Virus record (IMG/VR): IMGVR_UViG_3300030379_000158
Source of the DNA: a virus
Taxonomy: Duplodnaviria; Heunggongvirae; Uroviricota; Caudoviricetes
Length of the DNA stretch: 64,000 nucleotides
Direction: 5' to 3' (one strand)
Shown: piece by piece, positions 1 through 64,000 of the stretch
How the letters are laid out: the number at the start of each line of letters is the position of its first letter
How positions within the stretch are numbered: the stretch's first letter is position 1
Notes under the pieces: generated by a model
Seen by the model: the letters and a program-made list of their open reading frames with translations, nothing else
Told to the model about the DNA's origin: nothing
Databases searched by the model: none
Position numbers and translations under genes: made by a program

Positions 1-325
1 CAAAACAGGCGGTGTACTGGCCTACACTTTTGGTCCCCGAACCGATCAAACGTGCCGGGAGCTACTGGCACTGCTTATACCCTTCAATATCGGCATGCTC
101 ACCAGCGATGACTGGGGCAGCTATGGCCGGGGGGGGCGAAGAATAAGCATCTGACCGGCAAAATATTCACCCAACGCATTGAGCGTAATAATCTGACGCT
201 ACGCACCCGCATTAAGCAGTTGGCTCGTAAAAAACAATCTGCTTCTCACGCTCAGTTGAGATCCACGAAAAAGTGATCGGAGCGTTTATCGAAAAACACA
301 TGTTCTACTAATTGGATGCACTACC
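1..325 (+). mobile_element. IS1-family insertion sequence, right-hand end only (cut by window edge); transposase 3' part appears frameshifted
   Basis: Translation gives IPFNIGMLTSDDWGSYG...KHLTGKIFTQRIERNNLTLRTRIKQLARK...SVEIHEKVIGAFIEKHMFY*, resembling the IS1 InsB C-terminus but needing frame changes at a G8 run (~135-142) and an A6 run (~224-229). Terminal ttggatgcactacc (~312-325) resembles the IS1 inverted repeat. Confidence 0.55.
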
Positions 326-562
326 CGTGTTTTATACTGCGCTGTTGTTTCTGGTTGCGATTTGGTCTTAGTGTTATTTTTTACTCTATATTATTAATAC
401 CATCCTAATAATTAATTGGTTTGCAATGGTGTTTTTTGTGATCCTGATCACGAAAATATCTCGATATTTATTTAAAAAACTTGAAATGTAAATCAAAAAA
501 AGATAAACATCTTCCCTAAGTGACTTCTTTTCTGTTGAAAAGTTCAATCTAAAGGAAAAAAA

Positions 563-1675
563 ATGAAAAAAATTACAGTGGCACTTTCTACGGTTGCAGC
601 ATCTGTTCTGATGGCAATGTCTGCACAAGCGGCAGAAATCTATAACAAAGACGGTAACAAACTGGATCTGTACGGCAAAGTTAATGCAGAGCATTACTTC
701 TCTTCTTCGGCTAGTGATGACGGGGATAAAACTTATGCTCGTATGGGCTTCAAAGGTGAAACTCAGATTAATGACCAGTTAACCGGTTTTGGTCAGTGGG
801 AGTACGAATTTAAAGGTAACCGTTCTGAAACTGAAGGTTCTGATAAAGATAAAACTCGTCTTGCGTTTGCAGGGCTTCGCTTTGGCGATTATGGTTCGCT
901 CGACTATGGTCGCAACTACGGTGTAGCTTATGATGTTGGCGCTTGGACTGACGTGCTGCCGGAGTTTGGTGGAGATACCTGGACTCAGACTGATGTATTT
1001 ATGACCCAGCGTGCTACTGGCGTCGCGACCTATCGTAACAATAATTTCTTCGGCTTGGTTGATGGTCTGAACTTTGCTTTGCAGTATCAAGGTAAAAATG
1101 ATAGTGCTGCAAAAGTGAACAACTGGAAAGGCCGCGACGAAGTTGAATCTAATGGTGATGGCTTTGGTCTGTCAGCTACTTACGATTATGAAGGATTTGG
1201 CGTTGCTGCAACCTATGCAAAATCTGACCGTACTGATGGACAGGTATCCTATGCTAAAGCCAGCCCTCTGAATGCCTCTGGTAAAACTGCTGAAGTATGG
1301 GCTACGGGCCTGAAATATGATGCAAACAACATTTACCTGGCTACAACTTATTCTGAAACTCAGAATATGACAGTCTTCGGTGATGACCATATCGCGAACA
1401 AGGCGAAAAACTTTGAAGCCGTTGCTCAATACCAGTTTGATTTCGGCCTGCGTCCGTCCATCGCTTACCTACACTCTCGCGGTGAAAATATTGGTGCGTT
1501 CGGTAACCAGGATCTGGTTGAATACATCGACGTGGGCGCGACTTATTACTTTAACAAGAATATGTCCACTTTCGTTGACTATAAGATCAACCTGATCGAT
1601 GAAAGTGATTTTACCAAAAAATCTGGCGTTGCAACCGACAACATCGTTGCTGTTGGTATGACCTACCAATTCTAA
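563..1675 (+). CDS. General porin of the OmpC/OmpF/PhoE family (370 aa) with signal peptide
   Basis: N-terminal signal peptide ending [19 protein letters not shown], repeated aromatic/Gly beta-strand motifs, C-terminal ...VAVGMTYQF typical of enterobacterial trimeric porins. AT-rich flanks. Confidence 0.9.
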
Positions 1676-1830
1676 TTTTGGTAGGTAAGAATATGCGGGA
1701 AGGGAGTGATGTCACTGCCCGCATATAGGTGGCACCCTCATGCCACCTTTGAAGAGGCAATAAAATTGCCTCTTCTCAATTTAACTTCATGTTATTTATT
1801 ACCTTTTTATTAATTTGAAACTCTATTGTT

Positions 1831-1857
1831 GGGGCGCTTTGTTGCGCCCATTTTTTT
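1831..1857 (+). terminator. Rho-independent terminator after porin gene
   Basis: gggcgc-tttgtt-gcgccc followed by a T7 run. Further perfect hairpins at 1691-1726 and 1751-1775. Confidence 0.5.
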
Positions 1858-1908
1858 ACACCAATTAGGTAAAGTTATTTTTAAGTAATCGAGCAACTTT
1901 CAGCCCTC

Positions 1909-2397
1909 TCAAAATGGAATATCGTCTTCAAAGTCCATTGGAAGTTCGCTATTGGCGTTGCTCTGAGGTTTACCGCCACCGCTGTATTGCTGGTGGTTTT
2001 GAGGTTGGTTTGACTGCCCCCAGCCATTTGAGAATTGTGAATCGTCGCGGCGAGCGCCGATCATTTGCATGGTGCCGCCCTGGCTGACGATAATTTCCGT
2101 CGTGTAACGTTCTACACCGGCGTCATCTGTCCACTTACGGGTTTTAAGTTTCCCTTCGATGTAGACCTGAGAACCTTTTCGTAAATATTCACTCGCAATT
2201 TCAGCAATTTTTCCGAACAAAATGACTTTATGCCATTCTGTTTGCTCTTTCTGTTTGCCTGTTTGCTTGTCGCGCCATGATTCATTCGTTGCGATGCTGA
2301 GTCTTCCGACTGCTCCGCCATTTGGTATATACCTGATATCTGGGTCTTGTCCCAGGGTACCAATCAGGATGACTTTGTTTACACCGCGTTGTGCCAC
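1909..2397 (-). CDS. ssb: Single-stranded DNA-binding protein
   Basis: 162 aa, OB-fold N-terminus [23 protein letters not shown], Gly/Gln-rich linker, acidic tail ...MDFEDDIPF. Confidence 0.95.
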
Positions 2398-2416
2398 TTT
2401 TCTTATCCAACAAAAT

Positions 2417-2433
2417 AAATTAATTAGAGCAAT
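2417..2433 (-). promoter_or_regulatory. C1 repressor operator (16/17 match to ATTGCTCTAATAAATTT), upstream of ssb
   Basis: aaattaattagagcaat on + strand, reverse complement of the P1 C1 operator consensus. At ~21% of genome length from loxP, consistent with the P1 operator named Op21. Confidence 0.65.
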
Positions 2434-2566
2434 AATGTATATCTTTGAAACGTAGCTAACAAGTGATTTGCATTATCCTGTGCCTTCTAAAGGGATCGAG
2501 TCAGTCGGTATTGGCTGTGAATGGGTGTTTGTCCTGGAGCGTAAAAAATTCGCTTATGAGGTCTTT

Positions 2567-3124
2567 ATGAAGGGAAAAACAGCCGCAGGAGGCGGTGCAA
2601 TTTGCGCTATCGCGGTGATGATTACCATCGTGATGGGTAATGGCAATGTGCGAACCAACCAGGCGGGGCTTGAGCTTATCGGAAACGCTGAAGGTTGCCG
2701 ACGTGATCCATACATGTGCCCGGCAGGGGTATGGACTGACGGGATCGGTAATACACACGGGGTAACGCCGGGTGTGCGAAAAACAGACCAGCAAATCGCC
2801 GCTGATTGGGAAAAGAATATCCTGATCGTTGAACGCTGTATTAATCAGCACTTCCGGGGCAAAGACATGCCCGATAATGCCTTCAGTGCAATGACAAGCG
2901 CGGCATTCAATATGGGATGCAATAGCTTACGGACCTACTACAGCAAAGCGCGAGGCATGCGAGTAGAAACGTCCATCCACAAGTGGGCGCAGAAAGGGGA
3001 ATGGGTGAATATGTGTAACCATCTCCCTGATTTCGTGAACAGTAACGGCGTGCCCCTGCGAGGTTTAAAGATTCGCCGTGAAAAAGAACGCCAGCTTTGC
3101 CTGACGGGACTGGTCAATGAATAA
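2567..3124 (+). CDS. lyz: SAR endolysin (lysozyme), P1 Lyz-like, 185 aa
   Basis: MKGKTAAGGGAICAIAVMITIVMG signal-anchor-release segment followed by lysozyme core ELIGNAEGCRRDPY...GIGNTHG. The ORF-table start at 2468 is rejected; ATG at 2567 follows GAGG. Confidence 0.9.
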   Translation: MKGKTAAGGGAICAIAVMITIVMGNGNVRTNQAGLELIGNAEGCRRDPYMCPAGVWTDGIGNTHGVTPGVRKTDQQIAADWEKNILIVERCINQHFRGKDMPDNAFSAMTSAAFNMGCNSLRTYYSKARGMRVETSIHKWAQKGEWVNMCNHLPDFVNSNGVPLRGLKIRREKERQLCLTGLVNE

Positions 3125-3371
3125 GCTCCGGCAGCTCCGCCGACTTTCGACAATGAAGTTATCGCTGGCGGCGATAGTTTTCGACTCGATTTTCATGGCG
3201 GTATATGTGCTCAATGAGACGTGGCCACTGGAACCGCTATTGTATGCTGGGCTTCGGCTGTGCCTGACATTTTTGAGCATGGCTGCAAGATTGATGCAGC
3301 AGAAAGAAACCGCTTCAGATTGTCCACGCCGCGCGGTGCGCAAATATATGGCACGCAGGCGAAGGCGATAA
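3117..3371 (+). CDS. Putative holin-like small membrane protein
   Basis: Start overlaps lyz stop; two hydrophobic segments and a strongly basic C-terminus (RRAVRKYMARRRRR). Confidence 0.4.
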   Translation: MNKLRQLRRLSTMKLSLAAIVFDSIFMAVYVLNETWPLEPLLYAGLRLCLTFLSMAARLMQQKETASDCPRRAVRKYMARRRRR

Positions 3372-3381
3372 TAGTTAACGA

Positions 3382-3410
3382 GAACCCCGGCATCCGCCGG
3401 GGTTATTTTT
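3382..3410 (+). terminator. Rho-independent terminator
   Basis: aaccccgg-catc-ccggggtt followed by atttttgg. Confidence 0.5.
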
Positions 3411-3415
3411 GGTGG

Positions 3416-6146
<2,731 letters not shown>

Positions 6147-6184
6147 TTAATTAGAATAATTCGCATCGTGTTTTAACGGAATTT

Positions 6185-6201
6185 AACACTAGTCACTTGT
6201 T
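6185..6201. promoter_or_regulatory. Candidate late-promoter box (near-palindrome aacactagtcacttgtt) in darB/prt divergent region
   Basis: Motif ACAAGTGAC also found upstream of lyz (2458-2466), mat (19574-19583, reverse complement) and the baseplate operon (43233-43245), each followed within ~10 nt by a -10-like hexamer. Confidence 0.35.
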
Positions 6202-6212
6202 AATGATTACCA

Positions 6213-9200
6213 ATGAACAAGCTATCTATGGGGGTGTTTCGCTGTTCAAGTGTCAGCGAAATATTGAAATACATTAGGGCAATAACATCTCACCGAGCGC
6301 CGATTAAATACGGCGTGGAAAAGGTGGAAGGCAAAAGCTATGACCGACTGCGCCGGGAGGCGAATCAGAAGGCGATAGATTTGCTTAATTCGCTGGTGGA
6401 CGGCGCGACACTGACAGATGAACAGCGCCAGATCCTGGCCGGGTACACTGGTGAAGGCGGCATTGGCGGGTCCGTCTCCGAATATTACACACCAAAGCCT
6501 ATCGCTGAAGGTGTCTGGGAGATCATGAAGCTCTACGGCGCGGACGTAGGTAACACTCTGGAACCATCGGCGGGAACCGGCGTTTTTAATGAGACAAAAC
6601 CGGTTGGTACGGTGATGACCGCGACTGAGATCAGCAGTGTTTCCGGTCGTATAAACCAGTTGTTACACCCGGAAGACAGCGTACAGATTTCCCCGTTCGA
6701 ACAGCTGGCTATAAACACGCCTAACGATTCATTCGACCATGTTGTGGGTAACGTTCCGTTCGGCGGTCGTGATAACACACGCAACATCGATAAGCCTTAC
6801 GCAGAAGAAACGGACATGGGGTCTTACTTCATGCTCCGCATGCTGGACAAGATAAAACCTGGCGGATTCATGTGTGTGATTGTGCCGCCGTCCATTGTTT
6901 CAGGTTCAAACATGAAGCGGTTACGCCTGCGCTTATCCCGTAAAGCTGAATTTCTTGGCGCTCACCGCTTGCCTACCGGTACTTTTGACGCAAACGGGAC
7001 CAGTACAGTCGTTGATGTGGTGCTGATGCGCAAACATCCGGCAGAGATGGCTGAGAAAATCCCCCTGGTGGATGAAAGCACTCTTGAATCGGCAAATGTG
7101 CTTTGGCCAACGTTTATTTCTGGCAAGTGGTTTGAAAAGGACGGTCGCCGGTTTGTTCATGGCACCCAGGAAAAGGGCTTCCAGGGGCGTATTGAGGTTC
7201 GTGCCGACGGTCAGATTGATAACCAGGCTCTTAAAGCGAAGCTGATTCATCGTTTCGAAAGCCGTATCGACTGGTCTTTGCTCGATATGGCTGAACCGTC
7301 ACCGACCGCAGACGTTGTTGGTGAAGGGGAAATGCGCCTGATTAATGGCGTATGGCAAAAATATGCTGGTGGTCGCTGGATTGAAGCTGATGCCGGGAAG
7401 GAACTTAAGATCGATGCTGCCAGTTATGGCGCGGATAGCTGGGAGGCTCTTCAGCGTAACCTGACTACAACAGAAGGCCGTCTCGGCATGACATTTACCC
7501 AGATGGCAAATGTCCGCGATAAGTACACCACATCAATCAGCGACGATATGGTGCAGCTGGTGGACTGGATTAACAGCCAGCCTGAAAAATACCGTGAACG
7601 CTTGTATCGCGGGGCGATGATTGGCCGGATGTTAATTGAATATCAGGACATGAAGGCCGCCGGGCATAGTGCTGAACAAATCGAACAGCAGCGCCTTTCT
7701 CTGGTATCCCGTTTGCAGGCAGAGATTGACCGTTTTGGTAACCCCGGTCGCGGTCCGATAGCGAAATTGTCGGGGAGCGGTGCGCGCGCCTGGTTTGCTT
7801 TCCGTGGTGCGATTAAGCTGGATGGCACTATTTCTGACGAGCTGACAGGAAAGCTGGTTACGCATGATTCCAGCGCCAGTTATGACTCCACCAGCTATCA
7901 GGACACCCTGCGTTATCTCTATAGCGATCTTACCCGCGATCCAATCCAGCTCGATGATTTCCGCCTTGCGTTTACCGGCGAACTGCCAGCCAGTGATGAA
8001 GAGTTGCTTAATTTATTGGCCAGCACCCCTGGTATTGCGGTTTCACCGTATGGCGGGATTGTTCCGTTCGCCCGCGCCACCAGCGGCGACATTAACGAGA
8101 TAGTGGCTCCAAAACAGGAATTTCTTGCCACACTCCCCGACGGTCCAGTAAAGAACAACGTCCTTAATCAGCTGGCAGCGATCGAAGAGAAGCGCATCAA
8201 GACGCCAGCAGAGAATATCCGCTTTAAGCTCAATAGCCGTTGGTTCGACCGCTCCGTCATTCTGGAATTTTTGCAGGAAAACGGCTATCCGGATCTGCGC
8301 TATGTGCAGTCAGTGCAGCTGGAAGGCGACGAAATGGTTTCTGACACCTATCACGGTGGTGATGGTCTGTTCGTCGGGCACCGATACGGTGTCGTCCAGC
8401 GCAAGGATAAAGAAACAGGCGAGATCCGCTACGAGTGGGACCGTAAATCAGGTGAAAACGCGACCGGGTTCCCGGCACAGCTGGAAAAGTATCTCAATGG
8501 TGCGCGTATCGGTGGCAAAGATAGCGCGACGGCGAACGGCTACCGCGAGCAGATGGCACTGCTTGAGGACCAGTTCAATAAGTGGATCAAGACGCACGAT
8601 CGCTACGATGAACTGGTTGCCAAATACAACGATGTGTTCAATAGCAATATCCCGTATGAACACTCTGGCGATCCGCTTGGGTTGAAGGGATTAAGCGGTA
8701 AGCGCCAGCCATTTGATTACCAGAATAGCGAGGTGAGACGACTGTCCGAAGATGGGCGCGGCATCCTGGGCTTCGGCACCGGGCTGGGTAAAACGACGAC
8801 CGCGCTGGCGCTTGAGGCGTTCAACTATGAGAACGGTCGCTCCACCCGTACTGCGTATGTAGTGCCTAAATCAGTGCTGGAAAACTGGTATTACGAAGCA
8901 AAAGAGTTCCTGAGTGAAGAGGCATTCAGTAACTACCTGTTCGTCGGTCTTGATGTGCTGATGGATGGCGATCAGATTCGCCAGGTGCCGGTGCTCAATG
9001 AGAACGGTAAACCTGTTCTTGGTACTGATGGCACTCCAGTTATGCGCGATGCTCTTAAGCTGGCAGATGAAGCCACTATCACGGCGCGGATGAACGCGAT
9101 CCCGCACTCAAATTACCGTGCAGTCGTGTTTACCAAAGAACAATACGCCCGCATTCCGCTACGTGATGACACCGTAGATGAGCATGCACAGGATATGCTT

Positions 9201-12200
9201 TATGACTTCGTTGCAGCCGGGCGCGTAGCCAGCGCAATGGACTCCGACTCCCACCGCAAAGAGGCCGCGCGTCGCCGGGTATTGTCGGAGTATTCAGATA
9301 CCGGCACCGAAAAAGCAGAGAAGTATCCGTACTTTGAGGATATGGGCTTCGATAGTGTGATCGCCGACGAAGGTCACAACTACCGCAATAGCTATAAAAA
9401 TGGTCGCGAAGCGTCACAACTGGCCTATCTGCCCACCAGCGCGGTGGCGCAATCGGCGCGAGATATGGCAATTAAAAACGCGTACCTGATGAAAAAGAAT
9501 GGCGGGCGCGGGCCGGTTCTCCTGACTGCAACGCCAGTCGTTAACATCCCGATCGATGCATACAACATGCTTTCTCATGTTCTGCCGAAGGAATACTGGC
9601 AGAACATGGGGATCTACGGTCCTGATGACTTCGTTAAATTCTTCGGCAAGACCAGGCTGGAAACGGTACAGAAAATTAGCGGTGAAGTTGAAGAAAAAAT
9701 GGCGCTGGTGGGCTTTGAAAACCTTGATGCGCTGCGCGGTATATTCCATCGCTGGGTAACGCTTAAAACGGCGGAAGACGTTAAGGATACCGTGGAGATC
9801 CCGGAGCTGGACGAACACCAGCAGGATGCACCACTTACTGAAGAACAACTGGCGGCGTATGAAGAATTGCGTCAGCAGGCGGAAGCGGCGGCCAAAGCCA
9901 ACAATGGCGTAACGACCTCGGTCAATGAAGACGGCGTGATTGAGCACGAGAAAGCCCGTCCGATCTTCTCAATAATCAGGGATATGGACCGCGTATGTAC
10001 TGACATGGACCTGTACTATCGCCGGATCACCTATCGTTTCCTGCCGGAGTACGCCGATGCGGTGCAGCAGCTGGCGGACAGTTTGCCTAAACAAGCCACC
10101 AGCGAAGACGACGACAGTGATGATTCAATCACGCAGCAATCGCAATACTCCCTGATAGATAAGGGCGAGTTTATTCAGTTGCAGGTTCCGGAAGCGTTCG
10201 AGCAGGAAGTGAATAAGCGCCTGGCCAGGTTTGGCATTGACGAACAGACCGTAACTCACCCCGTTACGCCGAAATACGCGAAGCTGATCGCCACGCTGAA
10301 GGAGTTTTTCCCGGAAGGTAAGCAAATCATCTTCACCGATGAAAAAACGCAGCACCAGAAGCTCAAGCGCATTATCTGCAATGCTCTAAACCTTGAACCT
10401 TCAAAGGTGGGGATCCTGAATGCTCAGACGGTTGCCGAGGCAGGTAAAACCGGTAAGAAACTGAAAGCGGTTAAACCGCCGAAAGAGCTACCGGATGAAC
10501 CAACAGATGCACAGATAGCGAAATACAACGAGCAAATGGCTCTGTATGACGCCTATATCGCGCAGCAAAATGAAATGTCGTTGGGCGGTCTGGAAAAGAT
10601 TGCAGCCGACTTCCAGGAGGGCCGGACTCCGATCATCATCTGCAACAAAAAGGCAGAGGTGGGTATCAACCTGCATCGAGGAACGACTGACATCCATCAT
10701 CTGACGTTGCCATGGACACCAGCCAGCATCGCACAACGTAACGGTCGCGGTGCACGAGTTGGCTCCAACCGTGCAAGCGTTCGCGTTCACTACTACTGCG
10801 GCAAGGGGTCTTTCGATGAATACCGACTGAAGACGCTGAAGCGTAAAGCAGGCTGGATCTCCGATATCCTCCGTTCAGATAAGTCAGAAATGGAGAACGC
10901 CGACGCCAATGACATGATCGAAATGCAGATGTATACCGCGAAGGATGACGGCGAACGTCTGGCAATGATGCAGGTTCAAATGGATAAGGCGAAAGCTGCG
11001 AAACGCGCTCGCCAGAAAGAACAGGCTACTATCGACCTTCAGAACTACATCAAGGCGCAGCACGCAGCTGGTGAGGATGTGGAGGTACTTACCGCTGAAT
11101 TGGAGCGAAGCAAAGCGGAACTTGAAAAGACCACCGCCGAGGTAGCTAAATTCAAACAGGCGGTAATGGCCAAAGCAGCTGATAACGCAGACTGGAAAGC
11201 CCGCTGGGGTAGCGTCCATCACACAGACCGTATGTTGTTAGCACAGTATCGCGCGTCGTTGAAAAGCGCCATTCAGCGCAAGGCTAATATCTCTCAGGCC
11301 ATCTCCCGCTATGAGAAATTATTGAACCGTACTCAGAAGGCCGCGACGGATATCAAACGCCTGCGCCCGCTGGTGGAGGATGCAATAAATAAAGGCATTC
11401 TGGATGTTGATCCTGACCTGGTTAACCATGCGAGTGAGTTCCTTGTTATCGGCGATCGCTCATGGCGTGTAGGCCAATACTACGATTGTGCCGGTGATAT
11501 CGTTCGCATTAAGTCGCTGGACTTCGACAGCCAGCGCGCAGACGTGGAGATCATCTTTACCTTCAAAGGCACCAAATCGGGTAACTGGGATGTGAAGACG
11601 CTGGATAAACAGGTGGATGTAACTCCCGATGAAGATGCTGTTATGCAGAAAATCAGTGGTGGCGTCTCCATCGCCGGGATTAACGACATCATTTCCTGTG
11701 ACGATTTCTACCGTTTCCAGCAGCGCGGCATGATCAAAATAACTGACTCGTACGGCGTTCAGACTACAGAGTCAGGCTATAGCATTGATTTTGTTGGTAC
11801 CTATACGGACCCACTGAAGCATGCGGTTTACCCGGATCGCCGTGACGGCGCGCTGAAGTCGTCAATTGCAAAATGGGTGCTTGGTATGATGTCGGAAGGG
11901 AATAACCGCCAGATCCGTTCGGCAGAAACATTCCTGGTTGAATTGTTTGGCTCCAATTATGGCGATGTAATCGCGTCATACGGAGATACGCTATCCCCTG
12001 AAGCAATTCAGGAGAAAATAGCGGATGCGATCGCCAGAATGCCGGAAAAAACAAGCCAGGGGGCTACTCGTAACGGGGATTCTGAACTTGAAGTCACCAA
12101 TGCCATTTTCGGTACCAATGAGTTCCGGGGGTCAGATTATGAGATCACCACAGCACAGTTTGGCACCATTGGCATTTACAGCAATAAAGCCGAGATCAAG

Positions 12201-12980
12201 CAGGCAATGGACGCAGCAAGCGCGCGCATCGCAGCAGAACGGGAAGCCAATCTGAATCATGCAGTCGCCGCGCTGACTCAATCGTGGGTAACAGCAATCA
12301 GGGAGGCCGCCACCACAGGGAAAATCACACCTGCAATAGCGGATGTCGTAAACGACGGCTCTAAATTTATGGATGCCTATCAAATGGATGCGGTGAAGTT
12401 GCCATCAGCCTATGGTCAACTCAGCTATCGCATGACCTACAACCTGGTATCAATGTTTTCCGACCTTGCCATCCTTGGGCTGGTGGATCTTAACGAGGTT
12501 ACGCCGGAATTGCTCAGCATGCGCAAGAATCATGTGGAGATATTGCAGAGAATTAACACGGTTCTTGCCGGGCGCACCGATGAAGAGAAACAGGCCGACG
12601 CTGATCGGATAAACCTAGCCCTTGGCAACATCACGGAGGAAGAGATTGCCGCCAGAAACGAGAAACAAGAAGAGTTATCATCAATACAGGGTGATGCCAC
12701 CAGCATAGCTCAGTCTCTTGGTCTGAATTATCGCGTATCCACCGCCGACCTGAAGATGATGTACGCACCAAAATTCGCCGCTGGCGAGGTATTTGGGCTT
12801 CAGGAAGCCTCAGGCATGAAAGGCGTTCTTTTCCGTGCGAAAGACGCAATCAAGGCGAAATTCGGCGCTCGCTGGCTGCCAGCGAAGGCGAAGAACAGCG
12901 ATTTCCCGGGTAACTGGTGGATTATCGAGACAAAACACAACGTGGCGGACGTTCTGGCCGTCATCCAACAATACGCATAA
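6213..12980 (+). CDS. darB: Defence-against-restriction protein DarB-like: N6-adenine methyltransferase fused to SF2 helicase (2255 aa)
   Basis: Giant ORF; methyltransferase motif VVGNVPFGG near the N-terminus; helicase motifs GFGTGLGKT and ADEGHN. Length matches the recalled P1 DarB. Confidence 0.85.
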   Translation: MNKLSMGVFRCSSVSEILKYIRAITSHRAPIKYGVEKVEGKSYDRLRREANQKAIDLLNSLVDGATLTDEQRQILAGYTGEGGIGGSVSEYYTPKPIAEGVWEIMKLYGADVGNTLEPSAGTGVFNETKPVGTVMTATEISSVSGRINQLLHPEDSVQISPFEQLAINTPNDSFDHVVGNVPFGGRDNTRNIDKPYAEETDMGSYFMLRMLDKIKPGGFMCVIVPPSIVSGSNMKRLRLRLSRKAEFLGAHRLPTGTFDANGTSTVVDVVLMRKHPAEMAEKIPLVDESTLESANVLWPTFISGKWFEKDGRRFVHGTQEKGFQGRIEVRADGQIDNQALKAKLIHRFESRIDWSLLDMAEPSPTADVVGEGEMRLINGVWQKYAGGRWIEADAGKELKIDAASYGADSWEALQRNLTTTEGRLGMTFTQMANVRDKYTTSISDDMVQLVDWINSQPEKYRERLYRGAMIGRMLIEYQDMKAAGHSAEQIEQQRLSLVSRLQAEIDRFGNPGRGPIAKLSGSGARAWFAFRGAIKLDGTISDELTGKLVTHDSSASYDSTSYQDTLRYLYSDLTRDPIQLDDFRLAFTGELPASDEELLNLLASTPGIAVSPYGGIVPFARATSGDINEIVAPKQEFLATLPDGPVKNNVLNQLAAIEEKRIKTPAENIRFKLNSRWFDRSVILEFLQENGYPDLRYVQSVQLEGDEMVSDTYHGGDGLFVGHRYGVVQRKDKETGEIRYEWDRKSGENATGFPAQLEKYLNGARIGGKDSATANGYREQMALLEDQFNKWIKTHDRYDELVAKYNDVFNSNIPYEHSGDPLGLKGLSGKRQPFDYQNSEVRRLSEDGRGILGFGTGLGKTTTALALEAFNYENGRSTRTAYVVPKSVLENWYYEAKEFLSEEAFSNYLFVGLDVLMDGDQIRQVPVLNENGKPVLGTDGTPVMRDALKLADEATITARMNAIPHSNYRAVVFTKEQYARIPLRDDTVDEHAQDMLYDFVAAGRVASAMDSDSHRKEAARRRVLSEYSDTGTEKAEKYPYFEDMGFDSVIADEGHNYRNSYKNGREASQLAYLPTSAVAQSARDMAIKNAYLMKKNGGRGPVLLTATPVVNIPIDAYNMLSHVLPKEYWQNMGIYGPDDFVKFFGKTRLETVQKISGEVEEKMALVGFENLDALRGIFHRWVTLKTAEDVKDTVEIPELDEHQQDAPLTEEQLAAYEELRQQAEAAAKANNGVTTSVNEDGVIEHEKARPIFSIIRDMDRVCTDMDLYYRRITYRFLPEYADAVQQLADSLPKQATSEDDDSDDSITQQSQYSLIDKGEFIQLQVPEAFEQEVNKRLARFGIDEQTVTHPVTPKYAKLIATLKEFFPEGKQIIFTDEKTQHQKLKRIICNALNLEPSKVGILNAQTVAEAGKTGKKLKAVKPPKELPDEPTDAQIAKYNEQMALYDAYIAQQNEMSLGGLEKIAADFQEGRTPIIICNKKAEVGINLHRGTTDIHHLTLPWTPASIAQRNGRGARVGSNRASVRVHYYCGKGSFDEYRLKTLKRKAGWISDILRSDKSEMENADANDMIEMQMYTAKDDGERLAMMQVQMDKAKAAKRARQKEQATIDLQNYIKAQHAAGEDVEVLTAELERSKAELEKTTAEVAKFKQAVMAKAADNADWKARWGSVHHTDRMLLAQYRASLKSAIQRKANISQAISRYEKLLNRTQKAATDIKRLRPLVEDAINKGILDVDPDLVNHASEFLVIGDRSWRVGQYYDCAGDIVRIKSLDFDSQRADVEIIFTFKGTKSGNWDVKTLDKQVDVTPDEDAVMQKISGGVSIAGINDIISCDDFYRFQQRGMIKITDSYGVQTTESGYSIDFVGTYTDPLKHAVYPDRRDGALKSSIAKWVLGMMSEGNNRQIRSAETFLVELFGSNYGDVIASYGDTLSPEAIQEKIADAIARMPEKTSQGATRNGDSELEVTNAIFGTNEFRGSDYEITTAQFGTIGIYSNKAEIKQAMDAASARIAAEREANLNHAVAALTQSWVTAIREAATTGKITPAIADVVNDGSKFMDAYQMDAVKLPSAYGQLSYRMTYNLVSMFSDLAILGLVDLNEVTPELLSMRKNHVEILQRINTVLAGRTDEEKQADADRINLALGNITEEEIAARNEKQEELSSIQGDATSIAQSLGLNYRVSTADLKMMYAPKFAAGEVFGLQEASGMKGVLFRAKDAIKAKFGARWLPAKAKNSDFPGNWWIIETKHNVADVLAVIQQYA

Positions 12981-13013
12981 CAGGAGCGCCCGGTTCGCCG
13001 GGCGTCGCATAAT

Positions 13014-13454
13014 ATGGCCACACTATCTGATACAATAAAACCGAATAAAACATATCTTGAGGCGGTACTCCGTACAGCGTTGTTAGGAAAGACAGAAGAC
13101 GAATACGTTGATTTCTTCCTGTCAGGGCTACGCGGGCGATTACTGAAAAATCCCCGCCTGTACCGCAGCTATGGTCCATACTGGCCGGAAATTAAAAAAT
13201 TATTACTGGAGCGCGGTTATGGTAATTTCGGTCGTCTCGTTGACCGTGACGTTCGCAAAATTTACCGTTATGACCGCCCGGCGCTGACGCTCATAGCCGC
13301 GACGCTCTACAGCCAGGAGCGTTTTGATAATGGTCAGATATACTCAGCCTGGCATTTACTGCCAGTACCTGAAGAGGTTGACGACCAGGACTATGAGTTT
13401 GAGTCTTACGATTTGGAAGTTGAAGCCTTAGCACAGGCTGGAGAGAAAACTTGA
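13014..13454 (+). CDS. Hypothetical protein (P1 ulx-like position)
   Basis: 146-aa ORF coupled to the downstream gene. Confidence 0.45.
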   Translation: MATLSDTIKPNKTYLEAVLRTALLGKTEDEYVDFFLSGLRGRLLKNPRLYRSYGPYWPEIKKLLLERGYGNFGRLVDRDVRKIYRYDRPALTLIAATLYSQERFDNGQIYSAWHLLPVPEEVDDQDYEFESYDLEVEALAQAGEKT

Positions 13455-13699
13455 AAAAGCGATACTACACAGTAAAGCATGGGACGCTACGAGCATTACA
13501 AGAGTTTGCTGATAAGCATAACGTTGAGGTGCGCAGGGAGGGGGGAAGTAAAGCTCTGCGCATGTACCGTCCGGACGGGAAATGGCGTACGGTCGTCGAT
13601 TTCAAAACTAACAGCGTTCCCCAGGGCGTCCGCGATCGGGCATTCGAAGAATGGGAGCAGATCATCATAGATAATGCATTGCTTCTCAATGCGGATTAA
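13451..13699 (+). CDS. lxc: Lxc/Bof-like C1 co-repressor candidate, 82 aa, TTG start
   Basis: 82-codon ORF starting with TTG and overlapping the upstream stop. I recall P1 bof/lxc as an 82-codon TTG-initiated gene. Confidence 0.5.
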   Translation: MKKRYYTVKHGTLRALQEFADKHNVEVRREGGSKALRMYRPDGKWRTVVDFKTNSVPQGVRDRAFEEWEQIIIDNALLLNAD

Positions 13700-13858
13700 A
13701 CTTCCCCAAATAATGGCTGTTTGCTCGCCGAGCATCGCTCAAAGAAACACGATTATTCAAACATATAGATAGTGATAGTGCCCTCGTATAAGTGTGACAA
13801 CTTCTGGCTCTAGTGGGCTGGGGAGGCGGCGCTTTGTTGCTAAATGATCTGGTTTAAA

Positions 13859-15799
13859 ATGGATATGAAAAAAGAAACGATTTTTTCCGAAGTAGAAACG
13901 GCTAACAGCAAGCAACTGGCTGTGTTGAAAGCTAATTTCCCTCAGTGTTTTGATAAAAACGGAGCCTTCATTCAAGAAAAATTGCTTGAGATTATTAGGG
14001 CATCGGAAGTTGAACTCTCTAAAGAATCATACAGCTTGAACTGGCTGGGTAAATCTTATGCCCGTTTGTTGGCCAATCTACCACCGAAAACGTTGTTGGC
14101 AGAAGATAAAACTCATAACCAACAAGAAGAGAACAAGAACAGTCAACACCTGTTAATCAAAGGGGATAATCTCGAAGTATTGAAGCATATGGTTAATGCT
14201 TACGCTGAAAAGGTGAAGATGATTTACATTGACCCACCATACAATACAGGTAAGGATGGGTTCGTTTATAATGATGATCGCAAATTTACACCTGAGCAGC
14301 TTTCTGAACTAGCAGGCATCGACCTCGATGAGGCTAAACGCATATTAGAATTTACCACCAAGGGGTCAAGCAGTCATAGTGCATGGCTGACATTCATTTA
14401 CCCACGCCTTTATATTGCTCGTGAATTAATGAGAGAAGACGGGACTATTTTTATTTCTATTGACCATAATGAGTTCAGTCAATTAAAACTAGTTTGCGAC
14501 GAGATCTTTGGTGAGCAAAACCATGTTGGGGATCTAGTATGGAAAAATGCAACTGATAACAACCCTTCAAATATCGCTGTAGAGCATGAATATATTATTG
14601 TTTACACAAAAAACAAAGAGCAGCTTATAAGTGAGTGGAAATCTAATATCTCCGATGTAAAAAACTTACTTGTCAACATAGGTGAAGAATTTGCATCAAA
14701 ATACACTGGCAATGAACTTCAGGAAAAATATACCCAGTGGTTTCGTGAACACAGATCTGAATTATGGCCTCTTGACCGATACAAATATATAGACAAAGAC
14801 GGCATCTATACTGGTAGTCAGAGCGTCCACAACCCCGGAAAAGAGGGTTACAGATATGATATTATACATCCAAAAACTAAGAAGCCATGCAAACAACCTC
14901 TTATGGGATATCGTTTTCCATTAGATACAATGGATAGGCTTCTGTCTGAAGAAAAGATCATCTTCGGTGATGATGAAAACAAAATTATAGAACTAAAAGT
15001 TTATGCTAAGGATTACAAACAGAAATTAAGCTCCGTTATCCATCTTGATGGGCGTGTTGCAACGAACGAACTTAAAGAGCTGTTCCCAGAAATGACTCAA
15101 CCATTCACAAATGCTAAAACTATAAAATTAGTAGAAGATTTAATATCTTTTGCATGTGATGGAGAGGGTATTGTTTTGGATTTTTTTGCTGGGTCAGGAA
15201 CTACAGCGCATACAGTTTTTAATTTGAATAACAAAAATAAAACGTCGTATCAGTTTATTACAGTTCAACTAGATGAACCTACAAAAGATAAATCTGATGC
15301 CATGAAGCATGGCTATAATACAATATTTGACTTAACAAAGGAGCGTTTAATTAGGGCGTCTAAAAAAAATAGGGATCAGGGGTTTAAGGTATATCAACTA
15401 ATGCCAGATTTTCGCGCTAAAGACGAATCAGAACTTACACTGTCTAATCATACATTCTTTGATGATGTTGTCTTGACGCCTGAACAATATGACACTCTAT
15501 TAACTACATGGTGCCTGTATGATGGCAGTTTGCTAACAACACCTATTGAAGATGTTGATCTTGGTGGCTACAAAGCACATTTGTGCGATGGTCGTCTGTA
15601 TTTGATTGCACCTAATTTTACTAGCGAAGCATTGAAAGCGTTACTTCAAAAGGTGGATTCAGACAAAGACTTTGCTCCAAACAAAGTCGTGTTTTATGGC
15701 AGCAACTTTGAAAGCGCAAAGCAAATGGAACTCAATGAAGCACTAAAAAGTTATGCTAATAAAAAATCTATTGAGTTAGATTTGGTGGTGAGGAACTAA
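13859..15799 (+). CDS. mod: Type III restriction-modification methyltransferase (Mod), EcoP1I-like
   Basis: YIDPPYNTGKDGFVYND (DPPY N6-adenine MTase motif) and FAGSGTT AdoMet motif. 646 aa from MDMKKETIF. AT-rich gene. Confidence 0.9.
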   Translation: MDMKKETIFSEVETANSKQLAVLKANFPQCFDKNGAFIQEKLLEIIRASEVELSKESYSLNWLGKSYARLLANLPPKTLLAEDKTHNQQEENKNSQHLLIKGDNLEVLKHMVNAYAEKVKMIYIDPPYNTGKDGFVYNDDRKFTPEQLSELAGIDLDEAKRILEFTTKGSSSHSAWLTFIYPRLYIARELMREDGTIFISIDHNEFSQLKLVCDEIFGEQNHVGDLVWKNATDNNPSNIAVEHEYIIVYTKNKEQLISEWKSNISDVKNLLVNIGEEFASKYTGNELQEKYTQWFREHRSELWPLDRYKYIDKDGIYTGSQSVHNPGKEGYRYDIIHPKTKKPCKQPLMGYRFPLDTMDRLLSEEKIIFGDDENKIIELKVYAKDYKQKLSSVIHLDGRVATNELKELFPEMTQPFTNAKTIKLVEDLISFACDGEGIVLDFFAGSGTTAHTVFNLNNKNKTSYQFITVQLDEPTKDKSDAMKHGYNTIFDLTKERLIRASKKNRDQGFKVYQLMPDFRAKDESELTLSNHTFFDDVVLTPEQYDTLLTTWCLYDGSLLTTPIEDVDLGGYKAHLCDGRLYLIAPNFTSEALKALLQKVDSDKDFAPNKVVFYGSNFESAKQMELNEALKSYANKKSIELDLVVRN

Positions 15800-15801
15800 T
15801 C

Positions 15802-18714
15802 ATGTCAAAAGGGTTCACTCTCGAAAAGAACTTGCCGCATCAGAAAGCAGGAGTCGATGCGGTGATGAATGTTTTTGTTTCCGCAACACCTCACCTGACG
15901 GATAATGTTGCTGTTCGCCTTTTAGCTAATCCTGAACTGAAGCTGTCTGAACAACAATACTACAACAATATAAAAAATGTTCAGGCGTTCAATGGTATTG
16001 CGCACTCAAAAGATAATCACAATGCTAAAAGCAACATCATTGATGTTTCTATGGAGACAGGTACAGGCAAGACGTACACCTATATCAAAACTATTTTTGA
16101 CCTGAATAAATCATTTGGTATTAACAAGTTTATCATCATTGTTCCGACTCTATCTATCAAGGCCGGAACCGTTAACTTTTTAAAAAGTGATGCTTTAAAA
16201 GAACACTTCCGGGATGATTACAAGCGTGAGCTGAGAACTTACGTTGTTGAAAGTCAGAAAAACGCTGGCAAAAATACAAAATCGTATATGCCTCAGGCTA
16301 TACATGATTTTGTTGAAGCAAGTAACTTCAATAAAAAATATATACACGTTCTTGTTATTAACTCAGGAATGATCAACTCTAAGTCTTTAACGGATACTTA
16401 CGATACTGGCTTGCTTGATAATCAGTTTAATACTCCAGTTGACGCGCTCAGAGCTGTAAAACCATTTATCATCATTGACGAACCACATAGATTTCCTACT
16501 GGTAAAAAAACATGGGAAAACATAGAGAAATTTAACGCACAATATATTATCCGCTATGGCGCAACCTTTAGCGAAGGCTATAAGAACCTGGTTTATCGTC
16601 TTACAGCCGTGGACGCATTTAACGATGATCTCGTTAAAGGTATTGATGCATATATTGAGGATATAGTCGGCGATGGTAACGCAAACCTCAAATTCGTCAA
16701 ATCTGACGGAAAGGAAGCTACATTTGAACTGAATGAAAACAACAACAAAAAATCGTTTAAGTTAGCTAAAGGTGAATCACTGTCTAAGACGCATAGTGCG
16801 ATCCATGATTTAACTCTTGATGCTTTAAACAAGAGCACAGCAGTGTTGAGTAATGGTATTGAGTTGAAGATTGGTAGCTCAATAAATCCCTATTCTTACG
16901 ATCAGACACTCGCTGATAACATGATGCGTAAGGCTGTCAAAGAACACTTTAAGTTAGAAAAAGAACTTCTGACACAAAGGCCACGCATAAAGCCTCTTAC
17001 TCTTTTCTTTATTGACGATATTGAAGGCTATCGTGACGGTAATGATATTTCCGGAAGCCTGAAGACCAAATTCGAAGAATACGTTCTGGCAGAAGCTAAT
17101 GAACTGTTAAAAACAGAGCAAGATGCGTTTTATAAAAACTATCTTGAAAAAACAGTCACAAATATATCTTCCGTTCATGGTGGTTATTTCTCAAAAGATA
17201 ACAGTGATAAGGATGATAAAATCGAGCAGGAAATCAACGAAATCCTTCATGACAAAGAGCTTTTGCTGTCTTTAGATAATCCCCGTCGGTTTATTTTCTC
17301 AAAATGGACGTTGCGTGAGGGGTGGGATAATCCTAATGTTTTTCAGATCTGTAAGCTCCGTTCGAGCGGTAGTACCACATCTAAGCTTCAAGAGGTAGGG
17401 CGCGGTTTGCGTCTTCCTGTGAATGAATACATGTGTCGAGTGAAAGACCGCAATTTTACCCTTAAATATTATGTTGATTTTACAGAAAAGGATTTTGTTG
17501 ACTCACTTGTTAAAGAGGTCAACGAGAGTTCTTTCAAAGAAAGGGTTCCAAGTAAGTTTACTCAAGAGCTTAAGGAACAAATCATGGCTCAGTATCCTGA
17601 GCTTTCATCCAGAGCACTAATGAATGAACTTTTCAATGATGAAATCATTGATGACAATGATAATTTCAAAGATTCAGATGCCTATAGCCGCTTAAAATCC
17701 AAATATCCAGCAGCATTCCCTATAGGAGTGAAACCTGGTAAAATCAAAAAAGCTACTGATGGAAAAAGACGCACTAAAATGCGTGTTGGTAAGTTCAGTG
17801 AGCTGAAAGAACTATGGGATTTGATCAATCAAAAAGCGGTGATTGAGTACAAAATAAACAGTGAAAGTGAATTTTTATCCATTTTCAAGTCATTCATGCT
17901 CGAAGAAACAGAACGATTTACCAAATCAGGCGTTCATACTCGCATTGATAAAATTTACATCCACAATGATATGGCAATGTCGAAAAGCATTGTCAGTGAT
18001 GACGATGACTTTGCTAAGCTGAACACAATGAGCTATCGAGAGTTTCTCGATAACTTATCACAGACTATTTTTGTTAAACACGGTACTTTACATAAAGTTT
18101 TTTGTGATATAAAAGACACTATTAATATCACTGAATACCTTAATATTCAAACAATCAGAAAAATTAAATCTGGTTTTAGTAAGTATTTGTTGAACAATTC
18201 GTTTAATAAATTCAGCCTCGGATATAATTTGATTTCGGGTTCAATTCATCCTACAAAGTTCACAAATGCTGATGGTAATCCTCTAGGCGAGGTATTATCA
18301 AGTGATCTTGGTGTATTGCAGGATAATGCAAAAGCACCATTAGATACTTATCTTTTTGAAGAAGTTTTTTATGATTCAGAGCTTGAAAGGCGTAATATAA
18401 CAGATAGAGAGATCCAGTCTGTTGTTGTTTTTTCAAAGATACCGAAGAATTCTATTAAGATCCCGGTAGCTGGTGGATACACTTACTCACCCGATTTTGC
18501 TTATGTTGTAAAAACAGCGGAAGGTGATTATCTTAATTTTATCATTGAAACAAAAAACGTAGATAGTAAGGATAGTTTACGGCTTGAAGAAAAACGGAAA
18601 ATTGAACATGCCCAAGCGCTTTTCAATCAAATAAGTCAGTCTGTTAAAGTTGAATTCAGAACGCAGTTTGCTAATGATGATATTTATCAGTTAATCAAGA
18701 GCGCATTACCATAA
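15802..18714 (+). CDS. res: Type III restriction enzyme Res subunit (SF2 helicase-nuclease), EcoP1I-like
   Basis: 970 aa; helicase motifs TGTGKT and DEPH; start 3 nt after mod stop. Confidence 0.9.
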   Translation: MSKGFTLEKNLPHQKAGVDAVMNVFVSATPHLTDNVAVRLLANPELKLSEQQYYNNIKNVQAFNGIAHSKDNHNAKSNIIDVSMETGTGKTYTYIKTIFDLNKSFGINKFIIIVPTLSIKAGTVNFLKSDALKEHFRDDYKRELRTYVVESQKNAGKNTKSYMPQAIHDFVEASNFNKKYIHVLVINSGMINSKSLTDTYDTGLLDNQFNTPVDALRAVKPFIIIDEPHRFPTGKKTWENIEKFNAQYIIRYGATFSEGYKNLVYRLTAVDAFNDDLVKGIDAYIEDIVGDGNANLKFVKSDGKEATFELNENNNKKSFKLAKGESLSKTHSAIHDLTLDALNKSTAVLSNGIELKIGSSINPYSYDQTLADNMMRKAVKEHFKLEKELLTQRPRIKPLTLFFIDDIEGYRDGNDISGSLKTKFEEYVLAEANELLKTEQDAFYKNYLEKTVTNISSVHGGYFSKDNSDKDDKIEQEINEILHDKELLLSLDNPRRFIFSKWTLREGWDNPNVFQICKLRSSGSTTSKLQEVGRGLRLPVNEYMCRVKDRNFTLKYYVDFTEKDFVDSLVKEVNESSFKERVPSKFTQELKEQIMAQYPELSSRALMNELFNDEIIDDNDNFKDSDAYSRLKSKYPAAFPIGVKPGKIKKATDGKRRTKMRVGKFSELKELWDLINQKAVIEYKINSESEFLSIFKSFMLEETERFTKSGVHTRIDKIYIHNDMAMSKSIVSDDDDFAKLNTMSYREFLDNLSQTIFVKHGTLHKVFCDIKDTINITEYLNIQTIRKIKSGFSKYLLNNSFNKFSLGYNLISGSIHPTKFTNADGNPLGEVLSSDLGVLQDNAKAPLDTYLFEEVFYDSELERRNITDREIQSVVVFSKIPKNSIKIPVAGGYTYSPDFAYVVKTAEGDYLNFIIETKNVDSKDSLRLEEKRKIEHAQALFNQISQSVKVEFRTQFANDDIYQLIKSALP

Positions 18715-18726
18715 TGCTAGTTTAAA

Positions 18727-18749
18727 AGGAGGTGAAAACCTCCTTTTTT
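18727..18749 (+). terminator. Rho-independent terminator after res
   Basis: aggaggt-gaaa-acctcct followed by TTTTT. Confidence 0.6.
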
Positions 18750-18788
18750 GACATCCTACACGACCTGAAAGAAGTGGCGTTTAGGCCG

Positions 18789-19430
18789 TTAAAAATAGTT
18801 CCCCTCTCCAGTTAAGATTCCATGAGGAACTCTTTTTTCTGCAAGTCTCTGTGTGCCCCGAATTATGTTAATGAGAGGGCTTAGTAACGATGGTTCCTGG
18901 TGTGCCTCAACTTCTCCAGCCATTGCCCTGATGTAGTCGGCGCTGGCAACGTTGTTGTATTCCGTCGCAAAGCAACATAGTAACGTCAGAACATGCTCTG
19001 TCGTTATTTCGCTCCAGTTGATGTTGAAAAATTCATCGCCTTTTTTATCGTGTTCGGAATCGAAGATGCTTTGGTGGAGGATGTATTTGCCGGATTCCTT
19101 GCGCGGTAACTTGATTGCTTTCTGGCGTTCCAGCTCCTTATAAATCTGCATTGCCTCAATTAGTACCGGCCTGCCGTTCATGAAGGGATCGCGCAACCTT
19201 ACACGCTGGCCAACTCGACCAGTAATAAAGCTGTTTTCCTCTTCCACCAGCACGATAAAACCCTTTTCCTCTTTTTCTCGCAATTCGCGCAGCAGCTGGA
19301 GTTCCATATCGCGGCGGCGTTCAGGGTAGCTGGTCCGCTCAGCCATTATCAGCTCGTTATTGATCCATGCAGCAGTCATTGACGCCGGTTTGCCGACGCT
19401 CATCGAAACAACGCATATTTTCTTATCCAT
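18789..19430 (-). CDS. Hypothetical protein (P1 mat-like position)
   Basis: ORF trimmed to ATG at 19430 (MDKKICVV) preceded by AGGGGG. The longer 262-aa ORF start is rejected. Confidence 0.45.
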   Translation of the reverse strand: MDKKICVVSMSVGKPASMTAAWINNELIMAERTSYPERRRDMELQLLRELREKEEKGFIVLVEEENSFITGRVGQRVRLRDPFMNGRPVLIEAMQIYKELERQKAIKLPRKESGKYILHQSIFDSEHDKKGDEFFNINWSEITTEHVLTLLCCFATEYNNVASADYIRAMAGEVEAHQEPSLLSPLINIIRGTQRLAEKRVPHGILTGEGNYF

Positions 19431-19619
19431 AGCGCCCCCTACAAAAAAGAAAAGCCACCAGCGGCGGCTTAGCAATACAACTGAAGGTAGCGCCCGGTAC
19501 TCAGACTGTGCCGTCCATGGAATATTTGAAAAGGGATCCATCCGTACCGGGCGTGTGATGATTCTGACTGAAGTCACTTGTCAGTTGTCAATCATTTATC
19601 ATTAAAAATAATATATTTA

Positions 19620-20180
19620 TTAGTGCATGATGTTTGCCATCTCATAGGCGTCAGCCAGTAACTCCATCTCTGACTTGTTCAGCAGGGTGAATTCTTTCTT
19701 GCCTCCAACCACACCATCGGCATGAACAGGGACCAGCCAGGGGTATTTTGCTCTTACTTCAGCCGGTGCTGCATGCTGGTGGTGCCATCTACAAAGTGGC
19801 AATTGCTTTTTATGACAACCCGGCGCGGTACGACCGGCGATATGGTGCAGAGACACCTCATTAGATATTACTCCATGCATATAGCAGGCAATGCAGGGGA
19901 GAGTGCCAAGAGCATTGGCGATGCGCCGTTCCTCCGCCGTTGGTGTTCTCCCCTTCAAGCCACGAGATTTTATTTTTACCGCGCTTTTCCGCGTTTTGCT
20001 GGCTGGTGGGCGCTCTTTCTGTTTAGCGATACGGCGGTCGATAGTATCCCGCATTTTCTGATATTGAGATTCTCGCCAGACCGGATCAGCCAACTTCTCC
20101 CGTTGCCGAGCGATCGCTCGTTCTCTGGCTGCCTTCTGCCACTTGCGGCACTGTTCAATTTTTTGTTCGATTGTTTTCAT
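19620..20180 (-). CDS. ref: Recombination enhancement function Ref (HNH endonuclease family)
   Basis: 186 aa; basic N-terminus; Cys/His HNH-type core CIACYMHGVISNEVSLHHIAGR...CRWHH. Confidence 0.8.
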   Translation of the reverse strand: MKTIEQKIEQCRKWQKAARERAIARQREKLADPVWRESQYQKMRDTIDRRIAKQKERPPASKTRKSAVKIKSRGLKGRTPTAEERRIANALGTLPCIACYMHGVISNEVSLHHIAGRTAPGCHKKQLPLCRWHHQHAAPAEVRAKYPWLVPVHADGVVGGKKEFTLLNKSEMELLADAYEMANIMH

Positions 20181-20279
20181 ATGGTCAAAAAAAAGGCGGC
20201 CTAATGGCCGCCTATGATGTCAAGGAGTGAAGTAATGGCAACGTCTTCGTAGTTGGCAAAAACTGCGACTCAATTATAG

Positions 20280-20296
20280 CAACCAATTAGAGCAAT
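20280..20296 (-). promoter_or_regulatory. C1 operator-like site upstream of ref
   Basis: caaccaattagagcaat, 13/17 to consensus. Confidence 0.45.
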
Positions 20297-20392
20297 TAAA
20301 GTTGTTTATTTATCGCGAATCACATTTTTTCACTTCAGTACCTGTGTGCTATACTCCTTCTTGATTGATTGGATGCGGAATACAAACCCGTT

Positions 20393-20422
20393 CTTTTGTG
20401 CAGCCTGGCTCCTTGCCAGGCT
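20393..20422 (+). terminator. Strong hairpin plus T8 run (plus-strand terminator or RNA element)
   Basis: agcctggc-tcctt-gccaggct followed by tttttttt, immediately after a TGATTGATTGG motif. Confidence 0.4.
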
Positions 20423-20427
20423 TTTTT

Positions 20428-20739
20428 TTATTTCATCATGGAAGCTGTTAACGCTTTGGACCTTGCTGAACTGATTGAGAGGGCTTTGTCAACGTGCCCC
20501 AAAAATTCGCCAAACTCAGACATCACTTTAGCAAAACCGCGCCGTGCTTCTTCCTCGGTGGCATTCATCACGAAATGTTCAGCACCACGCATACTTTTGA
20601 CAGGGAACGCAACGGATATTGAATCAATATCAGGCATTCTATCGCTCAGCTTTACAGTGACAATGACGACTGGCGACTGAATATTAGTGCTTACAGACAG
20701 CACTACATATTTTCCGTCGATGTTGAAATCCTTTCTCAT
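20428..20739 (-). CDS. Hypothetical protein (P1 cra-like position)
   Basis: 103-aa ORF between cre and ref. Confidence 0.45.
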   Translation of the reverse strand: MRKDFNIDGKYVVLSVSTNIQSPVVIVTVKLSDRMPDIDSISVAFPVKSMRGAEHFVMNATEEEARRGFAKVMSEFGEFLGHVDKALSISSARSKALTASMMK

Positions 20740-20755
20740 ATGTCACCATAAATAT

Positions 20756-20772
20756 CAAAGAATTAGAGCAAT
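20756..20772 (-). promoter_or_regulatory. C1 operator-like site between cre and the cra-like ORF
   Basis: caaagaattagagcaat, 13/17. Confidence 0.4.
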
Positions 20773-20789
20773 CATTTACGCGTTAATGG

Positions 20790-21821
20790 CTAATCGCCAT
20801 CTTCCAGCAGGCGCACCATTGCCCCTGTTTCACTATCCAGGTTACGGATATAGTTCATGACAATATTTACGTTGGTCCAGCCACCAGCTTGCATGATCTC
20901 CGGTATTGAAACTCCGGCACGGGCCATATCTCGCGCGGCTCCGACACGGGCACTGTGTCCAGACCAGGCCAGGTACCTCTGGCCAGAGTCATCCTTAGCC
21001 CCGTAAATCAATCGGTGAGTTGCTTCAAAAATCCCTTCCAGGGCGCGAGTTGATAGCTGGCTGGTGGGTGATGGCGAGGCAACACCATTTTTTCTGACCC
21101 GGCAAAACAAGTAGTTATTCGGATCATCAGCCACACCAGAGACAGAAATCCATCGCTCGACCAGTTTAGTTACCCCCAGGCTAAGTGCCTTCTCTACACC
21201 TGCGGTGCTAACCAGCGTTTTCGTTCTGCCAATATGGATTAACATTCTCCCACCGTCAGTACGTGAGATATCTTTAACCCTGATCCTGGCAATTTCGGCT
21301 ATACGTAACAGGGTGTTATAAGCAATCCCCAGAAATGCCAGATTACGTATATCCTGGCAGCGATCGCTATTTTCCATGAGTGAACGAACCTGGTCGAAAT
21401 CAGTGCGTTCGAACGCTAGTGCCTGTTTTGCACGTTCACCGGCATCAACGTTTTCTTTTCGGATCCGCCGCATAACCAGTGAAACAGCATTGCTGTCACT
21501 TAGTCGCGGCAGCCCGGACCGACGATGAAGCATGTTTAGCTGGCCCAAATGTTGCTGGATAGTTTTTACTGCCAGACCGCGCGCCTGAAGATATAGAAGA
21601 TAATCGCGAACATCTTCAGGTTCTGCGGGAAACCATTTCCGGTTATTCAACTTGCACCATGCCGCCCATGACCGGCAAACGGACAGAAGCATTTTCCAGG
21701 TATGCTCAGAAAACGCCTGGCGATCCCTGAACATGTCCATCAGGTTCTTGCGAACCTCATCACTCGTTGCATCGACCGGCAATGCAGGCAAATTTTGGTG
21801 TACGGTCAGTAAATTGGACAT
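20790..21821 (-). CDS. cre: Cre tyrosine recombinase
   Basis: 343 aa, MSNLLTVHQNLPALPVDATSDEVRKNLMDMFRDRQAFSEHTWKMLLSVCRSWAAWCKLNNRKWFPAEPEDVRDYLLYLQARGLAVKTIQQHLGQLNMLHRRSGLP... Differs from recalled canonical Cre at only a few residues. Confidence 0.97.
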   Translation of the reverse strand: MSNLLTVHQNLPALPVDATSDEVRKNLMDMFRDRQAFSEHTWKMLLSVCRSWAAWCKLNNRKWFPAEPEDVRDYLLYLQARGLAVKTIQQHLGQLNMLHRRSGLPRLSDSNAVSLVMRRIRKENVDAGERAKQALAFERTDFDQVRSLMENSDRCQDIRNLAFLGIAYNTLLRIAEIARIRVKDISRTDGGRMLIHIGRTKTLVSTAGVEKALSLGVTKLVERWISVSGVADDPNNYLFCRVRKNGVASPSPTSQLSTRALEGIFEATHRLIYGAKDDSGQRYLAWSGHSARVGAARDMARAGVSIPEIMQAGGWTNVNIVMNYIRNLDSETGAMVRLLEDGD

Positions 21822-21828
21822 TTGACAC

Positions 21829-22050
21829 TCAGATAATGGTTTTAAGTAAAGTGTACAGGATCGGCTCTGCCTTTACCTGTTTATGGTTCTCGTCATAGAA
21901 ACGCCAACGACCGCGACTGCGTTCTATCTTTTCTTCACCGCGCGATAATGACAGTTGACAACTATCACGATCAAACCCTTTTGCCCGCCAGTAACCACGA
22001 TTTTTCTCAAGCTCAAGATGAGTGGACACTTTAGCAGCTGAATATCCCAT
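21829..22050 (-). CDS. Hypothetical 73-aa ORF in the cre leader
   Basis: ORF with GAGGTG upstream. Lies in the region carrying cre promoters and GATC sites; may not be translated. Confidence 0.2.
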   Translation of the reverse strand: MGYSAAKVSTHLELEKNRGYWRAKGFDRDSCQLSLSRGEEKIERSRGRWRFYDENHKQVKAEPILYTLLKTII

Positions 22051-22239
22051 TTTTCACCTCTGATTGATTGGTGGTGCTAAGTGCGCTACGCGAAATCTGG
22101 AGCACTAACACTGCCAACATTTCGCAGATTTTACGTAGCGCAACCTTGATCAAATGATCAAGTGATCACTATTTGACCTGGTAAGGTATTGAACTGTATG
22201 GATTTACAGGTAAATTGATCATGTTCAATAACCCTTAAG

Positions 22240-22273
22240 ATAACTTCGTATAATGTATGCTATACGAAGTTAT
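22240..22273. other. loxP: loxP site
   Basis: Exact ATAACTTCGTATA-ATGTATGC-TATACGAAGTTAT. Confidence 0.97.
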
Positions 22274-22316
22274 CAGGTCCGAAGAGGAGTTTACGTCCAG
22301 CTGCGCACAAAAATCA

Positions 22317-22333
22317 AGAATTATTAGAGCAAT
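22317..22333 (-). promoter_or_regulatory. C1 operator (Op99-like)
   Basis: agaattattagagcaat. Confidence 0.55.
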
Positions 22334-22399
22334 AAATTTTGAGATAAAAATCCCACTCCACCAGCTAAAAACTGGATTGTTTTTCATAGTTGTTTGACA

Positions 22400-22416
22400 A
22401 TTGCTCTAATAAATTA
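22400..22416 (+). promoter_or_regulatory. C1 operator (Op99-like) overlapping a TTGACA -35 element upstream of coi/c1
   Basis: attgctctaataaatta, 16/17, immediately after ttgaca. Confidence 0.7.
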
Positions 22417-22654
22417 TAGTTTTGCCGCCGTTACGTAATACGACTTTGGATTCACTATTTAATGTGTCTTCAGCGTTGTAGAGCGGCTCAGAAGGAAATG
22501 AGCAAACAGGGAAACCTTATACAACGGCATTACAGCTATGCATTGCTCATCTTACACACAGCGCAATGTTGTTAGATTACCCCAGCATGGATCATGGGTG
22601 AAACAGTAGGTCAGAGCTTCAGGCTCTGTGTTGTCAATACAGTGAGGCATAATT

Positions 22655-22864
22655 ATGGCTTTCATTCAACCAACCATCGACGACGTTAGACATTGCTCTA
22701 ACGCTTTATCTGTAGACCCTGCCGAAACCGACGCTGCCCGCGCCATTGCTGAACACTACTCAAAGATATCCAATCAGGAGTACCGCATCACCCAAGACGA
22801 CTTGGATGACCTCACTGACACAATCGAATATCTCATGGCAACTAACCAGTTAGACTCACAATAA
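22655..22864 (+). CDS. coi: C1-inactivator Coi-like protein, 69 aa
   Basis: 69-aa acidic ORF immediately upstream of c1 in the same orientation. Confidence 0.55.
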   Translation: MAFIQPTIDDVRHCSNALSVDPAETDAARAIAEHYSKISNQEYRITQDDLDDLTDTIEYLMATNQLDSQ

Positions 22865-22974
22865 ATGCACTAATAAATCTATTATTTTTGTTTGATCCCT
22901 CTATAATATAGGTCAGTAATGACCGGTTTTCTCAGCCGGGCGTTATTGACCATGTCAATTCTGGAGGAGGATCA

Positions 22975-23826
22975 ATGATAAATTATGTCTACGGCGAACA
23001 ACTGTACCAGGAGTTCGTCAGCTTCAGGGATCTCTTTCTAAAAAAAGCTGTTGCACGCGCCCAACACGTTGATACAGCCAGCGACGGTCGTCCTGTACGC
23101 CCGGTTGTCGTTCTACCGTTCAAAGAAACTGACAGCATTCAGGCTGAAATTGATAAATGGACTTTAATGGCGCGGGAACTGGAACAGTACCCAGACCTCA
23201 ATATCCCAAAGACTATTTTATATCCAGTGCCTAACATCCTTCGCGGTGTGCGTAAGGTTACAACTTATCAGACAGAAGCTGTGAACAGCGTCAACATGAC
23301 CGCTGGCCGCATTATTCATCTGATTGATAAGGACATTCGCATCCAAAAAAGCGCGGGGATCAATGAGCACAGTGCGAAATACATAGAGAACCTGGAAGCA
23401 ACAAAAGAGCTAATGAAGCAGTACCCGGAGGATGAAAAATTCCGTATGCGCGTACACGGCTTTAGCGAAACAATGCTGCGCGTCCACTACATTTCCAGTA
23501 GCCCTAACTACAATGATGGTAAATCAGTTAGTTACCATGTGCCACTGTGTGGCGTGTTTATCTGCGATGAAACTCTCCGTGATGGAATTATCATCAACGG
23601 TGAATTCGAAAAAGCAAAATTTAGCCTTTATGACTCCATAGAACCGATCATCTGCGACCGCTGGCCGCAAGCAAAAATATATCGCCTGGCAGATATTGAA
23701 AATGTAAAAAAACAAATTGCCATCACTCGCGAAGAGAAAAAGGTTAAGTCAGCCGCATCAGTTACGCGCAGCCGTAAAACCAAGAAGGGGCAGCCAGTAA
23801 ACGACAACCCCGAAAGCGCGCAATAA
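22975..23826 (+). CDS. c1: C1 repressor of lytic functions
   Basis: 283 aa, MINYVYGEQLYQEFVSFRDLFLKKAVARAQHVD..., matches recalled P1 C1 in length and sequence. Confidence 0.95.
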   Translation: MINYVYGEQLYQEFVSFRDLFLKKAVARAQHVDTASDGRPVRPVVVLPFKETDSIQAEIDKWTLMARELEQYPDLNIPKTILYPVPNILRGVRKVTTYQTEAVNSVNMTAGRIIHLIDKDIRIQKSAGINEHSAKYIENLEATKELMKQYPEDEKFRMRVHGFSETMLRVHYISSSPNYNDGKSVSYHVPLCGVFICDETLRDGIIINGEFEKAKFSLYDSIEPIICDRWPQAKIYRLADIENVKKQIAITREEKKVKSAASVTRSRKTKKGQPVNDNPESAQ

Positions 23827-23858
23827 ATTATGCCCGGCATCAACCGGGCATTCTTCCA

Positions 23859-24977
23859 TTATTCAGCCGCCACCGGTTTTAACAAGCCAGCATCGAGCAG
23901 TTTACGCGTCAACCACTGCTGGCCTTTACCCGTTAATTGAGGCGTCAACCGTATCTGGTAGCCATCTTCATCATCCAGCACCACTTCTTTCACCGTGAAA
24001 TACCCCGCGTTGATGTACTGCTGGAACGGCACATTTTTACGTCCACCGGACGCTATCAGGATGCCGTTCTCCCGTAACCAGACAAACAGCGCGTTTTGTT
24101 TAAGTCCAACAACCTTTGCAAAATTCCCAATCAGGATCCCTTTAGCTACTGATACCCGGTCGGCAAAATCGACTTTAGGAGCGGCGGCCACCAGCTGCTG
24201 ATTTAGCTGGTGGGCTTTCTGTTCCAGAAGTTGCTTTTGTTCAGCCAGTTCGGCAGCCAGGCGTAGGGCTTCAGGAAGCGTCTGGGGGATTGCGATCGGT
24301 TGCTGTTCTTTTTGTCGGAAGTAGCTGTCTTCCAGTTTTTCAAAGAATGCCCATGCCTGATCGGTTTCGAGCATTTTAGCGTGGCGGGCTGCGCCGCGTT
24401 CTGTCCAGAGGGTGAGTGAGCGAACATTGCGAGCAATTTTTACAGAGTAGTTTAAAGCTACTCTGTGCTTCAACTCGCGCAATGATTCTCCTTCAACTTT
24501 GAAAAAGTGCTTCCCTTCAACAAAGCGTACTTTGTTCTCATGATGATTTTGGCGAATACGGATTGTTTCTGTCCCATACCCTCTAGCAAGAGTCTCGGTT
24601 GTCACTACACGCACTCCCTGCCATTCCAGAACGGGAATTTCATCAGACTGATTCTGAACAACCACCAGCTCCGATTCTTGAACTGAAGGTGCATGAATTT
24701 TTTCTGATTTAACGTTAGTTGCTTTCATTCTGTGTGCCTCCTTGCGTGCTTCGGCTGCGGCGGTTGCGTAATTCAGATGACCCTGTTCGAGCAGGTATTC
24801 GCGGATATCAGACAACAGGATACGGTGAACCGCGTTCTTGTCCTTTCTCCGGTAAAGTTGTTTGGTGATCATGAAGTAATTGGCAATAACGCCTGGTATA
24901 TCCCTGGTACTGATACAGGCAGTGTGCTGTTCAATTGCCTCGATCATCTCTTCACGGGTGACTAATGACGTTCTCAT
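23859..24977 (-). CDS. Antirepressor-like protein (ORF6N/Rha-like N-domain plus KilAC-type C-domain), 372 aa
   Basis: Central EWQGVRVVTTETLARGYGTETIRIRQNHHENKVRFVEGKHFFKVEGESLRELK and C-terminal NVPFQQYINAGYFTVKEVVLDDEDGYQIRLTPQLTGKGQQWL resemble phage antirepressor domains. Translationally coupled to the upstream 74-aa ORF. Confidence 0.55.
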   Translation of the reverse strand: MRTSLVTREEMIEAIEQHTACISTRDIPGVIANYFMITKQLYRRKDKNAVHRILLSDIREYLLEQGHLNYATAAAEARKEAHRMKATNVKSEKIHAPSVQESELVVVQNQSDEIPVLEWQGVRVVTTETLARGYGTETIRIRQNHHENKVRFVEGKHFFKVEGESLRELKHRVALNYSVKIARNVRSLTLWTERGAARHAKMLETDQAWAFFEKLEDSYFRQKEQQPIAIPQTLPEALRLAAELAEQKQLLEQKAHQLNQQLVAAAPKVDFADRVSVAKGILIGNFAKVVGLKQNALFVWLRENGILIASGGRKNVPFQQYINAGYFTVKEVVLDDEDGYQIRLTPQLTGKGQQWLTRKLLDAGLLKPVAAE

Positions 24978-25195
24978 AGTCCCTCCTGAGCAGAAGCGTT
25001 AACAGGGAGGCACCAGTAACTGAGAGAATTGCGTGAATCAGTGGAAAAACGGGCAGAGAAAATACATGGGGCGTCAGGAAGCTGAGAGCGGGCCTCATCT
25101 TCTGTCGGTGCAATAACGAAGTGATAGTGACGTTTTTGGCAGGAGTAAAAGCGCCAGATAAATTCAGGATGAGTTGGGGTAGGGATAGTAGCCAT
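24974..25195 (-). CDS. Icd-like small protein (74 aa)
   Basis: ATG at 25195 preceded by AGGAGG; stop overlaps start of the antirepressor-like gene. Arrangement mimics icd-ant of P1 immI. Confidence 0.5.
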   Translation of the reverse strand: MATIPTPTHPEFIWRFYSCQKRHYHFVIAPTEDEARSQLPDAPCIFSARFSTDSRNSLSYWCLPVNASAQEGL

Positions 25196-25249
25196 ATTGG
25201 CAGCCTCCTTAGACGTTGGTATGTAACCACCGCAGAAGAGACCAATCTT

Positions 25250-25345
25250 GCTGGCGGTGGACTGTACGGAGTTGGCCTTACTGGCGTCCAAGGTAACCAG
25301 CCTACCCGAAGGTAGCCCCATACAGCCCACCATTGTAGAGGTGTG
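25250..25345 (-). ncRNA. Candidate c4-like structured antisense RNA in the leader of the icd/ant-like operon
   Basis: Minus-strand leader has a 7-bp closing stem (ggctgta/tacagtc) enclosing hairpins such as ctacc-ttcgg-ggtag, and a segment attggcctccc partly complementary to the downstream RBS taaggaggctgccaat. Confidence 0.3.
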
Positions 25346-25514
25346 CGTGTACGCCGATACAAAAAAAAGACGCGAGCGGCGTCTGTATCGCCTTAGACTT
25401 AAGCGGGAGGCCAATCCCGGCACCCGTTTTAATGAGGTGCCTGATAAGCATAAACCGAAAATGCCTCAAGGCGCAAGAGGTCAGGCTCAATGTAACATCG
25501 GTAGTTAAAAAACA

Positions 25515-25531
25515 CAATTTATTAGAGCAAA
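25515..25531 (-). promoter_or_regulatory. C1 operator upstream of the icd/ant-like operon
   Basis: caatttattagagcaaa, 15/17. Confidence 0.6.
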
Positions 25532-25537
25532 TATTCA

Positions 25538-27019
25538 TTAATTAAGCCATGCCAGAGCTTCATCAACCTGCGCTTCGTCTTCGACGCTAAGCACTTCATC
25601 CTGGGGAACATAATCAGCCAGCATAGCGAAACAATATGTATCCCAATGGTCTGGTGAGTGCAGGTTGAGTTTTTTCTTCATATCCTCCTTACTCATCACC
25701 TTCCATTGACCTGCGGAGTTAATCCCTACAGGGATTTTCGACGCTTCCTCAATAGTTTCATTACCCTTATCCAGTCTCATACGACCAGATTTTACGGCCT
25801 CTGCGGCTTGAACGTTGGCATAAGCACGTTTATCAAAGTACAGGCTCTTATCTTCACGGCTATGCATCTTTTTACCCCAGCGTATACGCTGTACGGTAAT
25901 ACCATAATACTCGTACATCAGATCCGCCGTTGCTTTACCCAGGCCATCGCCGTCTATCGCTATGGTGATATTGGGGAATCGCTCAGGATTACATTCTGCG
26001 AAAATTTTGGCGGCAAGCTGCGTTTCTGTAACGTCTGTGTATTCCAGCATTCGATAGTTGATTACACGGCGTTTATTTCGCTGGCCGGACACCATCATGA
26101 TATTGATAACGGACTTATCCCGTCCCGTACCACCAGCAACGTCCACACATGCAAGCCAGCCCCATCCTTTTGCAATCTTGACTTTCCGCCGCGTTGCACG
26201 TTCAACCTCATCACGCCCAAGAAGGAAGCCATCCTGTGATTTAGGGAATAGGCCGCGTACCTTAATCATGTACATAGGGTTATCACGCCCGCCGTACTCC
26301 GCCAGCTTCATTTTGATAAATGCTGGCGTTACCAACGGTGATTCCTCACTGTTAAGCGTGATCGCCGTATAAACGCCATCAGGGTTACCAGGACGCTTGG
26401 CCAGTTTATGGTGTGTATCGTAGAAATAGCCGCTTGGGCGTGTAGGCTGTGACAGCAATAAGATGCGGTTATCCTGTCCGGTAAGAGCACCGGTGATGAT
26501 ACCGAAAGCTCTATCACTGACACCGGAGGCTTCATCGATAATATACAGAAGATGATCTGCGTGTTCACCGGCGAGAGCTTCTTCACTTCCCAGACGAAAG
26601 CCCTTCGGTACTACAGTCCATACACCTTTACCAGTAACCTCATAGAAAGCGGTTTCTGTCAGAACAAAATAATCAGCAAGCCATGGAAAACGGCTGGTGG
26701 CAGTAGCCCAGTTTATCTTGATGTACTTGAATATACCGGTCATTACCTGCTGAATTTTGTTCGCAACGATAATGGCGCGGGCACCGGGATACATGATTAT
26801 GAACAACATGATCATGATAGAAGTCATGTCTGATTTCCCGGTACCGTGACCAGACGAAACAGATGTCTTGCTACCCTGTTCCTGCACAGACTCAATAATC
26901 AGATCCTGCTGCCAGGTAGGTGTTTTGCCGAACAAAACATCAGCGGCAGCAATCCAGTCATAACGATATAGCGCCACCAGCTCGCGCCAACGTGGATCCG
27001 TTACGCAACTTCTGGCCAT
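25538..27019 (-). CDS. pacB: Terminase large subunit PacB
   Basis: 493 aa with ATPase Walker-like region; directly downstream of pacA, start overlapping pacA stop. Confidence 0.85.
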
Positions 27020-28212
27020 TAATCATCATCCCCGTATAGCTTGCGGGTAACTTCTTCGTCTTCCTCCTCGTCTTCGTCCAGGTCTTGTTCCAGCCATGGG
27101 TCGTTTGATACACCTTCAGTATCAACATCTCCATAACCGCCTGTATCAACGATATCGGCGATTTCTTCCCTACGCTGCTCAATCCACAATGCGGCATCGG
27201 CGCGGCGGTTGGCGGCCCGTTCTCGCGCAACTTTGTCCAGATCTTCAAGAGAAGGGCCACCGACGGCTGTTTGCCTTTCCTCATCATCGGTATTGGTCTT
27301 AGGAGCACGCAGATCGGCTTTGATTTGCTCCAGCATCAGGGGCGGAACTTTCCCACCATGCGCCTCGATGAATTCAGCTGCTTCCAGCACTGACCAGTTA
27401 TTTTCACGCTTTCGTTCGTATGCCAGCTTAACAATGCCAGCTTGCCCCATAGACAAAGCGTGCTTTTCCGCCTCCCGGCTTTCTTTTCGATAGTTATTCC
27501 GGATGCTGTAAATGGTGTTGATCAGACTGCTTATCTGCGCGGAACAGCTGTTTAGCATGCTCGCGATACGGTATTCAGGCGGAGTACCTCCATCATCGTC
27601 TTTTTGCTGATCGCGCATTTCCTGCACCAGGCGAATACACGTATCCCTGGCGTTCTCCAGCATAAGGAGATGAGAAAGAGACTTTTCAAGAAGAGTGGTT
27701 TCCAGAACATCGGCCCCGGACCGACGCAACATAGCGCGCGCGGCCTTCCGCGCTTCAACGCTATCTATCAGGTAATCGCCAGCTTCGAATTCAAAGCGTT
27801 CACCATCATCATCCAGGGTGTCGCGTTCCAGACGATCACGTAAGGTCCGGTGGGCGCGGGTGATCACGTCATGATCATCTGAACGATCATTTATGCGCTT
27901 ATTTTGGCGCTTCGCATTCTCGACTGCGGCACTGACAACGGCATTAACTCTCTGTTTTTCCGCTATTTCAGCCGCAATATGATCACCTGCATGTTGATCA
28001 TTAGAGTGATCAATGATCATGCCTTTTAGTGGCTTCCTGACTGGCTTATTTGGCTTGCGGCTGTCCGCAGTCCTGGTGTCTTCTTTGAAGGCACGGAGAT
28101 AACGACGTGCGGTATTAGGGTTAAGATTAAACTCGGCGGCATACTGTGCGATGGTGTAACCACCATCTCGCGCCAGGCGAGCAAAATTCTTCTTGTGATC
28201 GTCCCAGGTCAC
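27019..28212 (-). CDS. pacA: Terminase small subunit / pac-recognition protein PacA
   Basis: 397 aa, N-terminal HTH-like region, acidic C-terminus; pac site embedded in the 5' coding region. Confidence 0.85.
27833..28020. other. pac: pac packaging site: two clusters of TGATCA/G (Dam) hexamers
   Basis: Four GATC-containing hexamers at 27833-27891 and four at 27979-28020, flanking a ~90-bp spacer. Confidence 0.65.
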
Positions 28213-28297
28213 TTATGCTTCCTTTCGTAAAAACTCTTTTTGACGCGAGGGTAACGAAAGTCACATGTCAAAAGGCCCGGAACGGGCAAGCAATCAA

Positions 28298-28750
28298 TCA
28301 GATACGTGCGGATGTGGCATTACCGTAATGACGGTGCTGACGGGCCACCTTATTGAAAAGTTGACGCGCCATTACCCAAGGCTGGTGCTCCCGGCGTTCC
28401 TTTTCGTCCTGCGTCATATAGAGTTCGTTCTGGAGTTTTTCATCAAACCGGCGCGGAGCGCGGCTGCGGCGAAAGAATTCAGGATTCAGAGAGTGGATCT
28501 GAAATCTACGTGGGCGTGTACTGTCATCAATCAAAACAGACGAATACTTAGACACAGCGATAGCCTTTAAGCGCAGATAAACATCGCGCTTATCGACATC
28601 CAGATGCGGGTATTCCTTTTCAAGAATTGCTGCGAGTTCTTTCGCTGATAGAAGAGATTTAGTGCGGATCATGTAATCCGCAATCTCGTACGATGTTATT
28701 CGTGAGTGATTTATTTCCATGAAGTGGCGTCCCTGCCAGTTAAGTAACAT
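28298..28750 (-). CDS. lpa: Late promoter activator Lpa-like protein (150 aa)
   Basis: 150-aa ORF with a C1 operator immediately upstream; size and position match recalled P1 lpa. Confidence 0.5.
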   Translation of the reverse strand: MLLNWQGRHFMEINHSRITSYEIADYMIRTKSLLSAKELAAILEKEYPHLDVDKRDVYLRLKAIAVSKYSSVLIDDSTRPRRFQIHSLNPEFFRRSRAPRRFDEKLQNELYMTQDEKERREHQPWVMARQLFNKVARQHRHYGNATSARI

Positions 28751-28820
28751 CCTGTCACCTACTGATTAGCCCATGTCAACTAATCAACGTCGAATATAAT
28801 ACCATCGATTAAAGAAATAG

Positions 28821-28837
28821 CAATGCATTAGAGCAAT
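28821..28837 (-). promoter_or_regulatory. C1 operator upstream of lpa
   Basis: caatgcattagagcaat, 14/17. Confidence 0.55.
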
Positions 28838-28838
28838 T

Positions 28839-29882
28839 TCATCTAACGCTCGACGAATGACTTGTGATAGCGCCGACTCCAAGCGCGTAATCAAAGAACA
28901 ATCGTTGATGCATCGCCAGCCTACCGTGCGTCTTCTCCCAATTATCGCGGTCACGCTCAATATCACGCTGGCATGACTGGCACAGAGGAATAGCATAAAT
29001 GTCATGCGCGCATAATCGACTATGACGAACGATATAAGGCGTAATGTGAGCGCCAGCTCCCGCAGCTCCACAGCCACAGCATGGACGGGAAGCCACAAAA
29101 TCCATGTACTCGGGCAATTTTAGCGATTGAAGTTTTGGTATTTTGAAATGCGCCATGCTAGGGTCGGAGTCAACATCCACAGGGCATACTTTTGCACGCA
29201 TCGGCGCGGCGCGTTCTTCCATCATCTGAACATATGCTGTAGCGCGATCGTCATACGGGCGAATATCCGCCTCTTTCAGAGGTCCACTATCCTGCGGAGT
29301 AGCCTTCATCTTATTTATTGATATGCGGCAGACTTCTTCCGGCATCAGGTGCATCATGTTGCGCATGAAAGCCCACCAGCACAGCTCCTGAATACTTAAA
29401 TCATGGCTATTTGAAAGGCCCATTTCCTGACGGGCGACATCCAGTATCCAGTTAACGCGATTATTGTGCAGCGTTTCTTTCAGCTCATTAAAACCACGCA
29501 TCCGGTAATGGTTATCGTGATGCCAGCACAACAACACCGCGCTATTGTCTCGTTCAGCGTGGACAATATGGTTGTCACACCAACTACGATCTGCGGCCTG
29601 GCATTGACCCTCTTTCCTACGCAACCACGCAACCAGCGCGTCAATTCCACCAATACGGCGAAACAGTTCATCGCTGTTAAAAAACGGCTGCAACGCCTCA
29701 TTTGTTGCCATGGTTTGCTCGGTAACAACGAGGCCGTCTTCCATGTGCTCGATTAACTCACGCGGCACCGGCTCCATAATAAATTTACGGCCAGCCTCCA
29801 CCAGCTTTCTGACCTCCTGATCCACTTTGAACGTGGCGAGGCCAAGCTCTTTCTGTACAAAGGGAGTAATTACGGCTTTCAC
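28839..29882 (-). CDS. Hypothetical Cys-rich protein (pdcA-like position)
   Basis: 347-aa ORF with C-terminal Cys/His cluster [38 protein letters not shown]. Confidence 0.5.
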
Positions 29883-29909
29883 ATCACACCTTTAATCACT
29901 GATTGGGCT

Positions 29910-30110
29910 TTATCTGCTGCCCGGCATTCTCTGTTTAAGCACAGCCATTTCCTGACGGCATAACACAGCAATAGCGGTCCTGGCACCAATTTGCCTACCA
30001 ACCAGGTATTGCTTTACCTCGCGGCGACTCACGCCATCAAGAAGCATCTTTAACGCTTCACGGGACAACTTGTTGTATTTACGTGCCATTAATCTACTCC
30101 GCAGAACCAT
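29910..30110 (-). CDS. Hypothetical small protein (pdcB-like position)
   Basis: 66-aa ORF overlapping doc stop by 17 nt. Confidence 0.3.
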
Positions 30111-30474
30111 ACAATCTACGTAACGTGTCGGCGACAGAAGATACAGATATCTCGCCAGTCGCAGCGCCTACGGTAAGGTCTGCCAGTTCAGGTGAATCAA
30201 ATACCTGCACCCCGTTACGGCGTAGAAATAGCAGCGCACTGTTTAGCGCGGTACGCTTATTGGCATCATTGAATATATGCCCTCTCGCTGTAGCCACCAG
30301 GTAGGTGGCGGAGACTTCGAAAAGGTCGGTGATCTCTTCGTAGGCAACTCTGGCCTGAACTCTCCCGATAATGGCCTCTGCCCTACCCGGATCTGACATT
30401 CCCGGCAGGCCGCCGTAGCGGCTTATATTCGCATCATGAAGCGCAATAAGTTCTTCCGGTGATATATGCCTCAT
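30094..30474 (-). CDS. doc: Doc toxin (Fic-fold kinase) of the phd-doc addiction module
   Basis: 126 aa, [39 protein letters not shown]... Confidence 0.92.
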
Positions 30475-30695
30475 TATCGGTTAACCAGTTCCTTGTTGGT
30501 GGAGTCCAGAGTGTCAAACAGGGATGCAAATTCAGCATCCAGCGCCGCTTTTTTGTAGGCTTCGAAAGTAGCCTTGCTGACAATTACTGCTGGCTCACGG
30601 CCTCTGCGGGTGATTTCAACCTCTTCCCCGGCTTCAACATTGTTGAGCACTTCAGAAAGGTTGCCGCGCGCGGTACGGAAGTTAATGGATTGCAT
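30474..30695 (-). CDS. phd: Phd antitoxin
   Basis: 73 aa, [49 protein letters not shown]...; stop overlaps doc start. Confidence 0.92.
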
Positions 30696-30767
30696 AAACA
30701 CCTCGTGTACTCGTTATGTGTACACAATTATAAACTTCACAGGCATAAAGCACCAGCACTTTGCAGC

Positions 30768-31157
30768 TTAAATCACCGGACAATCATCAAACTCCCCACT
30801 TCGGGCATCATTGATGACATGAGTGATCACACCAAAAACAGCATTACTGCCCGTGCATCCATCGTCATCTACTGGTAACGCCTCTTTCTTCCCGGTGCTT
30901 AAATCCTCCAGGTGCTGGCGCGGATACTTCCTGTATCTCTTTATGCGATATTCACCCTCCATAGCGCACACAAGCAGAGAACCATCAACCGGAGTAAGCG
31001 AGGAATCAACCACCAGCAAAGCACCCTGCAATATTCCCTCACGGTGATGGCTATCAGCTGCCCGCATGAAGTAGGTTGCTGATGGATGCCTGATTAGTTG
31101 CTGATCAAGAGAAATTCGGCTTTCAACATAATCCGCCGCAGGAGAAGGGAAGCCCAT
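30768..31157 (-). CDS. humD: UmuD-like protein HumD
   Basis: 129 aa with S24 peptidase-like core; LexA box immediately upstream. Confidence 0.8.
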   Translation of the reverse strand: MGFPSPAADYVESRISLDQQLIRHPSATYFMRAADSHHREGILQGALLVVDSSLTPVDGSLLVCAMEGEYRIKRYRKYPRQHLEDLSTGKKEALPVDDDGCTGSNAVFGVITHVINDARSGEFDDCPVI

Positions 31158-31176
31158 AGCGTTTCCACCTCAATAA

Positions 31177-31196
31177 TACTGTTCATTTATACAGTA
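31177..31196. promoter_or_regulatory. LexA (SOS) box
   Basis: TACTGTTCATTTATACAGTA, perfect CTGT-N8-ACAG, 20 bp upstream of the humD start. Confidence 0.8.
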
Positions 31197-31508
31197 TACA
31201 TTAAAGAGACACCTTTGGTGCAAACGCGTTACGTACATCAACCACCGCTGATGATTTTGTGCGCTTTGCTACTATTCATCACCAACGGATCAGCGTAACC
31301 TCGTTGCCAATCAGTTAATAAGGAATTAGCTATGCCTAATCGCATTCCTCTCGATCCTGTATTGCCCAAAAATTTTGACTGCACTCCTAACGAGAAACGC
31401 TTTAAAGCTCAGCTGGACGCCTAGTGGGACCATCCATATGGGGTTACACAACCTGACGGGAAAATTGTAGTTTATTGTCTGAATGGTGGGGCGTGGGACC
31501 GTCCATCC

Positions 31509-31916
31509 GTGCTTTGTTTGGCAGATAACTATGATGAAGCCTGTGAACTTGCCGAAAGACAGCAGGCAAGCTGGGTAAAAACACGGTCTGAACCGACATT
31601 CATGTTTTCAAAAGAACCGCCATTTATACTGGCGAGGATGTCGCAGCGACCGGATCATCAACAAGAAATTGTTGCTGAATTTTCCTCAAGGGATGAGATG
31701 AATCTCTTCTCATTAAAGCAGGAAGAAAGGGATCGCGTCGAAGTGTCTCCAACTCTCGACCACAACCGGATGAACCTGGCCCAGCTCGCCTGGTACAGCA
31801 AAGAATTAGAGATGTCTATTGCCCGGCTTGAAAACGAAAAAGCCGCTATCCAAGTCCAGCACGAAGTAGTTCTGAACCGGATTAGAGAAATGCAAAACGA
31901 TAACAGGGGATTTTGA
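31509..31916 (+). CDS. Hypothetical protein (135 aa, GTG start; alternative ATG further in)
   Basis: ORF divergent from humD; coiled-coil-like C-terminus; stop abuts start of next gene. Confidence 0.45.
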   Translation: MLCLADNYDEACELAERQQASWVKTRSEPTFMFSKEPPFILARMSQRPDHQQEIVAEFSSRDEMNLFSLKQEERDRVEVSPTLDHNRMNLAQLAWYSKELEMSIARLENEKAAIQVQHEVVLNRIREMQNDNRGF

Positions 31917-32273
31917 ATGGCTAAAATCGAGTACCATCGCGATCGCAGTAATTACCTGGAAATATACGATCATGAATCTCTTAACGATATCAACGATGCG
32001 TTATATGAATACTGTGAAAAAACGAGCATCACAGATGCACCTGATGCATTTGTCGAGCTGCCGGTATATCTCCGCGACATCTATGCAATACGAACACCGC
32101 CCGTATCGGTGATTCACATTGGCTATGTCCGCCTGTCCATCGAAGAAGATGAAGATCGTTATATCGTGCGCCACTATACATTGGACAGAAAAGAACTTCC
32201 TAATGAATGGAACATGAGTAATTTCTACAACGGTGAATATGGCTTAAAATCCGCTAATAATTTACGGTCATAA
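31917..32273 (+). CDS. Hypothetical protein (118 aa)
   Basis: AT-rich ORF coupled to the upstream ORF (TGA then ATG). Confidence 0.45.
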   Translation: MAKIEYHRDRSNYLEIYDHESLNDINDALYEYCEKTSITDAPDAFVELPVYLRDIYAIRTPPVSVIHIGYVRLSIEEDEDRYIVRHYTLDRKELPNEWNMSNFYNGEYGLKSANNLRS

Positions 32274-33135
32274 TCTATACAGGCATGTATAACAACAACG
32301 AGCCTATTAGCTGTCAACAACGTTATTTCCTCAAATAAGAAAAAGCAGAAAACAAATTGTTTAAGGTCACAAATTGTGGCCTTGATGGAGGAGGGAGGCT
32401 TATTGGCTATGGCTAAAAATCAAATTAGACACTTCATGTTGCTGTAGCTCATCAAGATCCGAGGCCACAAAACCTTTTCCGAAAAACTTCACAAGTAACT
32501 CACTAGCCGCATCATTGTCACCTATTACACGAAAGTCATACGGCAACGTCGCAAGTTGACGATGTAATCCTGCTGAGAAAGTCGAATCTAACAGCGCCCA
32601 GAATTCCCACCGCAGGATAATACTCGCCTCTTAATACTGTATATATGTTGTTACGATATGTTTTTCTGTCTCTAAAAAAAGATGTTAATAGAATGCTAAC
32701 CATTGAAGGGGATAAAAATATACAATTCCAACAAACGTTATTTTTAACAATTTTTTTCTTTGCGTTGACTTTCCCGGACACCTTGTCTGACCGAAGGTGC
32801 GCGAAAGCCACTTTTTCCTTCCTGAGTTATCCACAAAGTTATGCACTTGCAAGAGGGCCATTTTCTACATATTGTGGTGGCTAACAGATGAAATGAATGT
32901 AGATTAATTGAAGATAAGGAGAAAATTTGAGATGCAATCATGACGTTAATAGATAGGGTCTGCATTACAGACCCCACCCGCATCAAGGAATTAGCCGTTC
33001 CCTGATGTTTTTCCGAAAACATGTGCCGTAAGCTCACGTTAACGACTTTCATTCACCGAATCCAACTATATAGGGGTTGGGTTTCTACGTCAACGTGAGC
33101 AAGTGCACCTTTACATTTGACAAGGAACCACCTGA

Positions 33136-33273
33136 ATGAACGCTTTTTTTCAGTTCCTGAGTGCATTTTTAGATGCGCCTATTATTAGCCAGATTCTGGC
33201 TATTATCCTCATCATCGTTTTGATTTTGCTTTTAAGGTCAGTAAAAAATGGAATTATGCACTGGCTTACTTAA
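33136..33273 (+). CDS. Small hydrophobic peptide (45 aa), candidate membrane toxin-like ORF
   Basis: MNAFFQFLSAFLDAPIISQILAIILIIVLILLLRSVKNGIMHWLT; AAGGA upstream; flanked by long inverted repeats in an ORF-poor AT-rich gap. Confidence 0.3.
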   Translation: MNAFFQFLSAFLDAPIISQILAIILIIVLILLLRSVKNGIMHWLT

Positions 33274-33348
33274 TGTTTCAGTGAAACATTAAAATCTCCT
33301 TGATGTGGAAACAATCATTTTCTGTATGTGCTGGTGGGCACCTGTAGT

Positions 33349-57243: not shown

Positions 57244-58032
57244 ATGCTGGAAAAAGACTACCAGTTATCCGCATATAAAAAATTGGCCGCCGCCGGTGGG
57301 ATGAAAACACCTGGTGCCATAACATCGGCACGAAACAGTGCTAACACAGCAAAACTGCTTGCAGAAGAATTGACCGGATTAATTCTGGATACAATTGTCT
57401 ATCCCGACACTATTACCAGCTATGTTTCAACGATCAGAACAACCGCAACCGGTTTAACGAATATTGGAGGGCTGGCAACTCAGCACGCGGACCTGTTGGC
57501 TGGTTATGCTGATCTGTCAATGCTCCTTCAACTCGATATTGGTTGGGATGTTTACTGTCGTGCTAATGAGCGAGAAGTTTCAGAACTGCCGATCTCTATT
57601 GCCATTGGTGACGCGACTACAACGAAATCGCTTGAGGACGCTGTAAATGCGCTTAATACGTCGAGTTTAGTCGCTGCTATGGAGGACATTAACCAGACCC
57701 TTAACACAGGCTCAGGAAGCTCGTCAGGCTCTGATTCAGGTGGCGGCGCAGTCACTCCCCCACCAGCACTGACAGAACAACAAGTTGAAGCACTGAAGGA
57801 AGCTACTGAACAATTTGGTGCTTTTTTCGACCAGACAACAGTACCGGTAGCAGCATTGCAACAGCAGTATGAACGAGCGAAGGAAAGCGCCAGCGTAGCC
57901 ATAACTGCTTATAACCATGCTATCGGTACCGCGCTTGCGGAAGCATCAGCAAATAAGGCCAGCACAGCCAGCGCAGTTGCCGCTTTGGTTCCTGATTCTG
58001 TTCTTGATGAATTAAACAAAGCGGCACAGTAA
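57244..58032 (+). CDS. Hypothetical Ala/Ser-rich protein
   Basis: ATG at 57244 preceded by AGGAG; Gly/Ser linker SGSSSGSDSGGG. Confidence 0.5.
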   Translation: MLEKDYQLSAYKKLAAAGGMKTPGAITSARNSANTAKLLAEELTGLILDTIVYPDTITSYVSTIRTTATGLTNIGGLATQHADLLAGYADLSMLLQLDIGWDVYCRANEREVSELPISIAIGDATTTKSLEDAVNALNTSSLVAAMEDINQTLNTGSGSSSGSDSGGGAVTPPPALTEQQVEALKEATEQFGAFFDQTTVPVAALQQQYERAKESASVAITAYNHAIGTALAEASANKASTASAVAALVPDSVLDELNKAAQ

Positions 58033-58071
58033 CAAAGGACTTCATTGATAATTTTTCTTCAGGAGGAAGAC

Positions 58072-58494
58072 ATGTCATTCTTTTCTACGTTAAAAACAGC
58101 TTTGTCTTTGAAGGAGAAACTTGCTGCTACTGGTGTTCTTGTTCTGATTTGCGCACTTGTTGGTGCTGGGTTTGCATGGGAACGTCATCAGCTAAAGCAA
58201 GCCATAGAGAAAATTGGCAGTCTTGATCAGGCTGTTAAGGAGCGTGATAAGTCAATAATGGATCTTAACCAGACCATTGAGACGATGAACAAAGCAGAGC
58301 AACATTTTCACAGCCAGGAAGTGAAAAATGAATCAGAACAAGCCAAGTATGCTGACAGGCAAATGGAACGAAAAGCTGAAGTTCAGAAACAACTGGTTGC
58401 GGCGGGTAATGTTCGCCAGCGTATTCCTGCTGACACTCAGCGGTTGCTCCGGGAGTCGATCAGCGAATTTAACGCCGACGCCGACAAAGGTTAA
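58072..58494 (+). CDS. i-spanin (Rz-like) candidate
   Basis: N-terminal TM segment LAATGVLVLICALVGAGFAW then periplasmic coiled coil; AGGAGG before the ATG at 58072; o-spanin ORF embedded in the +1 frame. Confidence 0.55.
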   Translation: MSFFSTLKTALSLKEKLAATGVLVLICALVGAGFAWERHQLKQAIEKIGSLDQAVKERDKSIMDLNQTIETMNKAEQHFHSQEVKNESEQAKYADRQMERKAEVQKQLVAAGNVRQRIPADTQRLLRESISEFNADADKG

Positions 58495-58684
58495 CCACCC
58501 TGCCCCCAAAAGTGCATTTATGTGCAGGATGCCAGAGTTTAGCAGTGAATATTTTGATGATCTGCCAGCGTATATCCTCGATACAGAAACGATGCTGATG
58601 GGGATTAACAGGAAGAATCGCAACGTTAATGATTACAACCGCGCTATCAGCGGTATGAACCGCCCCGGGAATCCTGGAGACTAA
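58349..58684 (+). CDS. o-spanin (Rz1-like lipoprotein) candidate, 3' end altered by IS629 insertion
   Basis: Lipobox FLLTLSGC, Pro-rich segment [11 protein letters not shown]; reading frame runs 29 nt into the IS629 left end so the last codons are IS-derived. Confidence 0.5.
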
Positions 58685-58709
58685 ACTTCCTGAGAAAGAG
58701 GTAAACAGG

Positions 58710-59036
58710 ATGACTAAAAATACTCGTTTTTCCCCCGAAGTCCGTCAACGGGCAGTCCGTATGGTTCTGGAAAGTCAGGATGAATATGACTCACAGTGGG
58801 CGGCAATTTGTTCCATTGCCCCAAAGATTGGCTGTACGCCGGAGACTCTGCGTGTCTGGGTTCGCCAGCATGAGCGGGATACCGGGGGCGGTGATGGTGG
58901 GCTCACCAGCGCTGAACGTCAGCGTCTGAAAGAGCTGGAACGTGAAAATCGTGAACTGCGCCGCAGTAACGATATCCTTCGCCAGGCTTCCGCTTATTTT
59001 GCGAAGGCGGAGTTCGACCGCCTCTGGAAAAAATGA
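58710..59036 (+). CDS. IS629 transposase OrfA
   Basis: [55 protein letters not shown]..., helix-turn-helix IS3-family OrfA. Confidence 0.9.
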
Positions 59037-59923
59037 TGCCACTGCTGGATAAGCTGCGTGAGCAGTACGGGGTCGGACCGGTATGCAGCGAACTGCATAT
59101 TGCCCCGTCAACGTATTACCATTGTCAGCAACAGCGACATCATCCGGATAAACGCAGTGCCCGTGCGCAGCACGATGACTGGCTGAAGAGAGAGATACAG
59201 CGCGTATACGATGAAAATCATCAGGTGTACGGTGTGCGTAAAGTCTGGCGTCAGTTGTTACGGGAAGGAATCAGGGTGGCCAGATGTACAGTGGCGCGCC
59301 TCATGGCGGTTATGGGACTTGCCGGTGTTCTCCGGGGTAAAAAGGTCCGTACGACCATCAGCCGGAAAGCCGTTGCCGCAGGCGACCGCGTAAACCGTCA
59401 GTTCGTGGCAGAACGACCTGACCAGCTGTGGGTGGCTGATTTTACTTACGTCAGCACATGGCGGGGCTTCGTCTATGTGGCGTTCATCATTGATGTGTTT
59501 GCCGGATACATCGTGGGGTGGCGGGTCTCATCGTCCATGGAAACGACATTCGTGCTGGATGCACTGGAGCAGGCGTTATGGGCCCGTCGACCGTCCGGCA
59601 CGGTCCATCACAGTGATAAAGGTTCTCAGTATGTATCGCTGGCCTACACACAGCGGCTTAAGGAAGCCGGATTACTGGCATCAACAGGAAGTACAGGCGA
59701 CTCGTATGACAACGCGATGGCGGAGAGCATCAATGGTCTTTACAAAGCGGAGGTAATACACCGTAAGAGCTGGAAAAACCGTGCAGAAGTGGAACTGGCC
59801 ACACTCACGTGGGTGGACTGGTATAACAATCGACGATTGCTGGAAAGGCTGGGCCATACTCCTCCGGCAGAAGCAGAAAAAGCTTATTATGCTTCCATCG
59901 GAAACGATGATCTGGCAGCCTGA
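59033..59923 (+). CDS. IS629 transposase OrfB (DDE integrase core)
   Basis: DDE motif context ...VADFTYV...HHSDKGSQY...[10 protein letters not shown]; overlaps orfA as expected for programmed frameshifting. Confidence 0.9.
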
Positions 59924-59982
59924 GTTCACAGATAAAACACTCTCCAGGAAACCCGGGGCGGTTCAGTAACTAAAAGGGATTT

Positions 59983-60375
59983 TTGTCTGATAAAGTAACA
60001 GTTAAGCAAACTATCAACAAAGCGACTTCAATCTACAAAATTGAGCACATCACTGTTGGCAAGCTAGGATCTGAACAATACCGTCATGCTTTCGAACTTG
60101 CCGATCAACTTGGTTTAAAACATCCGGATTGTATCGAGCATGTATTTCCGACCTATGCTGATGAGCAATGTACTCATGTTCTTACCGAAGAGGATTTTTT
60201 CAGCACTGAAGAACGAGAAGGAGTTGATCGCTGCATTGGTGTGATTTGCTCTTCAGTGAGTTATGAGTTATTCCCTAATGTCCATGAAGATGGTGGTGTT
60301 GGATACCAATTCCTGTATGAAGGCGATGAGCTTAAATGTTATGAACATGGTCTTCTTATCGAAAGCGTAGAATAA
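59983..60375 (+). CDS. Hypothetical protein (130 aa, TTG start in ORF table)
   Basis: ORF between IS629 and oriR, followed by hairpin aaccggc-tttgtt-gccggtt. Confidence 0.4.
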   Translation: MSDKVTVKQTINKATSIYKIEHITVGKLGSEQYRHAFELADQLGLKHPDCIEHVFPTYADEQCTHVLTEEDFFSTEEREGVDRCIGVICSSVSYELFPNVHEDGGVGYQFLYEGDELKCYEHGLLIESVE

Positions 60376-60418
60376 TATGACTTCCTTCCAACCGGCTTTG
60401 TTGGCCGGTTTATTCAAC

Positions 60419-60631
60419 TTATCCACAGCATAGATCCAATAAACAGATCCTAAAGAGAACCTAGGAAGATCCAAAGAAGATCCCGGATCGCTGTAAGCCG
60501 CGTCATTACTGGCCTGAAATGGGATCAACATTGACTATACGCGATTTTATGTTGACTGTGCACGATTTATTGTTGACTGCACGCGATTTATTGTTGACTA
60601 TACGCGACAGAAACATTGACTGTAAGCGATT
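60419..60631. other. Plasmid replication origin oriR: DnaA box, GATC heptamer cluster and five incC iterons
   Basis: TTATCCACA at 60419-60427; GATC sites at 60435-60525 (four AGATCC); five ~19-bp iterons ttgact(a/g)t(a/g)(c/a)(g/a)cg at 60531, 60552, 60573, 60594, 60617. Confidence 0.8.
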
Positions 60632-60710
60632 TTAGAGTCTGAATATTCACAGCTGTTGATAACAGCCATCCAAATTGACGTCAGGCCGCGCCACACATGG
60701 AGAAACCGTG

Positions 60711-61595
60711 ATGCCGGAAGAAAGTAAAGGCTTCCTTAGCGTTGAAGAAGTTGCAGGAAATACAGGAGAAATCCACAGCCTGAAGCCCAATAACAACAGC
60801 ACTATACAACCCATCGCTTTGTTGCGCTTAGGTGTGTTTGTGCCAACCTTAAAATCTACCAATGTGGCGCTACGTCGCGGATCGTCAGTTACAACAAACA
60901 CAACGAACGCAACTGAAGAACTATCAAGCCTCAAAATTGTTGAGCAGGAAGGCTATGAGGGAATTGAAATTCATGGTCCACGCCTGGATATGGATACTGA
61001 TTTTAAGGTGTGGGTGGGCATAACTTCCGCGTTGTTTGACTACGCACCTGATGATGACGGCATAATCACCCTGCCATTCTCCGAGTTTGCCGATCGATGC
61101 GGCTATCCACGTAAGCGCCTTTCAAAGGCGTTCCGTAAAAGTATTGATGACTCTCTGACACGCATTCAGCAGACAGTTGTCAAATTCCGCTTCCCGGCGG
61201 CAAAAGGTCATCTCAATAACATTAACGTCAACTTGTTGGCATATAGCAGCCTGAATACCGAGCTTGATGTTATCGAGATCCAGCCGCAGAAACAGCTATC
61301 TGAACTTTACTATGTTGACTATAAGCGAATCCTGAAGCTGAAGATGCTGGATAAACTAGGGCGCAAAGAGACGGCCAAGGTACTGTATACATTCTTTGAG
61401 GCTCTACCCGCCAACCCGGCACCTGTCAGCATTGAGCGCCTTAGAGCGAGGCTTAATCTCAAATCATCCGTTAGCGTGCAAAATAGCGTTATCAGAAAAG
61501 CCATGAAAGATTTGGAAGCTATTGAATATCTTAAATTTTCAGAGATAAAAAACGGCAGGAAAATCGGCTTCCAGATCCATAAGCGCAATCCATAA
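60711..61595 (+). CDS. repA: Plasmid replication initiator RepA (P1 RepA family, divergent variant)
   Basis: ATG at 60711 after GGAG; IQPIALLRLGVFVP...HGPRLDMDTDFKVW...LSFARIR-like blocks aligned to recalled P1 RepA; flanked by iterons. Confidence 0.85.
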   Translation: MPEESKGFLSVEEVAGNTGEIHSLKPNNNSTIQPIALLRLGVFVPTLKSTNVALRRGSSVTTNTTNATEELSSLKIVEQEGYEGIEIHGPRLDMDTDFKVWVGITSALFDYAPDDDGIITLPFSEFADRCGYPRKRLSKAFRKSIDDSLTRIQQTVVKFRFPAAKGHLNNINVNLLAYSSLNTELDVIEIQPQKQLSELYYVDYKRILKLKMLDKLGRKETAKVLYTFFEALPANPAPVSIERLRARLNLKSSVSVQNSVIRKAMKDLEAIEYLKFSEIKNGRKIGFQIHKRNP

Positions 61596-61597
61596 TA

Positions 61598-61852
61598 TTG
61601 ACTATATGCGATAGCGAGAAGTTGACTATAGGCGACATTCGTTGACGCTGGTGGATTTTTGCTGGCGTCAATATTCTGCAAGTCGCTATTGAGATGGCTT
61701 TTAGGGGCATTTCATCGCGTATAGTCAACGTTTCTCCCGACAATATCTTACATAGTCGATCTTTGGTGGAGTTAAATCGACTACAGTCAACTTTTGACTG
61801 TAGTCACATCGCGCATAGTCAACTATTCACATTAACCTTCGCGCATAGTCAA
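61598..61852. repeat. incA-like iteron array (copy-number control locus)
   Basis: At least seven ttgactatatgcgat-type iterons in both orientations downstream of repA. Confidence 0.75.
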
Positions 61853-61887
61853 CATTTGCGCGGTTCTCATCAAGCAGTGGTATTGAT

Positions 61888-62697
61888 ATGCAAGAAGAGA
61901 AACAACACTACCTCTACGTTCTGGTGCCAGAGAACGGAGATACTTTTAAAATCGGCATTTCATGTGGTCCATTGGCACGGTTTAAAGGGCTACAAGTGAG
62001 TCCCGATTTTGCGCTTTCACGGGTCTATCGTGGTACGCGTTTGGCAATGGTTAATCTTGAGCGGGCTTTACACGCAACCTTTTTCCCCTGGAATGCGCCG
62101 TGGGAGAAAAGCGTCGGTGGCGGGCATACTGAATGGTTTACACGAGAGTGTCTTGATAAGGTTTTGGCTCATATCGAATATCTAAATGATATGTGGGGAG
62201 GGATTCTCGAGCGCATTAAGTCGAATGATTTACTTCAGCGTCCAGTAGATGCTGCTTGCTCTTTCGAAAAAGAGCTGGATGTTACTTCTATCGTGACTTT
62301 CAAAGATGACGCAGGAATGAGGGACGTGGCTTATGTCTCCATATCTGGCTATGAACCGGACGCGATCCGCGCTCAATGTGAATTGCTGAAAGCAATGTTT
62401 ATGCTTCGGACTAAATATCCCTGGGATACAGGGCGGGTGTGCTTCCCTATGGAAGAGTTAACCGCCACCATTGATTCCCAGCTTTACCACGATAATCCAG
62501 AGAAGTTTTTTAGCCTTTTAGCCGGTAATGGGCTTAACTGTGTGTCCGGGCTGGGGCGAAGTAGAATCCAACATGCCTCGCTCTTCGGTCCCTTCTTTTA
62601 CGATCGACACGGGTACTTTGAGGCTGAACTTCCGGCGCTTACGCGTGCTATAGATACTATCGATTTCGAACGATTATTCGCTGCTCTTAGCAAATAA
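61888..62697 (+). CDS. GIY-YIG / T5orf172-like domain protein (269 aa) inserted between incA and parA
   Basis: N-terminus HYLYVLVPENGDTFKIGIS...R...GGHTEWF fits the GIY-YIG/T5orf172 pattern; C-terminal ~160 aa unassigned. Confidence 0.5.
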   Translation: MQEEKQHYLYVLVPENGDTFKIGISCGPLARFKGLQVSPDFALSRVYRGTRLAMVNLERALHATFFPWNAPWEKSVGGGHTEWFTRECLDKVLAHIEYLNDMWGGILERIKSNDLLQRPVDAACSFEKELDVTSIVTFKDDAGMRDVAYVSISGYEPDAIRAQCELLKAMFMLRTKYPWDTGRVCFPMEELTATIDSQLYHDNPEKFFSLLAGNGLNCVSGLGRSRIQHASLFGPFFYDRHGYFEAELPALTRAIDTIDFERLFAALSK

Positions 62698-62706
62698 CAC
62701 TGATGC

Positions 62707-62726
62707 CCCTGAACGGGGCTTTTTTG
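62707..62726 (+). terminator. Rho-independent terminator
   Basis: gcccc-tgaa-cgggg-c followed by TTTTTT. Confidence 0.6.
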
Positions 62727-62865
62727 TGCCCTCCTTGTAACTCTCAATCGTGCAAAATGAACCAAACATGCAGAGAATGCTATGTACAAGCATCTACGCA
62801 TACATTATTATTTTATGCAGCATTTTTAATTAAATTCAAAAATACAGCATAAAGGATGACTTTCG

Positions 62866-64000
62866 ATGAGTGATTCCAGCCAGCTTCACAAGGTTGCTCA
62901 AAGAGCAAATAGAATGCTCAATGTTCTGACTGAACAAGTACAGTTGCAAAAGGATGAGCTACACGCGAACGAGTTTTACCAGGTCTATGCGAAAGCGGCA
63001 CTGGCAAAATTGCCTCTACTGACTCGTGCGAACGTTGACTATGCCGTAAGTGAAATGGAAGAAAAGGGTTATGTTTTCGATAAACGCCCTGCTGGCTCTT
63101 CAATGAAATATGCGATGTCAATTCAGAACATCATTGACATATATGAACATCGCGGAGTGCCAAAATACCGGGATCGCTACAGCGAAGCGTATGTGATTTT
63201 CATCTCCAATCTTAAAGGCGGTGTGTCAAAAACTGTATCGACGGTTTCTCTGGCGCATGCAATGCGTGCTCATCCTCATCTTCTGATGGAAGATTTAAGG
63301 ATTCTGGTTATTGACCTTGATCCGCAATCTTCAGCAACGATGTTTTTAAGCCATAAACACTCTATTGGTATCGTAAACGCAACATCTGCACAGGCTATGT
63401 TGCAGAATGTAAGCCGTGAAGAGCTGTTAGAGGAGTTTATTGTTCCTTCTGTTGTACCTGGGGTTGACGTTATGCCTGCGTCGATTGACGATGCCTTTAT
63501 TGCATCCGATTGGAGAGAGCTGTGCAATGAGCATCTACCGGGTCAGAACATCCATGCAGTCCTGAAAGAAAATGTGATTGATAAGCTGAAGAGCGATTAT
63601 GACTTTATCCTCGTTGATAGTGGTCCTCACCTTGACGCCTTCCTGAAAAATGCTTTGGCCTCGGCCAATATACTGTTTACACCTCTGCCGCCTGCAACGG
63701 TTGATTTCCACTCATCGCTTAAATACGTTGCCCGCCTTCCTGAGTTGGTGAAACTCATTTCGGATGAAGGCTGCGAGTGTCAGCTTGCAACTAACATTGG
63801 ATTTATGTCCAAGTTGAGTAACAAGGCAGACCATAAGTATTGCCATAGCCTGGCTAAAGAAGTGTTCGGTGGGGATATGCTTGATGTTGTCCTCCCTCGC
63901 CTTGACGGTTTTGAACGCTGCGGCGAGTCTTTTGACACTGTTATTTCAGCTAACCCGGCAACGTATGTTGGTAGTGCTGATGCATTGAAGAACGCGCGAA
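62866..64000 (+). CDS. parA: Partition ATPase ParA (3' end beyond window)
   Basis: N-terminal HTH-like region, deviant Walker A FISNLKGGVSKTVSTV, Walker B FILVDSGP; P1-type ParA with long N-terminal extension. Confidence 0.9.
   Translation, partial: MSDSSQLHKVAQRANRMLNVLTEQVQLQKDELHANEFYQVYAKAALAKLPLLTRANVDYAVSEMEEKGYVFDKRPAGSSMKYAMSIQNIIDIYEHRGVPKYRDRYSEAYVIFISNLKGGVSKTVSTVSLAHAMRAHPHLLMEDLRILVIDLDPQSSATMFLSHKHSIGIVNATSAQAMLQNVSREELLEEFIVPSVVPGVDVMPASIDDAFIASDWRELCNEHLPGQNIHAVLKENVIDKLKSDYDFILVDSGPHLDAFLKNALASANILFTPLPPATVDFHSSLKYVARLPELVKLISDEGCECQLATNIGFMSKLSNKADHKYCHSLAKEVFGGDMLDVVLPRLDGFERCGESFDTVISANPATYVGSADALKNAR

What the first reader, a model, noticed from the sequence alone, without database searches (positions are those of the whole stretch)
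326..1900. General porin gene carried as cargo next to a decayed IS1-family end
A complete OmpC/OmpF-family porin gene with its own AT-rich promoter region and several terminator hairpins lies between ssb and an IS1-family right end. I recall P1 having IS1 with small isa ORFs here, not a porin. A phage-plasmid-encoded porin could alter outer-membrane permeability or remodel receptors used by other phages.
Basis: partly seen in the sequence, partly recalled or inferred. Interest (0 to 1): 0.55.

Follow-up and report, generated by a model that had tools for sequence, protein, structure and literature searches.

The report
Phage P7-type porin gene, already known
The porin gene is real and intact, but it is the already-annotated nmpC porin module of phage P7-type P1-like phage-plasmids, with a conserved regulatory-RNA-like tail, and the neighbouring insertion sequence did not bring it in.

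Summary
Observation confirmed. A 370-aa general porin (563-1675, +) lies between the right end of an IS1-family element (ends at 325) and ssb (1909-2397, -).

The interpretation needs correcting. Phage P7 (AF503408) has an annotated nmpC at exactly this place, 96% identical in DNA, with no IS. 113 of 500 PLSDB plasmids with the P1-type ssb-lyz junction carry the module. The IS is a frameshifted ISEc30-like copy without a target duplication. It occurs only in a few sister plasmids, so it is a late arrival and not the vehicle.

The protein belongs to the NmpC/Lc/OmpD clade: 82-85% to lambdoid NmpC, about 80% to PA-2 Lc, 70-75% to OmpD-like porins, 57-65% to K-12 OmpC/F/PhoE/N. It is under purifying selection (dN/dS 0.06-0.29).

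Only one of the "terminator hairpins" is a terminator. The 182-nt 3' UTR is a diverged homologue of the IpeX sRNA region downstream of DLP12 nmpC and PA-2 lc (covariance model 67.5 bits, E 5e-16; 12 compensatory pairs). A CRP-like site sits where the PA-2 record annotates one, and there is no C1 operator.

Most likely function is an lc-like lysogenic-conversion porin swap, which is inferred and untested. Known kind, low novelty.

The parts
1..325 (+). Right ~325 bp of an ISEc30-like IS1-family element. It holds the 3' part of insB, pseudogenised, and the right terminal repeat ends at 325. The window starts inside the element.
   Evidence: It is 96.9% identical to the annotated IS1-family element (ISEc30) of phage Rac-SA53. 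The alignment shows a 1-nt deletion in a G-run and a 2-nt insertion that break the frame. The element has full length (766 bp) in sister plasmid pRHB16-C13_3 and no target duplication. Canonical IS1 of P1 does not match it.
326..404 (.). 79-bp T-rich orphan spacer between the IS end and the start of the conserved porin module.
   Evidence: It is absent from P7, from the chromosomal island copy and from about 100 plasmids, whose homology all starts at 404/405. It is present only in the IS-bearing sister plasmids.
405..562 (+). Promoter and 5' UTR of the porin. Features: CRP-like site TGTGATCCTGATCACG at 437-452; likely -35 TTGAAA at 481-486; weak -10 around 504-510 (inferred); Shine-Dalgarno AAAGGA at 551-556.
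   Evidence: The CRP-like site starts 126-128 nt before the ATG in the P7-type upstream regions that carry it (perfect TGTGATTTTGATCACA) and 125-127 nt in lambdoid NmpC loci. A related site is present in most OmpD-like loci examined. The PA-2 lc record annotates a CRP site at this same place (1363-1383, ATG at 1492). On its own the site is not above chance in 64 kb: 2 found, 2.2 expected. No C1 operator lies in 326-1908. Hexamers were read by eye from the alignment with PA-2.
563..1675 (+). Porin gene (370 aa plus stop), P7-type NmpC allele. Signal peptide 563-631.
   Evidence: Family and fold. Identity is 96.5% to P7 NmpC, 82-85% to lambdoid NmpC, 79-81% to PA-2 Lc, 70-75% to OmpD-like porins and 57-65% to K-12 OmpC/OmpF/PhoE/OmpN. 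dN/dS is 0.12-0.29 within the P7 type and 0.06 against lambdoid alleles. The signal peptide is placed by homology with the P7 annotation.
1676..1857 (+). IpeX-like structured 3' UTR. Stem-loop 1 at 1691-1726; stem-loop 2 at 1727-1748; stem-loop 3 at 1751-1775; conserved unpaired stretch AACTTCATGTTATTTATTACC at 1783-1803; intrinsic terminator stem 1832-1849 with T-run to 1857.
   Evidence: It aligns with the region directly downstream of DLP12 nmpC and PA-2 lc, which is the IpeX region. A covariance model built only from lambdoid copies hits 1676-1824 at 67.5 bits, E 5e-16, the only strong hit in the window. On the joint alignment 98% of cells pair and 12 of 39 pairs changed on both sides, against 0-2 in slid controls. 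MFE is -66.9 kcal/mol, z -6.1. Terminator scan.
1858..1908 (.). Spacer between the module's terminator and the stop codon of ssb. P1/P7 backbone homology resumes at 1909.
   Evidence: P1-type records match the window only from 1909 on. The chromosomal island copy matches only up to 1856.
1909..2397 (-). ssb of the P1/P7 backbone (context, convergent with the porin). Its C1 operator is at 2417-2433.
   Evidence: Pfam SSB E 4e-38. It matches annotated P1/P7 ssb with operator Op(ssb). Operator match with 1 mismatch.

Best explanation
This is the nmpC-type porin 'moron' of the P7 lineage of P1-like phage-plasmids. It is a self-contained unit of about 1.45 kb (405-1857) inserted between hxr/odaA and ssb. 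It consists of a sigma-70 promoter with a CRP site, a porin of the NmpC/Lc/OmpD clade, a structured IpeX-type 3' UTR and an intrinsic terminator.

Shown:
- The identity, the module boundaries and the wide distribution.
- Purifying selection on the porin.
- Homology and conserved structure of the 3' UTR.
- Absence of a C1 operator.
- The ISEc30-like element is a later, degenerate insertion or rearrangement upstream.

Inferred:
- In the plasmid prophage state, host RNA polymerase with cAMP-CRP transcribes the unit.
- The porin is exported and assembled as a general diffusion trimer.
- The 3' UTR is processed into an IpeX-like RNA that lowers host OmpC/OmpF.
- The lysogen therefore swaps its major porins for the phage's own, as reported for the PA-2 Lc porin.
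- This would remove receptors for OmpC/OmpF-dependent phages and colicins while keeping solute uptake. It would not affect P1-type adsorption, which uses LPS.
For: - Locus: P7 has annotated nmpC at the same locus, 96% identical in DNA over 405-2500.
- Distribution: 113 PLSDB plasmids carry the module, against 500 with the P1-type ssb-lyz junction. About 114 replicons in complete E. coli genomes match at >=90%.
- Protein family: Porin_1 E 4e-148 and the OmpC subfamily cut-off passed. PHROG 410 at E 1e-208. Clade placement by identity.
- Selection: dN/dS 0.06-0.29. Differences from lambdoid NmpC concentrate in indel-prone, variable segments (odds ratio 15, p 4e-15).
- 3' UTR: the model R1 hit at E 5e-16. 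The element follows the stop codon in 87 of 87 NmpC-clade loci and in 0 of 82 chromosomal OmpD/OmpC/OmpF/PhoE/OmpN-type loci. Covariation and stable folds with the same architecture in the window and K-12. It is 61% identical across lineages whose synonymous divergence is about 1.6.
- IpeX biology: a 167-nt RNA made from the phage porin transcript that represses ompC and ompF (PMC12197685; PMC5069750).
- CRP: a site at the place annotated in PA-2. CRP activates ompD (PMC5137417).
- Repressor control: 14 C1 operator matches in the window, none in 326-1908.
Against: - No expression or phenotype data exist for this or any P7-type copy in the literature I could search.
- The CRP-like site alone is at chance level for a 64-kb window. 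It carries one mismatch here, and the promoter region is 20% diverged from P7's.
- Sources disagree on how IpeX works: base pairing and Hfq dependence, no base pairing. My duplex calculation was uninformative.
- Most compensatory changes trace to a single split (P7-type versus lambdoid type), and the alignment was fitted to the model.
- The complete identity of the 3' UTR among P7-type alleles extends into the spacer and the last 100 nt of the CDS. That could reflect a recombination block rather than selection on the RNA.
- Several plasmids carry IS insertions in the porin, so the gene is dispensable.
Confidence: 0.8

Rival explanations
1. IS-mobilised recent cargo. The porin was captured from a host chromosome and carried into the phage-plasmid by the adjacent IS1-family element, perhaps as part of a composite transposon.
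For: An IS1-family end abuts the region at 325. A chromosomal copy of the same module in E. coli 19451123 is embedded among IS elements. IS elements cluster at this locus in P1 as well.
Against: P7 and about 100 plasmids have the module with no IS. The IS lies on one side only, lacks a target duplication and is frameshifted. The window has no second copy. The nearest chromosomal or lambdoid alleles are only 75-78% identical in DNA, with dS 1.5-2.0, so there was no recent capture. Module boundaries at 404/405 and 1856 do not coincide with the IS end at 325.
Confidence: 0.04
2. Quiescent passenger. The gene is intact but effectively silent in lysogens, like nmpC in K-12 or ompN. It contributes nothing measurable and persists by hitch-hiking on a successful backbone.
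For: NmpC and OmpN are described as quiescent porins in laboratory E. coli (reference titles). Several plasmids carry IS insertions in the gene, as do K-12 and phage 434. Promoter hexamers are weak. About three quarters of P1-like plasmids lack the module.
Against: dN/dS of 0.12-0.29 among P7-type alleles and 0.06 across lineages shows sustained purifying selection on the protein. The ORF is intact in 109 of 113 plasmids at >=80% coverage. The CRP site, the TTGAAA -35 hexamer and the 3' UTR structure are conserved across lineages.
Confidence: 0.12
3. Host-fitness porin rather than a phage-defence device. The main benefit is altered permeability to nutrients, bile salts or antibiotics for the carrier cell. 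The 3' UTR is only a stabilising and terminating structure with no trans-acting role.
For: The protein is a bona fide general diffusion porin. Relatives such as Salmonella OmpD are abundant housekeeping porins under CRP control. Many carriers are MDR plasmids from animal and clinical isolates. The published mechanism of IpeX is unsettled.
Against: The long structured 3' UTR is specific to the mobile NmpC clade. The chromosomal OmpD-type genes whose 3' ends were read have only a short terminator hairpin. This argues for a function tied to the mobile life style. IpeX from the homologous region is reported to repress ompC and ompF.
Confidence: 0.25
4. Assembly artefact or chromosomal flank joined to plasmid sequence.
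For: None found. The window does begin inside a repeat (the IS), which is where misassemblies typically occur.
Against: The junction IS-porin-ssb-lyz is reproduced at 99.2% identity in four independently assembled complete circular plasmids, and the IS-porin part also in pECTOK-001_2. The porin-ssb junction is in the P7 genome.
Confidence: 0.01

Closest known systems
nmpC of Enterobacteria phage P7 (AF503408 / NC_050152), also present in P1-like phages JL22 and phi456
   Same: Same locus (hxr/odaA - porin - ssb - lyz). 96% DNA identity over 405-2500 and 96.5% protein identity. The 3' UTR is identical and the signal peptide is the same.
   Different: The window's promoter/5' UTR is about 20% diverged, and its CRP-like site has one mismatch. 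About 480 bp of P7 spacer upstream is replaced by an ISEc30-like element plus a 79-bp orphan. The protein has 12-13 substitutions and one residue fewer.
lc porin of lambdoid phage PA-2 and nmpC of cryptic prophage DLP12, with the IpeX sRNA downstream
   Same: Same porin clade (79-85% identity). The CRP site is at the same distance from the ATG and the -35 TTGAAA is shared. The structured 3' UTR is homologous: three stem-loops, a conserved unpaired stretch and a terminator. All are independent units in temperate phages. From my own knowledge: Lc expression in PA-2 lysogens lowers OmpC, the PA-2 receptor (Schnaitman and co-workers, 1970s-80s).
   Different: The carrier is a P1-like plasmid prophage rather than a lambdoid phage, and the position is next to ssb rather than between Q and the lysis genes. 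DNA identity is only 73-75%, with dS about 1.6. The 3' UTR is 61% identical and has a 19-nt insertion before the terminator. Surface-loop segments differ. P1-type phages adsorb to LPS, so the porin swap would not act as self-exclusion (my own knowledge).
OmpD of Salmonella and OmpD-like chromosomal porins of Citrobacter and Enterobacter
   Same: Next-closest proteins at 70-75% identity. A related CRP-type site lies upstream, and CRP activates ompD.
   Different: They are chromosomal, and their signal peptide differs. Those whose 3' ends were read have only a short terminator hairpin, and none of the 82 loci searched has an IpeX-like 3' UTR.
isaB-IS1-isaA segment of phage P1 at the same hxr-ssb interval
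   Same: Same variable slot of the backbone, and an IS1-family element is present.
   Different: P1 has no porin. Its IS is canonical IS1, which shows no BLAST match to the ISEc30-like element here.

Membership tests
General bacterial porin (Pfam Porin_1; NCBIfam 'porin OmpC' subfamily) | Full-length match to the family profile above the curated cut-off | tested here: met
   Porin_1 at 493.7 bits against a cut-off of 23.7, profile positions 1-337 of 337. NF007841 at 532 bits against 484. The PhoE and OmpF equivalog cut-offs are not reached.
General bacterial porin (Pfam Porin_1; NCBIfam 'porin OmpC' subfamily) | Sec signal peptide, L3 constriction-loop motif PEFGG, C-terminal aromatic residue for outer-membrane assembly | tested here: met
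   MKK...SAQA|AEIYNK, PEFGG at residues 133-137, C-terminal YQF. The P7 record annotates the 23-aa signal peptide.
General bacterial porin (Pfam Porin_1; NCBIfam 'porin OmpC' subfamily) | 16-stranded beta-barrel trimer forming a diffusion channel | not tested
   This is supported only by sequence homology over the whole mature chain to solved porins (OmpK37, OmpC, OmpK36, PhoE, OmpF; E 1e-136 to 1e-109). No model was built.
Phage-borne NmpC/Lc porin module (lysogenic-conversion moron) | Protein closer to NmpC/Lc than to any housekeeping porin | tested here: met
   82-85% to lambdoid NmpC and 79-81% to Lc, against 57-65% to K-12 OmpC/F/PhoE/N.
Phage-borne NmpC/Lc porin module (lysogenic-conversion moron) | Own promoter and terminator inside a temperate phage genome, outside repressor and late control | tested here: met
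   The unit spans 405-1857 and includes a terminator. It has no C1 operator, although 14 operator matches occur elsewhere in the window. The backbone is P1/P7. The promoter hexamers themselves are only inferred.
Phage-borne NmpC/Lc porin module (lysogenic-conversion moron) | CRP site upstream, as annotated for PA-2 lc | tested here: met
   TGTGATCCTGATCACG lies at 437-452, at the same offset as the annotated PA-2 site. Binding was not tested, and the site alone is at chance frequency.
Phage-borne NmpC/Lc porin module (lysogenic-conversion moron) | Expression in lysogens with reduction of OmpC/OmpF and loss of phage receptors | not testable with these tools
   This needs outer-membrane protein profiles and phage plating.
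IpeX-type 3' UTR sRNA | Sequence and structure homology to the region immediately 3' of DLP12 nmpC / PA-2 lc | tested here: met
   A model built without any P7-type sequence gives 67.5 bits, E 5e-16. 98% of cells pair and 12 pairs show compensatory change. The position directly after the stop codon is the same.
IpeX-type 3' UTR sRNA | Processed stable RNA that represses ompC and ompF | not testable with these tools
   Reported for DLP12 IpeX only. The duplex prediction was uninformative.
IS1-flanked composite transposon or IS-borne cargo | IS copies (or ends) on both sides of the cargo, with a target-site duplication | tested here: not met
   There is one IS, upstream only. ssb follows directly downstream. 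The flanks CCATTTCT and CGTGTTTTA do not match. The window holds no second copy.
IS1-flanked composite transposon or IS-borne cargo | Cargo absent from relatives that lack the IS | tested here: not met
   P7 and about 100 plasmids have the porin without the IS.
GcvB sRNA (Rfam RF00022) | Score at or above the Rfam gathering threshold, and presence of the GU-rich R1 region | tested here: not met
   30.5 bits against a gathering score of 42. The 43-nt model segment between the first two hairpins is replaced by 14 nt; by my own recollection of GcvB this is where the GU-rich R1 lies. The homologous K-12 IpeX region gives no GcvB hit.

The most novel reading that the evidence does not exclude
P7-type P1-like phage-plasmids, about one in four or five of those in PLSDB and many of them MDR carriers, encode a two-part porin-swap cassette. 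One part is their own NmpC-clade porin. The other is a previously unannotated, strongly diverged IpeX-type 3' UTR RNA that silences host OmpC/OmpF. Carriage of the plasmid would then reprogram phage, colicin and antibiotic susceptibility of the host under catabolite control.
Probability: 0.4. Interest if true: 0.45.

Novelty: already known. Interest (0 to 1): 0.2.

Why it matters
As a discovery it matters little. Phage-encoded NmpC/Lc porins have been known since the 1970s-80s, and P7's nmpC is annotated at this exact locus.

Two points have practical value:
- The adjacent IS should not be read as the vehicle. The unit is an old, vertically and recombinationally maintained moron of the P7 lineage.
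- The 3' UTR is a diverged IpeX homologue that is not in Rfam and is not annotated in any of the P7 or plasmid records whose feature tables I examined.

P1-like phage-plasmids are widespread carriers of resistance genes. A cassette that may replace OmpC/OmpF could therefore influence phage-therapy host range and beta-lactam permeability in carriers. That would be cheap to test.

Tried and rejected
- BLAST of canonical IS1 (from P1) against the window gave no hit. The element is ISEc30-like, not IS1A.
- Rfam gave only a sub-threshold GcvB match to 1671-1857. I rejected it as membership because it is below the gathering score, a 43-nt model segment between the first two hairpins (where GU-rich R1 lies, by my recollection) is largely missing, and the K-12 homologue gives no such hit.
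- RNAalifold on a plain MAFFT alignment of both lineages missed stem-loop 3 and the terminator because of register shifts. I replaced it with a covariance-model alignment.
- RNAduplex of the 3' UTR against the ompC and ompF leaders failed. The first script timed out. The second produced full-length pseudo-duplexes that are not interpretable. No conclusion was drawn.
- Literature searches for 'phage P7' with nmpC, for PA-2 with nmpC, and for IpeX with prophage found nothing on P7-type porins.
- The original IpeX, P1-genome and quiescent-porin papers are not held. Statements about PA-2 lysogenic conversion therefore rest on my own knowledge.
- The sigma-70 consensus scan found no convincing promoter upstream of the gene. 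Hexamers were placed by alignment with PA-2 instead and are marked as inferred.
- Structure prediction and the large protein-database searches were not used. The fold and family were unambiguous from profile and PDB sequence matches.
Full report
**1. What is in the sequence**

The ORF at 563-1675 (+) encodes a 370-aa protein.
- It matches Pfam Porin_1 end to end (E 4e-148) and passes the NCBIfam 'porin OmpC' subfamily cut-off. It does not reach the OmpF or PhoE equivalog cut-offs.
- It aligns over its whole mature length with solved enterobacterial porins (OmpK37 at E 1e-136, also OmpC, OmpK36, PhoE and OmpF).
- It falls in PHROG 410, a phage protein family (E 1e-208).
- The sequence shows a 23-residue signal peptide ending AQA|AEIYNK, the L3 motif PEFGG (residues 133-137) and the C-terminal YQF.

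The surroundings are as described.
- The region upstream is AT-rich, with GC 0.31 in 301-600.
- ssb (1909-2397, -) and the lysozyme gene follow.
- Window 1-325 is the right part of an IS1-family element.

**2. Context: a P1/P7-type phage-plasmid, and a known gene**

Megablast against phage records shows that Enterobacteria phage P7 (AF503408) matches window 405-2500 at 96%. P7 annotates 'nmpC: NmpC precursor' between odaA (the hxr homologue) and ssb. Phages JL22 and phi456 have it too.

P1 itself matches only from 1909 on.

In PLSDB, 113 plasmids carry the module, 109 of them at >=80% coverage. They are mostly ~90-120-kb non-mobilizable replicons of Escherichia, with a few from Klebsiella and Salmonella. 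By comparison, 500 plasmids carry the P1-type ssb-lyz junction. In complete E. coli genomes, about 114 replicons match at >=90%.

The rest of the window is P1-like backbone (portal, darB, dam, ban and others) and holds 14 matches to the C1 operator. The porin is neither chromosomal flank nor an assembly artefact.

**3. The insertion sequence**

Window 1-325 is 96.9% identical to the annotated IS1-family element ISEc30 of phage Rac-SA53. Canonical IS1 from P1 does not match it.
- In the 99.2%-identical sister plasmid pRHB16-C13_3 the element has full length (766 bp). It begins right where the P1/P7 backbone homology on the hxr side stops.
- Compared with ISEc30 it carries a 1-nt deletion in a G-run and a 2-nt insertion that break insB. 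The flanks (CCATTTCT and CGTGTTTTA) show no target duplication.
- About 480 bp of P7 spacer are missing. A 79-bp orphan (326-404) sits between the IS end and the point (404/405) where homology to P7 and to a chromosomal copy begins.

The IS arrived with, or caused, a rearrangement upstream of a module that was already there. It occurs only in a handful of sister plasmids. The window has no second copy.

**4. Donor lineage of the porin**

| Compared with | Global protein identity |
|---|---|
| P7 NmpC | 96.5% |
| Lambdoid-prophage NmpC | 82-85% |
| PA-2 Lc | 79-81% |
| IS-flanked chromosomal island copy | 81-82% |
| E. albertii copy | 80-82% |
| OmpD-like porins of Salmonella arizonae, Citrobacter, Enterobacter | 70-75% |
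| K-12 OmpC, OmpF, PhoE, OmpN | 57-65% |

Synonymous divergence from the lambdoid alleles is about 1.5-1.7, so this is an old lineage and not a recent capture. dN/dS is 0.06 across lineages and 0.12-0.29 among P7-type alleles, which indicates sustained purifying selection. Differences from lambdoid NmpC are concentrated in the indel-prone, variable segments of enterobacterial porins, presumably the surface loops (odds ratio 15, p 4e-15).

**5. The 'terminator hairpins' are an IpeX-type 3' UTR**

Only 1832-1849 plus its T-run fits a terminator. The 182 nt after the stop codon align with the region directly downstream of DLP12 nmpC and PA-2 lc. That region is where the 167-nt IpeX RNA is made from the phage porin transcript (PMC12197685). 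IpeX is reported to repress ompC and ompF (PMC5069750).

The window's UTR and the K-12 region fold independently into the same architecture: three consecutive stem-loops, an AU-rich unpaired stretch and a terminator. Their z-scores are -6.1 and -9.5.

A covariance model built from 15 lambdoid copies only gave these results:
- It finds window 1676-1824 at 67.5 bits, E 5e-16, the only strong hit in 64 kb.
- It finds the element directly after the stop codon in 87 of 87 NmpC-clade loci.
- It finds nothing in 82 chromosomal OmpD/OmpC/OmpF/PhoE/OmpN-type loci; those OmpD-like ones whose 3' ends were read carry a short terminator hairpin instead.

On the joint alignment, 98% of cells pair and 12 of 39 pairs changed on both sides, against 0-2 when the partner is slid.

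Caveats apply. The alignment is fitted to the model, and most double changes come from one split (P7-type versus lambdoid). Even so, 61% identity at a synonymous divergence of about 1.6 indicates constraint.

IpeX has no Rfam family, since K-12's own region hits nothing. That explains why Rfam returned only a sub-threshold GcvB match for the window.

**6. Regulation**

A near-consensus CRP site (TGTGATCCTGATCACG, 437-452) starts 126 nt before the ATG.
- The P7-type upstream regions that carry the site have the perfect palindrome at the same offset (126-128 nt).
- Lambdoid loci have a related site at 125-127 nt, and most OmpD-like loci examined have one at 151-159 nt.
- The PA-2 lc GenBank record annotates a CRP site at exactly this place.
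- CRP activates Salmonella ompD (PMC5137417).

The site by itself is not above chance in a 64-kb window. The argument therefore rests on positional conservation.

Alignment with PA-2 suggests -35 TTGAAA (481-486) and a weak -10 near 504-510. That would put the CRP site at about -72 (inference). No C1 operator lies in 326-1908, although one controls the adjacent ssb. Nothing visible therefore ties the unit to prophage repression.

**7. How it most likely works**

Shown: the anatomy, homologies, selection and distribution described above.

Inferred:
- The unit is expressed in the plasmid prophage under cAMP-CRP.
- The porin inserts into the outer membrane, and the 3' UTR yields an IpeX-like RNA that lowers OmpC/OmpF.
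- The result is a porin swap, as described for PA-2 Lc (my own knowledge of the Schnaitman-era work; those papers are not in the library).
- P1-type phages adsorb to LPS (my own knowledge). The benefit would therefore be exclusion of other porin-dependent phages and colicins, and/or altered permeability.

Rivals:
- Silent passenger. This is weakened by dN/dS and the conserved regulatory parts, but supported by recurrent IS hits in the gene.
- Permeability-only role. This is not exclusive of the main explanation.
- IS-borne cargo and assembly artefact. Both are contradicted.

**8. Verdict**

The finding is a correct description of a known feature.

The only modestly new element is that the P7-type module carries a diverged IpeX homologue. 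I found this homologue unannotated in the records whose feature tables I examined and unmentioned in the searchable literature. Interest is low.

Noticed in passing
window 1671-1857 (+): Sub-threshold Rfam match to GcvB: 30.5 bits against a gathering score of 42, E 3e-4 in a 3-kb search. It spans the whole model but lacks most of the 43-nt segment between the first two hairpins (where GU-rich R1 lies, by my recollection). The stretch AACUUCAUGUUAUUUAUUACC resembles GcvB's CACUUCCUGUACAUUUACC. The homologous K-12 IpeX region gives no such hit.
   Followed up: partly
window ~1575-1908: Among P7-type alleles the last ~100 nt of the porin CDS, the whole 3' UTR and the spacer show 0-1 differences. 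The rest of the CDS differs by 3-7%, the promoter region by 20-23% and ssb by 2-4%. The cause could be strong constraint on the RNA or a recombination tract; this is unresolved.
   Followed up: partly
window 326-404: A 79-bp T-rich segment between the IS end and the conserved module has no match outside the few IS-bearing sister plasmids. Its origin is unknown. It may be foreign DNA brought in with the IS.
   Followed up: partly
window 13698-19173: The window has a type III restriction-modification pair here: mod at 13844-15799 and res at 15802-18714, with Pfam N6_N4_Mtase + EcoP15I_C and ResIII + endonuclease domains. The otherwise ~98%-identical sister plasmid pRHB16-C13_3 has a SIR2-family gene plus a ~23-kb Tn21-like resistance region in the same slot, carrying intI1, dfrA12, aadA2, sul1, mph(A) and mer.
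   Followed up: partly
plasmids NZ_CP101271.1, NZ_MN510446.1, CP100027.1, NZ_CP034659.1; K-12 L008 2592-3786; phage 434: The porin gene is repeatedly interrupted by insertion sequences. ISVsa5 or IS5 occurs in several P7-type plasmids, and IS5 in DLP12 nmpC and in phage 434 (annotated after codon 346 in the 434 record). This suggests recurrent counter-selection or an IS5 hot spot.
   Followed up: no
L004 (E. coli 19451123 chromosome, 6001-7442): A chromosomal copy of the same module (77.7% identical, matching window 404-1856) sits next to a type I R-M system. It lies between ISKpn26 and a pile of IS3, IS30 and IS21 fragments. The 1.45-kb unit therefore also travels outside phages.
   Followed up: partly
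plasmid NZ_CP126933.1 43325-43464: A 90.7-kb E. coli plasmid matches only window 405-543 (the promoter region, 79%) and no other part of the query. This may be a remnant left by deletion of the porin.
   Followed up: no
window, whole: There are 14 matches (<=3 mismatches) to the P1 C1 operator consensus, against 0.3 expected by chance. They include the ssb operator at 2417-2433 and three sites within 22317-22880.
   Followed up: no

What the first reader, a model, noticed from the sequence alone, without database searches (positions are those of the whole stretch)
23859..25535. A c4/icd/ant-like immunity module sits between c1 and pacB
Between the C1 repressor gene and the terminase genes there is a C1 operator (25515-25531), a ~300-nt structured leader, a strongly initiated 74-aa ORF, and a translationally coupled 372-aa antirepressor-like gene. 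This copies the logic of the P1/P7 immI region, but as I recall P1, immI lies far away beside kilA-repL and c1 abuts pacB. Operator spacing supports an insertion: the window has roughly 4 kb more DNA between loxP and the operators I equate with Op86/Op88 than P1 map units imply. This could be a relocated or second immunity module, or a repressor-controlled antirepressor of a new specificity.
Basis: partly seen in the sequence, partly recalled or inferred. Interest (0 to 1): 0.72.

Follow-up and report, generated by a model that had tools for sequence, protein, structure and literature searches.

The report
Second c4–icd–ant immunity operon in P1-like plasmid
A P1-like phage-plasmid carries, wedged between its main repressor gene and its DNA-packaging genes, an extra copy of the small-RNA-controlled antirepressor switch that P1 normally has elsewhere; about a third of P1 relatives have this extra copy, and its RNA recognition code differs from the standard copy's.

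Summary
P1 and P7 have 24 bp between the c1 and pacB stop codons. The window has a 1.7-kb insert there (23827-25537, minus strand). In order it holds:
- a C1 operator (15/17 to consensus);
- an Rfam isrK-type leader RNA ending in an intrinsic terminator;
- an Rfam C4 antisense RNA (75.9 bits);
- a 73-aa Icd homologue (80% identical to P1 Icd);
- an ATGA-coupled 372-aa Ant (mosaic relative of P1 Ant1).

It is a second module, not a relocated one. The closest plasmid, and every IMG/VR genome I could read at both loci, also keeps the canonical immI beside kilA-repL.

The c4 recognition elements a' and b' match upstream (a1/b1) and downstream (a2/b2) targets, and b2 overlaps the icd Shine-Dalgarno sequence. 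In 50 c1-pacB modules there are five a/b combinations, each concordant at all six sites. They are unrelated to the eight canonical immI combinations and assort freely with them.

The insert is not new as DNA. It occurs in 279 of 5426 complete E. coli genomes, is annotated in RCS47, and was noted in one sentence by Venturini 2019. The second c4 and its specificity types were not described in any paper I could search.

Verdict: a new member of a known kind, moderately interesting.

The parts
25515..25531 (-). C1 operator-like site TTTGCTCTAATAAATTG, starting 7 nt after the pacB stop codon
   Evidence: 15/17 match to the C1 consensus. The window has 14 such sites against 0.31 expected by chance. 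It aligns with P1 Oc4/Op51. It is present only in the P1-like version of the cassette.
25489..25517 (-). Putative C1-controlled distal promoter. The -35 is TTGTGT and overlaps the operator; a 17-nt spacer follows; the extended -10 is TGtTACATT.
   Evidence: Read from the sequence. It aligns with P1 P2c4/P51a, whose -35 overlaps Oc4. The consensus scan did not call it, so it is inferred.
25447..25476 (-). Putative proximal promoter (TTGCGC, 18-nt spacer, TATGCT), which places the start near 25440
   Evidence: Read from the sequence. The Rfam isrK model starts at 25440. Part of this stretch is conserved in non-P1 cassettes that lack the operator. Inferred.
25363..25440 (-). isrK-type leader RNA carrying a1 (25414-25408, TTGGCCT) and b1 (25398-25391, GTCTAAGG). 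It ends in an intrinsic terminator (stem 25384-25368 followed by T8).
   Evidence: Rfam RF01394 at 60.8 bits, gathering score 50. Terminator found. The a1:a' and b1:b' pairings are 99.6% paired in 65 leaders, and 11 of 15 pairs change on both sides.
25250..25337 (-). c4-type antisense RNA. The predicted mature RNA is about 25331-25256, by alignment with the 77-nt P1 c4. b' is the loop at 25293-25286 (CCTTGGAC); a' is at 25278-25272 (AGGCCAA).
   Evidence: Rfam RF01695 at 75.9 bits, gathering score 45, full length. Stems are 99.7-100% paired with many compensatory changes.
25204..25245 (-). c4 target region in the icd mRNA: a2 at 25245-25239 (TTGGTCT) and b2 at 25214-25207 (GTCTAAGG). b2 overlaps the Shine-Dalgarno AAGGAGG at 25210-25204.
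   Evidence: Complementarity and concerted variation across alleles.
24974..25195 (-). icd-like ORF, 73 aa
   Evidence: 80% identical to P1 Icd. NCBIfam NF033153 at 49.8 bits, cut-off 25. Translation.
23859..24977 (-). ant, 372 aa, coupled to icd by an ATGA overlap. A conserved internal Ant2-like start lies at ATG 24728-24726, with its Shine-Dalgarno at 24743-24737.
   Evidence: 56% identical to P1 Ant1. The N-terminal (~65%) and C-terminal (~93%) parts are homologous; the middle is replaced by an ORF6N domain. phrog_63 'anti-repressor Ant' at 438.9 bits.
23830..23851 (.). G+C-rich hairpin between the converging ant and c1 genes, a likely bidirectional terminator
   Evidence: It replaces the 24-bp P1 intergenic sequence.

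Best explanation
The insert is a functional second immI-type operon, paralogous to P1/P7 c4-icd-ant1/2, wired into the C1 regulon but with its own antisense specificity.

Proposed mechanism:
1. Transcription starts downstream of pacB from two promoters. The distal one overlaps a C1 operator. The proximal one does not.
2. Part of the transcripts stop at the intrinsic terminator. This gives a ~78-nt isrK-type RNA that carries decoy sites a1 and b1.
3. Read-through transcripts carry c4, icd and ant. The ~76-nt c4 RNA is excised.
4. c4 pairs through its loop b' and junction a' with b2 and a2 in the mRNA. b2 covers the icd ribosome-binding site, so Icd is not translated.
5. Because ant starts in an ATGA overlap with the icd stop codon, Ant is not made either.
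6. Where no cognate c4 is present, Icd and Ant (and a nested Ant2-like product) are made and Ant inactivates C1. This would happen on entering a cell without this c4 type, or when the a1/b1 and mRNA targets outnumber c4.
7. Because a' and b' differ from those of the canonical immI, the two switches do not cross-talk. Immunity type becomes a two-locus, four-site code.

Shown here: the parts, their homology, the pairing and its covariation, coexistence with the canonical immI, and orthogonality of sequence.

Inferred from P1 and Gifsy-1 work: C1 binding, promoter use, c4 processing, translational repression and polarity, and Ant-C1 binding.
For: Parts and homology:
- Rfam C4 at 75.9 bits and isrK at 60.8 bits, in the right order and strand.
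- Same layout and nearly the same spacing as P1 immI.
- Icd 80% identical; NF033153 hit.
- Ant homologous to P1 Ant1 at both ends, with a conserved Ant2-like start.
- Operator real by statistics and specific to the P1-like version.

Pairing and covariation:
- In the folded leader, a1/b1 pair with a'/b'.
- Fifty operator-linked modules fall into 5 a/b combinations, each concordant at a1/a'/a2 and b1/b'/b2.
- On 65 distinct isrK-type leaders, the c4 fold plus target pairing is 95.3% paired. Shuffled controls give 77% and slid controls 29-49%. 28 of 42 pairs change on both sides.
- a1/b1 pairing is 99.6% paired.
- Among 14 otherwise near-identical leaders, variation is concentrated in the six recognition sites: 12 of 45 columns against 15 of 300, p = 2e-5.

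Second module and orthogonality:
- The canonical immI is also present in the closest plasmid and in all 26 paired IMG/VR genomes, with free assortment of alleles.
- Cognate pairing is 7/7 for a and 8/8 for b; non-cognate pairing is only partial.

Persistence: the module is intact in 279 complete E. coli genomes.
Against: - There are no expression or binding data.
- The consensus promoter scan found no minus-strand promoter in 25440-25535. Both promoters are called only by alignment with P1 and by eye.
- The operator has two end mismatches.
- The middle third of Ant is unrelated to P1 Ant1, so its target might differ.
- The window ends before the place where the canonical immI would lie. Coexistence is therefore shown for relatives, not for this exact element.
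- The pairing controls use related sequences, and the a1 anchor fixed the first three a1 bases by construction.
Confidence: 0.75

Rival explanations
1. The module is an antirepressor cassette aimed at something other than the element's own C1. Candidates are repressors of other resident prophages or of competing P1-like plasmids with divergent C1. It would be borrowed from lambdoid or Gifsy-type prophages and serve cross-induction rather than P1 immunity.
For: - The leader is isrK-type, as in Gifsy-1. There the downstream antirepressor-like AnrP raises expression of another prophage operon (PMC4825925).
- The same leader type sits in many non-P1 prophage contexts with other payloads, such as a Rha-type regulator.
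- The central domain of Ant (ORF6N) is foreign to P1 Ant1.
Against: - The cassette carries a C1 operator that the non-P1 versions lack.
- The Ant N-terminal (~65%) and C-terminal (~93%) regions are those of P1 Ant1, including the Ant2-like start.
- Icd is 80% identical to P1 Icd.
Confidence: 0.15
2. The module is a neutral or decaying duplicate created by recombination between P1-like plasmids, with no present function.
For: - Both ends resemble the canonical immI.
- One IMG/VR contig (L023) carries a tandem duplicate with a truncated ant, which shows the region recombines.
Against: - The ORFs are intact, and the Shine-Dalgarno sequences and ATGA coupling are kept, in hundreds of records at 87-99.9% identity.
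- There are concerted three-way compensatory changes at six short sites, and variation is enriched there. Drift does not produce this pattern.
Confidence: 0.05
3. The c4-type RNA acts as in satellite phage P4 (CI RNA). It would cause premature transcription termination by pairing with leader sequences, rather than blocking icd translation.
For: - An intrinsic terminator lies directly after the a1/b1 sites.
- The Gifsy-1 authors raised this possibility for STnc1160 (PMC4825925).
Against: - b2 overlaps the icd Shine-Dalgarno in every P1-like allele (GTCTAAGGAGG, GTCAAAGGAGG, GCAAAAGGAGG). This is the P1 arrangement.
- In the same paper, co-expressing STnc1160 did not relieve the IsrK effect.
Confidence: 0.05

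Closest known systems
P1/P7 immI operon (Op51/Oc4, P51a/b, a1-b1, c4 RNA, a2-b2, icd, ant1/ant2)
   Same: - Same order of parts and nearly the same operator-to-icd distance (336 versus 330 nt).
- Same c4 fold.
- Same two-site recognition logic, with b2 over the icd Shine-Dalgarno.
- ATGA coupling of icd and ant.
- Nested Ant2-like start.
- Icd 80% identical; Ant ends 65-93% identical.
   Different: - Location: between c1 and pacB, converging on c1, instead of beside sim and kilA-repL.
- The a1/b1 element matches Rfam isrK, not c4-a1b1 (RF03163), and has a clear T8 terminator.
- Leader nucleotide identity is only 40-58%.
- The central third of Ant is replaced by an ORF6N domain.
- The recognition sequences are unrelated (AGGCCAA/CCTTGGAC against CTGTCAA/TCACTAAC).
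Gifsy-1 isrK-orf45(STnc1160)-anrP locus of Salmonella (Hershko-Shalev et al. 2016, PMC4825925)
   Same: - isrK-type RNA with a Rho-independent terminator and partial read-through.
- A processed ~80-nt RNA downstream that is complementary to IsrK.
- A small ORF coupled by AUGA to an antirepressor-like gene.
   Different: - Here the small ORF is a separate Icd homologue downstream of the c4 RNA.
- The cassette has a P1 C1 operator.
- The payload is a P1 Ant1-like protein.
- The paper nowhere uses the terms 'c4 RNA', 'c4 antisense' or 'bacteriophage P1'. Equating STnc1160 with c4 is my inference.
- AnrP homology was not tested.
The ant insertion between pacB and c1 in RCS47 and pTZ20_1P (GenBank FO818745; Venturini et al. 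2019, PMC6906374)
   Same: Same locus and same module family. RCS47 matches 93% of the query at 93.8% identity. [quoted passage not shown]
   Different: - RCS47 carries a different specificity allele: a TTGAGAC and b GTCAAAGG.
- Neither the record nor the paper mentions the c4 RNA, the operator, the a/b sites or icd.

Membership tests
P1/P7 immI-type c4-icd-ant operon | c4 antisense RNA with the family fold | tested here: met
   Rfam RF01695 at 75.9 bits, gathering score 45, model positions 1-87 of 87. Stems are 99.7-100% paired with compensatory changes.
P1/P7 immI-type c4-icd-ant operon | a' and b' complementary to a2/b2 in the mRNA, with b2 over the icd ribosome-binding site | tested here: met
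   a' AGGCCAA pairs with a2 TTGGTCT (6 Watson-Crick pairs plus 1 G-U). b' CCTTGGAC pairs with b2 GTCTAAGG (7 plus 1 G-U). b2 overlaps AAGGAGG. The sites covary across alleles.
P1/P7 immI-type c4-icd-ant operon | Upstream a1/b1 copies of the targets | tested here: met
   a1 TTGGCCT and b1 GTCTAAGG; 99.6% paired in 65 leaders. They lie on an isrK-type element. RF03163 (c4-a1b1) did not hit here, though it hit the canonical locus of the sister plasmid.
P1/P7 immI-type c4-icd-ant operon | Icd homologue translationally coupled to ant | tested here: met
   80% identity to P1 Icd. NF033153 at 49.8 bits, cut-off 25. ATGA overlap at 24977-24974.
P1/P7 immI-type c4-icd-ant operon | Ant1/Ant2-type antirepressor that binds C1 | tested here: inconclusive
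   56% identity to Ant1, with homologous ends and a conserved internal start. Pfam ANT domain. The middle is non-homologous. C1 binding is not testable here.
P1/P7 immI-type c4-icd-ant operon | C1 operator overlapping the distal promoter | tested here: met
   Sequence level only: 15/17 to the consensus, aligned with Oc4. Binding by C1 is not testable with these tools.
P1/P7 immI-type c4-icd-ant operon | Map position beside sim and kilA-repL | tested here: not met
   It lies between c1 and pacB. The canonical position is separately occupied in relatives.
P1/P7 immI-type c4-icd-ant operon | c4 excised from the operon transcript; repression of icd translation causes polarity on ant | not testable with these tools
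   Needs RNA and genetic experiments.
Gifsy-1 isrK locus | IsrK RNA fold with a Rho-independent terminator | tested here: met
   RF01394 at 60.8 bits, gathering score 50. Terminator stem 25384-25368 plus T8.
Gifsy-1 isrK locus | IsrK complementary to a downstream processed RNA; small ORF AUGA-coupled to an antirepressor | tested here: met
   Features of the Gifsy-1 locus are taken from PMC4825925.
Gifsy-1 isrK locus | AnrP-type payload and control of antQ | not tested
   No AnrP sequence was compared.

The most novel reading that the evidence does not exclude
Immunity among P1-like phage-plasmids is a combinatorial lock with two loci and four sites. The c1-pacB module would be an orthogonal, rapidly diversifying second key. 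A superinfecting element whose second c4 type is not matched by the resident would express Ant and break the resident's C1 repression. Switching of a/b specificity would then be under selection in plasmid-versus-plasmid competition. As a corollary, isrK-family sRNAs would in general be a1/b1 decoys (sponges) for c4/CI-type RNAs. That would join two Rfam families that are not currently linked.
Probability: 0.35. Interest if true: 0.65.

Novelty: new member of a known kind. Interest (0 to 1): 0.45.

Why it matters
P1 immunity is a textbook tripartite system in which a two-site antisense code (c4) sets heteroimmunity, classically with two types, P1 and P7. If the second module works as inferred, a large fraction of natural P1-like plasmids run two independent c4 switches on one repressor. 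These plasmids are common carriers of resistance genes in E. coli. This survey found at least 5 x 8 possible specificity combinations, of which 16 were seen in the 25 usable operator-linked genome or contig pairs. That would change how superinfection immunity, co-residence and induction of these elements should be predicted. It also offers a natural set of orthogonal RNA-RNA recognition pairs.

Tried and rejected
- Relocation of immI: rejected. Relatives keep the canonical locus.
- Transposon-type insertion: no target-site duplication or terminal inverted repeats beyond chance-level 11-mers.
- A third P1 site next to ref: the L135-type cassettes have a Ref-like neighbour. BLAST against the window shows they are not P1 backbone, so I dropped this.
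- Consensus promoter scan: found no minus-strand promoter in the leader. The promoters rest on alignment with P1 only.
- Literature: Gilcrease & Casjens 2018 (PMC5800970) and Lobocka 2004 (PMC523184) are not held. I could not check whether they describe this module or the c4 allele diversity. Two searches failed on short terms.
Only 1.69 kb lies at this junction.
Full report
**What the window is.** The window is a P1-like phage-plasmid. It holds cre (20790-21821, -), coi, c1 (22975-23826, +; 99% identical to P1 C1), pacB (25538-27019, -) and pacA. Most of it aligns at 97-99.9% with E. coli plasmid NZ_CP027133.1. The window ends near that plasmid's parA, before the position where the canonical immI (c4-icd-ant-kilA-repL) would lie.

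**Checking the observation.** In P1 AF234172 the stop codons of c1 and pacB are 24 bp apart. In the window, 1711 bp (23827-25537) replace those 24 bp.
- A BLAST of 23600-25800 against phage records covers P1, P7, SJ46 and phiW39 only at the two flanks (22-23%).
- It covers RCS47, vB_EcoM-673R5 and JL22 in full.
- Among plasmid records, 271 of the 816 that match any part of the query cover at least 80% of it.
- Among 5426 complete E. coli genomes, 279 carry at least 80% of the module, mostly on plasmids.

**Anatomy, reading the minus strand from pacB.**
- C1 operator: TTTGCTCTAATAAATTG at 25531-25515, starting 7 nt after the pacB stop codon. It matches the C1 consensus at 15 of 17 positions. 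Sites of this quality occur 14 times in the window against 0.31 expected.
- isrK-type RNA: Rfam isrK (RF01394) at 25440-25363, 60.8 bits. It ends in an intrinsic terminator, stem 25384-25368 plus T8.
- c4 RNA: Rfam C4 (RF01695) at 25337-25250, 75.9 bits, full length.
- icd-like ORF: AAGGAGG, then 8 nt, then ATG at 25195. It is 80% identical to P1 Icd and passes NCBIfam NF033153.
- ant: the icd stop overlaps the start of a 372-aa gene in ATGA (24977-24974). This protein carries Pfam ORF6N and ANT/KilAC domains, matches phrog_63 'anti-repressor Ant', and is 56% identical to P1 Ant1.
- Ant is mosaic. Residues 1-85 (~65% identical) and 231-372 (~93%) are homologous to Ant1, while the middle is unrelated. 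The Ant2 internal start of P1 is conserved (ATG 24728, AAGGAGG 8 nt upstream).
- Terminator: a G+C-rich hairpin (23851-23830) separates ant from the converging c1.
- Layout versus P1: operator, two promoters, a1/b1, c4, a2/b2, icd, ant1/ant2 in the same order. The operator-to-icd distance is 336 nt here and 330 nt in P1.

**Second module, not relocated.** NZ_CP027133.1 matches the junction region at 99.9%. It has this module and also a canonical immI at 72.7-76.1 kb, with Rfam c4-a1b1 and C4 hits, icd, ant, kilA and repL. I retrieved IMG/VR loci with a pattern specific to each locus. In all 26 contig or genome pairs that could be read at both loci, both modules were present. One of those pairs (L091/L187) carries an isrK-type cassette without the C1 operator, so 25 pairs concern the c1-pacB module itself.

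**How it probably works.**
- In P1, loop b' and junction a' of c4 pair with a2 and b2 in the mRNA. b2 covers the icd ribosome-binding site, and a1/b1 are upstream copies (GenBank annotation; sequences).
- The window has the same logic with different letters. The a sites are a1 TTGGCCT, a' AGGCCAA and a2 TTGGTCT.
- The b sites are b1 GTCTAAGG, b' CCTTGGAC and b2 GTCTAAGG. b2 overlaps the Shine-Dalgarno sequence.
- In the minimum-free-energy fold of the leader (z = -3.8), a1/b1 pair in cis with a'/b'.
- From P1 and Gifsy-1 work I infer three steps. c4 blocks icd translation and thereby the coupled ant. C1 shuts the distal promoter. The terminated isrK-type RNA titrates c4 (PMC8546580 for the P1 outline; PMC4825925 for IsrK).

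**Comparative test of the pairing.**
- The 50 operator-linked (c1-pacB) modules in hand (IMG/VR loci plus the window and RCS47) fall into five a/b combinations. The a types are TTGGCCT, TTGAGAC and TTGGAAC. The b types are GTCTAAGG, GTCAAAGG and GCAAAAGG. Each combination is concordant at all six sites.
- On an alignment of 65 distinct isrK-type leaders from P1-like and other prophages, the c4 fold plus a'-a2 and b'-b2 is 95.3% paired. Shuffled controls give 77.0% and slid controls 29-49%. 28 of 42 pairs change on both sides.
- a1-a' plus b1-b' is 99.6% paired, against 69.1% shuffled and 33-49% slid. 11 of 15 pairs change on both sides.
- Among 14 RCS47-type leaders that are otherwise nearly identical, 12 of 45 recognition-site columns vary against 15 of 300 elsewhere (Fisher p = 2.4e-5).
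- This pattern is what selection for new specificities would produce. It argues against a decaying duplicate.

**Orthogonality.**
- The canonical immI loci in the same collection show eight combinations: a TTGACAG or TTAGCAG, crossed with five b types. That is more than the classical P1 and P7 pair.
- None of their recognition sequences resembles those of the second module. Cognate pairs form 7/7 (a) and 8/8 (b) base pairs; non-cognate pairs form only partial matches.
- The two loci assort freely. The 26 pairs show 17 combinations. Leaving out the one pair without a C1 operator gives 16 combinations in 25 pairs.

**Origin.**
- The isrK-type leader with c4, icd and an antirepressor or regulator payload is widespread in other prophages, with more than 25 further specificity combinations.
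- In those copies, homology upstream stops at the proximal promoter. The C1 operator and distal promoter are found only in the P1-like version.
- Relative to P1 immI, nucleotide identity is 58% over the operator region and 40-48% over the rest of the leader. It is 62-80% over icd and 60-72% over the 5' part of ant. It falls to 32-48% in the middle of ant and is 75-97% over most of the 3' part.
- The module therefore looks like a chimera of a P1 immI frame and an isrK-type leader.
- No transposon-like ends were found.

**Prior knowledge.**
- RCS47's GenBank record annotates 'ant' at this place.
- Venturini et al. 2019 state in one sentence that two short hypothetical ORFs and an ant gene are inserted between pacB and c1 in pTZ20_1P, as in RCS47 (PMC6906374).
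- PGAP names the proteins 'Icd-like' and 'KilAC antirepressor'.
- No searchable paper describes a c4 RNA, the operator or specificity types at this locus.
- Gilcrease & Casjens 2018 and Lobocka 2004 could not be read. This is a real gap.

**Verdict.** The element is an additional, orthogonal member of the immI/c4 family, and the insert itself is already present and annotated in databases. What appears new, within the literature I could search, is three things:
- recognition of the second c4 switch;
- its isrK-type a1/b1 element;
- its five specificity types, which assort freely with the canonical ones.

All functional steps remain inferences from homology and covariation.

Noticed in passing
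L146-L225 (IMG/VR canonical immI loci); P1 reference L007:1641-1960: The canonical immI of P1-like elements shows at least eight a/b recognition combinations (a TTGACAG or TTAGCAG, crossed with five b types). Each is concordant at a1/a'/a2 and b1/b'/b2. This is well beyond the classical P1 and P7 types.
   Followed up: partly
L050-L145 (IMG/VR), e.g. L135:2786-3906: isrK-type leader plus c4 plus icd cassettes are common in non-P1 prophages. They show more than 25 further specificity combinations and other payloads, for example a 212-aa Rha/HTH protein in L135. Rfam places C4 and c4-a1b1 in clan CL00128 but lists no clan for isrK, although the isrK a1/b1 sites pair with c4 in 99.6% of cells.
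   Followed up: partly
L023:678-2810: One IMG/VR contig has two copies of the operator and leader 1566 bp apart downstream of pacB. This is a tandem duplication of the module. The first ant is shortened to 340 aa with a truncated KilAC domain.
   Followed up: partly
window 25250-25440, as annotated in RefSeq relatives: RefSeq/PGAP records list an 'ash family protein' CDS among the features under matches to the leader part of the module (query 81-384, i.e. the isrK/c4 region and the start of icd). It may be a spurious protein call on RNA genes.
   Followed up: no
window 58655-59966 (ALIL hit at 58991-59107): About 1.3 kb here are absent from the sister plasmid, and the stretch contains an Rfam ALIL pseudoknot at 121.5 bits. 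ALIL is, from my own knowledge, the frameshift element of IS3-family transposases. This suggests an IS insertion.
   Followed up: no
window 13844-18714 and 30771-37257: These two stretches are not shared with the sister plasmid. The first encodes a type III restriction-modification pair (mod 13844-15799, res 15802-18714), as in P1. The second includes an Ead/Ea22-like protein. In the sister plasmid the corresponding place holds a type I hsd system.
   Followed up: partly
window 23822-23832 and 25513-25523: An 11-nt inverted repeat, 91% complementary (AATAAATTATG / CACAATTTATT), lies at the two edges of the insert. One arm is inside the C1 operator. It is probably chance, since 28 pairs of similar quality occur in 2 kb.
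   Followed up: no
window 51008-51080, 52515-52587, 52593-52665: Three tRNA genes lie on the minus strand, as I recall for the P1 tRNA cluster.
   Followed up: no

What the first reader, a model, noticed from the sequence alone, without database searches (positions are those of the whole stretch)
32274..33348. AT-rich ORF-poor gap with a 45-aa hydrophobic peptide and long inverted repeats
About 1.1 kb without a convincing long ORF. It contains a Shine-Dalgarno-preceded ORF for a 45-aa transmembrane-like peptide (33136-33273), an upstream ~13-bp inverted repeat with a ~45-nt loop (gctcacgttaacg ... cgtcaacgtgagc, ~33040-33100), a hairpin ggtctg-cattac-agacc (~32956), and a downstream palindrome tgtttcag-tgaaaca. 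The layout resembles type I toxin loci (small membrane toxin plus structured leader or antisense RNA).
Basis: seen in the sequence. Interest (0 to 1): 0.5.

Follow-up and report, generated by a model that had tools for sequence, protein, structure and literature searches.

The report
Candidate antisense-controlled small membrane peptide, phage P1
In a P1/P7-type phage-plasmid, a stretch annotated only with doubtful small genes holds a conserved unit that looks like an RNA-controlled small-toxin locus but is untested: a promoter copied from the host nrdA gene, a long folded leader, a 45-residue membrane peptide gene, and a likely antisense RNA gene inside the leader.

Summary
The ORF, the Shine-Dalgarno sequence, the 13-bp inverted repeat, the GGGTCTG hairpin and the palindrome are all present, with small coordinate corrections.

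The window is a P1/P7-type phage-plasmid, and the gap has two unrelated halves. The left half is a 5'-truncated gene remnant (32403-32600, - strand) followed by AT-rich junction DNA. The right half (about 32735-33339) is a self-contained module kept in all three sequence clades of P1-like elements, while the genes on both sides differ.

The module has four parts:
- a copy of the E. coli nrdA promoter with two DnaA boxes, firing rightward;
- a leader of about 250 nt whose core (32914-33100) is better conserved than the ORF;
- the 45-aa single-helix peptide ORF, intact in 83 of 83 full-length loci;
- inside the leader, an invariant leftward promoter (TTGACG-17-TATAGT) in front of about 112 nt that fold far better on the - strand, in two clades.

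The - strand genes annotated in P1/P7 (upfM, upfN/upf91.4) are broken in the diverged clade.

The layout matches 5'-overlapping type I toxin-antitoxin loci such as hok/sok and ldr/rdl. However, the peptide and RNAs match no known family, covariation is thin (one compensatory pair), and neither strand-specific transcription nor toxicity has been shown. Verdict: plausible, unproven, moderately interesting.

The parts
32403..32600 (-). 5'-truncated gene remnant. It encodes the last 66 of 174 residues of a protein that is intact in phage PhiR41_1. It is not part of the module; it accounts for 32403-32600 of the left, ORF-poor half, and the rest of that half (32274-32402 and 32601-32734) is AT-rich junction DNA that was not characterised.
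   Evidence: tblastn gives 88% identity over residues 109-174, E 1e-36. The intact gene is seen. In P7, IS903 is inserted at about 32537.
32735..32868 (+). Copy of the E. coli nrdA upstream region and promoter. DnaA boxes TTATCCACA (32827-32835) and TTATGCACT (32839-32847); -35 TTGCAA (32847-32852). The -10 TATTGT (32870-32875) and the inferred start at about 32883 lie just past the end of the homology.
   Evidence: 98.7% identical over 76 nt to the ypaB/nrdA intergenic DNA; all 5426 E. coli genomes hold a match, and the listed chromosomal matches lie there. GenBank M95666 annotates an 'nrdA-like promoter' and a dnaA box on this strand in P1. The boxes and the -35 are invariant in all three clades although their flanks diverge. 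The start site is inferred by analogy with nrdA and was not measured.
32915..33005 (+). Upstream translation signals in the leader: strong Shine-Dalgarno sequence TAAGGAG (32915-32921), a mini-ORF ATG at 32932 (M-Q-S-stop; ATG-TAA in the diverged clade), and a 21-codon upstream ORF at 32940-33005 that starts in an ATGA overlap.
   Evidence: Only 2 of 32 positions differ across 32914-32945 between clades. The upstream ORF stays open in all 15 variants, but 6 of its 21 residues change against one synonymous change, so it shows no protein-level constraint.
32946..33057 (-). Predicted antisense RNA of about 112 nt with three stem-loops: SL1 33045-33013, SL2 33007-32981, SL3 32979-32951. It is fully complementary to the mRNA leader. 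Its 3' end is uncertain: SL3 followed by UAUCUAUU is not a canonical terminator.
   Evidence: MFE -43.2 kcal/mol, z -5.5, against -29.1, z -2.5 for the sense strand. In the diverged clade the values are -38.3 (z -3.8) against -24.5 (z -2.2). One compensatory U-A to C-G pair in SL3, two G.U to A-U changes, and three substitutions in the SL2 loop with none in its nine inner pairs. No Rfam match. No strand-specific transcript data.
33065..33093 (-). Leftward sigma-70-type promoter: -35 TTGACG (33093-33088), 17-nt spacer, -10 TATAGT (33070-33065). The inferred start is at about 33057. It corresponds to 'PupfN' in the P1 record.
   Evidence: 10/12 match to the consensus. Predicted independently in NC_005856. 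Hexamers and spacing are intact in all 83 full-length loci, and the only substitutions fall in the spacer. Not significant as a motif match alone.
33023..33108 (+). Arms 33032-33044 / 33088-33100; inner stem 33058-33067 / 33075-33084 with three G.U pairs on the + strand. The antisense promoter sits in its upper part.
   Evidence: z -3.1. The outer pair changes from C-G to U.G in the diverged clade, which is compatible with + strand RNA. There is no two-sided covariation.
33122..33273 (+). Shine-Dalgarno sequence AAGGA (33122-33126) and the 45-codon ORF (33136-33273). The product has one predicted transmembrane helix (about residues 15-33) and a short polar tail.
   Evidence: Intact in 83 of 83 full-length loci. 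There are 33 substitutions and no indel against the diverged clade, while the equally diverged flanks carry 4-5 indel events. dN/dS is 0.41. The Shine-Dalgarno core, start codon and stop codon are kept. Mean hydropathy of the core is 3.1 and 2.6 in the two clades. Annotated only in phage SJ46, as a hypothetical protein.
33270..33292 (.). AT-rich perfect palindrome overlapping the stop codon. Poorly conserved, so probably not a functional part.
   Evidence: divergence and a 1-nt deletion variant are seen. It has too few G-C pairs and no T-run for an intrinsic terminator.

Best explanation
The right half of the interval (about 32735-33339) is an autonomous sense/antisense module of the P1 family. 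It works like a 5'-overlapping type I toxin-antitoxin locus.

Proposed mechanism:
1. A host-derived nrdA-type promoter with two DnaA boxes transcribes rightward from about 32883 (inferred). This mRNA has a leader of about 250 nt and encodes a 45-aa single-helix membrane peptide.
2. Facing it from inside the leader, a constitutive sigma-70 promoter transcribes leftward from about 33057 (inferred). Its product is a three-hairpin RNA of about 110 nt, perfectly complementary to leader positions about +63 to +175.
3. That stretch covers most of the strongly initiated upstream ORF.
4. Pairing would block upstream translation and/or trigger cleavage of the duplex, and so keep the peptide off.
5. If the antisense RNA falls, or the nrdA-type promoter is up-regulated (low DnaA-ATP or replication stress, by analogy with nrdAB), the peptide is made and inserts into the inner membrane.

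Shown here: the conservation pattern, ORF integrity, promoter homology, strand-asymmetric folding, and autonomy of the module.
Inferred: both transcripts, their ends, translation of the ORF, the coupling mechanism, and toxicity.
For: 1. Autonomy. The same block is flanked on its right side by pmgV in P1/P7 and by a type IC hsdMSR operon in the diverged clade. On its left side it is flanked by hot in P1 and the diverged clade, and by a gene remnant plus upf93.6 in P7-type elements.
2. ORF. It has the same length in 15 sequence variants and 83 loci, with no indel despite 24% divergence. dN/dS is 0.41. The Shine-Dalgarno core and the start codon are kept inside a 35-nt stretch that is 38% diverged.
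3. Competing - strand ORFs. upfM and upfN/upf91.4 carry stops or frameshifts in the diverged clade.
4. Leader. The core 32914-33100 is 5-12% diverged, against 24-38% for the ORF and both flanks. No reading frame explains this, so the constraint is on RNA or DNA.
5. Rightward promoter. It is a copy of a characterised host promoter, and the DnaA boxes and -35 are invariant.
6. Leftward promoter. A 10/12 match with a 17-nt spacer, invariant, with variation only in the spacer.
7. Antisense RNA. The RNA downstream of that promoter folds with z -5.5 / -3.8 on the - strand against -2.5 / -2.2 on the + strand, in two clades. It has one compensatory pair, and its loop changes while its stem does not.
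8. Disruption tolerated. Independent IS insertions and frameshifts that truncate the peptide occur in nature, so loss of the ORF is tolerated, as expected for an accessory or toxic gene.
Against: - There is no strand-specific transcript evidence. The only RNA-seq found is unstranded and from lytic infection.
- Covariation is not significant: 88 of 500 shuffles reach the observed score. Only three clades exist.
- With 33 random substitutions the ORF stays open in 30% of simulations, and the number of amino-acid changes (19) equals the random expectation.
- The T-rich strand makes hydrophobic ORFs easy to obtain by chance.
- The promoter match alone is not significant.
- The antisense RNA has no canonical terminator.
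- The upstream ORF ends 130 nt before the peptide start and no conserved coupling ORF exists, so the link between the antisense target and peptide translation is unexplained.
- Shine-Dalgarno sequestration is not conserved.
- The RNA has no extra complementarity to the peptide's initiation region.
- From my own recollection of Lehnherr et al. 1993, not checked here: killing of cells that lose P1 is abolished by doc mutations, so a second strong post-segregational killer is not expected.
Confidence: 0.4

Rival explanations
1. It is a lysogeny-expressed 'moron'. An ordinary, non-toxic small membrane protein gene is driven by the captured nrdA-type promoter, with a long structured 5' UTR. The leftward promoter is either silent or serves leftward genes (hot in P1) rather than acting as an antitoxin. 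The peptide would modulate a host membrane protein or exclude other phages.
For: The unit has a promoter-gene layout with lower G+C than its surroundings and sits in a known hypervariable accessory region of P1-like elements. In P1 and the diverged clade, hot lies downstream of the leftward promoter on the same strand. Knock-down of upfN and upfO by CRISPRi left P1 lytic growth unimpaired; upfM could not be tested there and is listed as non-essential only from an earlier deletion survey. All three lie in this block. No toxin family matches the peptide.
Against: P7-type elements keep the leader block unchanged even though no intact gene follows the leftward promoter. The strong strand asymmetry of folding and the extreme conservation of a non-coding leader are not needed for a simple moron.
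Confidence: 0.3
2. The functional element is only the conserved non-coding block (32914-33100). It would be a - strand small RNA with targets elsewhere, or a leader/attenuator for leftward transcription. The 45-codon ORF would be an untranslated by-product of a T-rich strand.
For: The block is much better conserved than the ORF. The statistical evidence for coding is weak. Truncated ORF variants exist. The - strand fold is the strongest single signal.
Against: The ORF has no indel and keeps its start, stop and Shine-Dalgarno core while its flanks accumulate 4-5 indels. It is intact in 83 of 83 loci. The rightward promoter with invariant DnaA boxes points at it.
Confidence: 0.15
3. There is no function. 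The interval would be recombinational scar tissue between mosaic modules (gene remnant, captured host DNA, IS target), and the low divergence of the core would reflect recent exchange between clades rather than selection.
For: The left half is demonstrably a remnant. The region is a hot spot for IS903 and IS1 insertion and lies in a hypervariable region. P7-type DNA is 98.7% identical to the host nrdA promoter while P1 is about 94% (per the P1 record's note), which points to recent exchange with the chromosome.
Against: The edges of the conserved block coincide with sequence signals: the Shine-Dalgarno sequence on the left and the end of the hairpin and promoter on the right. The block is kept in three different genomic contexts. 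Folding z-scores are far below shuffles on one strand in two clades.
Confidence: 0.1

Closest known systems
hok/sok (plasmid R1 parB) and its relatives
   Same: A small membrane peptide gene sits behind a long structured leader. An antisense promoter lies inside the leader and faces the mRNA promoter. The antisense RNA covers an upstream translated ORF rather than the toxin start. A YUNR-type tetranucleotide (UUAG / UUCA) is present in the target loop of SL2 in both clades (read; this has a high chance expectation).
   Different: The peptide has no sequence similarity to Hok/Gef and Rfam finds no match for the RNAs. The upstream ORF does not overlap the peptide ORF as mok does; it ends 130 nt before it. 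No conserved 5'-3' fold-back was found. The antisense RNA would be about 110 nt with three hairpins, against 64 nt for Sok.
ldr/rdl and other 5'-overlapping chromosomal type I loci of E. coli
   Same: A cis-encoded RNA overlaps the 5' UTR well upstream of a short hydrophobic ORF. The taxonomic range is narrow: here only Escherichia, Salmonella and Shigella P1-like elements.
   Different: No homology. The locus is single-copy, with no tandem paralogues. It is carried on a phage-plasmid.
tisB/istR-1
   Same: The antisense target lies about 80-190 nt upstream of the toxin start, so control would have to act at a distance (standby site or upstream translation). Toxin transcription is tied to a DNA-metabolism signal.
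   Different: IstR-1 is encoded divergently, does not overlap its target gene and pairs over about 21 nt; here the overlap is perfect over about 112 nt. The signal would be a DnaA/nrdA-type promoter, not LexA.
E. coli nrdAB promoter
   Same: About 130 nt of upstream sequence, both DnaA boxes and the -35 hexamer are shared.
   Different: Homology ends in the spacer. The -10 is TATTGT instead of TATCTT. The nrdA leader is replaced by phage sequence. I could not see the downstream NrdR box region in the alignment; NrdR boxes were judged from memory only.
P1 c4 antisense RNA (immI)
   Same: This is another antisense regulator in the same phage family. It shows that P1 uses RNA control (background cited in the paper read).
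   Different: It is a different locus and sequence, is processed from an operon transcript, and targets ant/icd translation.

Membership tests
Type I toxin-antitoxin system (generic definition) | Short (under about 60 aa) hydrophobic protein with a predicted transmembrane helix | tested here: met
   45 aa. Hydropathy of residues 15-33 is 3.1 (2.6 in the diverged clade). The ORF is conserved.
Type I toxin-antitoxin system (generic definition) | The protein is toxic when expressed | not testable with these tools
   This needs induced expression. Natural truncations are compatible with toxicity but not diagnostic.
Type I toxin-antitoxin system (generic definition) | An antisense RNA gene overlapping or adjacent to the toxin gene is transcribed | tested here: inconclusive
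   There is an invariant 10/12 promoter and a strand-asymmetric, conserved fold downstream of it. However, the motif alone is not significant, there is no canonical terminator, and no stranded RNA data exist.
Type I toxin-antitoxin system (generic definition) | The antitoxin RNA base-pairs with the toxin mRNA and blocks its translation or stability | tested here: inconclusive
   If both transcripts exist, complementarity is perfect over 32946-33057 by construction. The link to translation of the ORF 79 nt further on is not explained.
Hok/Gef - Sok | Protein matches the Hok/Gef family; the RNA matches sok; a mok-type ORF overlaps the toxin ORF | tested here: not met
   No Pfam hit to any toxin family at E up to 10. 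No Rfam hit at E up to 1. The upstream ORF ends at 33005, 130 nt before the peptide start.
Ldr/Rdl, TisB/IstR, Ibs/Sib, ShoB/OhsC, Zor/Orz, DinQ/AgrB | Sequence membership of the peptide or RNA in the family model | tested here: not met
   The Pfam, NCBIfam and PHROG scans of the peptide gave only sub-threshold matches to unrelated families. Rfam returned nothing for the 6 kb around the locus.
nrdA-type DnaA-box promoter | Homology to the E. coli nrdA promoter, including both DnaA boxes and the -35 | tested here: met
   98.7% over 76 nt and about 95% over 130 nt. The same annotation appears in M95666. Regulation by DnaA was not tested.
P1/P7 annotated genes upfM, upfN (upf91.3, upf91.4) as protein-coding genes | The reading frame is preserved among relatives | tested here: not met
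   Internal stops and frameshifts occur in all five variants of the diverged clade. One P7-type variant has a stop in upf91.4.
Anti-phage defence systems (PADLOC) | Match of the peptide or its neighbours to a defence-protein model | tested here: not met
   Nothing at E up to 0.1 for the peptide, upf93.6 or pmgV.

The most novel reading that the evidence does not exclude
P1-family phage-plasmids carry a previously unrecognised type I toxin-antitoxin system with a new toxin family. Its toxin promoter would be a captured host nrdA/DnaA-box promoter, so that synthesis of a membrane toxin is wired to the host's replication-initiation or dNTP status and held in check by a three-hairpin antisense RNA. 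On this reading, three genes of the reference P1 annotation (upfM/N/O) are artefacts lying on top of it.
Probability: 0.25. Interest if true: 0.65.

Novelty: new member of a known kind. Interest (0 to 1): 0.5.

Why it matters
P1 is a reference phage and a prototype phage-plasmid. P1-like elements are common carriers of resistance genes in E. coli and Salmonella.

If the module is real, three things follow:
- The reference annotation of this interval is wrong: upfM, upfN and upfO should be replaced by a + strand peptide gene and a - strand RNA gene.
- P1 would have a second, RNA-controlled toxin-like module next to phd/doc.
- It would be, as far as I know, the first type I-like locus whose toxin promoter is a captured DnaA-box promoter of a host replication gene. 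That suggests a link between host replication state and prophage behaviour.

The module sits among other DNA-stress genes (humD, lxr, hot). It also lies directly upstream of type IC restriction operons in one clade, which may matter for how those cassettes move.

Tried and rejected
- Known RNA families: Rfam at E up to 1 over 30000-36000 returned nothing.
- Known protein families for the peptide: Pfam, PHROGs, NCBIfam and PADLOC gave only sub-threshold noise.
- Wider homologues of the peptide: the 5.8-billion-protein search and the 1.84-billion-representative HMMER search returned only truncated or frameshifted versions of the same three clades.
- More distant loci for covariation: GTDB species representatives scanned by peptide pattern and by inverted-repeat pattern gave only chance hits. 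IMG/VR and metagenome scans gave the same three clades. Distant blastn against phages and plasmids gave nothing below about 77% identity.
- Conserved sequestration of the peptide's Shine-Dalgarno sequence: seen in the window's MFE fold, but absent from the consensus fold and from pairing probabilities. Dropped.
- hok-like 5'-3' fold-back between TAAGGAG and the TCTCCTT downstream of the ORF: seen, but the 3' partner is not conserved. Dropped.
- A coupling ORF ending at the peptide start (stop codons abut the ATG in all clades): no conserved start or frame. Dropped.
- Trans pairing of the antisense RNA with the peptide's initiation region: no better than shuffles.
- Paralogues in the window: none.
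- The palindrome 33270-33292 as a terminator: no T-run, two G-C pairs, not conserved.
- Literature: nothing on this locus beyond gene lists. The P1 genome paper is not held.
- P1vir RNA-seq table: unstranded log fold changes (pmgV 8.4, upfN 4.9, upfO 1.5, hot 6.3 at 10 min). These fit a transcript boundary inside the module but cannot assign a strand.
Full report
**Context.** The window is a P1/P7-type phage-plasmid (Punavirus). The interval 32200-33400 is 99.8% identical to phages P7 and SJ46, and its right half (32797-33400) is 96% identical to P1. The window's + strand is the reverse of P1 coordinates. The finding lies between the upf93.6 homologue (31917-32273, +) and pmgV (33349-33711, -). 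It sits a little over 1.5 kb from humD and phd/doc. In P1, all annotated features of this stretch are on the window's - strand: upfM, upfN, upfO, three predicted promoters and 'two predicted DnaA boxes'. P7 annotates Upf91.3/91.4/91.6/91.7 and carries an IS903 at about window 32537. Only the SJ46 record calls the + strand 45-codon ORF, as a hypothetical protein.

**Observation.** The details and corrected coordinates are in the observation check. The region is AT-rich. It folds better than shuffled sequence on both strands.

**The left half is not part of the story.** Positions 32403-32600 (- strand) encode the last 66 residues (88% identity) of a 174-aa protein that is intact in phage PhiR41_1. 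This is a 5'-truncated remnant. From 32735 to 32868 the sequence is a copy of the DNA upstream of E. coli nrdA. It is 98.7% identical over 76 nt; all 5426 E. coli genomes hold a match, and the listed chromosomal matches lie at the ypaB/nrdA intergenic DNA. It remains alignable over about 130 nt. The copy includes:
- both DnaA boxes (32827-32835 and 32839-32847);
- the -35 TTGCAA (32847-32852).

After a 17-nt spacer comes a -10-like TATTGT (32870-32875), and by analogy with nrdA transcription would start near 32883. The 1993 GenBank entry M95666 already labelled this an 'nrdA-like promoter' on this strand. The boxes and the -35 are invariant in all clades although the surrounding bases diverge.

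**Comparative material.** Searches of phage, plasmid, E. coli, IMG/VR, metagenome and GTDB collections found this DNA only in P1-like elements of Escherichia, Salmonella and Shigella. It falls into three clades: P7-type, P1-type (about 96%) and a clade about 77% identical. In the third clade the block lies directly upstream of a type IC hsdM-hsdS-hsdR operon instead of pmgV. On the other side, the neighbour is hot in P1 and the 77% clade, and a gene remnant in P7-type elements. The block (about 32824-33339) is therefore the constant unit and its neighbours are variable. This argues that it is an autonomous module.

**What is conserved.** Divergence between the window and the 77% clade, by segment:

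| Segment | Divergence | Indels |
|---|---|---|
| 32877-32913 | 24% | an 18-nt indel |
| 32914-32945 | 6% | none |
| 32946-33057 | 12% | 1 gap position |
| 33058-33100 | 5% | none |
| 33101-33135 | 38% | 1 gap position |
| ORF 33136-33273 | 24% | none |
| 33274-33348 | 29% | 6 gap positions |

The best-conserved part is therefore non-coding. The 21-codon upstream ORF in it changes 6 of 21 residues against one synonymous change. The - strand frames (upfM, upfN/upf91.4) are interrupted by stops and frameshifts in the 77% clade. I conclude that upfM and upfN are not genes. upfO was not examined separately.

**The peptide ORF.**
- It is intact, 45 codons long, in all 15 sequence variants and all 83 full-length loci collected.
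- The 77% clade encodes MIVFFQFLSAFLNAPVLSQVLAIVFIVVLIWFFKSVINRGVRWLI, which is 58% identical. Changes are mostly I/V/L/F or R/K, and the N-terminal FFQFLSAFL-AP motif is kept.
- dN/dS is 0.41.
- The Shine-Dalgarno core, start codon and stop codon are retained in otherwise poorly conserved surroundings.

The support is only moderate. With the same 33 substitutions placed at random, the frame stays open in 30% of trials and the number of amino-acid changes is as expected by chance. The absence of indels is more telling. I estimate about 4 indel events would be expected from the rate in the equally diverged flanks, giving a Poisson P of about 0.015. This is a rough calculation of mine. Variants truncated by frameshift or by IS1 insertion exist, so loss of the ORF is tolerated. 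I identified the inserted element as IS1 from memory of its terminal sequence.

**The antisense candidate.** A leftward promoter, TTGACG-17-TATAGT (33093-33065), is the best sigma-70 match in the region. It was also predicted independently in the P1 record as PupfN. It is invariant in 83 loci, and the only substitutions fall in its spacer. As a motif match it is not significant by itself.

The 112 nt downstream of it (33057 to 32946, - strand) fold into three stem-loops with MFE -43.2 kcal/mol and z -5.5. The complementary + strand reaches only -29.1, z -2.5. In the 77% clade the same asymmetry holds (-38.3, z -3.8 against -24.5, z -2.2), because several pairs are G.U on the - strand and would be A.C on the + strand. 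Between clades:
- SL3 shows one compensatory U-A to C-G exchange and two G.U to A-U changes;
- SL2 has three substitutions in its 7-nt loop and none in its nine inner pairs;
- four cells break a pair.

The formal covariation test is not significant: 88 of 500 shuffles reach the observed score, and only five distinct rows are available. SL3 followed by UAUCUAUU is not a canonical terminator, so the 3' end is uncertain.

This forms a + strand hairpin (33032-33100). Its inner stem has three G.U pairs, and its outer pair changes from C-G to U.G in the 77% clade. The antisense promoter sits in its upper half.

**Mechanism.** Two promoters face each other 175 nt apart, so their transcripts would overlap at their 5' ends. 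This is the arrangement of hok/sok and ldr/rdl. The antisense RNA would cover most of the upstream ORF, whose initiation region (TAAGGAG, then ATG at 32932 and ATG at 32940 in an ATGA overlap) is almost invariant. I therefore propose that the RNA blocks upstream translation or directs duplex cleavage, and that this keeps the peptide off.

The step from the upstream ORF to the peptide start 130 nt downstream is not explained by anything I could find:
- Shine-Dalgarno sequestration is not conserved;
- no coupling ORF is conserved;
- the RNA has no special complementarity to the peptide's initiation region.

The nrdA-type promoter suggests that the sense transcript responds to DnaA status or replication stress. 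That would fit the neighbouring LexA-controlled humD/lxr and the theta-subunit homologue hot. This last point is inference from what is known of nrdAB.

**Experimental data.**
- A CRISPRi screen found upfN and upfO dispensable for lytic growth. upfM could not be targeted there and is listed as non-essential only from an earlier deletion survey.
- An unstranded RNA-seq table of P1vir infection gives log fold changes of 8.4 (pmgV), 4.9 (upfN), 1.5 (upfO) and 6.3 (hot) at 10 min. This is compatible with a transcript boundary between about 32861 and 32946 but cannot assign a strand.
- No paper held in the library describes an RNA or toxin at this locus.

**Comparison with known systems.** In layout the module works like a 5'-overlapping type I toxin-antitoxin locus. 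It is not a member of any described family:
- Pfam, NCBIfam, PHROGs and PADLOC give no match for the peptide;
- Rfam gives none for the RNAs;
- there is no mok-like overlapping frame.

The generic defining features that matter most (toxicity, existence of the antisense transcript, repression by it) could not be tested here. I therefore file it as a candidate new member of the type I kind, not as a member of a named family.

**Verdict.** Best explanation: an antisense-controlled small membrane peptide (toxin-like) module, confidence about 0.4. The main rival is a non-toxic moron-type small membrane protein gene (0.3). Interest is moderate (0.5). It bears on a classic phage, it implies a correction to the reference annotation, and it has an unusual host-derived DnaA-box promoter. 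The evidence remains circumstantial, and the family is narrow and shallow.

Noticed in passing
window 31332-31916 (+), stop at 31422-31424: The homologue of P7 upf94.2 carries a premature stop here (W31 to stop) compared with the intact 194-aa P7 protein. In this element the gene is therefore probably a pseudogene or restarts at GTG 31509.
   Followed up: partly
window 32735-32868 compared with P1 (L001 about 2440-2570): The P7-type copy of the nrdA upstream region is 98.7% identical to the E. coli chromosome. The P1 record's own annotation gives about 94% over 56 nt for P1, and the third clade is more diverged still. This suggests repeated recombination or gene conversion between the phage-plasmid and the host nrdA promoter.
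   Followed up: partly
L003, L076, L077, L078, L081 (about 1460-4760) and L072 (1-969): Several P1-like elements of the 77% clade carry host-type genes next to humD: metG and apbC/mrp in the five loci of that clade, and an Mrp-like gene (cut at the locus edge) in phage PhiR41_1. This points to capture of a chromosomal segment. One such contig is 5.7 Mb long, so it is either an integrated copy or an assembly join.
   Followed up: no
L074-L081, 6677-12138: In the 77% clade a complete type IC (EcoR124-like) hsdM-hsdS-hsdR operon starts about 540 nt downstream of the 45-codon ORF, on the same strand, in place of pmgTUV. Whether transcription from the nrdA-type promoter reads into hsdM was not examined.
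   Followed up: no
L100 1617-1690; proteins P0002 and P0003; P7 (L002 1838-2894): There are independent IS insertions in this short AT-rich stretch. IS1 interrupts the 3' end of the peptide ORF in two clades at different codons (C-terminal ...VMTPTY). Another, unidentified sequence change truncates P0002 after residue 31. IS903 lies in the gene remnant in P7.
   Followed up: partly
window 51005-51080 and 52512-52665 (-): Three tRNA genes (Met-CAT, Thr-TGT, Asn-GTT) are present, as expected for a P1-type genome.
   Followed up: no
window 30094-30701 (-) and 30768-31157 (-): Intact doc and phd (a type II addiction module) and humD lie a little over 1.5 kb to the left of the module. P7 annotates a LexA box between humD and upf94.2.
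   Followed up: no

What the first reader, a model, noticed from the sequence alone, without database searches (positions are those of the whole stretch)
61888..62726. GIY-YIG (T5orf172-like) gene wedged between incA and the parA promoter
In P1-type plasmids the partition operon follows the incA iterons directly. Here an 810-bp ORF with its own terminator lies between them. The N-terminus has the GIY-YIG/T5orf172 signature; the C-terminal 160 aa are unassigned. A nuclease-like gene at this site could be a homing element, an exclusion or defence factor acting on foreign DNA, or a stabilisation function.
Basis: partly seen in the sequence, partly recalled or inferred. Interest (0 to 1): 0.65.

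Follow-up and report, generated by a model that had tools for sequence, protein, structure and literature searches.

The report
Dispensable T5orf172 nuclease in P1-like replicon cassette
A real, already-annotated gene for a two-part DNA-cutting enzyme sits between the plasmid-replication repeats and the partition genes of one large group of P1-like phage-plasmids; it is not needed for replication, decays often, and most likely acts as a selfish or competitive nuclease against related plasmids.

Summary
An 810-bp ORF (61888-62697, +) with a terminator-like hairpin lies between the incA-like iterons and the parA promoter, and its N-terminus is a T5orf172/GIY-YIG domain.

The window is a P1-like phage-plasmid of the 'p0111' replicon type (SJ46/RCS47 group). 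Against P1, one 2250-bp cassette is replaced: origin iterons, repA, incA-like iterons and this gene. All 401 PLSDB plasmids with this cassette also hold the gene. P1, P7 and JK004 lack it.

In billions of proteins the full-length family has only four diverged lineages (25-44% identity). All four sit at this same site, with the ATG 20-30 nt after the last iteron, next to three different iteron types.

The modelled C-terminal domain is a winged helix. Its nearest solved structures are WH1 domains of iteron-binding Rep initiators, with moderate scores and no sequence similarity.

The gene is dispensable. One replicon type occurs with and without it, and at least four independent inactivating mutations were seen while repA and parA show no amino-acid change.

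Best reading: a homing-type or marker-exclusion endonuclease. The main rival is an Odn-like nuclease that cuts rival replicons. Function is untested. It is a new variant of a known kind, of moderate interest.

The parts
61888..62697 (+). T5orf172/GIY-YIG nuclease gene, 269 aa plus stop codon
   Evidence: ORF; Pfam PF10544; full-length match to phrog_2876; annotated by PGAP in more than 390 plasmids
61888..62202 (+). N-terminal catalytic domain (aa 1 to about 105). Invariant in 15 diverse relatives: Y10, K21, G23, R31, E58, H62, E82-W83-F84
62260..62694 (+). C-terminal domain (aa about 125-269). Winged-helix topology H157-173, S183-187, H188-194, H204-211, S216-220, S243-247. An orphan at sequence level
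62705..62726 (+). Terminator-like hairpin GCCCC-TGAAC-GGGGC followed by a T-run
   Evidence: A comparable hairpin plus T-run follows the L004 homologue but not the L002 or L003 homologues
61594..61857 (.). incA-like iteron array downstream of repA: two direct and four inverted copies of TTGACTATACGCGA. The last copy ends 30 nt before the ATG
   Evidence: The same layout occurs in L002, L003 and L004, with gaps of 25, 20 and 20 nt to the ATG
60711..61595 (+). repA, p0111-type iteron initiator. 42% identical to P1 RepA, with weak Pfam Rep3_N and Rep3_C matches
60527..60634 (+). Origin iterons (incC-like), five direct copies about 21 bp apart
60514..62763 (.). Replicon cassette with no homology to P1. 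Homology to P1 ends at 60513 and resumes at 62764
   Evidence: blastn of the window against the P1 locus
62866..64000 (+). parA (runs off the window). 100% identical in protein to P1 ParA over the 378 aa present

Best explanation
The ORF encodes an accessory, two-domain, sequence-directed DNA endonuclease. It has a T5orf172/GIY-YIG catalytic head (aa 1 to about 105), a helical linker, and a C-terminal winged-helix domain whose nearest structural neighbours are WH1 domains of iteron-binding Rep initiators.

The gene behaves as a free-standing homing-type gene lodged at the junction between the incA iterons and the par promoter of P1-like phage-plasmids.

Proposed mechanism (inferred, not shown): the winged-helix domain docks on DNA at or next to the last incA iteron of a related P1-like genome that lacks the gene, and the tethered nuclease cuts nearby. 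The broken genome is then either repaired from the gene-carrying genome, which copies the gene and necessarily the non-homologous replicon cassette beside it, or it is lost. The carrier escapes because the gene itself interrupts the cleavage site.

After fixation in the p0111 cassette no targets remain, so the gene drifts and decays.

Shown here: domain identities, intact catalytic motifs, conserved site, presence/absence polymorphism, dispensability and recurrent decay. Inferred: DNA binding, the target, cleavage and gene conversion.
For: 1. Nuclease head. T5orf172 scores above the Pfam cut-off in 4 of 4 lineages. Catalytic-type residues are invariant across 15 relatives that are only 20-44% identical. 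The fold matches SLX1 and phage T5orf172 or 'homing endonuclease' proteins.

2. The layout of nuclease, linker and winged-helix DNA-binding-type domain is that of I-TevI/Seg-type GIY-YIG homing enzymes (established knowledge) and of ICP1 T5orf172 homing-endonuclease-like proteins (PMC8096241).

3. Sporadic presence at one precise intergenic site. L003 and JK004 have RepA 91% identical and homologous incA arrays, but L003 carries 980 bp with the gene where JK004 has 75 bp. P1 also lacks the gene and shows no relic.

4. All four diverged lineages (25-44% identity) place the ATG 20-30 nt after the last iteron, although the iterons are of three types.

5. The family exists nowhere else in 1.8 billion representative or 5.8 billion clustered proteins.

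6. The pattern fits a homing-gene life cycle. The gene is fixed in the p0111 cassette (401 of 401 plasmids). Selection is relaxed: dN/dS is about 0.23-0.40, while repA and parA have no amino-acid change in the same genomes. At least four independent knock-outs were verified at the DNA level: L93*/W103*, S112*, K176* and a 2-bp deletion. A split tblastn match in phage 673R5 suggests a further frameshift.

7. Divergence of the nuclease does not track RepA. Window against L002: RepA 84%, nuclease 44%. L003 against L004: RepA 45%, nuclease 41%.
Against: No cleavage site or target is identified, and nothing was tested experimentally.

The gene may simply be ancestral to P1-type replicons and lost several times. 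Its overall divergence (27-44%) is of the same order as RepA divergence between types (42-49%).

Inheritance together with repA is uninformative. No homology exists between cassettes that would let recombination separate the two genes.

The window and L002 share the same iteron core, yet their C-terminal domains are only 33% identical. That is awkward if the domain reads the iteron itself.

No consensus promoter was found upstream in any lineage.
Confidence: 0.4

Rival explanations
1. Odn-like replicon-directed exclusion nuclease. The Rep-WH1-like domain recognises the iterons, or the RepA-iteron complexes, of a rival P1-like replicon type. The nuclease destroys that replicon, so an incoming or resident p0111-type element displaces competitors. 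This would be a nuclease-based layer of plasmid incompatibility, and no gene conversion is needed.
Against: There is no sequence similarity to any P1-type RepA (hhalign probability 0.2%), unlike Odn and PLE RepA. P1-like elements of both replicon types share identical ParA here. From established knowledge of P1 par incompatibility they are likely to exclude each other through partition incompatibility anyway. Frequent inactivation suggests little ongoing benefit. No target is identified.
Confidence: 0.2
2. Anti-phage defence or superinfection-exclusion nuclease carried as prophage cargo. It would cut the DNA of unrelated infecting phages.
For: T5orf172 and GIY-YIG nucleases occur in defence contexts. 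One N-domain relative (P0013) lies among WYL, Mrr_cat and Ymh-type genes in Cupriavidus. Phage-plasmids often carry defence genes (abstract of PMC13221032, listed).
Against: PADLOC gives no match. The family is confined to one site of P1-like replicons in four lineages rather than sitting in the usual variable cargo regions. There is no partner gene for self/non-self discrimination. The gene is often inactivated.
Confidence: 0.12
3. Replicon accessory factor. The WH1-like domain pairs with RepA's WH1 dimerisation surface or binds the element's own iterons. It would modulate initiation, handcuffing or copy number, possibly by nicking.
For: In Rep initiators WH1 is the dimerisation domain (PDB 1hkq and 2z9o, matched). 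The gene starts 20-30 nt after the last incA iteron in every lineage and has no recognisable promoter of its own, so its expression is probably coupled to repA transcription and RepA occupancy.
Against: P1, P7 and JK004 replicons, including one with 91% identical RepA, work without it. Copies with premature stops persist in plasmids whose repA and parA are untouched. The C-terminal domain differs strongly (33% identity) between two lineages with the same iterons and 84% identical RepA.
Confidence: 0.1
4. A relic with no present function, merely hitch-hiking beside repA.
For: Recurrent nonsense and frameshift alleles. Large clusters of truncated products: 181 aa with 205 members and 168 aa with 229 members, against 1241 members for the full-length form.
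Against: Most copies are intact. dN/dS stays below 1, at about 0.23-0.40. Catalytic residues and the whole two-domain layout are kept across lineages only 25-44% identical.
Confidence: 0.08

Closest known systems
ICP1 Odn (Gp88), origin-directed nuclease (PMC8263062)
   Same: A T5orf172/GIY-YIG nuclease fused to a DNA-binding module of replication-initiator type. It is small (under 300 aa), stand-alone and carried by a mobile element. It is tied to iteron replicons.
Free-standing GIY-YIG homing endonucleases of phages (I-TevI, T4 Seg proteins; T5orf172/CapR-homology proteins of ICP1, PMC8096241)
   Same: An N-terminal GIY-YIG-type catalytic domain, a linker and a separate DNA-binding domain. 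An intergenic position between conserved genes. Presence or absence among close relatives. Signs of decay after fixation.
   Different: The C-terminal domain is a winged helix of Rep-WH1 type, not the zinc-finger/HTH of I-TevI or a CapR, Bro-N or KilA-N domain. Mobility, target and gene conversion are not demonstrated. The host locus is a plasmid replicon rather than a lytic-phage gene cluster.
SLX1 / URI-domain structure-specific nucleases
   Different: Only the catalytic fold is shared. There is no RING/PHD domain and no SLX4-type partner, and the biology is unrelated.
WH1 domain of iteron-plasmid initiators (pPS10 RepA 1hkq, F RepE 2z9o, MSBI1.176 6h24, RctB 5ubf)
   Same: The best structural matches for the C-terminal domain in two independent programs. 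The domain has winged-helix topology with extra N-terminal strands.
The same gene in published P1-like phage-plasmids (JL22 gp57, RCS47 p0064, SJ46)
   Same: 94-100% identical protein. [quoted passage not shown]
   Different: Those records and papers give no function. One phage record (phi456) labels it 'terminase small subunit', which nothing here supports.

Membership tests
T5orf172 domain (Pfam PF10544), GIY-YIG superfamily | Profile match above the curated cut-off | tested here: met
   26.9 bits against a cut-off of 20, over aa 8-85. Four of four lineages match.
T5orf172 domain (Pfam PF10544), GIY-YIG superfamily | Conserved catalytic-type residues: Tyr pair in strand 1, K-I-G, Arg, E..LH, and the Glu of the EWF motif | tested here: met
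   Y10, K21, G23, R31, E58, H62 and E82-W83-F84 are invariant in 15 relatives. Y8 and Y10 are invariant in the four full-length members. E82 as the counterpart of Odn's catalytic E180 (PMC8263062) is proposed by analogy only; Odn was not aligned here.
T5orf172 domain (Pfam PF10544), GIY-YIG superfamily | GIY-YIG (URI) fold | tested here: met
T5orf172 domain (Pfam PF10544), GIY-YIG superfamily | Metal-dependent DNA cleavage | not testable with these tools
   Needs purified protein.
Free-standing homing endonuclease gene | Nuclease domain plus a separate DNA-binding domain | tested here: met
   Two-domain model with a winged-helix C-terminal domain. DNA binding itself is inferred.
Free-standing homing endonuclease gene | Presence/absence polymorphism at one site between otherwise homologous genomes | tested here: met
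   L003 (980 bp with the gene) against JK004 (75 bp), with RepA 91% identical and flanks 79-95% identical. P1 lacks the gene.
Free-standing homing endonuclease gene | Cuts the gene-less allele and is copied into it | not testable with these tools
   Needs cleavage assays and crosses.
Free-standing homing endonuclease gene | Gene phylogeny independent of the host locus | tested here: inconclusive
   Identities do not track RepA (84 against 44%; 45 against 41%). With four lineages, however, rate variation cannot be separated from transfer.
Odn-like origin-directed nuclease | DNA-binding domain homologous in sequence to a replication initiator's origin-binding domain | tested here: not met
   hhalign of the C-domain profile against the P1-type RepA profile gives probability 0.2%. 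BLASTP finds nothing. No Pfam match.
Odn-like origin-directed nuclease | Structural similarity of the binding domain to an initiator domain | tested here: inconclusive
Odn-like origin-directed nuclease | Iteron-dependent cleavage of a replicon origin | not testable with these tools
   Needs biochemistry.
Core P1-type plasmid replicon (oriR/incC-repA-incA) | Present in all members and required for replication | tested here: not met
   Absent from P1, P7 and JK004. Nonsense and frameshift alleles occur in otherwise intact plasmids.
Known anti-phage defence systems (PADLOC-DB v2) | Match to a defence-protein model | tested here: not met
   No family at E up to 1.

The most novel reading that the evidence does not exclude
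The protein is a replicon-directed nuclease: a GIY-YIG head guided by a Rep-WH1-like domain to the iterons, or the RepA-iteron complexes, of competing P1-like replicons. Plasmid replicon cassettes would then carry their own weapon against rival replicons. This would be a nuclease-based form of incompatibility and displacement, and a plasmid-world counterpart of ICP1 Odn. It could also help explain why whole replicon cassettes are exchanged between otherwise near-identical phage-plasmid backbones.
Probability: 0.2. Interest if true: 0.75.

Novelty: new variant of a known kind. Interest (0 to 1): 0.48.

Why it matters
P1-like phage-plasmids of the p0111 type are common carriers of resistance genes in E. 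coli and Salmonella. About 400 complete plasmids in PLSDB carry this cassette.

Every one of them holds, inside its replication cassette, a nuclease gene that nobody has characterised.

If the enzyme cuts related replicons, by homing or by exclusion, it would be a driver of replicon-cassette turnover and of competition between phage-plasmids. It would also extend the Odn principle, a nuclease guided by an initiator-like domain, from a phage-satellite conflict to plasmid incompatibility.

The question is directly testable with simple cleavage and co-residence assays.

If it is only a decaying homing gene, it is still a useful marker of cassette history, but of limited wider interest.

Tried and rejected
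1. A single-sequence AF2 model was unusable (pLDDT 36). It was replaced by a model from a five-sequence alignment.

2. Sequence searches for the C-terminal domain found nothing outside the family: exhaustive phmmer, profile search, PDB profile search, Pfam at E up to 10, and BLASTP and hhalign against RepA.

3. The afdb50 fold library was not available.

4. I looked for a relic of the gene in P1's 171-bp spacer between incA and Ppar, using tblastn and short-word blastn, and found none.

5. I looked for an own sigma-70 promoter upstream in all four lineages and found no consistent candidate. 'Own promoter' is therefore not supported.

6. I asked whether the wider set of N-domain relatives is also linked to replicons. 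It is not: P0013 lies in a defence-island-like chromosomal region and P0017 in a mobilisable-plasmid region.

7. I first read the en-bloc swap of the gene with repA as evidence of functional coupling, then rejected that. With no homology between cassettes, any gene at this site must travel with repA.

8. 'Essential replicon component' and 'stabilisation function' were rejected because of the gene-less relatives and the recurrent knock-outs.

9. A preprint on phage-plasmid copy-number heteroresistance could not be read.

10. Base composition shows nothing foreign.

Full report
**1. The observation**

The ORF 61888-62697 (+ strand, 269 aa) is present. A terminator-like hairpin (GCCCC-TGAAC-GGGGC plus a T-run, 62705-62726) follows it 8 nt after the stop codon.

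Upstream lie these features:
- repA at 60711-61595;
- five direct origin iterons at 60527-60634;
- after repA, two direct iterons (61594-61640) and four inverted iterons (61715-61857) with core TTGACTATACGCGA.

The last iteron ends 30 nt before the ATG. parA begins at 62866.

Pfam T5orf172 (PF10544) matches aa 8-85 at 26.9 bits, above the cut-off of 20. PHROGs gives a full-length match to phrog_2876, of unknown function, and a weaker one to an 'endonuclease' family. NCBIfam and PADLOC give nothing.

**2. What the window is, and how the locus compares with P1**

The region is 98-100% identical to about 400 E. coli, Salmonella and Shigella plasmids and to the phages SJ46, RCS47, JL22 and phi456. 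These are P1-like phage-plasmids of the replicon type that PlasmidFinder calls p0111 (PMC9603915).

Against P1 itself, homology stops at window 60513, in the DnaA-box/GATC part of oriR. It resumes at 62764, just upstream of the par promoter.

The 2250 bp between those points (origin iterons, repA, incA-like iterons, this gene and its terminator) replace 1491 bp of P1. RepA here is 42% identical to P1 RepA, while ParA is 100% identical over the 378 aa present.

In this lineage, then, the gene is part of a swapped replicon cassette and not an insertion into P1's own replicon. [quoted passage not shown]

**3. Distribution**

In PLSDB, 401 records hold the cassette DNA at 95% identity or more. The same number, 401, hold the protein at 90% identity or more. 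The cassette is never seen without at least part of the gene.

An exhaustive phmmer scan of 1.84 billion representative proteins and a profile search of 5.8 billion clusters found only four diverged full-length lineages:
- the window type (1241 member sequences);
- P0004 (locus L002);
- P0010 (locus L003, Salmonella);
- P0011 (locus L004, faecal metagenome).

All four lie between repA with its inverted iterons and parA-parB of P1-like elements. In each case the ATG lies 20-30 nt after the last iteron.

The iterons are of three types. The window and L002 have TTGACTATACGCGA. L003 has the P1 type, ATGTGTGCTGGAGGG, with RepA 83% identical to P1 RepA. L004 has GGCTACTGNATGCTAC.

About 65 further proteins share only the N-terminal domain. 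The two whose surroundings I read are not next to replicons.

**4. The gene is dispensable and comes and goes**

Cronobacter phage JK004 has the L002/L003-type backbone and a RepA 91% identical to that of L003. Its incA array aligns with L003's up to the last iteron. Where L003 has 980 bp holding the gene, JK004 has 75 bp. Homology then resumes at 95%.

P1 also lacks the gene, and no relic of it is detectable. P7 gave no protein match.

L002 and L003 are 96-98.6% identical on both sides, but their whole cassette differs. This shows natural cassette exchange. It says nothing about functional coupling, because no homology exists inside the cassettes that would let recombination separate repA from the gene.

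Within the p0111 lineage, repA and parA show 7-27 nucleotide differences and no amino-acid change. The nuclease gene shows 6-10 amino-acid changes, with dN/dS of about 0.23-0.40.

At least four independent inactivations were verified at the DNA level among the few copies inspected:
- L93* together with W103*;
- S112*;
- K176*;
- a 2-bp deletion at nt 122-123.

A split tblastn match in phage 673R5 suggests a further frameshift. Truncated products also form large clusters: 205 and 229 member sequences, against 1241 for the full-length form.

**5. The protein**

Across 15 relatives that are 20-44% identical, these residues are invariant: Y10, K21, G23, R31, E58, H62 and E82-W83-F84. This is the T5orf172 version of the GIY-YIG active site. 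By analogy, not by an alignment made here, E82 would be the counterpart of the Glu mutated in Odn (E180A; PMC8263062).

An AF2 model built on the five-sequence alignment has a mean pLDDT of 73.

Foldseek against the PDB finds nothing significant; the best E-value is 0.07. Its top list is nevertheless again RctB, MSBI1.176 WH1, pPS10 RepA, dozens of RepE54 entries and the pi initiator.

The predicted secondary structure of aa 157-247 has the canonical winged-helix order H-S-H-H-S-wing-S.

At the sequence level the C-terminal domain is an orphan:
- no Pfam match;
- no PDB match;
- no similarity to P1-type RepA by hhalign, at probability 0.2%.

I therefore treat 'winged helix' as well supported on the model. 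'Rep-WH1-like' is moderately supported. 'Derived from RepA' is unsupported.

The C-terminal domain diverges much faster than the N-terminal one. Between the window and L002, the C-terminal domain is 33% identical and the N-terminal one 63%, while RepA is 84%.

**6. Expression**

No consensus sigma-70 promoter precedes the gene in any of the four lineages. Ribosome-binding sequences are weak, as read directly from the sequence.

The ATG abuts the iteron array. Transcription therefore probably reads through from repA or starts within the array, and in either case it would be subject to RepA binding. This is inference only.

The 'own terminator' is seen here and in L004, but not in L002 or L003.

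**7. Interpretation**

The evidence that has been shown fits a small, accessory, site-directed endonuclease:
- an intact nuclease head;
- a tethered winged-helix domain;
- a fixed intergenic site beside the iterons;
- presence and absence within one replicon type;
- restriction to P1-like elements;
- relaxed constraint and recurrent decay once fixed.

This is the behaviour of free-standing GIY-YIG homing genes (I-TevI and Seg proteins, from established knowledge; T5orf172/CapR-homology proteins of ICP1, PMC8096241).

My preferred mechanism, at confidence 0.4, runs as follows. The winged-helix domain docks at or beside the last incA iteron of a gene-less relative. The nuclease cuts nearby. Repair or loss of the broken genome then favours the carrier's locus, and necessarily its whole non-homologous replicon cassette.

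The main rival, at 0.2, is the Odn model (PMC8263062): a nuclease guided by an initiator-like domain that destroys rival replicons at their iterons. The two readings share the step 'cut related non-self replicon DNA' and differ only in the outcome.

The other rivals are less likely:
- anti-phage defence (0.12);
- a replicon accessory role through RepA's WH1 domain or the element's own iterons (0.1);
- a functionless relic (0.08).

Section 4 (dispensability) argues against the accessory role. Section 5 (conserved active site, dN/dS below 1) argues against the relic. Section 3 (confinement to this one site), the lack of a PADLOC match and the frequent inactivation (section 4) argue against defence.

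One point counts against any model in which the domain reads the element's own iteron. The window and L002 share the iteron core, yet their C-terminal domains are only 33% identical.

**8. Novelty and score**

The gene is already annotated as a 'GIY-YIG nuclease family protein' or 'T5orf172 domain-containing protein', and it has been mentioned as an unknown gene in JL22.

Four points came out of this analysis, and I found none of them in the papers searched:
- its confinement to one site of P1-like replicons, in four deep lineages;
- the clean presence/absence polymorphism;
- the recurrent decay;
- the Rep-WH1-like winged-helix domain.

It is a new variant of a known kind, namely a two-domain GIY-YIG site-specific nuclease that is homing-type or Odn-like. 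Interest is moderate, because the replicon-warfare reading is attractive and easy to test, but nothing here shows activity or a target.

Noticed in passing
window 58656-59965: A 1310-bp IS3-family element. Its orfA/orfB products resemble IS629/IS1203 from memory, and its terminal inverted repeats read TGAACCGCCCCGGG... It is inserted with a 3-bp target duplication at the 3' end of the mlp homologue, just upstream of upfA. It is absent from the otherwise collinear plasmid L005.
   Followed up: partly
window 61313-61328; L002 5610-5630: A near-perfect iteron (TGTTGACTATAAGCGA, 94% match to the origin iteron) lies inside the repA coding sequence. It is conserved in the L002 lineage, which is only about 71% identical in DNA. 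It could be an intragenic RepA site or a result of coding constraint.
   Followed up: no
window 61642-61675: An imperfect inverted repeat (TTGACGC...GCGTCAA, with an iteron-like half) sits between the two direct and the four inverted downstream iterons. The right arm is not conserved in L002.
   Followed up: no
L002 4830-7020 against L003 4655-6945: Two Logan contigs have backbones 96-98.6% identical on both sides but completely different replicon cassettes, one p0111-like and one P1/IncY-like. This is a natural replicon swap in a JK004-like P1 relative.
   Followed up: partly
Phage record OR339795.1 (phi456) and PLSDB typing: phi456 annotates this gene as 'terminase small subunit', which nothing here supports. 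MOB-suite, as reported by PLSDB, types these plasmids as 'IncHI1B' although the replicon is the P1-related p0111 type.
   Followed up: no
window 59983-60375 (upfA homologue): upfA and the adjoining DnaA-box part of oriR are only 89% identical to P1, whereas the region from just upstream of Ppar through parA, on the other side of the cassette, is 98.8% identical. The asymmetric flank divergence may mark the older recombination boundary of the cassette exchange.
   Followed up: no
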